A stretch of 63,814 nucleotides of DNA, filler included, from Octopus bimaculoides (lineage: Eukaryota), in assembly GCF_001194135.2 (NCBI RefSeq). It is 5 parts of 4 records of this genome, joined end to end, with 100 filler letters (N's around TTAATTAATTAA, not from the genome) between each part and the next. Parts side by side here need not be neighbours in the genome. Positions count along the whole stretch, not along the records: positions 1 to 13,243 come from NC_068985.1; 4 more parts are not named here. One strand, given 5' to 3'. The position numbers were made by a program, and so were the translations under genes. The notes beneath the pieces were generated by a model, which was given only the letters and a program-made list of their open reading frames with translations, did not search any database and was not told the DNA's origin. Of the stretch, positions 1 through 63,814 are shown in pieces (position 1 is the first letter of the stretch; each line of letters opens with the position of its first letter).

Positions 1-232
1 CAAAAAAGGATAATATCTTTTACAAGAATTTTATCAGGAAGCTAGTGTGCAAAAAAATTCGTATGGGAAATTTCTATTCCCAAGAATATACTTATTCGTT
101 TATATATATATATAAAGGGCATTACTACAGAATAATGCCACACACTAGACTTCCCAAATAAACACATTTTACTACCGAACGCAAGGAAAACAACTTTTGA
201 AAGAAACCAACATTTAAAAAAAAATAAACTCA

Positions 233-295
233 ACTATGTATCGACCGATTTCACGATTACCAGAATGAAATCTAGTTTCCGTTCGTCAGCATAGT
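233..295 (-). ncRNA. Type I hammerhead ribozyme, minus strand, complete core
   Basis: Minus strand reads ACUAUG-CUGACGA-ACG gaaa CUAG auuucauu CUGG uaau CGU-GAA-AUCG gu CGAU-A-CAUAGU. Helix I is 6 bp, all core nucleotides are present, and the predicted cleavage follows AUA (between 239 and 238). Confidence 0.8.
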
Positions 296-449
296 ATAGT
301 ATCAACACGAGTACCGAGAACAACTCAGAAAGATTCCTGCTTTTTTACCGATGTATGTGGATAAACATCATTCCCTTTGCTGGGCCGGATACATGCGTGT
401 TCGTTTTGGTAAGGTGAGAATTCTGTTTATTTGTATAAGTTGATACTAT

Positions 450-512
450 ACTATGCTGACGAACAGAAACTAGATTTCATTCTGGTAATTGTGAAATCGG
501 TCGATACATAGT
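450..512 (+). ncRNA. Type I hammerhead ribozyme, plus strand, complete core
   Basis: Helix I 450-455/507-512, CUGACGA 456-462, helix II ACA(463-465)/UGU(490-492) plus CUAG/CUGG, GAAA 493-496, helix III AUCG/CGAU, AUA triplet with predicted cleavage after 506. Confidence 0.8.
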
Positions 513-636
513 TGAATTTATTTTTTTGTAAATGTTGGTTTCTTTCAAAAGTTGTTTTCCTCGCATTCGGTACTAAAATGTGTTTATTTGGGAAGTCTAG
601 TGTGTGGCATTATTCTGTAGTAATGCCCTTTATATA

Positions 637-1140
637 TGTAGTGAACACCACTCTTTCCCACTGTTATAAATATAATCAAGTTCGGGCGTAGCAGAGAGCA
701 GCCTGCTGTATCCATCACATGACTGACTATTCTTTGCGCGGGTAAATTATCTCCATTTGCCCCCAGGACGCAAACTGACCAACCACAGTCACTAATAAGA
801 TCACGTGAGAGTGTTTTTTCTAATGCTTCTCTGGAGCCTACCTTCAGCTATAAATAGACTAAATTATACGCGCCTCAGATCGCCTAGATCTGGCCGCCGG
901 CCACACACGCGTAACACAGCCAGCCCGTACAACATCAACCAGCCAGTTCCAGCGACGACATCAACAACACCATCGTTCAGCTACGAACTACAAGCATCGC
1001 CCTCGACGTCGTCAGCAGCAACACGACTCTACGACTACCAGCATCGCCGCCAGCGTCAACATGACTTTCTACACGTACACAAGCTACCAACAACTACCTC
1101 AGCACTTTTCAGTCCTGTTTGTGTGATTCACCTCACCACG
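637..1140 (+). mobile_element. Candidate solo LTR (Gypsy-like)
   Basis: Begins TGTAGTGA and ends TCACCACG (near-inverted termini), has TATAAATA near 848 and is CpG-rich. No clear TSD or PBS. Confidence 0.35.
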
Positions 1141-1217
1141 AAAATAACAGCCAAGAATTTAGCCTGCGAAGAACATCTGTATTCAAGAACCCGGCTTGGC
1201 ATTGAAGCCCTAACATC

Positions 1218-1763
1218 AAGTCGGCGTAAAAGCGAGACAGAGAGAGCGTGATTGGATCGGAGAAGATCTTTTGAAGTTGGCGTTCCGTCCGTCCGTCAGT
1301 GTGTGTGTGTATGTGTATGTGTGTGTGTATGTGTGCTACAATTTTGTTCCTGCTGCAAACTTTTTCTTTCTCTCGGTTTATTTTTGTTTTTTGGCGATTT
1401 TATGATCAGATTCAAAGATACGTTTTAATTTTTTTTTCGTTTATATTATTTGTTTTGAAATGTATTATATAAATACAGGCCAGTAATTCAATGATTGTTA
1501 GTATGAATCAGGAGGCCCTTGTGGATGTAAAATCTTTCATTTTATTTTCGCTTTGCACACACACATGCCTGTACACACAAACACAGACTCACAAGCACAC
1601 ACACACACATACACACACACACACAAGCACAGACACACATACACACACACACACACACATACTCTCACACGCACTCACATCAATTCTTCCGATTCACGCC
1701 AACTTAAAAAGAACTTCCCTCATACAATCGCGCTCCCTGTCTCTTTCGCTTTCATGCCGACTT
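1218..1763. repeat. Degenerate inverted pair (1218-1283 and 1696-1763) with inward (GT)n and (CA)n tracts
   Basis: AAGTCGGCGTAAAAGCGAGACAG...CTTTTGAAGTTGGCGT resembles the reverse complement of ACGCCAACTTAAAAAGAAC...CTTTCATGCCGACTT. Confidence 0.6.
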
Positions 1764-2973
1764 CAAAAGATCTCATTTCCCCCCAACCCCTTATGTTAAA
1801 AAAAATAAATATTTTTTACGGAAACCACCGATGTTATTCAGAAAAGTAAATAGACACAAGTGGTTTTATAAGTGACAGTTGTGTTACTAGTGCCGTAAGA
1901 TGGCCTACATATTTTGTAAGTCGGATCTTTTTTAAAACGGGGGCCACAGTTTTCATTAATGTTTTACGTAGTGTTTTTGGTACCGAAAGACTTTCAAACT
2001 TCGTATACTTATCTATTTTGTGTTATAGAACAGAAAAATATTTTTGTATTCGAATTTATTTCATGTAAAAAATTGTCTTATTTCGATAATTTCAACCAAT
2101 CACTGACAAGTATTCAGTTGTTTATATTTACTCCTTTGGCTGATTAAGCGGTGTAAAGCGTATTTAATCTCCATAGCTTCGTTTTATTTGCTTTTTTCAT
2201 TTTAAATTTGCTTTTTTCATTTTCTAGTTGTCATTTTTAAGGCCATGGGGAAAACAACACTGAGAAAATCCCAGTCAAAATGGAGAAAATCCAACTTATG
2301 TGGATGTCCTGATCCAAAACTCTGCCATTTTTAATAGTCCATTAGAATTTTATTGAAATGGTATCATTTCTCAAATCTCAGGATTTATTTAATTTATATC
2401 TGCTACAAATATGCCAAAACTCAAGTCCTTGTGACTTGTACTCATGGATTTAGCTAGGTCTGAAAACACTGCAAAATTGACTGTTTGTTACATGTAACAA
2501 AACAGGTTTTATGTAAATATTTTTTAAAATTGCCAAAAAATACGGTTTTATTTTCGAACCTAAAAAAAATAAGCAACTGCTATTCCATGGACACTAACAA
2601 TTTGCATAATTTGAAGATGATTATCACCACAATTACAAAGATATGACCTCGCATATATGGTTAATTATTCATTTAGGCCAATTAGGCAAGATTACAATCA
2701 ATTCACTTGCTCAAATTTCACAAATGAGGTATCAAATTTTTTCTATTTGTATGATCTCCAAGAAAAAGTACTGTAGAAGTAACATTTAAATATTTTCAAA
2801 AATTCATAGTGATAAACTTAAAATGTTTTATTTAGATGTTCTGAGGCATAGAAGATGTCTAAAGTAATTTGAGAGACATAGAAGATGTCTAAAGTAAGAA
2901 CAAACAAATGTTGCATTTTGTTTTTCATTGTGGTATTTTATTATTTCTTCTCTATACTGCTCTATCTTATATA

Positions 2974-4395
2974 TCAGGTCATCCCATAAATTCTGTCCGA
3001 ATTTTGAATAAAGAAAACAAATTATCAAATGTTATATTTAATTGAAATTTAATCATCACTTTCCCTGATTATCTATGACTTCCTTCCATCTATTTACAAG
3101 CTTTTTAGTCCCATCAATGTAAAACTCTTTTGGTTTCAAAGCGAAGAATTCTGAAATGTCAGTTTCGACCTCCTCCCAGCTTGTGAAAGTTATGTCCCCC
3201 AAATGATTCTGTAAACTACGAAACAAATGGTAGTATGAAGGAGCAAGGTCGGGAGATTAAGGTGGATGAGAAATTTTTTCCCAACCAAGCTCTTCGATCT
3301 GTGATGTAATCTTTGCTGTGTGGGGTCGTGCATTGTCCTGATGAAACATCACTCCTTTTTGATTCAATAAAGCGGGTCTTTTTTTCTTCAAAGCTTGGTT
3401 CAAACGCTCTAATTGCTGACAGTAAGACTTGAATATTGATTGTAGCATTAGGTGGTAACAATTCAAAGTGAATTACTCCTTTGCAATCCCACCAGATAGA
3501 GAGAAGAATCTTTTTTCCTATGAAGTTCCCTTCTCGGTTGTGGTTGAGCTTTTTTCCTTTTACCAAGCCACTGTTTACAACGTTTAACATTTCGATAGAA
3601 GATCCATTTTCCATCACTAGTCACATGTCTATCCAAAAAGGGTGAAATGAGTTTGCGAGAATGGAAAGAAGAGCAGATGTCAACTCGGGATTTGCAGTTG
3701 CTTTCAGACAATTCATGAAGCACCCATTTTCCAAGTTTAAGAACCTTTCCAAGTTGTTGAANNNNNNNNNNNNNNNNNNNNNNNNNNNNNNNNNNNNNNN
3801 NNNNNNNNNNNNNNNNNNNNNNNNNNNNNNNNNNNNNNNNNNNNNNNNNNNNNNNNNNNNNNNNNNNNNNNNNNNNNNNNNNNNNNNNNNNNNNNNNNNN
3901 NNNNNNNNNNNNNNNNNNNNNNNNNNNNNNNNNNNNNNNNNNNNNNNNNNNNNNNNNNNNNNNNNNNNNNNNNNNNNNNNNNNNNNNNNNNNNNNNNNNN
4001 NNNNNNNNNNNNNNNNNNNNNNNNNNNNNNNNNNNNNNNNNNNNNNNNNNNNNNNNNNNNNNNNNNNNNNNNNNNNNNNNNNNNNNNNNNNNNNNNNNNN
4101 NNNNNNNNNNNNNNNNNNNNNNNNNNNNNNNNNNNNNNNNNNNNNNNNNNNNNNNNNNNNNNNNNNNNNNNNNNNNNNNNNNNNNNNNNNNNNNNNNNNN
4201 NNNNNNNNNNNNNNNNNAAGGGTCTTAATCAAAGAAATTTTAATATTATTATTCCGTAAAATAATACTTAATTAGTTTAAATGTACACAAATGCATAAAA
4301 ATAATTTTTAATTCCATTAGACATTCTAAAATACTATTAAATTTCATTCAATTTTAAAAAAGGTAAAATCGGACAGAACTTATGGGATGACCTGA
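2974..4395 (-). mobile_element. Mariner (Tc1/mariner DD34D-type) transposon, inactive, both TIRs and TA TSD present, N gap inside
   Basis: 27-bp TIRs TCAGGTCATCCCATAA(A/G)TTCTGTCCGA at 2974-3000 and 4369-4395, each flanked by TA. Frameshifted transposase motifs VTSDGKW, LLSIWWDCKGVIHFELLP, FHQDNARPH, HPP. Confidence 0.93.
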
Positions 4396-4577
4396 TACTT
4401 GCTCTTCATAATCTCACCAAGATAATACTTGTTGTCCAATGGGTTCCTGTTTTTGCAAAGACAAGTTCCTATGATTAATATCAAATTATTTTATACATTG
4501 TATTATTTTGCATCATGGACTTCATGCTCCTTATTTGTAAAAATCGGTCCTGTCAGTATTTATTCTTTTGTTTGTAG

Positions 4578-4635
4578 ATAATGGAATTCAATCTGTTATA
4601 CTTGAAATACTTATTAATTATGCAATGCTCCTGTT
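4578..4635 (+). other. Candidate 58-bp internal exon of an unidentified host gene
   Basis: Polypyrimidine acceptor TATTCTTTTGTTTGTAG and donor GTAAGT. One open frame reads (D)NGIQSVILEILINYAMLL. No homology recognised. Confidence 0.3.
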
Positions 4636-4985
4636 GTAAGTAACATTATGTTTCTGATATAAACACTTTTTTTGAGTGGGGGGGATTTTTAATTACCATT
4701 TTGTAGAATTTAATCATATCTGCTGTTGTTTAACCCTAAGGCTAGCACTGATCAAGCAGAATTATGTTTAAAGGCATATTCCTATGTGGGTATCATATAT
4801 TGTTGTCCAGCTTAATTTTCCTTTGCTAAGATGGTAAGCTGTAATTTGTGATGAATTTGGCTACTATTTCTAGCAGGCTGATTTGGACCTGCCTGTCTAC
4901 ATCTATTATCATAGCTACTGCATGTCAGCACAGATATGACTGCGGGATCTAGAAGTTAAGTGCCGGCAGGTATGCCTAGGTGCAA

Positions 4986-5190
4986 GAGCAGCGGTGTGGT
5001 AAGGAGCTTGCTTCTCAACCACATGGTTCTGGGTTCAGTCTCACTGCATGAAACCTTGGGCAAGTGTCTTCCACTACAGCCCCAGAACAAAGCCTTATGA
5101 ATGGCTCTTGTAGATGGACACAATGAAGAAGCCCATTGTATGTGTACGTACATACATACAAACATATATACATGTTTGTGTGCGTGTGGG
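4986..5190 (+). mobile_element. tRNA-derived SINE head with CCTTGGGCAAG domain followed by a microsatellite
   Basis: A-box-like GGTGTGGTAAG, B-box-like GGTTCAGTC, then CCTTGGGCAAGTGTCTT (CORE/Meta/V-like motif). Repeated at many sites in the window. Confidence 0.75.
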
Positions 5191-5204
5191 AGTACAGCAT
5201 GGGA

Positions 5205-7853
5205 GCTTTTATGTGACACCTCATGGGTGCTTTTACGTGACACTGCCATGAATCCTTTGCATTACCAGAGGGACCAGTCTTAACATTTCTACTGTGGAGT
5301 ATGGGTCTTCTTGAGTACAGCAAGGCACCAGGTATCTTTGTCCTTTGTCATCTTGCCAGAAAAGTCAGCATCCTGAGGATGTTCTTCATCCTATGTCTTC
5401 CTGGGTGTTCCACTTCCACATATTCAATCTGCTTTGAAAGATCAGCACTTCTTTATGGAGCTGTCAGCATCCATCTGCATCACATGACCAAACCAGTGCA
5501 GTCTTCTCTCTTGCACACAGCAACTAATTTCTCTTATTCCTAACTTCTCTCTCTCAATACACTAGCACTCTGTCATACATGTACACTCACACTACACATC
5601 CAATGGAGCATACTAACCTCATTCCTTCCTAACCTTTGCATATCCTCTGCATTCAGGGCCAACATCTCACTACCATGTAGAATTGCTGTCTGTATACATG
5701 CATCATACAATCTTCCTTTCAGAGAAAACTTTTGTGGCCAACAAAGGTAACAGCTCTCTGAATTTCCTCTGTTCTATTCTTATTCAAGTTATCACATTCT
5801 CTGTGCATCCTCCCCCACTACTAATTTGGTCCTCTAGGTTGCAGAAATTACATACTACCTCTAATGAGCCACCAAGGCATTTGAGAGAATCAATTTCCTG
5901 AGCTTTTATGGATTATGTACATCTTCCACATGCGAAAACTATCTTCTCTGATAATCTTCCTATTAATCCACTGCACCTCTTGTGTATCCATAGCTAACAC
6001 TGAGCACACTATATGGAGTTACTGTCTACACCTTTCCTACAAATCGAACAGGGTCACTTACCTAAGTGAGGTAGAGTCTTGTTAGATTTCTTGCTTAATA
6101 AAACCTTAGCTTTTGTTAAGTTAACTTTAATGACCTTAGATTTCAGGTTTTATTTTCGCACCTAGTTTTTCTCATCTAGCTCTGATATGGAATCCACTAT
6201 GAGGGTAAGATCATCAGCATATAGTAGTTCCCAGGAGCTGCTGGTCTTGAATTCTTCTGTTATGGCCTGGAGGAAGATATTGAAAAAGCGGGGACTAAGT
6301 ACTCAGCCTTAATGACTCCCTGCCTGTACACCAAATTCTTCACTGTACTCTTGGTTAATTTTCACCTTATTGACAGCATCTTTGTTCGTGGCCCATACAG
6401 CTTTCACCAGTCTATCCCTGGCCTCCTTCTCAGACCCCACCACATCACGCTGCATGGTACTTTATTGAAGGGTTTCTCTAGATCAATGAATGCCAAGTAT
6501 AATGGTTTATTCTTAGCTTAATACTTCTCTTGTAGTTACCTGACAATTAAAGTAGTGTCAGTAGTGTTTCTTCCCCAGACAAGCCAAATTGCATTTCATA
6601 CAGCCTAATTCTGCTCCTAATTAATTGGGCTATAACTCTCTCCATAATTTTCATCAACTGATCCAGGAGTTTGATGCCTCTATAGTTGCTTCTATCTAAA
6701 GCATCACCCATACTAACAATTATGCTACTTTGTCAATCACTGGGTATTACACCTTCCTCAATGACCTGATTAATAACTATGCATGGGAGTAGCCCATCTC
6801 TTACCTTACTGGATATTTTGAGCATTTCAGCTGTGATTCTTGATGGATCAGGTGCTTTTCTAGAGTTCATGATTTTAATTACTTTATCTACCATACTGCT
6901 ATCCATGAGGATAGCCAGTCCCTCTGTTGGGTTTACCCAAGGAAGTCTCCCTTTATCCCATTCAGTACCTACAGTCATCAATCTCACATTAACTTTTGCA
7001 TGCCTCTTTCTTGTCCACACCACTATGTACAAGCATGCTATTATCCATCCACATGCATTTCTCTCCTACAATATTTTCTCACTGACATACTGTCTAGCAA
7101 TCAGGAACACTTTAAGTTTCTGATCTTCACACTGTAAGACATTGGTACACCTCTTCTTTTCTGCTTCTACCCTAACTAGATAGACCTGATGTCTAGCCTT
7201 TCTTTTAGCCTTCTGCTATGATTCTTTACTACCACACTCCTCTTTTCCACTCTTTCCAGACCTGTCTCTTCTCTATTATGACCCAGTCAACGTCACTGTT
7301 CACACTTGGTCTGGTGGAGGCTTTGCTTCAACCAAAAATTTGTTTGTCTGTTTCTCTTAGTAGATTGTCCTGCAAGAACTTCCAGTTGTCCTCTATGTCA
7401 TATGTCTCTATCACTCTCTTCTCATCATAGACCTTCTCGAGGACTTCTCTAAATCTCTGTCCATTTGAAGGATCCTTGAGATTCCACAACCTCCTTTTCC
7501 ATATTGGCTTGTCTGGATTTTTCTGGCAATAAGTCTGAAGTCAGTAACCACTAACTTATGCTGAGTTATACATTCTTCCCCTGGGAAATATTTTGTATTT
7601 ATGAGCATGTATCTATCCCTAAGTGTGGTGAGAATGTAGTCAATCTGGTTGGTATGTCCCCCAGATTGATAAGTAATCAAGTGGTTGGCAGGTTTCTGAA
7701 GCTGGTGTTGCAAACCAGTAAGCCATGAGCATCACACAATTTCAGCTGTCTTGTCCTCTCTTCATTTCTGGAGCCAATGCCAAAGCTGTCATGCACACCC
7801 TGAAATCCATCAGACTATTTTCCAACATGTCTATTGAAGTCTCTTGCCATGAT
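5205..7853 (-). mobile_element. RTE-clade LINE, 5'-truncated and degraded (APE end, RT, 3' UTR)
   Basis: Minus-strand motifs DFNRHVGK, NQIDYIL and PGEECITQHKLVVTDF (APE), KAPDPSRITAEMLK, and LYADDL near 6200-6220. The C-terminus matches the 9.9-10.3 kb copy. Confidence 0.9.
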
Positions 7854-7854
7854 G

Positions 7855-8838
7855 CATGTGTGTGTATGTGGGTGCGTGTACGTGGGGTTGTGAGTGTTAG
7901 ATAAGTGCGCATTTGTGTGCGTGTGTGCGCATGTGTGTGTGTGTGTGCGTGTGTGTGTGTATGTGCGTGTATGCGTGTGTGTGCGTGTGTGTATGTGTGC
8001 GTGCGTATATGTATATATTGTGTGTGCACGCATGTGTGTATATGAGTTTGTGTATTCGTGTGTGCGTGAGATTGCGTGCGGGGGTATATGTGCGTTCCTC
8101 TGTGTGTGCGTGCGTGTGCTTACGTGCATGTGTGCGTGTATGTGCGTGTGTGTTTATACCCATGTGTGTGTAATTGTGTGCGTGTCTGTATGAGTGTATG
8201 TTGCGTGTGTGTGGCAGGTATGTGTGTACATGGGCGAGTGTGTGTATGTATGTGTGTGTATATGTGTGTGTGTATGCAAGTATGTGCGTGTGTGTGTATA
8301 TGTGTGTGTGAACGTGGAGATGTGTGTCGAATTATGTTTGCGTTTTGTTGCTTGCATGTGCGCGCGCGCGCGTGTGTATGTGGTTGTGTGTATATGTGTA
8401 CGCTAAATTGTGTGTCTGTGTGTATGTAGGTATGCGTGTCTGTGTATGGGTTAGGTATGTGTGCATTCATGTGCGTGTGTATGTGTGTGCGCGTTTGTGT
8501 ACGTGTGTATGTGCGCGTGTTGTGTGTCTGGTGTGTGTGGGAGGTATATGTGAGGTATATGTGCATGGATGTGTGTGCGCGTGGGTGTATGTGTATGTAT
8601 GCGTATGTGTGTGCGTGTGTGTCTGCGTGCATGTGTGTGTGTGCGCGTATGCGTGTGCATGCATGTGTTTGTGCGTGTGTGGATGTGTGTGTGGATGTAT
8701 GCGTATGTGCCTGTATGTGTGTTGTATGTGTGTGGTATTTATGGGAGGTATATGTGAGTTCATGTGTGTGCACGGGTGCGTGTATTTTTTCGCGTGTTTG
8801 TATATGTACGTGTGTGTGTGTATGTGTGCGTGTATATA
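7855..8838. repeat. About 1-kb degenerate (GT/AT/GC) dinucleotide satellite
   Basis: Alternating purine-pyrimidine sequence. It is the source of the many H/T and C/V-rich spurious ORFs. Confidence 0.95.
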
Positions 8839-8899
8839 GAAGTAAAATATTAATTATAACAAAATAAGGTTGATAGAGAATAAAGAAATTAATACAGTA

Positions 8900-9429
8900 T
8901 AAAATAAGCCACAGGGTGTGACGTAATGGCGGAGGCAACGACTAAGAAAAGTGAGATGGCTAGAGTGGCGAGTTTTTTTAAAAGCAAGTGAGAGAGTTTT
9001 TTTACGGGTTGCAAGTATTGGCGGGGGCGGGGAGAAAACGGCAAAGAAGGGATTGAAGGTACTGGAGGAAGAAGTGGAGATCAGGCATGGTGAGAGGGTG
9101 TGAATGTCGGTGTAGGTGTTATTGGTGGAAAAGAGAAAGGGGAGGAGAGTGGAAGTAGAACAGAAGATAGGTAGAAGGAGGACGAGATAAAGTAGAAGAT
9201 TCACGGACAAATTGTAATGATTCCTAATCAAGGTGCAGAAATGGCGTAATCCGAATGAACAGGAACTGATGAAGGAGATGTTTCTATGTGGCTTGCTTGT
9301 TTGTTGTACCTTGTTTATCATTTTGTCCATGTTCTTTTGCCACGTCATGTACCTAGTTATGTATCTATATGTACATGTAGATGAAGGTATGTACATACAT
9401 GTACATATATATGCATATACTCATATATT

Positions 9430-9445
<16 letters not shown>
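8900..9445. mobile_element. PLE-like terminal fragment related to 45627-46544
   Basis: 9265-9440 (CTGATGAAGGAGATGTTTCTATGTGGCTTG...ATATATGCATATACTCAT...TTGTTTATATA) resembles the 160-bp repeat at 45627/46385. The upstream part is purine-rich. Confidence 0.45.
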
Positions 9446-9461
<16 letters not shown>

Positions 9462-9465
<4 letters not shown>

Positions 9466-9579
9466 TGAAGTATATTTGCTACCTAAAGGTGGCTGATCCA
9501 TAGGGGACGATGCTACTGTTGTTTATAGCATCGTCCCCTATGAGTCAGCCATATTTAGGTGGCAAATACACTTCACGAT
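9462..9579. repeat. About 54-bp-stem hairpin with 10-nt loop
   Basis: ATCGTGAAG...CATAGGGGACGATGCTA ctgttgttta TAGCATCGTCCCCTATG...CTTCACGAT. The inner 17 bp are perfect, with about 6 mismatches outside. Confidence 0.9.
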
Positions 9580-9620
9580 TTTGTGCTGCTACTGTTTACA
9601 TCTCGCTCAGAGATTTATTA

Positions 9621-9684
<64 letters not shown>

Positions 9685-9821
9685 NNNNNNNNNNNNNNNN
9701 NNNNNNNNNNNNNNNNNNNNNNNNNNNNNNNNNNNNNNNNNNNNNNNNNNNNNNNNNNNNNNNNNNNNNNNNNNNNNNNNNNNNNNNNNNNNNNNNNNNN
9801 NNNNNNNNNNNNNNNNNNNNN

Positions 9822-9885
<64 letters not shown>

Positions 9886-9886
9886 G

Positions 9887-10460
9887 AGAGTGAAGCTACT
9901 AGAATAAGAACAGGCTGGGCAAACTTCAGAGAGCTCCTGCCTTTGCTAGTAACCAAAGGCCTCTCTCTCAGAGTGAACGGTAGACTGTATTATGTCTGTG
10001 TGCGAACAGCCATGCTATACGGTAATGTTAATGTGCCTGTACGGCAAAGTGTAAGCGTCTTGAGAGAAAAGCTGGGTATAAGAGGTATTAAATATGCCGT
10101 GCAAGAGAGACGACTGCGCTGGTATGGTCATGTGATGCGTATGGATATGGACAGTTGTGTGAAGAAGTGCCCCACTCTGATGGTGAAGGGAACTTCTGGA
10201 AGAGTTAGACCCAGGAAGACATGGGACGAGGTTGTGAAGCATGAACTTCAAATGTTGGACCTCACGGAGGCAATGACAAGTGACCAAGACGTTTGGCGAT
10301 ATGCTGTGCTTGAGAAGGCAGGCCGAGCTGAGTGAGTTCCTAGGCATGGCCAACGTCAGTGTCTTGCAACTGGCATGTAACGTAAAATCACCCCTTAAAC
10401 GTTGGGTGATACGCTGTGCTTGAGAAGACCTATCAAACCAAGTGTGATCGTAGCTGAAGG
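9887..10460 (+). mobile_element. RTE LINE 3' fragment
   Basis: RIRTGWANFRELLPLL, QERRLRWYGHVMRMD and GRVRPRKTWDEVV, followed by a 3' UTR shared with the 5.2-kb copy. Confidence 0.9.
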
Positions 10461-11430
10461 CAATTCATCAAAGAGCGATTTTCACAAACAACTATTTCTT
10501 TCTCACCTACCCACTAACGTCCAAACCATCCTCGCACCCATGTGCGACATCAGTACCATTGAACAACTGGTGACATCAGCCGATAAAATAATGGATATAA
10601 CCACTCCGACATTACCTTCTCCTTCTCCTTCCCTTACCATAGCGGCTATAGCATTCCAGTTCCAGGATTTTCGACACACCAGGAAAAAACAATACCTGGT
10701 AGTGGAAGTTCGCAACCTCCGTTTGGAAAGGAATACAGCTCCACGTGCTAGACACCGAACTCCCTCTAGATCTCTATCTAGACATCGGTACGTCGGTAAT
10801 AAGGGATCGATATGTTACCACATACCTATTTCGGCGCCAAGGTAAGGAATTGCACACTACTTTGCTCATATAATACCCAGGGAAACACCTGAAGGGAGCA
10901 ATAAGAATGGCTACTGTCTCTGGTATCACTCCACCAAGTCGTGCAATTTTTACCAAGGATGAAATTTCCCAGAAAAACTTCCTGGTTGATTCAGGTGCTG
11001 CCTGTAGTTTCTGGCTAGCCAAATATATGCACAGAAAACCTTGTCCTACAGCCACTACCTTGCAAGCAGTCAACCATTCACCCATCACCACAAATAGCGA
11101 AATTTCTCTCACCTTGAATATACGACTCAGACGAGGCTTCCAGTGGGTTTTTCTAGTTGCCGATCTGCCGTACCTGATACTTGGGAGCAGATTTTCTCTC
11201 CCATTTTCTTTGCTGGTCAATCTGAACAACAGACAACTTCTAGACGCAAATCAGTGTACGTGGCACTGACTGATTTGTTTCCACAGTCAGCCCGTTTTTC
11301 TTTGTCGCTGCTGCTGCCAGCAAATACCACGCATTGTTGAAGTCTTTCCTGGAGTTAACGAAACCCATGTCCTATGGAAAGGAGAAATCATTCTCCGTAG
11401 AACACCATATTTCGACCACGGGCCCTCCTA
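10460..11430 (+). mobile_element. Gypsy LTR-retrotransposon gag and aspartic protease fragment (pseudogenised)
   Basis: Gag-like QLFLSHLPTNVQTILA, protease FLVDSGA, RRGFQWVFLVADLPYLILG, and linker HHISTTGPP. Confidence 0.85.
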
Positions 11431-11432
11431 TT

Positions 11433-11612
11433 ATAGGTCTCAATTTGAGGTCATTAGGAGTAGGGATTTTGATTATTATGTCTGTGGCTATCCTGCATGC
11501 GTTACTTATTTTCTCACATTTGTGTATCTTGAGAATACCGTAGAATTGACTGGTTTTAGTTTTGAAATTGGTCATATAGTCATATTCTTTGTCGGTGAGC
11601 CCTTCTCTGTAT
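11433..11612 (-). mobile_element. Penelope-like RT N-terminal fragment (inverted part)
   Basis: SQFYGILKIHK...LKLRPII matches the PLE FYGLPKIHK...PLRPI motif. Confidence 0.8.
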
Positions 11613-12310
11613 AGGTTTAACATGGAGAACCTGATATACGCACTAACCTGCTCTGGTTGTCAAGAGCAATACATAGGCCAAACAAAAAACAGTCTACATC
11701 AAAGGATGGCTCTGCACAGATCCCAGATCAAAATTCCCCAAAAAAGAAAAATAGCATTTAGCCAACACATCGACATTTGCGCCAATAACAAAAATCCAAG
11801 CTTCAGAATTTTTCCCCTCTACCAATTCAGGGACGATACAACCTGTAGCCAACGAATTAGTTAGGAGACTCTCTTTATTTTGAACGCAGCTACAACAAAC
11901 GACATATCCACCACGGCCTAAGAATAACACAAACGCAAATATTAAAAATGATTCATTCAAGAGATACCCAAGAATTCATTAAAAGCAGTCCCAATCACTG
12001 CTATAATTCACAACGAGCCACTTTTAGGTCACTTGACCATTTAACATCCTACTACTATCATGCCATCCCGCATTCCCTTATTATTCTCTCTTCTCTTTCT
12101 TCTTATACATCTTCTTCTTCTTCTCTGCCACCTCCTTCCTTACTTTACTACTACTGCTGTTTAGAATAACACCTATGCAAATATTATAAGCAATACATTC
12201 AAAAGAGATATCTCGAGAATTCAATCACTACCACCATCCACAACAAATCACTTTCAGGGCACTTGACCATTTAACATCCTACTACTATCATAACACTCCC
12301 GCATTCTTCT
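11613..12310 (+). mobile_element. Penelope-like GIY-YIG endonuclease fragment plus 3' region with partial tandem duplication
   Basis: NLIYALTCSGCQEQYIGQT...QRMALHR...SQHIDIC. The segment CACTTGACCATTTAACATCCTACTACTATCAT occurs at about 12030 and about 12260. Confidence 0.85.
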
Positions 12311-12330
12311 TCTTCTGCTAGTAGCATAAT

Positions 12331-12613
12331 TTGTTTTGTTGGCACTCGCTTACGACGACGAGGGTTCCAGTTGATCCGATCAACGGAACAGCCTGCTCGT
12401 GAAATTAACGCGCAAGTGGCTGAGGACTCCACAGACACGTGTACCCTTAACGTAGAGTACAGCAGGGTTCTCCACCATCCCCTGCCGGAGCCTCGTGGAG
12501 CTTTAGGTGTTTTCGCTCAATAAACACTCACAACGCCCGGTCTGGGAATCGAAACCGTGATCCTATGACCGCGAGTCCGCTGCCCTAACCACTGGGCCAT
12601 TGCGCCTCCACAC
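12331..12613 (-). mobile_element. tRNA-derived SINE with 11-bp TSD
   Basis: Minus-strand head TGGCCCAGTGGTTAGGGCAGCGG...GGTTTCGATTCCC. TSD AGTAGCATAAT at 12320-12330 and 12614-12624. Confidence 0.9.
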
Positions 12614-12635
12614 AGTAGCATAATAATAGTAGAAT

Positions 12636-12725
12636 AATAATAGTAGAATTGAATAAGTAATCTAGTTTGAGGGTAGTACTGAACTACCCTCAAACTAGAT
12701 TGCTTATTTAAATTCTACTATTATT
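12636..12725. repeat. About 42-bp-stem hairpin with 5-nt loop
   Basis: AATAATAGTAGAATTGAATAAGTAATCTAGTTTGAGGGTAGT actga ACTACCCTCAAACTAGATTGCTTATTTAAATTCTACTATTATT. The inner 19 bp are perfect. Confidence 0.9.
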
Positions 12726-12767
12726 TCTCTTTTTATACTTTCTCTAATAAGAATATTATAATACACC

Positions 12768-12807
<40 letters not shown>

Positions 12808-13399
12808 TAAGAAGTTTAACAGACTACATCGGGGAAGTTTAACATGTGAGAACGATAAATCACTGCTCCGAAACTTATCCAAAAACATCGGAAGTAAAGA
12901 CATCGCATTGAGCCAAAAAATAGCTGACAAAAGGTTGGATTATATCCGAGTAAGTAATACTCATTGAAATTTATTTCTATCTTTCCAAATATAATGATGT
13001 ATTTTAACTTGATACCTCCACTACCCGCACAGCGATCGTAAACACACGTGTTACATCAAAATCAAACCATCTTCGAACCCCAAAACACCATGTACAAAAA
13101 AATTACAAACAGATTAAATAACACCGGTATTATTACACCCAAGAATAACAACCGAGAAGTGCGTACTGTAAGCTTGTTACGAAAAAAATATGAAGATCTG
13201 AACGTGCAAAACAATCTGACAACAGAAATAAACGAACCGGTACNNNNNNNNNNNNNNNNNNNNNNNNNNNNNNNNNNNNNNNNNNNNTTAATTAATTAAN
13301 NNNNNNNNNNNNNNNNNNNNNNNNNNNNNNNNNNNNNNNNNNNGGGGGGGGGAATCGCCAACGATTCACATGTATATATAGGGGATGCGGTGAATTAAA

Positions 13400-14110
13400 T
13401 ATCTAAATTACACAAAAATGAAAACAGCACTAACATCTCATTTTAACAGATATATTTACCAAGATTACATTTAAAATATCTTGAAATACGAAAGAGTAAA
13501 TATATTCAAGTAAATCGCCATTGCTTCACCGACGGCATCCAGGCGACTTTGGAATCTCCTCTAACTCTTCTGGACGGTCTCCTTATTTAAGTTGATGAAT
13601 GCTACCATAATCATTGCCTTCAGTTCATGTTCATCTTTAGTGTTACAAGAAGTTTTGTTGGTCTCCCGCTCAACTGCACCCCACACAAAATAATCAAGGA
13701 GGTTGCGGTATGGGGAGTTAGGTGGCCAGATGTTAGAAGTGATGTGGTCACAGAAATTGTCTCTGACAGTCATGACAGGGTCCTCCGGCTTGCATTCCAT
13801 GGTGCAGAGCCCTTTGACAGCGCTACCACCTCCAGGCATTTCATGTAGGCTTCCTTGTTGAGTCTGAAGCTGTGTGGGAAGATGAATGGAGGTATAACAC
13901 CACCATCACTAATGATCACTCAAAACACCATGATATTGACTGGATGTTTGATTTTTATCACTCTCGATACGTCTACTCAGATTGCACTGTCCTCGGCTTG
14001 ACACCCAAACACTCTGAAATGTCAAGCAGTACATGTCGTTTCCAAATTTCTGGCAGAGTATGTTACACAATGGTGCCCCACTGAACCTACTATACTGCAT
14101 AATCGACAAA
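13400..14110 (-). mobile_element. Tc1/mariner (maT/DD37D-like) transposase fossil, internally deleted
   Basis: Minus-strand KHPVNIMVF...DGGVIPPFIFP and IWPPNSPYRNLLDYFVWGAVE...ELKAMI. Confidence 0.8.
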
Positions 14111-14190
14111 ATCAAAAACGAACAGTGTACATGTGTGAAATTAGAAATATAAAATGGCTAAAATAGCGACAATTTACCCATCGCAACCAG

Positions 14191-14229
<39 letters not shown>

Positions 14230-14344
14230 ATATGTGTGTGTGTGTGTGTATTGTAAACATAAATATCTATATGTGCGTGTACATTACATATGTATGCATT
14301 ATATAAATCTTTGTTTGAAAAAGTGTCTATAGACATTGCTATGT

Positions 14345-14360
14345 CTGGATATATAGATAA

Positions 14361-14421
<61 letters not shown>

Positions 14422-14486
14422 CAGACAGATAGATAGATGCATGCATGCATGCATGCATACATGTTTGTATGTATGTNNNNNNNNNN

Positions 14487-14543
<57 letters not shown>

Positions 14544-14610
14544 CAGACAGATAGATAGATGCATGCATGCATGCATGCATACATGTTTGTATGTATGTAT
14601 GTATGTATGT
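14345..14610. repeat. (GATA)n/(GCAT)n/(GTAT)n compound microsatellite
   Basis: Directly visible. The same block appears on both sides of a 10-N gap. Confidence 0.95.
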
Positions 14611-17199
14611 ATGGAAATCTATGCTTGAAAGTATATGCATATACATATACGAAAGTATATACATGTATAATTCTGTGTTTGCACGAATACTTACACATGC
14701 ATACACACAAAAAAGTTACATACATGCATACATACCTAAATACAGGCATGCATGCATATGTAGATATGAACATAATAACAAACATACATCATAAAACAGC
14801 CACATTTCTATCAAACAGAAAAATACACCACAGTAGATATTAAAATATGAACCAATAGTCTATTGAAATTAAGTATTCTGTGTAATTTAGTAACACGTCA
14901 GATTTTGACAGCAATCAAATCCGCCATTCAGTGGAATCCTTTTAAGCTTTGCTAAATATGAAGAAGTTCCAATAATACACGCATAGAAATTTATTATGTA
15001 TATATATATATATGCGTATATTCTAGAACAAGGATGACAGGGATGTTCGGAGTGTTTGTACGCGTGTACGTTGGAGTAGTTGTTGCGTCCCTTGTCAGAA
15101 AATATATTAATATATGTACATTATTTCTTTACATTTCCATATATGTAAGTATATGCGTACAGAAACACACACACACACACACACATATATATTGTAAATG
15201 AATTTGTTTGACGTTGTGTATTTATTTCTATGACTATTAATATAAGCGCACACATAATCATCTTCGTGTGTNNNNNNNNNNNNNNNNNNNNNNNNNNNNN
15301 NNNNNNNNNNNNNNNNNNNNNNNNNNNNNNNNNNNNNNNNNNNNNNNNNNNNNNNNNNNNNNNNNNNNNNNNNNNNNNNNNNNNNNNNNNNNNNNNNNNN
15401 NNNNNNNNNNNNNNNNNNNNNNNNNNNNNNNNNNNNNNNNNNNNNNNNNNNNNNNNNNNNNNNNNNNNNNNNNNNNNNNNNNNNNNNNNNNNNNNNNNNN
15501 NNNNNNNNNNNNNNNNNNNNNNNNNNNNNNNNNNNNNNNNNNNNNNNNNNNNNNNNNNNNNNNNNNNNNNNNNNNNNNNNNNNNNNNNNNNNNNNNNNNN
15601 NNNNNNNNNNNNNNNNNNNNNNNNNNNNNNNNNNNNNNNNNNNNNNNNNNNNNNNNNNNNNNNNNNNNNNNNNNNNNNNNNNNNNNNNNNNNNNNNNNNN
15701 NNNNNNNNNNNNNNNNNNNNNNNNNNNNNNNNNNNNNNNNNNNNNNNNNNNNNNNNNNNNNNNNNNNNNNNNNNNNNNNNNNNNNNNNNNNNNNNNNNNN
15801 NNNNNNNNNNNNNNNNNNNNNNNNNNNNNNNNNNNNNNNNNNNNNNNNNNNNNNNNNNNNNNNNNNNNNNNNNNNNNNNNNNNNNNNNNNNNNNNNNNNN
15901 NNNNNNNNNNNNNNNNNNNNNNNNNNNNNNNNNNNNNNNNNNNNNNNNNNNNNNNNNNNNNNNNNNNNNNNNNNNNNNNNNNNNNNNNNNNNNNNNNNNN
16001 NNNNNNNNNNNNNNNNNNNNNNNNNNNNNNNNNNNNNNNNNNNNNNNNNNNNNNNNNNNNNNNNNNNNNNNNNNNNNNNNNNNNNNNNNNNNNNNNNNNN
16101 NNNNNNNNNNNNNNNNNNNNNNNNNNNNNNNNNNATATATATATATACATATATACATATATATCTATATTGTGTATGCGTGTATGGTTGTGTAACCAAA
16201 TATTCAAAGTTGGTTACCTCTCCTTGTCTATTGCCATACTGATGTGAATATGTTGATGTTGCTCAGAGCATCAACGTTGAACATTGCCGTATGTGCTCTC
16301 TACTTTTCGATTTTTGGTCGTAACCCTGAATGTGCCAGATACCATGTTATGATCAGAGCTACATAATGACGAGCCATTTACTCGTCATTATGTTCTAAAG
16401 TTTATGACACATCTCATCTATCTTCATCCTACCAAATTACAGTCGATTTTTATTTTATATCTACTTCATGGTTACAGCCATGTTTATTGTTTCCTTACGT
16501 GATATTGTTAAGCGGTTATCTTGATGAAGATGTTGTCATCTCGGTAGAGTTCGACAAGTCACAGTTTTGCATTCTTTGCTATTTCAAAATCTAAATTTTC
16601 TGCAAACATCCAACATCTTATCCTGAATTACTTTGCTCTACTGTAAATGAATTCATTGAAATTATTGATAAATCAGTACTGTCTGTTACCACTTTTATGT
16701 GACTATTCTATGCAGATCACATGTTACTGCATTTTAACCCCAAGAAAACATCTTTTCCCGCTGGTTAACGACACACGACGTGTGCCTGTTTTATTTCAAG
16801 TTAGGGGGCGAACCAGCCCCACTCTAGCATAGTAAAACAAGACACGGGTTGTGTGTTGTTAAACAGCGGGAAAAGATGTTTTCCTGACGTTAAAATGTAG
16901 ATACATTTGTTCTGCATAGAACAGCTATGTAAAGGTGGCAACGGATATCACTGTTTAATACTGTTACTGTGTGAATATCTTTCAGAGATTCTAAAACCAG
17001 CTGCTTTAGCTTATTGATAAATCGTTATTTTAAAATATATTTTAATGAAACATGAACATCGCAAATATAAAATAAACAACTAATTAACAAATACAAACTA
17101 AGTGCAAACCCGTATATACAACAAATCTATTTATAATTATATAAGCTCATAATACATTTCGTCTGTTCAGTTCATATATATACTTGAAGAATTCTGCTT

Positions 17200-17746
17200 G
17201 TCACTCAGTTACTTAGCCCGTCCATAACGCTTCCACGTGATTAGATGAGGAAAAGGGGAGGAATGGGAGGGGAAGAATGGGAGGCCCGAGGGATGGGAAA
17301 GGAAGATGAGTGAGATGGTATTGAGAGGGGAGGGAGAGCTGGTAGTGAGTGGAATGTATAATGTTTTTTTATAAGTAAGTTATTTTCTCCGTTACTCAGC
17401 TCCGTCTATAACGCTTCACATAATTAGTTGAAGGGAAAAGCGAAGAGAGAAAGAAAAAGGAGAGAGAAAAAGTGGCAAGGGAATGTGTTAGCGACAAAGA
17501 GGGAGAGTGCTGTGTATTTAAGTCTATAAAATTTTGCATATAAAGTATATGAAATGTATATATAAAGTACATTAAGTAATCATCGTATTCCAATTTCCTT
17601 CACTTTTCAATGATTAGCAGATGAGCGTCTATCTTTTGATATAGACACAACACAGAATACAATTTTGGATTTTTTGAATAAGGTTTTCAGAAATAACCCA
17701 AAAAGCTGACAGTTAATTCCGTGAAATATTCACGGGTCCCGCCAGT
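17200..17746 (+). mobile_element. Possible non-autonomous Helitron-like 3' portion
   Basis: Internal direct repeat GTTACT(T/C)AGC..CCGTC(C/T)ATAACGCTTC at about 17207 and 17391. Hairpin CCGTGAA-ata-TTCACGG at 17719-17735 followed by CCAG|T. Confidence 0.3.
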
Positions 17747-17749
17747 GAT

Positions 17750-17968
17750 ATAATATTGATTTAAATTTTGGCACAAGCCCAATAAGCTCTGAAGATATTA
17801 ATTTATATCGTCTCCAGTGATTAATTAGTACTTATTTTAACGACCACCGAAAGATGAAAGATTAACTCGACCTCGGTATAGTTTGAACCCAGGAACATGA
17901 AGACGGACTAAATGCTGCTGAGTATTTTTCCCAGCGTACTAGTGGTTCTGCCAACATGCCGCCTTTAT
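17750..17968 (-). mobile_element. tRNA-derived SINE (GGCGGCGAGCTGGCAGAA-type family), diverged
   Basis: Matches copies at 19560-19740, 54690-54952, 55330-55495 and 60960-61120. Confidence 0.75.
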
Positions 17969-18336
17969 AATACCATATAATATTGATATAGCATATACAG
18001 TGAGAGTTTAAAGTTAGATAGATACTTTCGCAAGTGTATACATATGTACCTGAAGTATCACAGAGATAGAATGACAGAGAGGTAAATAGGTAGGTAGGGA
18101 GACAGTCAGGCAGATAGACAGGCAGACGGACTGGCGTCATGAGAAAGGTATGAATTGATAAAGTTATGAAGAGTTAATATATTAGATAACTAGAATAATA
18201 AATACAGAGATGGACATATAAATCGGTACATGGGTCAGACGTACATTGTGATATTGTAAGTGGCACAAAGGCCATTCATTTTCCTCATCTAATCAATATA
18301 TATCTACAAGATGAAGGTATAAATACATATATACAT

Positions 18337-18371
<35 letters not shown>

Positions 18372-19559
18372 NNNNNNNNNNNNNNNNNNNNNNNNNNNNN
18401 NNNNNNNNNNNNNNNNNNNNNNNNNNNNNNNNNNNNNNNNNNNNNNNNNNNNNNNNNNNNNNNNNNNNNNNNNNNNNNNNNNNNNNNNNNNNNNNNNNNN
18501 NNNNNNNNNNNNNNNNNNNNNNNNNNNNNNNNNNNNNNNNNNNNNNNNNNNNNNNNNNNNNNNNNNNNNNNNNNNNNNNNNNNNNNNNNNNNNNNNTATA
18601 TACATACACGCACATGTATATATTGTATACTTATATAATCTCTCTCTCTACCTTTCTCAGGATATGTGTCTATGTGTGTGTATGTGTGTGTATAAAATCA
18701 TATGTAGTGTATGTGAAATAATAGCAGTGACACTCATACGTAGCTGTCATGGTGGTGATGGTGGGTGTGCGTAAAATATGCGTTGTTAAGTAATATTACT
18801 TCGTCATTAAGGTAATTTCAGGTAATATATCGTAATATTTCGTAATATATCTAACTAGCTGCAACAACAATAGACCTGGCCACAAAATGTGACCTCCATC
18901 AGAAAGATGAGTACGTTATATGAAAAGATCCCAGTGAAATTTAATTTCGGGCATTCTACCTACGTTTCCTTTCCCGTCGTAATGATGTTTGAACTTAAAG
19001 AGAGGTCAAAACTCTTAGCATGGAATCGCAGCACGGAAGGAATCTAATTAAGTAGAGATTTCTTATAACCTATCTATTTCCAAATATCGATTTATCCACA
19101 TATGACCAGTGTAAAGGTTCAGCTTTGCTGGAGCGTATATATGATTGTATATAAGTAGTTGAGTATGGGTTACGGCTGAGATAGTAAGATATTGCATGAT
19201 ACGCGTTCGAAACCAATATAACACATCTAAATTTATCTTTCTTTCATCGTTTACTTGTTTCATGCTGGGACACCGCCTTGAAGAGTTTAATTAAACGAAT
19301 AGATCCCAGAAAATAATTTTTGAGTTTGATATTTATACTATCGTGGGTTTTGCCGAACAGCTACATTACGAGAACAGTAAGAAAATAACACCATTTGTCA
19401 AGAAAGGGCGAGACGAACACAAAAACAAACACAAACACACTCACACACATACATACATACATACATATACATACATACATACGCACATACATGAGGGGCT
19501 TGTATACTGTTTCTCATTTCTTTACAACCCACAAGAGGCTAAACGTTGAGGGGACAAAC

Positions 19560-19880
19560 AAGATGTTTAAGTTGATTACATCGACCCCCGTGCGTAACTA
19601 GTACTTAATATATCGACCCCGAAAGGATGAAAGGCAAAGTCGACCTCGGCGGAATTTGAACTCAGAACGTAGCGGCAGTCGAAATACCGATAAGCATGTC
19701 GCCCGGCGTGCTAACGTTTCTGCCAGCTCGCCGCCTTCTATGCTTCTATAATGTTTCTGTCTATCAAATTCACTCACCATGCATTGGTCGGCCTTGGCTA
19801 TAGAAGACAATTGTCGTGCAATGGAACTGATCTCTAAACCACGTTATTCCAAGCGAGCTTCTCGCCGTAGAGCCATACTT
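19560..19880 (-). mobile_element. Two adjacent SINE pieces from different families
   Basis: 19560-19740 contains GTCGACCTCGGCGGAATTTGAACTCAGAACG...CTGCCAGCTCGCCGCC. 19755-19880 is the head of the CCTTGGGCAAG family. Confidence 0.8.
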
Positions 19881-21369
19881 GCGCGTATAGATAGATAATT
19901 GTTATTCCCTGTGGTCTGCTTGATAGGATATAAATTTGGGCCGTAAAATTGGATGTAGTCCAAACCGGCCCAAATTTTACAATAATGCATATGAGATTGG
20001 CATAATGTCATATTTCGTAGAAGGCTAAGGAAGATGACGTTTTGGGTGAAAATATTTTATCCAAAAGAGAAAACATGCTTTTTCTATTAAATATACATTA
20101 TTTAAAACAGTTTGATCGCAGGATCACGTAATCGGTTAAAATATCAGATTTTGTTATACATCGTTGGCTGGTTACAATGCACTGTAGATCGCTTTAGTTT
20201 TCGAATGATACCACGCCGCTGGCTAGGAGAGCAAGCCAATATTCCCGCGATTGATAGGCTAGCCAATCGCAGTTGAGTGGATCGGAGCAACGCAAAATGG
20301 AGTGTTTTGCTCAGGAATACATAGCACCGTAAGGTCCGAGAGTGGAACCCATTATCTGACGATCGTAATATGTATGTGCGTGTTTTGTATGTTGTGTGTG
20401 TATACGTACATGCATATGGAGATATCGCTGTATGTATGAGTGTATTTATGTATGTGTGTACGAGTAATTACTGTTTTCTTAGTTGTAAACCAACTTGAAT
20501 GAATTCTCACGTTTATTTGCGAGTGTGTATATGCACGCACTCTTTTTCTTTGTTCGAGTGTGTTTATGTGTTGATGCATAAACATGGACACTTTCAGAAG
20601 GGAATGTTTCTATATCCTCTCTGTGTGTTCATGTGTGTATATGTGTGTATATGTGTGTATGTGTGTGTATTTTCAAATTTAAGCTTAAGTCTTTTACCCA
20701 CACCCTCCATACGATTGTCCAATTTCCAAAAACCATCAACCGAAATGTCCTCAGATCACGTACCAACGTCTAATACGTTTGACAATGTTGTCAGGTGATA
20801 ACGCTGACTGTTTTAAGCTGATTTGAAGGTTAAACAAGAATACCGATCAATTTTAGTGATTAACTCCTAATTTCTTCGAAAAAAATTCCTCATTTTCTTT
20901 GAGAATCACTAATAACAGCTCCAAAAATTTATGTTTTTATTCTCCCAGAAATAAATTTCAGTCAAAATATTTTTTACTGACGACATTCAGTAGTGCATTG
21001 CCCCTTTAAACACACTTCAGTTAAGTGCGTTTCTCAGTTATTTCCCTTACTTATTTACTTAGCCCCTTCTGTTATCAAATAAACAGCAACATCAAACTCA
21101 AGTTTATACTTTGGCTTTAACAGTTTGCTTAATTCATGACGATTATGTAACAGAGGTAGTGTATTGTTTTTCAGTTTCTTGGCTATTTAGAAGAGAGTTA
21201 TAAACCATTTTACTTTAGAGGTTTACAATATTTATGTGCAAATACATGATGCAGGTCTAATGTTGTGCTTCCGTCATTTGAGATTTGAATGAAGTTTTTA
21301 CCCTTGTTCGTTCTCACTTTTATGCTTCCAATATATTTGAAGCTGGAGAGGGAGATATTTTCTTCTCGA

Positions 21370-21600
21370 GCCATGCCAGACTCATAAGGGCTCCCGGTTT
21401 GAATAGTGTATGTACCTCATCTGGACGGAACGCCGGTCCGTCGCAGAATTACTCATTTTTACCAGCTGAATGGACTGGAGCAACGTGAAATGAAATGTTT
21501 TGCTCATGAACACAATGCGTCGCCCGGTCCAGGAATCGAAACCACAATCTTTCGATCATGAGTCCAACACCCTAACCACTACGCTACGTGCCTCCACTTT
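21370..21600 (-). mobile_element. tRNA-derived SINE with Meta/V-like central domain
   Basis: Minus-strand head GTAGTGGTTAGGGTGTTGGACTCATGATCG...GGTTTCGATTCC, then GTTGTGTTCATGAGCAAAACATTTCATTTCACGTTGCTCCAGTCCA-like domain. Confidence 0.8.
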
Positions 21601-21799
21601 GAATTGAAGCTGGACACTCCGATATTTTACAGACACACACACTTAAACACATCTGCCCTCAAATATACACACATACACGTGAATCTCTGAGTAACAAGTT
21701 TTGTAATATTTTTGCTGCTTTTTAATAAAGCATATCACTCTACTTCTGGTATTCGAGTACTACTTATTCCACCTTGTTTCGCATTTATATGCTTACTCT

Positions 21800-21839
<40 letters not shown>

Positions 21840-24800
21840 TTGGTGCTGAAAAGTTTCTGACTTTGGATAAAAATCAGTTAATTGTGAATCTATTCAACGT
21901 GTTCCCCTCTCAGATTTAGTTTGGGTCTCCAGCCAGGCCTTTCGCGACACCCATAAAGCCAGCAACCTTTCAGCAAACCGTCGTATATGCACTCCACAGC
22001 TTTTATTATTCGGTCATCTATTTTATCATTTTTTTTCTTTTTTTCTTCTTTTTTTTTTTCGGCTTATTTACCATATTGATTTTCCTACTACATTATATCT
22101 TCTCTTACTGTATTATTCCTTTCCCTTATTATCCTGTGATTCCTTCTAGCCTAATTATAGAGCCAGACTTTATTCTCCGGAGAGTTGAGAAATTCTTCTC
22201 GCAGATTATGTCACCACCGTAAACCAATCTATGAATGTTTAATGCCTTAGTGAACGGTCGATTAAGCATGGGTCTTTGTATTATATAAGCCATCCACATT
22301 ACACAAGTTGATAGTGAAGATGCAGTGAGTATTACTCTATACCTTAATAATCTGTTCACTGATATCCATCAAATTCATTTTCTTCTCCTTGCTGTCTGAA
22401 CAGATCTTGTCTCCCGAGGTCTTTTAGAACTTTATAACAATTTTACTTTTATTTTATTTTATTTATTTTTTTCATCTTATTTTTATTTCTTGAGTTTATT
22501 TCGTTTCATTATAATTCTAATCTCTATCTCAATAGAATATTTCTAGAAACCGTGGATTGGGATTTAAAAACAAAATTATAAAACAGTAAACTAATGAATT
22601 TTTTTTTTTAAATCAAACAAAATATATATAAAACTAGTTCATAATAACATTTTTTTCTAGTGGAATCGACTTTTCGAGTCGTTTGTTCTTGTTTTAGTTC
22701 TAAATCTTAATTTTTTTGTTTATATTTTCTAATTTTAACTTTGACCACTCTCCACAGATTATTATTATTGTTATTCTTCTTATTAGTATTAATATTATCA
22801 TCATCATCCTCATCATCGTTATCATCATTGTTGTTGTTTTTTATGGTGGTGGTGCTGCTGCTGATGGTGCTGCTGCTGATGGTGCTGCTGGTGGTGCTGG
22901 TGCTGGTGCTGGTAATGCTACTGTTATCTAGTTTGGCCAATGTTTATTTTTTTTGGTTTAGTTTACAAATATTTTTCCATTCTTATTCATTTATTTTTGG
23001 TCTTTTTGTTTTGGTTTCGCTTTTGGGTTTCTTTTTTTTTTCTAATTTTGGTTTGGTATCACTTGGAAGATTTGAAACACAGTAGAAACAAAAAAAAAGT
23101 ACAACAACAAATATTTAACCGGGACAGTATTAGAGGGTTACCCTGCCGGGTATCGTTTTTCAGCAGCTGTGTAATTACTCTTAATCTGCTTATNNNNNNN
23201 NNNAATAAATAAAGAAATTACACAAGAAAAGGAAAGTACGATACGGAGAAAGGAGAAAGATAAGAAGGAAAAAGATATTGTGAATTCTTGTAGAAAGTTC
23301 GGTTTCAATGCCAATAGCTGTCTTGTGATAGTATTTCGATATTTTAAGCTCACCTTAGAGATTTTTCTTATATTTTTTCTTACTTTCTTTCACATTTTGC
23401 AATGTTCATATTTATTCATTTTAAAGTAGCTTTCATTCTTAAACTATCTTACCGTTGCTCGTCATCATATTTTTTCTTCGTATTTCTATTATGATTTATA
23501 AAGAGAAAATATCCATGAAAATGGAGTCTACTTAGAGGTTTCAAATGTTCATTCAATATTTGTTAATGACAGAAACAGCACAAAAGTAAACTAAACTGTT
23601 TAATAAACCAAGTCATGATAACTCGAACTGTTACAAATACGAGCTACATTTTTGCAAAATTACACTCAAACAACTTGAGAAAAAAGATACAATGTATAAT
23701 GTAGTCTTATAATTTGCACTGCCATCGCAACAGACAGCTTAAATTCAGTATTGTATATTTTAAACTTTCTCTTGGCTCTCTCTCTCTCTTAATCTTCTTT
23801 ACTCTTTAATATTCTCTTCTGTTTTTCCCTTTCGTGTATATACTTTCAGTGTACACTTCTTTGGTTTTTGCTTTATCTCTTTATATTTGTACGCTTCTTT
23901 ATACCCGCACTTTCTCTTGTCTGACTCCATACATCATATGTGTTTCGTATTCTCATTGTCACATTATCGTATTTCATTCGCATGATTAATTTATTCACGC
24001 ACACATAGACACATACATACACTCGTACATACACACTACATACATATATAAACACACACTTGCACATATATACATAAGCATAAATACGTACACACTGTTT
24101 TCCATGCCTTCATACACGATACACACATACATACATATAGACATACAGACATACATATATAAACGCATACGTACATACGACAAATGCGATGTGCATTATG
24201 AATACCAGACACTTAGACATGCAAGCATATTTCATTGCCTCAGAAAAAGGAGAAGGATATTCAATAAGAAGGAAATCAGAAATGAAAGAAACACTAAAAC
24301 CTTCAATGAAAATCAAGAAAACCCAAAATGTGATAAGGGATGGTTCTAGAAAAGAGGCATCACAGAAGTACCGAAATGAAACTACGTAATATTCATTTGC
24401 AATATATTTGGTTTATATAAACATATTTGCTCTTATTAGTAACTGCACAACCGCACTAGTAGTCAATATAAGTCAGGTAGCTAACCTATCACAGCCTTGC
24501 AACTTAGCTAAGTTGATCGATTTGGTGACGCATTTTTGTATTTTTTATTTTGTCTTTTATTTGTTCGTATGTTTGTTTAGTTTTGTTTAGTTTTTGTCAT
24601 AATGTATCGAAAGTAATTTTTATTGCTCGGATTTTTACTTCTTTTAAAAGATTAATTCTATAAGATCAAAGATGTTTTTAACGAAATATGACTGAGGGGT
24701 AAAAATGAAAATTCTGTAATCTTTCTGATCTCGATTTTGGAGGGTAAAAATATTAAAGACATGTTTCATTTGCTGCGGAATATCTCATTCTCCTTTGTTT

Positions 24801-25534
24801 TATCTTTCATATGCTTGGAAAAGCTGGAATGAATCTTTCAGTATAGAGAACAGAGAAGAAGAAGAAGAAAAAGAAGTAGAAGACGGAATTTATTTTGAAA
24901 GAAATATAAAAGACGTAAACAGGAAAAGACACTGAAGAAACAGAAACAGTAGAGTACCAAGAGAGCAATCTTTGGATGTCTCTTAAATACTAAGCAGCTA
25001 AAATATCAATAATTCTCAGCCGTTATCTCTTTGCCCTGTATATGCCTCAAAGTGTAAATAAAAGAGAGTACTATTATCATTCATAACTTTATACATTTAT
25101 ATCAATGCATACATATAAGATATTCATATTTCATTAATATATTCAGTTACACAACAATATCCATACACAGACGCATGCATACCCTCAGAAACACATACAG
25201 CATCAAAGACTAACGCTTGTATATATATATATATACATATACGTGTTTAAATATATATAGATGTATATATATATATATATNNNNNNNNNNNNNNNNNNNN
25301 NNNNNNNNNNNNNNNNNNNNNNNNNNNNNNNNNNNNNNNNNNNNNNNNNNNNNNNNNNNNNNNNNNNNNNNNNNNNNNNNNNNNNNNNNNNNNNNNNNNN
25401 NNNNNNNNNNNNNNNNNNNNNNNNNNNNNNNNNNNNNNNNNNNNNNNNNNNNNNNNNNNNNNNNNNNNNATATATATGTATATATACATATATATGTATA
25501 TGCATATATAGAAATATAGACATGGATATATTTG

Positions 25535-25565
<31 letters not shown>

Positions 25566-26115
25566 ATATATGTGTATGTGTGTGTGTGTGTGTGTGTGTG
25601 TTTCTGTGTGTGTGTATGTGCACATGTGTATATATATACATATATATGTATATATATATATATGTATGTATATGAACATATATGTATATATATGTATGTA
25701 TATGTACATATATGTATATGTGTATATTCGTAGTTGTAAATGTGCACAGTTGATGGTAAATCTTTTTATGGTTCTCCAACTAGTATTGAGTTCTTTATTC
25801 CGTTCATGTTTAGTGTACTCAAGTATAAAGCTAGCCATTATGTGTGCGTGTCTCTGCGTATGTGTCTGTCTGTGTGTATGTGTCTGTGTCTGTGTTTGTG
25901 CGTGTGCGTATGTAGGTGTATGTAAAAGAAAGAAAGAAAGAGAACGGATTGTGTGAATTCGTACAGTGTTATGCTGATAGATACGTGTATGCCCACAAAT
26001 AAATAAATATTCACACACACAGCATACACACACTCAGACACACACACATGCATACACACATATATATATATTCACGTATATATAGATATAAATATAGATA
26101 CAAATATATATACAT

Positions 26116-26173
<58 letters not shown>

Positions 26174-26274
26174 NNNNNNNNNNNNNNNNNNNNNNNNNNN
26201 NNNNNNNNNNNNNNNNNTTAATTAATTAANNNNNNNNNNNNNNNNNNNNNNNNNNNNNNNNNNNNNNNNNNNNA

Positions 26275-26692
26275 CTTTTCTTAAGTTTTCTATGTTAATT
26301 TGTGATGCACATCTGATTCCATCCTCTATGAGTTGAACTGGGTAGCGTCTGTCAATTAGTGTGTTTTTGAGTTCTTGTAGTCTGTAGTCTCTAGTATTTT
26401 GTTCTGACACTATTGTGCATATCCGTCTTACAAGGTTGAAGGGGATGTTTGTCTTGGTGTGTCTTGGGTGACATGAATCAAATAGTAGATATTGTTTGGC
26501 GTCTGTGGTTTTGTAAAATATGTCCGTTTCTATTTTTAGGTTTACATTTTTAATTAGTATATCCACGAATGGGAGCTCCTTTTGGTTGTACTCCATTCTG
26601 AACTGTATGTTTGGGTTGACACTGTTCAATAGAATTTTGAATTTCTCTGCACCGCCAGCAGATTGCATTCCCAGAATACCGAATGATACCAT
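26275..26692 (-). mobile_element. Penelope-like RT C-terminal fragment (inverted part)
   Basis: LNSVNPNIQFRMEY...LPFVDILI...TDIFYKTTDAKQYLLFDSCHPRHTKTNIPFNLVRRICTIVSE. Confidence 0.9.
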
Positions 26693-26694
26693 TT

Positions 26695-26847
26695 AGTGAT
26701 CATATTGAGAAATGCGCAAAACAAATGCTACCTCAATTTATAATCTTTCCTTTCCATCAAAGTGCCATTAAATCACCAATACAGATTAGATTAAATAAGG
26801 AAACCTTTTTCATTCAAAAATTCAAACCCAAACTTAACCATTCCTAA
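26695..26847 (+). mobile_element. Penelope-like GIY-YIG C-terminal end, in frame to a stop codon
   Basis: SDHIEKCAKQMLPQFIIFPFHQ...RLNKETFFIQKFKPKLNHS*, similar to the 11.76-11.9 kb copy. Confidence 0.75.
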
Positions 26848-27549
26848 AAAGAATTCATCCTATTATTGAATTTAAATATATAACCAGAATATATTCAGTG
26901 CTGAATTTATTCTGAAAAAACACATGTACCGAGATGCAATTCGAAATTCCTGCCACTTACATAGGTAGATAGCGATAAACAGTCTTCTATGTACTATATT
27001 GGATACAAGGTGTTCGCTTGGTATGTTGATTTTCTGTTTACTTCTATTTATCTTGACCATATTATACTGATCGCAATCAGAGGAAGGCCACTTGATTAGT
27101 TGGTATAAAATCAGTGACAGACAAGCTCCGTCCTCCATCCCACACACTACCTTTTCTATTGCTAATATAATATTCTCTGTTTCTCGGAGGTGACATATCA
27201 TCGGTTTCCTCTACTCAGCCATCCATTATCTCCACCTCACATCATCCGTTTCGTGTGCAATAGTTCAGACTCAGACCACGGACTAGCCTATGTACTCAAT
27301 TCCTATTACTTCCACTTTGTAGACCCGATTCCCAGCTTTTGTCTATCCAATAGGTGTCACCTTGCAATAGTATAACGCGAACATCAACGAGAACTCTCAC
27401 TAGTTTTGGAGGATTTGCAAATGACATAGACATTGCCCTTTCTTCCAAACTCGGAAATTGCAGTTCTATATCTTAGAGATGAGGAATTATGTACATTACT
27501 TTACATTATTTACATTTGACGGATATTTGTCCTCATCTAGTTTGTTGTT

Positions 27550-27595
27550 AACACAACGTTTCGGCTGATATACCCCCCAGCCTTCATCAGGTGTC
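27550..27595 (-). ncRNA. Minimal type I hammerhead (PLE-type), intact core, needs dimeric helix III
   Basis: GACAC-CUGAUGA-A-GGCUG gggggUAUAU CAGCC-GAA-ACGU-U-GUGUU. One extra A follows A9 and helix III is the loopless palindrome ACGU. Confidence 0.75.
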
Positions 27596-27676
27596 TTGAG
27601 GAAATTTCGAACATGGGTTCTCATTCCTAAGGTATTTTTCGATGAGAATGAGAACAAAGGTTCGAAATTTCCCCAA

Positions 27677-27722
27677 GACACCTGACAAAAGCTGGAGGGT
27701 ACATCAGCCGAAACGTTGTGTT
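27677..27722 (+). ncRNA. Mutated sister hammerhead (probably inactive)
   Basis: Core reads CUGACAA (G8 to A) and G10.1 is A. The remainder matches the minus-strand copy. Confidence 0.6.
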
Positions 27723-29426
27723 AACATCAAAGAACATGAGGACAAATATCCGGCAAATGTAAATAATGTAAATTATCGGAAAATGCAGCATCAAAAATAA
27801 CTGCAACACTACGCTATGTATTTGAGGTGATTATTCATTAACCTCATCTTTAAAGATAAAGCAATGTTCATATTTATCTCTTCATGTCGATCAATTTCAT
27901 CCCTGATCGTTATCAGATATCTAGAACCAGTGATCTCCACAATGCAGATAAGAATGTTATTAGCTCCAGATTAAAATTATAATTGTGTAGTTTGAATCCA
28001 ATCTGGTTTTGTCTGACAAATAAAAGCCACTTACTTAAAGTTCATGTAAACTCAATATGAATAGTGGCTGGTGATTTAAGCACGAGCCCACTAATTTTGA
28101 GGAGAGAGGAGTTATTTGATACCGCTGTGTATATTACTCATTTTATCGATCCAGTAAGGTTAAAAGATAAAAGTTCAGCTCGACAAGATTTGAACTCAGT
28201 ACGGAAAGAACCAGAAACACTAAAGCGCTAATTGAATTAGGGACTGCGATATATTTTTTTAGGAAGAATTCATTATACAACAAAATGGAAAATATTTTAA
28301 GGAACAAGGGTTAACATTGGTGAAAAGTTTTAAAAACGAAAGGTTAAACAAACGCCGAGATAATTGCTGCTTGGAACCATCGATTTCTGTATGGACTCCA
28401 GCTATTCTGTATTCTTAAACAGGATATTTAGTTTGATTGTCATCTGAGTGTCCTCTGTTGCGGAAACCAAGCGCAGCATCATGTCTCACGTCCCCCACTT
28501 TAACCTCATTAGATTTATTTGAGAGATAATAAGGAGCTGTTAGCAAGTGTCATTGAAAGCATATTTAATATAACAGTCAGCGAGGGAACTTCTTCGAATC
28601 AGCTTTATATCAAACTATACCACCTTTAAAAATGAAGACACAGTTGTGAAAGTAATCCTAGATAAGCTATGCTTGCAAAACAAAATATATAGATTGCTGA
28701 TGACCACAATACCATACATCATTGGTCTACTTGACTAAGGCGGTTATGAAGCTAAAACGACAACAATAATAATGGTTTCAAATTTTGGCACAAGGTCAGC
28801 AATCTCATGGGGCAGTGGTAAGTCGATTGTATTGACCTCAGGTGAATTATTTCCCAAATTCTGGTGAATCTATGTTATAATATTCATGCGACATACATCG
28901 ATGGAGAATAATGGAAAAATAGAGGAAAAGATAATATGAGAGACGCGCTAGGATACATAAATATAAAGAGATAGTATGATAGGAGCTAAACGCTTCCATG
29001 CTGTTAAAAAAAGATAAGTCAAGATATATTTAAGTGGCGTACACTAATTGACAAGGCTAGTTTGGAAAATTATAACATTCCAAGAACAGGAGAGAATTCT
29101 TGGTTTCTGTCGAATGTGAAATCAATTAGCGAAAAAACATAAGAATTTCCAGATAAATCTTCCGTTTGTAAGATAGAAAAGATAGCGATGCTATGTATGA
29201 GGTAAATATATTTCAAGAGAAATACCGCTGTGAATGAAGTAAAACAAATATTGACTTGTAATCATGAACTTATTTTCTAATTTCGGTGTGAAAGACCTAT
29301 TTCGGAAGAGACGATGAGCGTAGTATGAAGCATATGTACGCCCACGCAGACACAGACATGGTCTCTTCTCTTTCTCTCCCCTGCTCTTTCTCCATCTTTC
29401 CTTGCACACTCTCTCTCTCTCTCTCC

Positions 29427-29486
<60 letters not shown>

Positions 29487-29489
29487 TCT

Positions 29490-29660
29490 GTTTCTTCTTT
29501 CAGTCACTTGACTGCGGCCATACTGGAGCACCACTTTCAAGGGTTTTAGTCGAGCAAATTGAGCCAAGGACGTATTTTTTAAGCCCAGTACTTATTCTAT
29601 CGGTCTCTTTTGCCGATCCGCTAAGCACACCAACATCAGTTGTCAAGTTTGGATGCGGCC
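29490..29660 (-). mobile_element. SINE 3' half (GACTGCGGCCATGCTGGAGCAC family)
   Basis: Matches 47560-47710, 53500-53690 and 55545-55700. Confidence 0.75.
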
Positions 29661-30039
29661 ACAAACACAGAGACAGAGACAAACACACACATTGATGTAG
29701 ATATATACATATATGTAATATATATACAATAGTCATTTCCGTGTCTTCCACACAGCTTTCACTAGGTTAGGAACAAGAGATATATAAATATAAGATCGAA
29801 GGATGGAGGTGTAGGAAGAAAGTTAGCTTGAAGCAATTCATAGTAAATATAAAACAAAACAAATCTCAGAGGCAATAGCGGTTTATTGAGACGGAAGGTT
29901 GTGGATTTTTTCTTATCAGAGTATGATAAACTGAAACGCTATCCTTCTCAACAAACCACTATTGTCCCTGAAAGTTGTTTTGTATCTATACTACGGATTG
30001 CTTGAAGCTACCTTTCTTCCTACACTTCGATCCTTCGAA

Positions 30040-30180
30040 GTTTTATACGGCGGGCTTCTTTCAGCTTCTATCTCCTGAATCCACCCAAAAGGCTTTGGTC
30101 GGCCGGGGGTTATAGAAGAAAACACTTGCCCAAGTGCCACGAGGTGGGAGTGAACCCGAAACGTGTGGTTGGAAAGCACT
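30040..30180 (-). mobile_element. SINE head (CCTTGGGCAAG family)
   Basis: CACTTGCCCAAGTGCCACG...TGAACCCGAAAC matches 4986-5100 in reverse. Confidence 0.75.
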
Positions 30181-30398
30181 GCATACATGAATACACTTGC
30201 ATTCACCACGGGCACACATTCCTATGTTAATGTATGTATGTATGTATGTATGTATTTGTGTATATATACATATATATTACATAAATTTTATCTATGCATC
30301 TATCCATCTATCTATGAATACACATACACACAAACACACACATATCAGGTTGTTTCTTATGACCTGTCAGAAAGTTGTAGAGACCGTTACGTGCCTCC

Positions 30399-30473
30399 AG
30401 TCATTTGCGCCTGACGAGTCACTAATACAGCTGAGCACTTTACAGGTGCGAAACCAGTGGTCATTCTGTGACT
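30399..30473 (+). ncRNA. Hammerhead-like motif with complete core but mismatched proximal helix I
   Basis: CUGACGA 30411-30417, G10.1/C11.1, GAAA 30450-30453, helix III ACC-agu-GGU, and a GUC triplet ending at 30462. Confidence 0.4.
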
Positions 30474-31202
30474 CCCCCCATAATAAACAGTCTTTCTAAA
30501 TATTTCTACTGTCTTACGGCACGCTTCTTTTTCGGCTGTAAGAACTAATGGCTTCTGGCCGACCGCCAACACCTGCTATCTCCCTCTCCCATGTTCTTGC
30601 CTTTAGGCTTTCACTTCATACACGCCAGCTCAATTTGATTTGTTCTCAGTCGAAAGACACCTGTTGTTATATACTTGTTACTTTGTATTTGCAATTGTGT
30701 ACCATGTTCTCCGTTTTTTGTCTTTGTTGCCGTACACATTCGCTAGCTTTCAGATAAAAATTCTAATGCTCTTAGATTAGACTTTTGGGTGGAGCAACCA
30801 GATCGAATTGTCTCAAGTGGAACTGCCCGAAACAGTAAGAACATATGGCAACTTAACTGAAAAAAGAAGGCCACAAATGACCCGCCCTTTTNNNNNNNNN
30901 NNNNNNNNNNNNNNNNNNNNNNNNNNNNNNNNNNNNNNNNNNNNNNNNNNNNNNNNNNNNNNNNNNNNNNNNNNNNNNNNNNNNNNNNNNNNNNNNNNNN
31001 NNNNNNNNNNNNNNNNNNNNNNNNNNNNNNNNNNNNNNNNNNNNNNNNNNNNNNNNNNNNNNNNNNNNNNNNNNNNNNNNNNNNNNNNNNNNNNNNNNNN
31101 NNNNNNNNNNNNNNNNNNNNNNNNNNNNNNNNNNNNNNNNNNNNNNNNNNNNNNNNNNNNNNNNNNNNNNNNNNNNNNNNNNNNNNNNNNNNNNNNNNNN
31201 NN

Positions 31203-31255
<53 letters not shown>

Positions 31256-31534
31256 TGTTGTTGCGAAAATGGTACACTTCTTCCCCCGTGACAAAGTGGT
31301 ATGAACCAGCCACTATAAAGTCAGACAGTCAGTCGTTGTAGAAAGACATTAGTAGTAGAGTCTTTGGACGAGTTTTAAGTTGGAGTTAGTGATAGCTATG
31401 TGATATATACGAGTTCGAGTTAGCGACAAGGTAGACGCTTCAAAATCAATTCTTGCGAAGCCCTCAACGATAGTACGAAAGACTAGTCAAATATAATAAG
31501 ACGTGGAATACCGCCACAACGTGATAGTGGCGAC
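31256..31534 (+). mobile_element. Candidate Gypsy 5' LTR (about 266 bp) with PBS-like TGGCGAC
   Basis: TGTTGTTGCG ... CGCCACAACG near-inverted termini, TATAAA near 31313, and TGGCGAC at 31528-31534. Confidence 0.4.
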
Positions 31535-32132
31535 AAGAAAACTACAGTGCCGACAATAACATACAAGTGGACGAGGATCTACATTATAACAATATATATA
31601 TATATATTTTTATTCGTTTCCGCCATGCAACTGCGTTCATGCTGGACCACCACCGTGGGGAAAATAGGGAACGTTTCATGAATTTCTGTGTCATCCTCGT
31701 GCCATGCTAATCTCAGCATCGTTCCAATTTTGAAATATGTACTACCAAAGGAATTCTCGAAAGCAGGATTGCAATGAAGACAGCTTAGAAAATCGGGTAA
31801 ATACCCTTTAGAAGACAGGAAAAGATGGCTGATAAGCCGCTCTAGAGACTCGAACGCAGTATCTCCGAAATTCCGGCTGATCAGTGTGTTCAGTAAAAGT
31901 ATTCGTAAATGCTATATGCAAAAATATTCGAGAATATCTTAATTATCAAGGAAATATAAAATATCAAATGTTAAAGATATTCCTAAATGTGTTACACAAG
32001 AATCAGTTGTCATCCAGAAAGGACGCATTTTATTCATCACTCTTAATGTAAAACTAATTAAAAGGAGGGAAATATAATTAACACCAAAAAGTACCATAGC
32101 CAATTAACCTACTTCGTCTGATTTATTCACAG

Positions 32133-32169
32133 ATGTCGTTGCAGACATGAAAGAAACAACATGTTCAAG
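32133..32169 (+). other. Candidate 37-bp exon
   Basis: Acceptor TTTATTCACAG and donor AAG|GTAAGG. One open frame reads (D)VVADMKETTCS. Confidence 0.25.
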
Positions 32170-33296
32170 GTAAGGTATTTACTAACGATATTTTGGAATT
32201 AATTTGAATTTCGATACCTCGGTACTTCAGTTGATTGAACAATCGGCAACGTGAATTTCATGGTACCATGTACGAAGCTCTATGTTCTCACAATAAGAAT
32301 GTGCACAGTACCACACACATACATACACACACATATATATAGCTGAAAACGCATCATTGGGTTATCAGTGAGATCAGAGAATTACGCATGCATTCTGCAT
32401 ACTTTATTGTATAGACCCAATAATGTTTTCTTACAATTTGGCTATGAGGAGAATTTTCTCTCTAGATTATTTTCTGGGTGCACACGCACATGTTAAATAT
32501 TATTGTAAATACGTATATTTCATTTAATACTGTTTCATTGAGATAATGACGCTCTCTCTCTCCCCCTATATATATATANNNNNNNNNNNNNNNNNNNNNN
32601 NNNNNNNNNNNNNNNNNNNNNNNNNNNNNNNNNNNNNNNNNNNNNNNNNNNNNNNNNNNNNNNNNNNNNNNNNNNNNNNNNNNNNNNNNNNNNNNNNNNN
32701 NNNNNNNNNNNNNNNNNNNNNNNNNNNNNNNNNNNNNNNNNNNNNNNNNNNNNNNNNNNNNNNNNNNNNNNNNNNNNNNNNNNNNNNNNNNNNNNNNNNN
32801 NNNNNNNNNNNNNNNNNNNNNNNNNNNNNNNNNNNNNNNNNNNNNNNNNNNNNNNNNNNNNNNNNNNNNNNNNNNNNNNNNNNNNNNNNNNNNNNNNNNN
32901 NNNNNNNNNNNNNNNNNNNNNNNNNNNNNNNNNNNNNNNNNNNNNNNNNNNNNNNNNNNNNNNNNNNNNNNNNNNNNNNNNNNNNNNNNNNNNNNNNNNN
33001 NNNNNNNNNNNNNNNNNNNNNNNNNNNNNNNNNNNNNNNNNNNNNNNNNNNNNNNNNNNNNNNNNNNNNNNNNNNNNNNNNNNNNNNNNNNNNNNNNNNN
33101 NNNNNNNNNNNNNNNNNNNNNNNNNNNNNNNNNNNNNNNNNNNNNNNNNNNNNNNNNNNNNNNNNNNNNNNNNNNNNNNNNNNNNNNNNNNNNNNNNNNN
33201 NNNNNNNNNNNNNNNNNNNNNNNNNNNNNNNNNNNNNNNNNNNNNNNNNNNNNNNNNNNNNNNNNNNNNNNNNNNNNNNNNNNNNNNNNNNNNNNN

Positions 33297-33359
<63 letters not shown>

Positions 33360-34006
33360 AAGGTAATTACATGATGTATTAATCTCTTAAAGGCATGATT
33401 ACATCCAAGATTACACTGGTTCAATACCTTATATCCCTGGGAAATAAATTTCCCTAGATCAATAGGTATATATTAATCATATAATCGATATTCAATTGTA
33501 AGAATGATTAGCAATTTATTAATGAATAGTTATTAACCGTTAACTCCCCATTTTCTTCTCTTAATTGAATATGGATTATACATACACACACATACACACA
33601 TACATACATACATACATACAAACATGCATACATTCATACATACATACATCTATGCATATGTATTTTTTATGTATGTATGTACGTATGTCTTTATGTATCT
33701 ACCTACATGATACCATTGTAAAGATAAGTGATATTTTTATTTTGCGCCTCAGAGTCTCTTTTGAATATGAATTTCATCTGAGTGTGCGTAAGGCGATGTT
33801 CAGATGTGTTATGACTTGCTCGTATCGCAAGAGACTGTTTTGATCATAATAAAAGTATTTTTTATCAATAGTATACATACATACACACACACACACACTC
33901 ACACACACTGAGACACACACACACATACACACACCCATACACACACACACACAAACATATATGAGAGAGGGAGAGAGATACGAAAAGACATATCTATACG
34001 TATACT

Positions 34007-34049
<43 letters not shown>

Positions 34050-34539
34050 TCGACTGCATATGTGCGTAGGTATATATGCGAATGTATACCACACATTGAA
34101 CGTGTAGTAATATATTTATAACAGTGAACATCCCACTTATGTCAATGGACTTCCAGTATCTTATTATTTTATTGCATTTTATTTACTTATCTATTTATTT
34201 TACTGTTTCTGACGTGGACAGAGGCAGCCATTGTTGTCTATTGTAGACGTCTACTTTTGCATTCTTTCTGTTGCCTTCCTATTTATCTGTAGATTCTGAG
34301 ATGAATCTAAACATCTCTAACAAGGCACCATTTGTCTACAGAACAGTAATATGTTCCTGTCAAAGTCACAATCTACAACAACCGAAGAAGAAAAAAAACA
34401 AGAAAACAAAAAAGAAAGAAAACAACCAACGGATGTTTTCCGACAATGAAACCCCAGAAGAAGAAGAACAACAACAGCACCAACAGTTTGAACTTCAAAC
34501 AACGTGAGGGATCATCACTATAAACACTACAAGGAGCAA

Positions 34540-34879
34540 TACACCACCACCAACACAACCACTGCCACCACCATCATTACTACTACTACTACTACCACCA
34601 CCATCACTACTACTACTACTACTACCACTACAACAACACTTGCTACTAATACTACTACTACTACTATTACTACTACTGGCTGTATTACTGTTTCTATCTA
34701 CTACGACTATTAATACTACTACAACTGCCACTGCTTCTACTGCTACTACTACTACTACTATCACTACCATCACTACTACTGCAACTATATTAATATTTCT
34801 ACTAACTATTTCACTGCTGCACCTACTCCTCCTCCTCCTCCACCTCCTCCTCCTCCTCCTCCTCCTCCTCCTCCTCCTC

Positions 34880-34921
<42 letters not shown>

Positions 34922-34945
34922 ATGCTATTAATTCTACTGCTACTA
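34540..34945. repeat. Compound trinucleotide array (CAC/TAC/CTC)
   Basis: Directly visible. Confidence 0.95.
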
Positions 34946-34946
34946 C

Positions 34947-35530
34947 AGGAGCACTCCATAGTTTACGACGACGCGGGTCCGAGCTCATCCGATCACCAGA
35001 ACAGCATATCTGAGCATTCCACAGACATGTATACCCTTAACGTAGTTCTCAGGGAGATTCAGCGAGAGGCTGGCCCTTTTGAAATACAGGCACAGCCCAT
35101 TGTTGCCAGCTGGGTGAACTGGAGCAACGTGAAATAATGTGTCTTGCTCAAGAACACAACGCATCGCCGGAAATTGAACTCACCACCTTACGATCGAGAG
35201 TCGAATGCCCTAATTACGAGGCCATGCGCCTTAAAGGAGCACTCCGTCGGTTGCGGTGACGAGGGTCCTAGTTGATAAGATCAACGGAACGGCTTGCTCG
35301 TGAAACCAATGTGCAAGTGGCTGAGCACTCTACAGACACGTGATACCCTTAACGTAGTTCTCAGGAAGATTTAGCGTGACATAGAATGTGACAAGGCCGG
35401 CCCTTTGAAATACAGGTACTACTCATTTTTTGAGAACTAGAGCAACGTGAAAATAAAGTGTCTGCCTCAATTGAACTCACGACTTTACGCTTGTGAGCCG
35501 AATGCCCTAACCACTAAGCCACGCGCCTTC
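34947..35530 (-). mobile_element. Two head-to-tail SINE copies (about 34947-35232 and 35235-35530)
   Basis: Each has the CTCCACAGACACGTGTACCCTTAACGTAG-like body shared with 12331-12613 and a tRNA head (GCCCTAACCACT on plus). Confidence 0.85.
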
Positions 35531-36902
35531 ACTTACTGCTACTACAACTGATGTGGTGTTGTTGCTCTACTTGCAGCTGCTGCTGCTGCTGCTTGTACGA
35601 CTTGTATTATTTATGCTCTTACTACTAACTTTGTTTCTGCTGTTTCTGCAAAAATAATCCCAATACTACTACTACTACTATTTCTACTACTACTACTACT
35701 ACTACTACTGCTACTACTACTACTACTACTACTACTACTGCTGCTGCTACTACTACTACTACTACTAGTACTACTACTACTACAGCTGCTGTTGCTGCTG
35801 CTACTGAGCTACTGTTGCTGCTGTTACTGACATCATGTTTATTATTACAGTTCGTCACAACCTGTCCCTACCACTAATTAGTCATTCAGTCTGCTAGAAA
35901 TTGCAATGAAATCCTGCTTATAAAGACCCCCCACCCTCCCACNNNNNNNNNNNNNNNNNNNNNNNNNNNNNNNNNNNNNNNNNNNNNNNNNNNNNNNNNN
36001 NNNNNNNNNNNNNNNNNNNNNNCCCCAAAAAACTGTGTGATGCCGCGTTTCCAGCATACATATGAAAAAAAAAATGGATGATCAAAACTGGGTTACATTT
36101 GATAATAGAACAGGCCGATCAGTGATTATCTGGGGTGATAAACAATGAAAAGTTAAAGATGTGAAACAAGCTACAAATAACACGAAGACCACGCTTCTTA
36201 TTATCACTGCTTTTAGACAAAGCAAACTTATAGACAACTTACTCAACCAAATACAATTACCAAATATTACTGAACGCGTGGATATGAACGAAGGCCTTTC
36301 ATTCGGATTTTGGCTATAGGCTTTCAGGTTTTCGATCAGGTGTGCAACCAGCTTTTTTAATAAGAGTTTAAACTGACCGCGTATGCCACGGATACCCAGA
36401 CCGATAACGTAAGTGTGAGGTAGAATGAAAGTGATAGGAGTGTTTCAAGGCTGGGCATTTGGTTTACAGGTACAGCCTATCAAGTTGACCCCTGTACAGT
36501 TTCCGTCTACCAAAATTCACTTAGAAAGGTTATGTCAACCTGAAACTATATAAGTCAGCTTGCCTTAGGCATCGCGCAGTGGGATTAACCCTAGGAACGT
36601 AAGACTGGAAACAAACCTCTTAACCCCTCCCCATGTATGTGTCCTTATGAAACATACATAAAACAGAGTGTGTCATATGATTGCTCCATACAGACTAGTT
36701 TGACTTGGCGCTCAACAAAAAGAAAGCAACAACAGTAGCAGAAACAAAACAGCAGCAACAGTAGCAACAATAACAGCAGTGACGAGTGCGATGTTGAGTC
36801 CGACAATAACGATTACGTTACTACGGAAAAGTAATTAACAGAGTTGTTACTTAGAAAATTACTATTTTAAAATTTCACAGCGTGAGATATTCAGCGACTG
36901 TA

Positions 36903-37186
36903 CTTCCGAGTAAAGATTGTTTCCCAACATACCATGGCAGTCCTGGTTTAGGACGAATGTTGCTGTAATTATTTTGTGCTGATGAAGGGAAATAACCCGG
37001 AAATCGCGATACACAGATATTGTTTGAGCTGAGTGGGGGTGCTAGATTCCCTTGTTCGAAAATATAAGAACACAGATCGTATCGTATAGCCAGCTGTAGA
37101 CGATATTTCGTGGGGCTAAATTACAGCAACATTCATCCTAAACCAGGACTGCCATGTTATGTTGGCAACCAATCTTTACTCCGGAG
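36903..37186. mobile_element. MITE-like element with about 63-bp TIRs (36908-36970 and 37119-37181) enclosing a hammerhead
   Basis: GAGTAAAGATTG...CATGGCAGTCCTGGTTTAGGACGAATGTTGCTGTAATT versus AATTACAGCAACATTCATCCTAAACCAGGACTGCCATG...CAATCTTTACTC. Confidence 0.85.
36974..37016 (+). ncRNA. Minimal type I hammerhead with palindromic helix III
   Basis: UUGUG-CUGAUGA-A-GGG aaauaa CCC-G-GAA-AUCGCGAU-A-CACAG. Predicted cleavage after 37011. An A.G mismatch sits at the base of helix II. Confidence 0.65.
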
Positions 37187-37734
37187 TTGTTATTTGTTGT
37201 GAACTCGGTGCTCTGAGTTCAAATCGCGTCTATGTCAGTTTTGCTTCTCATCTTTTCAGACTTGAAACAGAAGTACCAACAATGTACTGTACTTTGGCGA
37301 ATCTATAGAAATGTCAGCTCGGTGCCTTACTGTATTCCTTCCTGCGTTTTGCTTTCTTATTTCGAATCCCGCATAGTCCTAATCTGTCACCCTCTTTAAC
37401 TCCACCACACCCAGGGTCAACTTGATTGATTTTGGCAGAATCAGCTCTGTTGTAAAGATTCCTCTGAATTGAAGGACACGTCCACCTTCCCCAGTACTGT
37501 AGTTAGAGTATGTACCGCCAAAGTTAACTCTTGGATTTGCTCACCCGGGCCCCATGGATATAAGAACTTGCATACTTGACTATGAAAAGCCGCCTCCTTT
37601 AAAAACAGCACCTGGGAGAGATCGACCGCTTTCGCCACTCCAATCCTACGCTATTGACCTTCGACGTTCCTGGATTCTTGTCTCAGGAGCTCTTTGATGT
37701 TTCATGGTCTTTGCCCTCCAGTCCGACCTCAACT

Positions 37735-49644: not shown

Positions 49645-51488
49645 TAAAACCCGATCTTAATAAATTAAATGAAATTATTTACTCTGCTGCTAAGGTAATC
49701 GAAAGACGCTGTTTAACACCCAAAAAACCAACAATACCAAAATCGAAAAGAAAATCAAACTGGAGGAGTAGAATTGAAACTGAGATTGAATCGTTGCGAA
49801 GGGAGATATCAATATTAACTGAGCTAATCTCTGGAAATGATATAAGATCAAGAAAAAGCAGGAAGATCGTGAGAAAATATGAACTCTCAGCAAGAGAAGA
49901 ACTAATGTCAGCGAATGAAACACTGAAACAGAAAGTTCAAGCGAAGGCGCAGAGAATACGCAGATTTGAGAAAAGAATCAGATTCTACAGGCAAAATAAG
50001 ATGTTCAAATCCAATGCCAAATCATTTTACAGNNNNNNNNNNNNNNNNNNNNNNNNNNNNNNNNNNNNNNNNNNNNNNNNNNNNNNNNNNNNNNNNNNNN
50101 NNNNNNNNNNNNNNNNNNNNNNNNNNNNNNNNNNNNNNNNNNNNNNNNNNNNNNNNNNNNNNNNNNNNNNNNNNNNNNNNNNNNNNNNNNNNNNNNNNNN
50201 NNNNNNNNNNNNNNNNNNNNNNNNNNNNNNNNNNNNNNNNNNNNNNNNNNNNNNNNNNNNNNNNNNNNNNNNNNNNNNNNNNNNNNNNNNNNNNNNNNNN
50301 NNNNNNNNNNNNNNNNNNNNNNNNNNNNNNNNNNNNNNNNNNNNNNNNNNNNNNNNNNNNNNNNNNNNNNNNNNNNNNNNNNNNNNNNNNNNNNNNNNNN
50401 NNNNNNNNNNNNNNNNNNNNNNNNNNNNNNNNNNNNNNNNNNNNNNNNNNNNNNNNNNNNNNNNNNNNNNNNNNNNNNNNNNNNNNNNNNNNNNNNNNNN
50501 NNNNNNNNNNNNNNNNNNNNNNNNNNNNNNNNNNNNNNNNNNNNNNNNNNNNNNNNNNNNNNNNNNNNNNNNNNNNNNNNNNNNNNNNNNNNNNNNNNNN
50601 NNNNNNNNNNNNNNNNNNNNNNNNNNNNNNNNNNNNNNNNNNNNNNNNNNNNNNNNNNNNNNNNNNNNNNNNNNNNNNNNNNNNNNNNNNNNNNNNNNNN
50701 NNNNNNNNNNNNNNNNNNNNNNNNNNNNNNNNNNNNNNNNNNNNNNNNNNNNNNNNNNNNNNNNNNNNGCCAAAGCCACTTTTAAGAAAGGGAAACTGAT
50801 AAAGTCAAGTTCAATAGAATTAGATGTCGAAACAGTAATAAAAGAACTTGAGCAGGAACAAACCTATAATTACCTAGGAATAAATGAAGGCTCGGGTATC
50901 CAGCATGCAAGCATGAACGAGAAGGTTAGGAGGGAATGTTATAGAAGAGTTTGAGCAGTTCTGAAGTCTGAGCTGAATGCATATAATAAGGTGTTAGCCA
51001 TAAATTCCTTAGCAGTCCCAGTTGTTCTTTATAGCTTCAATGTGCTTAACTGGAATACCAGTGAAATAGTCACAATTGATAGAAAAATCCGCAAGCTACT
51101 GACTTGTAATAAGATGCACCATCCAAAGGCAGAAGTTGATCGTCTTTACCTTCCCAGAGGTCAGGGAGGTCGAGGCTTGATCCAGCTTAAAATTACGTAC
51201 AAAACCACCACAATCGGACTGGCCAAATACCTTCAAACAACCAACGATTGGATGCTGAAACTTGTTGAAAAACATGAAAGACCGAAAAAACGTCACTCTA
51301 TTCTGAAAGAGAGCAAACATTCGCTACCGAACTGTTAGATACCCACCAGCTTGATCAGGTTGAAGGAAATGCGCCAACTGCAGCTGCAAAGAAAATAAAA
51401 TTAATTGCAAAGACAAAAGCACATGAAAAATTAGCTAGCTGATGGGAACAGAAACCTCTGCATGGCAAGTATGTGGCTCGTAGCAAAC
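49645..51488 (+). mobile_element. R4/Dong family A fragment (pre-RT region and RT C-terminus), N gap inside
   Basis: KAQRIRRFEKRIRFYRQNKMFKSNAKSFY. 50770-51488 is highly similar to 40745-41466. Confidence 0.9.
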
Positions 51489-51805
51489 NNNNNNNNNNNN
51501 NNNNNNNNNNNNNNNNNNNNNNNNNNNNNNNNTTAATTAATTAANNNNNNNNNNNNNNNNNNNNNNNNNNNNNNNNNNNNNNNNNNNNTGTTGTTTTAAT
51601 CGTCCTTGTGGTGTGTGTGTGTGTGAGAGAGCAACCGTATGTATGTGTGAGGGTGTGTACATATGTGTGCGTCTGTGTGTGTATGTATGTGTGCATCTGT
51701 GTGTGTGCGTGGGAGTGTTTTTTGTGAGTGTGGGAGTGTGTGTGTACGTGAGTGTGTGTGTGTGTCTCTCTGTCTGAGTGAGTGTGTTGTTTTAAATACC
51801 CTTGT

Positions 51806-51838
<33 letters not shown>

Positions 51839-52384
51839 GCAACCGTATGTGTGTCTGATGGTTCATATGTATGTGTATGTCTGTATGTGTACGTATGTCT
51901 ATTTGTGTTATATATATATGTATGTATATATACACACATTTATGTTCAATTAAATTGTCAGATTCAGATACCTGAGTGGATGAATTTTCTCTGTAGAGCC
52001 CAGTTTAGGTTTATGTAAAGGAACTGCATCTGTGCGTTTATTCCAAATTTTTTAGCACTATCTATTATGCATCTTCGAAAAAACTACAACGTACTTGCGA
52101 AGTGAATATTTAAATTGCGGGTATCCAGCTTAGTGGTAGCGGAATGGTTCAATCGTTACTTTACTTGCATTACAATATCTGTTTATTCGTTACTTGAGTT
52201 GTATTACAGTTCTCTTTCTGGTAATACATGAAAGATGTCTGTATCATTCATGTCTTCATAGTTTCGTTGTAAAACAATCTTTCAGAATGTTTGGTGAAGA
52301 TAGAGACTTGAATAAATATGATTTCTAATCTATTATTTGAACAGATTGGGACATATTATTTTATTTTCACATTACAAATGTTAC

Positions 52385-52551
52385 CAGATAGGCGTAGGTG
52401 TAGCTGTGGTGTTGGAATGTTGCTACCCAAACCACATGTAACCGGGTTTATGTTCAACTACGTTGTAAATTGGGTATCTTCTACTACAGGTCCAGGCCGA
52501 CCAATAACATCTGAGGGGATTTTGTGGGCCAAGACTGAAAGAAGCCTTTAC

Positions 52552-52616
<65 letters not shown>

Positions 52617-52690
52617 GGGGGGGCCTTCATCACACCTTGTTAATAAATGCTTTGTTTGTTTACGTCCCCGGTTTGGAATAAAGAAATGAT
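52385..52690 (+). mobile_element. SINE with internal (TA)n
   Basis: Diverged head, GAAAGAAGCC, (TA)n, then a GGTGTTTACGTCCCCG-like 3' part. Confidence 0.65.
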
Positions 52691-53256
52691 AGAATAAATG
52701 CCAACTTTTACAAAATGTCGTATGATCAATTATTTCTACTAAATATGTTCAGGTGTTTAATCATAGCCGCAGGCCAATGATGGAGGCAAGTAAAATATAA
52801 ATGGTAAAATGTAGAAAGGTAACAACTAGTTGTAGACGCTTTGAAATATATTACGACTGTAATAAATTATTTAGATTACTGCTAAAAACGATGCATTTCT
52901 TATAAGCATTATTACCTTCAGGGTACGTAGATAAATAACACTTTCAGCTAGGTAATTAGTATTGAAAAGAAAATCAATAAAATTATTGTAGTGTAATAAT
53001 TAGTAGTCATCTAGGTGTTTGGTAAGACCACTTAAGAGAGATCTGTTGTCCCAAGATATCGAAAAAATATTTAGGACAGAGGAATAAGAGGTCTTAAAGT
53101 GATTGTCGTAAAGTTTGTTTTACAATCTTTATACTCAACCAATTAAATTCTACTTTCGAACTGTGTTTTGTTCGTTTTTTTCCTTTACGATTATTGAAAG
53201 AAATGAACATATTTTTAATATTTGTGCGAATACATGCATACGTACAGATACACACA

Positions 53257-53293
<37 letters not shown>

Positions 53294-53385
53294 GAGCGCA
53301 GACACCCCACATACATACATGAGAGTGCGACAGAGTGTGAGAGAAAGAAAAAGAAAAAAGAAACATGTTTATACANNNNNNNNNN

Positions 53386-53454
<69 letters not shown>

Positions 53455-53499
53455 TGTATGTATATATGTATGTATGTATGTAAGTATATATTTGTGTCT

Positions 53500-53690
53500 G
53501 TGTCTGTCCCCCATAACATCGCTTGACAACAGATACTAATGTGTTTACTTCCCCGTAACATAGGGGTTCGGCAAATACGCCGATAGAATGAGTACTAGGC
53601 TTACAAAGAATAAGTCCTAGGGTCGATTTGCTCGACTAAAGCTGTGCTCCAGCATGGCCGCAGTCAAAGGACTAAAACAAATAAAAGAAT
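53500..53690 (+). mobile_element. SINE 3' half
   Basis: TCGCTTGACAAC...GCTCCAGCATGGCCGCAGTCAAA. Confidence 0.8.
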
Positions 53691-54456
53691 ATTTATATGT
53701 ATATATATATATGTACTAATTTTATCTTCATTATTATTTTAAACTTAAACTTCGTTCAAATTGTATTTAAAACAATGATAATTTAAAACAATGATAATTT
53801 ATGTAAGATGTTTTTTATATATAATATACATGTTATTATAATGGATGAAGGGATGATTATTGAATGGTTATTAGTTTGATATTATGATATTTTTGATAAT
53901 TTTTCTATCTTTATATAATAGGTATTTCATATTAATTCATTTGGTACTTATTGTTGGTTGAGATATATATATCTAATTATTGTTCTACTTACGATCTGAC
54001 GAGTAGCTATATTTTTGAATAGAATTTATTTTCGATAATTTNNNNNNNNNNNNNNNNNNNNNNNNNNNNNNNNNNNNNNNNNNNNNNNNNNNNNNNNNNN
54101 NNNNNNNNNNNNNNNNNNNNNNNNNNNNNNNNNNNNNNNNNNNNNNNNNNNNNNNNNNNAATCTTTTTATTATATTTATCTTATGATATTTACTTTACTT
54201 TATATTATACTCATTTATTGTGCTTTTAATTATTAATTTTTCTATATGTGATAGTGGATTTTCATCGATGAGTTCTTGAAACTTGGTTATTTTCCCTAAA
54301 ACTATATATTTTATATATATTTTATCTATAAAGCTCAATTTAATTTTATTTTTTTATAAATTGATTTTAATTGAGTTTTTACCTGTAATTTTGGATTTTG
54401 TCCCTAATATTATTATTATATATATATATATACATGTATCATGTGTGTGTGCGTGT

Positions 54457-54492
<36 letters not shown>

Positions 54493-54509
54493 AATCTTAT
54501 ATCGATCTC

Positions 54510-56100
54510 AAATTTTGGCACAAGGTAAGTAGGTTACATCGACCCTAGTGCTCAACCCGTATTTATTTTATTGATCCCAATAGGCAAGTTCGACCACGGT
54601 GGAGTTTGAAGTCAGAACGTTAAGACGAACGGCATACAGTTAACCATATTGTTTGGCATGCTAACGATACTTTTATACTCTAGGCAAAAGGCCCGAAACT
54701 TTTGGGTAGGGGTACCAGTACGCAACTGGTATTAATAACGATAATCCGTCCTACTATAGGCACAAGGCCTGACATTGGCGGAGGAGAATATTCAATTACA
54801 TTGACGCCGGTACTCGACTAGTACTTCATTCATCGATCCTGAATGGATGAAAGGTGGACTCGACCGCGGCAGAATTTGAACTCAGAACGTAGTGGCAGAC
54901 GAAATACCACTGAGCATTTCACCCGACGTGCTAACGATTCTCCCAGCTCGCTGATTTAGAGTGAGTTAATATTGAAATTATTCTTTGCAAATATGATCGT
55001 AACAGAATTTTTGATGTAATGTTTTGAGATCTTTTGTTTACTTTCTGCTTTGCATATCTAGATTTCACAACAATACAACTTTAACTGCAAATAATTTTTC
55101 CTCATATCTCCTTGTGTGCTGTCTCGCCGATGACCGGATCATCCTGCACATATTTCACATAACTCCGAAGATATATTTCATATACAAACAAATTTATGGC
55201 AATACACATGCAATGATTGTTCTGTTGACGTGTTGTCTTAGTTATGAATATATCATCACAAAGACACACATACATACATATTTATATATTCTTTTCTATT
55301 CTACACAAAATGCCCGATATTTTTAAGGAGGGGGCAGTAAATTAGATCCACCCAAGTGTGCTACTGGTACTTAATTTATCGGCCCCAAAAGGATGAAAGT
55401 CGACCTCGGCGGAATTTGAAGTCAGAACGTAAAGACAGACGAAATGCCGCTAAGTATTTCGCCCGGCGCGCTAACATTTCCGCCAGCACGTCGCCTGACA
55501 CATATTTATATATTCTTTTATCTTTTACATATTTCAGACGTTAGAATGAGGCCATGCAGGGGGACCAACATGAAAAACTTTTAGTTAAACGAATCAGAGC
55601 CAGTGTTTTTACTTAAACGTGGTGCTTATTCAACTAGTTATCTTGCCCGTAACAGCTAAGTTACGGGAACGTAACGAAACTAATACTGGTTGTAGCGGNN
55701 NNNNNNNNNNNNNNNNNNNNNNNNNNNNNNNNNNNNNNNNNNNNNNNNNNNNNNNNNNNNNNNNNNNNNNNNNNNNNNNNNNNNNNNNNNNNNNNNNNNN
55801 NNNNNNNNNNNNNNNNNNNNNNNNNNNNNNNNNNNNNNNNNNNNNNNNNNNNNNNNNNNNNNNNGGGGTCAAACATAGGCACATAGACACACACACATAG
55901 ACGTGCATAGACGTATAAATGAATGCCGGTGTATATGCAAATCTATATATACGACAGGCTTCAAGGTGTCTCCGACTACCAAATCCACTCCCAAGTCTTT
56001 GGTCAAAGCGATAGTAGAAGACGCGTGCACAAGTTCCACACAATGGGATTGAACCCGATACCATGTCGTTTGGAATCAAGCATCTAATCTCACAGCGACG
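54510..56100 (-). mobile_element. Run of five SINE copies or pieces (about 54510-54670, 54690-54952, 55330-55495, 55545-55700, 55960-56100)
   Basis: Repeated GACCTCGGCGGAATTTGAA(C/G)TCAGAACG and CCTTGGGCAAG-family motifs. Confidence 0.8.
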
Positions 56101-56405
56101 TCTGCACATGCACACACATATATGCAAATATGATGATGTGCCTCCGGAAAATTCTAAGTTACTTTCTACATTCGAAGATTTCAGTGTCGAATAGAACAGT
56201 GTATGAATAATACAAAATCAAATGTTGAGGTCACAAATGATAATCGTCGCAATATCTGATATATTTCTAAATCTTGTTATTGTACCAATGCCTTTTCTCA
56301 CAAATGCATTAACACAGTGTTATGGAATAGCTTATCCATAATAGCAATTTCCAAGGAATTATGTATATACCCACATGCTTATAAATAGCCACTTACACGC
56401 ACATA

Positions 56406-56466
<61 letters not shown>

Positions 56467-57884
56467 TCCTGATTTCTAGATGTTTCTTGCATCAGGGAAA
56501 TGTTTTGAAAACACGTAATGCATGTTATGAAAAGTAATACGAGCCAGAAAATTAACTTTGCCAATATCCTCCTCCTTATTTCCAGCTTTTTGTTTCCCAT
56601 AGTCATTATCTTCTTCGTTTTCATCAACACCGTTGTCGCTATCATTACATTCAGAATCATTGGGAAGGAAATTAAATGCTACCGGCAACGTAAACAAACA
56701 ACGGAAAATTACAGTTTCAGTAAGTTGTGTGGTGCATTCTAGCTATAGACGGAACTTCTAGCTTCAATGACTTTTTCTACAACCTGCTTTGTTTGTTATG
56801 ATTTAATCAACTGATGTTGACTTTTAATTAACCATATATTTATCATTGTTTTCATAAGAGTTGCAGTTTAGCACACGTATTATCATATGTAGAAGTTGAG
56901 AAAAGCAATACGAGAATATTTTTTTAAGAAATAAGATATTGATAAGGAAATACATGCGATACATTTGCAGATAGAGATTCAACTGCTTTCTAATATTCAC
57001 TTTCATATTATATATATCATGGTATTTCATGCATCCTGAATATCTTGACATTTACTCCCATATCGCAGGCTAAGTACAAGCAGATGCAGTTTTATATATA
57101 CATGCATACTTATATGTGCAGCAAGATGAATATCGTTTTACAATCTTAATATGTCTAATATAAATTTAGACTTAGAAGATAATATTTCAAGTTACAATCA
57201 TTCCAAATTTTAAGTTTCATGTACTTATACTTAATATTTAATCACCGAACATTTATCGTAATTCAGTTTTGAAGAAATGTAGAAACTCTTCTGTTTATGC
57301 TGTCGTAACATTAATGATACCGTTTTCAAAATCCGAAGCTAATGTTTCATAAAACTGGATTTCTCATCAAATACACTTGACACACATACGTTTGATTCGA
57401 TTTTGATATAGTATAAGTTTATCATTACACTAAACAATTATATTCAAAACAGATAAATCTGATGCATTTCAAAACACGCAACATCTCTAAAATATCCAAC
57501 TATACACAGTGGCAACTTAAAAATAAATAAGAAACTGTTTAGTAAGCCATACATTATGTGGACTTAATCAATTCAAGCTACCTTGATCAGAATGACATTG
57601 CCGCAAGTAATGTCGCAATTTTCTACTCTTTCAATGGAATGTACATGTCCAAAGAAGAGTATTATCAACTTAAAAACCTTGCAAATGCAGTTATTGTTCT
57701 GTTTATGCCTTTATAGTGACGGTTGTAAAGCAATTGATTGATAGATGTACGTGTTCTCAAACTTTGCTTCCGGTATAACTGTGACACTGAAAGTTATGGG
57801 TAAGATGCAGAATAAAAGGGATCTATAATAATGATCGTCACTCACGGAGAGTTTCACGTAAGATGTCTGAAGAAGAGAATAAAG

Positions 57885-57923
<39 letters not shown>

Positions 57924-57926
57924 GAC

Positions 57927-57959
<33 letters not shown>

Positions 57960-58172
57960 GACAGAGAGAGAGAGACAGAGACACAGAGAGAGTGAGAGAG
58001 AGAGAAATAACTTTAAAAATTAAATCAGTTACGTCTATTTGCGATGGATGTGTGAATGCAATTCGAGTCCAGGGATAGATATTGCTATGAACACAACTGA
58101 GACACTGATGATTAGATGTTTTGCCTCGCATTGAGCAAATGTGTCTGTACACTGCATGATATAATTCTTCTG

Positions 58173-59327
58173 TTAGGTCATTAAAAATGAAATATTCGAT
58201 TTTGAACTAAAAGATAATTTTCAACAAAAAGCGGAGAATTCAGGAGGGCCAGAGGTGAAATCACGAACGGCTGTTTTTTGCATCTTCTTCGGATTTGAAG
58301 TCTTTCCCGTGCAAAAAGTTGTCTAATCCTTTTAAAACGCAAGGTCCGGTGAATATGGTGGGTGCCAGAGTACTTCCAAGCTCAGTTCCTGTAACCTGAG
58401 TAGCGTTCTTTATGCAACATATGGTTGGGCATTGACTTGCAAGGGAATTGGCCTGTCTTTATTGATCTATCTCAGTTGTTTAGCTGCAAGTTTACTTATC
58501 ATTTCATTGAATTGGTTGATATATACATCCACTGTAATTTACTTACCAGGTCTTATGAATCAGTAGAACATGACACCAGCGGTAGATTACCAAATAGACA
58601 CCTTTAGTTCATTTTGGTGAATATTCTTTTTCGATTGTGTTTTGGGCACGTCATTTCTATCCAGCCGCCGTGTAGAACGCTTGCTATTGTTGAAAAGAAT
58701 CAATTTTTCATCAAACGTAACAATACGATGCAAATATGGTTCGCTGTTATGCCATGACAGCAAAGAACAGCAAGTTTCAATACGACGTGTCATTTAATGC
58801 TCGTTCAGTTCGTGTGGTACCCATTTGTCCAGCTTCTTTAACCTACCGGTTTGTTTCAGATGGTCCAATACAGTTGGAATCGAAACATCAATCCTTGTTG
58901 CTAACTCTCGCATGGTTTGAGATGTATACGCTTCCACTACAATTTCCAGCTCATCATAATCCACCTTGGTCTCAGGTCTACCACAGGGCTGATTTTTAAA
59001 AGTAGAGTCACCAGACCGGATCTTCTCAAACTATCATTCGCCAAACACCTGTCTGATGATTTGAGTTGTCTGGGATGCACTGGTTCCACGACAGGACACA
59101 TATTCAAAACAACACAAATTTTCGATCTAACCATGGGTTCACAAAAATTGGTTTACAAGAGAAAACTCACAATATAATCAGACACCATGACTTGCATTGT
59201 GAAAAGTGATGATATAACTTTTCAATGTTGTAAAATAAAGAATTTTTAGAATAAAACATTAGAGTCAACGACTGTAAAACTTGGTTCATCATACAGATAA
59301 TCGGACATTTCACTTTTAATGACCTGA
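58173..59327 (-). mobile_element. Mariner transposon fossil with both TIRs
   Basis: TIRs at 58173-58199 and 59301-59327 (23 of 27 bases match by eye), TA at 59328. Motifs LHRIVTFDEKLILFNN and HPPYSPDLA. Confidence 0.88.
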
Positions 59328-59543
59328 TATTATTCTGTTTCATCAAATGAAATTCTTTTGAAGCATCATGACACATTTTACACCATGCAGATCGATCTAG
59401 GCAATGACTTACCCAATATGTCAAATTAAGCTGTAAAGACATTAGTGATTGCTTCAATTTATCCTTCTACGCAAGGACGGGTCTTACTTAGATATAATAA
59501 AAATAATAATAGAGATAATGATAATAATAATAACAACAATAAT

Positions 59544-60122
<579 letters not shown>

Positions 60123-60431
60123 NNNNNNNNNNNNNNNNNNNNNNNNNNNNNNNNNNNNNNNNNNNNTTAATTAATTAANNNNNNNNNNNNNNNNNNNNNN
60201 NNNNNNNNNNNNNNNNNNNNNNAATCATATACACACATGTATATTTACACACACACATACATCTAAATATAGACATATATTTTTTTATAAAAAATACATC
60301 TACACAAATACGCTCCCATACTTATTCACATGTACACTCATATATGAATATGTAAAGAAACCTATGTATAAATAAATACATCTGTGCACAAAAATGTACA
60401 TACATCCCAAAAATCATACGTAAATGCATAT

Positions 60432-60464
<33 letters not shown>

Positions 60465-60465
<1 letters not shown>

Positions 60466-60620
60466 GACGGGCTTTCAGTTTCCATCTACCAAATCCACTC
60501 ACAAGGCTTTGGTCGGCCCGTGGCTATAGTAGAAGACATTTGCCCAAGGTGCCGTGCAGCGGGACTGAACCCGGAGCCATGTAGTTGGTAAGCAAGCTTC
60601 TTTCCACACAGCTACACTAC
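60465..60620 (-). mobile_element. SINE head (CCTTGGGCAA family)
   Basis: TTTGCCCAAGGTGCCGTGCAGCGGGACTGAACCC. Confidence 0.85.
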
Positions 60621-60621
60621 G

Positions 60622-60940
60622 CCTTTTTGCAATTTGGTGGTTGTCTTCGGCTGTTGATGGTCTGTGATTCTTTAATTATTTTTCGGAGATTCGAATGATT
60701 GATGTAGAATTGGAAGGTTTGTTGTGCTTTCTAGGACTATGGGTGACTACAAATGGAATATTCATATTTCTGTCTTTGTTTTCACCCTCCACGTAAGTGT
60801 TTCTCCGTAAGGCAAAGATTAGAGTTTCTTTTGCTTTGTTTATGGCATGATATATTATGGTTTTTATTTTTGGTATTTTTGTTTCTAAAGGAATATGTTT
60901 AGTTCTACCAGCCATGTCTCTCATCTATTTGTGCCTGTAA
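60622..60940 (-). mobile_element. Penelope-like RT-to-endonuclease linker fragment
   Basis: NIPFVVTHSP and SRRQPPN-like motifs. Confidence 0.6.
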
Positions 60941-60959
60941 CTATTGAGCAACACGTCTT

Positions 60960-61120
60960 GCAGGATCGTTAGCATGCTAAGCAAAATTCTTAGCGGCATA
61001 TCGTCCATCTTTACGTTCTGAGCTCAAATTCCGCCAAGATCGACTTTGTCTTTCGTCCTTTCGAGGTCGATAAAATAAGTACCAGCTGAACACTGGGGTC
61101 AATGTAATTGACTTACCGCC
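60960..61120 (+). mobile_element. SINE (CAGAATCGTTAGC family)
   Basis: TTACGTTCTGAGCTCAAATTCCGCCAAGATCGACTTTG...GGTCGATAAAATAAGTACCAG. Confidence 0.85.
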
Positions 61121-61129
61121 CCGCTCCCC

Positions 61130-62350
61130 CGAACATTTTTGGGACTTGATTCAAAGAACTTAATTGTTAAATGGGATTTGTTGTGGATGTTCTTAAAAAC
61201 CAGGGCTTCCTATAAATCCGTTAGTTCCATTTCTGCAGTAGTTGATTTTGTAACCAGAGGTTCGAGAATTGGTCAGCCACCACTGGCACCATCTATCACA
61301 TCAACCAACAATGAATGAATTTACATGAAAGCAGTTCTTGTAATTTATCTTTGCATTCTTCAAACTTGTGTTTTTTTCTCTTTTAATTCAATATCAGGGA
61401 ATGAATGCATTTACTCTCCACCTGAGATCAGGAAAATGATTACCATTTTTTTGATAATATTTCTTTGAAAAAACTCATTTTATTCTGAAAGCTGAAAATT
61501 ATTTAAAGCCAGAAATACAATCTGATCGTTTCCCTGGAGTGCCAAGTTGAGAATTCGTGGATGATTTATTTCATCAGTTAAGAATATCAGCTTTTGCATC
61601 CATTCATCATTTTCCAACTGAGGAATATTTTCTTTAAGAAAAGTAATAATAGATTCCAAAAGATCCACAACCACATTCAAGACCCTGCTGGTTGACAGCC
61701 ACCTTACAATGTCTTAGGTACTTCTCTGGGTTTATCTTCACGCTCCGGTTCATCCACAGAATTTCTGAAACGTCGATGGATCTTCTCAATTAAGCGGATA
61801 AAGTTGAAAATTTGAAGAACTGCTTTCGTAACTAATTCATACTTGAAGTATCTGGCGGTCAGGTATTCATGATAAATAATGCAATGAATTGGTTGAAATT
61901 CTAGGAAACTGGGATCGCTTTTCATAAGTTTATTAAACCTGCTTTCTCCTCCCCACCTCATAATTATAAGTGTTCTATTTGTTGCAACACTTGATGAATT
62001 TAATCAGTGAAACACCGACGTTTCTTAAGGCTCTGTTCGCTGCATATTTAATGTTAACATCGCGAGTTAGAAGTTATATTTAAGGAGATGGAATGGACAA
62101 ATGTCAGTTCTGCGTTGTCTTAAATGTCCGTAAACTTTTCAAAAGCAAATCTGAACGAAAGGGAATTCTTTAAATTATTTTACAATTTGTCTGCAATATC
62201 AACCCTAATGTAGAAGACATGTGTTTCTGTAGCATTTCCAAGACTGTTACTTGTGCTATTAGTCGTTGAAGTCTTGTGTTTTGTAGATATAACGCAGCAG
62301 CAATTTCAGCCACATTCTTCTTACTAATTTCTCCATCAAAATAGTGACAC
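61130..62350 (-). mobile_element. hAT transposase fossil (Buster/SPIN, GTF2IRD2-like)
   Basis: Frameshifted FAFEKFTDI.DNAEL, SVATN, PIHCIIYHE and WMQKLIFLTD...LNLALQG. A possible CAGGGGTTT end lies at 62617-62625. Confidence 0.8.
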
Positions 62351-63753
62351 GAACAATATTTCCAATCATAGTTGAAAAAAAAAAAAAAAATCTGGCTTCA
62401 GTTTTTTCTGACGGTTTTCTTACTAAACATTGTCAGAGGTGTTTACAGGCTGTTTAGATATAATTTTTACACACTTTACTTGTTTTACCTTTATTCTAAC
62501 TCAGGTGTAAAATCAATCATACAAAAAGTATTTGCAATTTGCTTCATAGTAGCGTTTTAAGTTATCTTTATGCTTATTACTTTTGTAATGTAGATGTTAT
62601 GTTAGCGAATAAATTAAAACCCCTGAGGCAACTGTAACACACAAAAAACCTTTTGATTAAATAATATTTTTCCAATGAGAGATGGCGTGTGTGTGGTCGA
62701 GCTTAGATTAATTATGCTACTTCTGGACGATTCCCATGGTGTACTAAAATCTTTAAATCCCACCAACTCTTGTTTTCACTTCTTCAACACTTCTCTGTAT
62801 CTTTTGTTGACTTGAAATTTCTCTCAGCCCTCTGCTTCCGATCCTTCTATTCCTCACTCCTGAAGAACAAAGCCTCACTGAGATCTAGTAACAAAATTAG
62901 TATTAAAATACTACACGTAGATCAAACAATCTGACAGTAAAATACTGATGTTTATAATATTTATAATGCTTACACAAACATGTAACGCTATTAGCTGTAA
63001 TATTTTGTATCAGCGAAACTTTTCCATTGTCATGAAAACAAAAGGCGTCGCTCAGAACGCCAGTGGCAAATACACCCAGCGTTCTTAGCTAAGCTGAAAA
63101 TGCTTGTTCTAATATAGAAATCGGAGAACAAAGCGTTTACTTATTTATGCAAAAAGTAGTCAGGCTAGAGTTTGAATTAATAAAAGCGTTTGATACAGTC
63201 TTTAAATTCTTAAATATTTTCTTACAAACCACGAAAACGAAATTTACCTCGAAACTCAGTGGGATCTTGTTTCATACTCAGTAAATAATTATAAAGCTGG
63301 AGAATTTTTCCAGCTTTATCACATACTTTCGCAAGTTCATATTAATGTTTTGCGACCCGCAAAACGCGTTTTGGTCAACGCTAACATACAAACCCCTTTC
63401 TTCGTTTATGTGTATATATGCATGTAAGTATGTATGCATGCATGCATGTATGCCTGTACGTACGTATGTCTCTTCTATTTTTTTAATTATTCGAAATCTT
63501 CCACTGGGGCGGGAGCCGGTTTCCAACAAAGATACAAGGCTCCATCTTTGGGATGTAGTTAACACAGACAAATTTACATTTGAAACTTGAGAAAAGTCTT
63601 GCATATTTTTACTGTTACACTCACAGATTGCACTTGTAATGTGCAAATTAGCCGGTCGATTTCTCTTTCTGAAAATCCCAGTTTATCCAGATTCTCCTTT
63701 AAGCATTCAGAACCTAGTGCTCCATTTAATACATATGTATATATATATATGTA

Positions 63754-63754
<1 letters not shown>

Positions 63755-63814
<60 letters not shown>
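63755..63814. repeat. (CTAT)n microsatellite
   Basis: Directly visible and runs off the window end. Confidence 0.95.

What the first reader, a model, noticed from the sequence alone, without database searches (positions are those of the whole stretch)
109..637. Foldback element with a complete hammerhead ribozyme on each strand
Seen in sequence: about 198-bp inverted arms each hold a type I HHR reading outward from the centre (plus 450-512, minus 233-295). All core nucleotides are present, helix I is 6 bp and the triplet is AUA. Helix III (AUCGGUCGAU) can form as a hairpin or as a 10-bp self-complementary dimer. The two arms differ by a pairing-preserving double change in helix II (ACG/CGU versus ACA/UGU), although both changes are CpG transitions and could be coincidental. 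Each outer end has a small hairpin (GGCATTA-8 nt-TAATGCC, 118-139). Established: minimal type I HHRs occur in Penelope-like element pLTRs, and retrozymes carry HHRs in direct repeats. Inference: this inverted layout gives a rod-like RNA with a ribozyme in either polarity, and it could not release a monomer circle from one copy. It may be a non-autonomous ribozyme-bearing mobile family that I do not recognise as described.
Basis: partly seen in the sequence, partly recalled or inferred. Interest (0 to 1): 0.9.

Follow-up and report, generated by a model that had tools for sequence, protein, structure and literature searches.

The report
Head-to-head retrotransposon ends carrying hammerhead ribozymes
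The inverted repeat and a hammerhead ribozyme motif on each strand are real, but the layout is what Penelope-like retrotransposons are already known to leave behind when two truncated copies insert back to back, so it is an ordinary example rather than a new kind of element.

Summary
Arms 105-306 and 439-640 are 96% complementary. The core is 117-306 and 439-628, 190 nt with 7 differences. Each arm carries a type I hammerhead motif reading outward: 450-512 (+) and 295-233 (-). A strict descriptor gave 0 hits in 1000 shuffles of the window. Caveats: no Rfam hammerhead model scores it, pair 10.1-11.1 is A-U rather than G-C, and cleavage is untested.

The interpretation as an undescribed mobile family is not supported. 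Published work on Penelope-like elements (PLEs) already reports each key feature:
- inverted 5'-truncated copies lying side by side;
- pairs of hammerheads 100-700 bp apart on opposite strands;
- insertion into AT-rich or (TA)n DNA;
- cutting and extension of both target strands.

The element sits in a (TA)n tract with both 3' ends facing outward. A PLE-type GIY-YIG endonuclease fragment lies in the same window.

Best reading (0.65): one insertion in which reverse transcription was primed from both nicked strands. This left two 5'-truncated 3' ends that now do nothing as ribozymes.

I could not obtain other copies from the host genome, so a foldback family that moves as a unit is not excluded. 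Interest is low.

The parts
101..116 (.). Left flank: (TA)7 followed by AA. Target microsatellite. The exact element boundary is ambiguous because TA is palindromic.
   Evidence: Read from the sequence; the repeat finder runs the inverted repeat out to 105.
117..306 (-). Left arm: a 190-nt 5'-truncated copy whose sense strand is the minus strand. Its 3' end lies at 117, against the left flank.
   Evidence: Inverted repeat; arm alignment with 7 differences.
233..295 (-). Type I hammerhead motif. Helix II closes with ACGG/UCGU. Predicted cleavage between 239 and 238.
   Evidence: Descriptor scans; pattern search; hammerhead-fold energy -11.6 kcal/mol.
118..139 (-). 3'-terminal stem-loop of the left copy: 7-bp stem GGCAUUA/UAAUGCC with an 8-nt loop. 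Candidate start site for reverse transcription (inferred).
   Evidence: Read from the sequence. Comparable to the stem-loop where the PAc element starts reverse transcription (PMC11167929).
307..438 (.). Unique 132-nt centre, 40% G+C. Probably the extra upstream sequence of whichever copy was truncated less. Which strand it belongs to is undetermined.
   Evidence: No significant similarity to the arm on either strand, and no long open frame; no match elsewhere in the window.
439..628 (+). Right arm: a 190-nt 5'-truncated copy whose sense strand is the plus strand. Its 3' end lies at 628, against the right flank.
450..512 (+). Type I hammerhead motif. Helix II closes with ACAG/UUGU. Predicted cleavage between 506 and 507.
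   Evidence: hammerhead-fold energy -10.4 kcal/mol.
606..627 (+). 3'-terminal stem-loop of the right copy, the mirror image of 118-139.
   Evidence: Read from the sequence.
629..637 (.). Right flank: TT followed by (TA)3 and T. The other part of the target microsatellite.
   Evidence: Read from the sequence.

Best explanation
The 512-bp element (117-628) is the dead product of one retrotransposition event by a Penelope-like element (PLE), or by a PLE-dependent, retrozyme-type non-autonomous RNA.

Proposed steps (inferred):
1. The GIY-YIG endonuclease nicked both strands of a (TA)n tract.
2. Each exposed 3'-OH primed reverse transcription near the 3'-terminal stem-loop of a template RNA.
3. Both cDNAs stopped early, one after about 190 nt and the other after about 322 nt.
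4. Their 3' ends were joined in the middle, and each was copied to make the second strand.

The result is two 5'-truncated copies head to head, with their 3' ends against the flanks. Each carries the hammerhead that lies in the pseudo-LTR about 120 nt upstream of the element's 3' end.

At this locus the ribozymes probably do nothing:
- there is one motif per strand, and its helix III needs a partner copy;
- any read-through transcript would fold into a 190-bp hairpin;
- that hairpin would at most be a substrate for small-RNA production.

Shown here: the inverted repeat, the two motifs, the (TA)n flanks, the lack of coding capacity, and a PLE endonuclease fragment in the same window. Inferred: the PLE origin of the arms and the priming from both strands.
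For: Structure:
- Two arms share the same outer end and have different inner ends around a unique centre.
- Hammerheads read outward, so the 3' ends abut the flanks. This is the geometry expected if both nicked target strands prime cDNA synthesis.

Target:
- The flanks are (TA)7 and (TA)3.
- Naiad-clade PLEs show a (TA)n insertion bias, and the same bias has been proposed for Neptune PLEs (PMC8557442). The PAc enzyme prefers AT-rich DNA (PMC11167929).

Literature:
- Dual minimal hammerheads 100-700 bp apart on opposite strands are attributed to truncated PLEs (PMC4209133).
[quoted passage not shown] Here a stem-loop lies 100-121 nt downstream of the cut site.

Ribozyme type:
- Open helix I and a short helix III with a self-pairing loop, as in metazoan PLE and retrozyme hammerheads.

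Host:
- GIY-YIG domain at 11589-11861 (Pfam E=2.9e-5). Two cysteines lie between the GIY and YIG motifs and two histidines lie after them, the CCHH signature of canonical endonuclease-bearing PLEs.

Age:
- 4 of the 7 arm differences are CpG transitions, which fits decay after insertion.
Against: - No parent PLE with a matching pseudo-LTR was found. The only PLE fragment in the window shares no similarity with the arms and has no hammerhead.
- No other copy of the arms could be retrieved from any collection. A series of different 5' truncation points, the signature of retrotransposition, is therefore unproven.
- The one-sided 30-40-bp 'tail' typical of PLE insertions is not visible. Both arms end at the same nucleotide.
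- The flanks also allow a TA target-site duplication, as for a Tc1/mariner-type miniature transposon. A mariner transposase fragment is in the window.
- Rfam hammerhead models do not score the motif, and 10.1-11.1 is A-U.
- The pairing-preserving double change in helix II could mean that two different template RNAs were used.
Confidence: 0.65

Rival explanations
1. A non-autonomous foldback family that moves as a unit. Either a PLE reverse transcriptase copies a read-through transcript ending in the 3' stem-loop, or a DNA transposase recognises the long terminal inverted repeats, as for a miniature inverted-repeat element with a TA duplication.
For: The arms run right up to the flanks with a possible TA duplication. 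Total size is 512 bp with no coding capacity. A mariner transposase fragment lies in the same window. No literature describes such a family, so it would not have been named.
Against: Hammerheads of this architecture are known from PLE pseudo-LTRs and retrozymes, not from DNA transposons. The termini (AAGGGCATTAC...) do not resemble mariner/Tc1 ends as I recall them (from memory, not tested). There is no second copy in 13 kb. A 190-bp perfect hairpin RNA would be a poor template. The known PLE insertion mechanism already yields this layout without invoking a family.
Confidence: 0.12
2. Two independent insertions of 5'-truncated PLE ends, in opposite orientation, into the same (TA)n hot spot.
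For: (TA)n tracts are preferred targets. The arms differ at 3.7% of positions. The helix II double change keeps pairing, as expected if two different functional source RNAs were copied.
Against: No (TA)n remnant or duplicated target separates the two 5' ends; only TATAA at 434-438. The second event would have had to land exactly at the 5' end of the first. 96% identity is high for a ribozyme class described as extremely variable within a genome.
Confidence: 0.1
3. A DNA copy of a rod-like, possibly circular, RNA replicon with a hammerhead in each polarity: an animal counterpart of viroid-like or retroviroid-like RNAs.
For: There is a hammerhead on each strand and a rod-like fold. The outer ends could close into two small hairpins.
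Against: The arms are 96% complementary over 190 nt, and most mismatches are CpG decay. This points to recent duplication at the DNA or cDNA level, not an evolved imperfect rod. A near-perfect duplex prevents hammerhead folding: -331 kcal/mol against about -11. The locus is a single copy flanked by a microsatellite. The motif is type I, as in PLEs and retrozymes.
Confidence: 0.03
4. An assembly artefact, or a chance palindrome with chance hammerhead-like motifs.
For: The window has assembly gaps, and PLE structures are known to confuse assemblies.
Against: The arms are not identical and enclose a unique 132-nt centre. The strict hammerhead descriptor gave 0 hits in 1000 shuffles.
Confidence: 0.02

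Closest known systems
Penelope-like element insertions: pseudo-LTRs with hammerheads, and an inverted 5'-truncated copy adjacent (Cervera & de la Pena 2014, PMC4209133; Craig et al. 2021, PMC8557442)
   Same: Type I hammerhead with a short, self-pairing helix III. Inverted truncated copies side by side. Two hammerheads about 150 bp apart on opposite strands. Insertion into a (TA)n or AT-rich target. A long helix II, as in PLE minimal hammerheads.
   Different: Neither copy is attached to an RT/GIY-YIG open reading frame. No one-sided 30-40-bp tail. Pair 10.1-11.1 is A-U, and there is no unpaired base between positions 9 and 10.1. Helix I is 6 bp, as in canonical type I motifs, rather than 4-5 bp. 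No parent element has been identified.
Metazoan non-LTR retrozymes (Cervera & de la Pena 2020, PMC7229834; Li et al. 2026 preprint, 10.64898/2026.07.22.740005)
   Same: Short, low-G+C, non-coding DNA carrying a type I hammerhead. Helix I of 6 bp and helix II of 4 bp, each followed by a loop. Probably mobilised by PLEs.
   Different: Retrozymes are head-to-tail tandem repeats of 150-450 bp that give circular RNAs. Here there is no direct or tandem repeat of the unit, only an inverted pair. No monomer can be excised.
PAc (Poseidon of Anolis carolinensis) in vitro insertion (PMC11167929)
   Same: Both target strands are cleaved and extended. The target is AT-rich. Reverse transcription starts in a stem-loop roughly 100 nt downstream of the hammerhead cut site. 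Uncleaved RNA serves as template. These features are consistent with intact hammerheads inside both arms here.
   Different: In PAc the open reading frame starts inside the hammerhead. Here the frame after the cut site is open for 117 nt but has no ATG and no homologues.
LINE-1 twin priming inversions (from memory, not checked here)
   Same: Both target strands prime cDNA synthesis, giving an inverted junction inside one insertion.
   Different: In twin priming the second primer anneals internally on the same RNA, so the two segments are different parts of the element. Here the two segments are the same 3' part copied twice.
Viroid-like RNAs with hammerheads in both polarities (Avsunviroidae, carnation retroviroid-like element; from memory)
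   Same: A hammerhead in each polarity and a rod-like fold.
   Different: Those are imperfect rods shaped by selection, and they circulate as RNA. This is a near-perfect DNA palindrome at a single chromosomal site.

Membership tests
Hammerhead ribozyme, type I | Conserved core: C3 U4 G5 A6 N7 G8 A9, G12 A13 A14, A15.1-U16.1, and H17 (not G) | tested here: met
   CUGACGA ... GAA A...U A on both strands.
Hammerhead ribozyme, type I | Three helices around the core, with helix I open and helices II and III closed by loops | tested here: met
   Helix I is 6 bp. Helix II is 4 bp, then an AA/AA internal loop, then 6 bp and a hexaloop. Helix III is 3 bp with a GGUC loop. The fold is feasible at -10.4 and -11.6 kcal/mol.
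Hammerhead ribozyme, type I | G10.1-C11.1 pair at the base of helix II (highly conserved according to PMC4209133) | tested here: not met
   It is A10.1-U11.1 in both arms.
Hammerhead ribozyme, type I | Scores against the Rfam hammerhead covariance models | tested here: not met
   No hammerhead hit at gathering score or at E<=10, even on 83 nt. PLE minimal variants were originally found with descriptors, not with these models.
Hammerhead ribozyme, type I | Self-cleavage at the predicted site | not testable with these tools
   Needs in vitro transcription. Related PLE motifs cleave poorly, and only as dimers.
Penelope-like element insertion | Reverse transcriptase plus GIY-YIG open reading frame belonging to the copy | tested here: not met
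   No such frame lies within or next to 117-628. A PLE-type GIY-YIG fragment exists 11 kb away, but it is unrelated at the DNA level.
Penelope-like element insertion | Hammerhead located in the terminal (pseudo-LTR) region near the 3' end of the inserted copy | tested here: met
   The cut site lies 122 nt from each outer end.
Penelope-like element insertion | 5'-truncated copies in tandem and/or inverted arrangement | tested here: met
   Inverted pair with a common outer end and unequal inner ends. That these are truncations of a longer element is inferred.
Penelope-like element insertion | Insertion into an AT-rich or microsatellite target | tested here: met
   (TA)7 on the left and (TA)3 on the right.
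Penelope-like element insertion | Optional 30-40-bp tail at one end only | tested here: not met
   Both arms end at the same position. The feature is optional, so this is not disqualifying.
Penelope-like element insertion | Arm sequence shared with the pseudo-LTR of a full-length element in the same genome | not testable with these tools
   The host genome is not in any searchable collection.
Non-LTR retrozyme | Head-to-tail tandem repeats of 150-450 bp, each with a hammerhead | tested here: not met
   No direct or tandem repeat of the unit.
Miniature inverted-repeat or foldback DNA transposon | Terminal inverted repeats plus a target-site duplication, and many copies with identical ends | tested here: inconclusive
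   Inverted repeats are present and a TA duplication is possible, but it cannot be told apart from the (TA)n tract. Copy number cannot be tested.

The most novel reading that the evidence does not exclude
The 0.5-kb foldback is one member of a family that propagates as a unit through a rod-like, perhaps circular, RNA carrying a working hammerhead in each polarity. That would make it an animal, genome-encoded counterpart of retroviroid-like elements.
Probability: 0.05. Interest if true: 0.8.

Novelty: new member of a known kind. Interest (0 to 1): 0.25.

Why it matters
As it stands the value is modest.
- It is a clean, compact example of the inverted, doubly 5'-truncated insertions that Penelope-like elements make. 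Its geometry fits the recent in vitro finding that a PLE enzyme cuts and extends both target strands.
- It shows a hammerhead variant that Rfam models miss: A10.1-U11.1 and a long helix II interrupted by an AA/AA loop. Model-based scans may therefore undercount such motifs.
- If transcribed, the locus would give a 190-bp hairpin RNA that could feed small-RNA silencing of the parent family.

Only if genome-wide data showed that the foldback itself is the mobile unit would it become a notable new variant.

Tried and rejected
- Rfam at gathering score, and at E<=10 on 571 nt and on 83 nt: no hammerhead family. The only hits were chance snoRNA, histone and lncRNA matches.
- Hammerhead pattern scans of the public collections. 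Metagenome contigs gave 7 hits, which share nothing with the element beyond the bases I specified and lie in contigs of 46-60% G+C. The prokaryotic genome collection gave 3 hits, all in bacterial genome bins and not examined further. Viral contigs gave none.
- Protein-level route to other copies. The open frame running through each arm (43 aa, aligned pair) has no relatives. The PLE endonuclease frame has none either. An exact look-up of the neighbouring frame 805-1248 is not on record. I ran no further search on a route I estimated at under 5% chance of success.
- Searching the paper library for sequence strings of the ribozyme and the terminal hairpin: nothing.
- Searching for 'hammerhead ribozyme' with 'foldback': no relevant paper.
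- Testing whether the centre is a partial second unit (tandem or circular permutation): no significant similarity to the arm on either strand.
- Treating the helix II double change as covariation: rejected as decisive. Both changes are CpG transitions in a CG/CG step, where 3 of the 4 possible decay combinations keep pairing. I estimate about 0.05-0.08 by chance.
- Hammerhead constraint after duplication: 2 differences in the 63-nt motif against 5 in the other 127 nt, so no signal.
- Pfam for the reverse-transcriptase-like frame at 11375-11623 (-): no hit even at E<=10.
- PMC522041 (Penelope endonuclease paper): not held.

Full report
**What is there**

The repeat finder reports one large inverted repeat in the first 1.5 kb. 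Its arms are 105-306 and 439-640, 202 nt, 96% complementary, with 132 nt between them. The outermost 12 nt of each arm are AAA/TTT plus a palindromic (TA)n run. The element proper is therefore 117-628 (512 bp), with 190-nt arms that differ at 7 positions. The flanks are (TA)7 on the left and (TA)3 on the right.

The 132-nt centre is unique:
- it has no significant similarity to either strand of the arm;
- it has no match elsewhere in the window.

There is no tandem or direct repeat of the unit.

**The ribozyme motifs**

Each arm reads as follows on its own sense strand:
- helix I: ACUAUG
- core: CUGACGA
- helix II: AC(G/A)G-AA-ACUAGA-UUUCAU-UCUGGU-AA-U(C/U)GU
- core: GAA
- helix III: AUC-GGUC-GAU
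- cleavage nucleotide: A
- helix I return strand: CAUAGU

My descriptor scan of all 13.2 kb on both strands finds only 450-512 (+) and 295-233 (-). A relaxed descriptor for minimal variants finds the same two. That descriptor allowed an optional bulge after A9, the U3-A8 core variant, and little or no helix III.

The motif is more than chance. A strict descriptor hit 0 of 1000 dinucleotide shuffles of the window, and a loose one gave 0.07 sites per shuffle. The exact pattern is expected 0.00 times.

The hammerhead fold is feasible at -10.4 and -11.6 kcal/mol. It is 4.4 kcal/mol above an alternative fold that pairs U4-C7 with the 3' side of helix III. The 10-nt helix III self-duplex, with two G-U pairs, is worth -8.4 kcal/mol.

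There are three caveats:
- No Rfam hammerhead model scores the sequence, even at E<=10 on 83 nt.
- Pair 10.1-11.1 is A-U, where G-C is described as highly conserved.
- Nothing here tests cleavage.

**What the literature already says**

*Cervera and de la Pena 2014 (PMC4209133).* Metazoan Penelope-like elements (PLEs) carry type I hammerheads in their flanking repeats. Helix III is short or absent and self-pairing, so the motifs are thought to work as dimers, and they cleave poorly in vitro. [quoted passage not shown]

*Craig et al. [quoted passage not shown] (TA)n tracts are the preferred target of the Naiad clade, and the same bias has been proposed for Neptune PLEs. An optional 30-40-bp tail can sit at one end.

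*The 2024 in vitro study of the anole element PAc (PMC11167929)*:
- It prefers AT-rich DNA and is predicted to be a dimer.
- It starts reverse transcription in a stem-loop 111-118 nt into the open reading frame. That is 85-92 nt downstream of the hammerhead cut site.
- It uses uncleaved RNA as template.

*Metazoan retrozymes.* These are tandem arrays with canonical type I hammerheads. They are now argued to be non-autonomous derivatives of PLE pseudo-LTRs.

**How the locus fits**

If both nicked strands of a target prime cDNA synthesis from the 3' region of a template RNA, each copy's 3' end abuts a flank and the two truncated 5' ends meet in the middle. That is what is seen:
- The hammerheads read outward.
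- Both arms end at the same nucleotide next to the (TA)n flank.
- Each arm ends in a 7-bp stem-loop (606-627, mirrored at 118-139), 100-121 nt downstream of the cut site.
- The inner ends differ by the 132-nt centre, as expected if one cDNA ran about 190 nt and the other about 322 nt.

Both arms contain the whole hammerhead upstream of the cut site, so the template was not cleaved there. This agrees with the PAc result.

The host has canonical PLEs. A GIY-YIG domain lies at 11589-11861 (Pfam E=2.9e-5). Two cysteines lie between its GIY and YIG motifs and two histidines lie after them, the CCHH signature of endonuclease-bearing PLEs.

**What the ribozymes do here**

Probably nothing.
- Each strand has one motif, so no unit-length RNA can be released.
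- Helix III is too weak to act alone.
- A read-through transcript of 117-628 folds into a 190-bp hairpin of -331 kcal/mol, which buries both motifs. Such a hairpin could feed small-RNA pathways. That is inference only.

**The helix II double change**

The two arms differ by G/A and C/U at paired positions, so G-C becomes A-U. Both changes are CpG transitions within a CG/CG step. The inferred ancestral arm had 8 CpGs, and 4 of the 7 arm differences are CpG transitions. Three of the four possible pairs of decay outcomes at that step keep pairing. I estimate the coincidence at about 0.05-0.08.

Differences are no rarer inside the 63-nt motif (2) than in the other 127 nt (5). There is therefore no sign of selection on the ribozyme since the duplication.

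**What could not be done**

The decisive test is whether many loci share these boundaries, or whether arms occur alone with scattered 5' ends and on full-length PLEs. That needs the host genome, which none of the collections holds:
- Pattern scans returned only matches in metagenome contigs and bacterial genome bins. The metagenome matches share nothing with the element beyond the specified bases; the three in bacterial genome bins were not examined further. Viral contigs gave none.
- Protein searches with the arm frame and with the PLE endonuclease frame found nothing.
- An exact look-up of the neighbouring frame failed.
- Sequence strings are not in the paper library.

**Rivals**

- A foldback family moving as a unit, by PLE reverse transcription or as a TA-duplicating miniature DNA transposon, is not excluded (0.12). 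A mariner fragment is in the window.
- Two independent insertions into one hot spot (0.10) would explain the helix II change. It would not explain the lack of any target remnant between the two 5' ends.
- A cDNA of a viroid-like RNA with hammerheads in both polarities (0.03) is disfavoured. The near-perfect duplex and the CpG-type mismatches point to a recent duplication.
- Artefact or chance is unlikely (0.02).

**Verdict**

The best explanation is a head-to-head pair of 5'-truncated ends of PLE or retrozyme type, made in one insertion primed from both strands (0.65). It is a new member of a known kind, with interest 0.25.

Noticed in passing
window 11589-11864 (+), tail to about 12320: A 5'-truncated PLE copy. 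The 91-aa frame has a GIY-YIG domain (Pfam E=2.9e-5) and the PLE-type CCHH signature. It is followed by a partial tandem duplication (11921-12061 against 12163-12291, 80-86% identity) that looks like a pseudo-LTR. No hammerhead was found in it with either descriptor.
   Followed up: partly
window 11372-11623 (-): An 83-aa frame containing FYGILKIHK...LRPIIGG. From memory this resembles the N-terminal reverse-transcriptase motifs of PLEs. Its start overlaps the start of the endonuclease fragment on the other strand, which would be a second head-to-head PLE arrangement. No Pfam hit even at E<=10, so it is unconfirmed.
   Followed up: partly
window 12320-12615 (-): A tRNA-like head with sequences resembling A and B boxes (TGGCCCAGTGGTTAGGG, GGTTTCGATTCCC), followed by about 200 nt. 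It looks like a tRNA-derived SINE inserted right after the PLE tail. ARAGORN and Rfam do not call a tRNA.
   Followed up: partly
window 3219-3617 (-), next to the N run 3762-4217: A mariner-type transposase fragment (Pfam Transposase_1, E=5.4e-13) beside an assembly gap. A second gap lies at 9685-9821 between a (GT)n and a (GA)n tract.
   Followed up: partly
window 10907-11269 (+): A frame with a D-S-G-A motif and a later ILG-like motif, suggesting a retropepsin from an LTR retrotransposon. No Pfam support.
   Followed up: no
window 7700-8950: More than 1 kb of degenerate (CA/TG)n-like low-complexity DNA with strong G-C skew (+0.2 to +0.6). It produces many spurious long frames rich in His-Thr or Cys-Val.
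   Followed up: no
window 512-691 (+) and 233-42 (-): The frame that starts right after each hammerhead cut site stays open through the rest of the arm (117 nt) and into the flank. In PAc the element's reading frame spans this region. Here there is no ATG and there are no homologues.
   Followed up: yes
window 12649-12711: A 29-nt inverted repeat (93% complementary) with a 5-nt spacer inside AT-rich, ATA-repeat DNA. Not examined.
   Followed up: no
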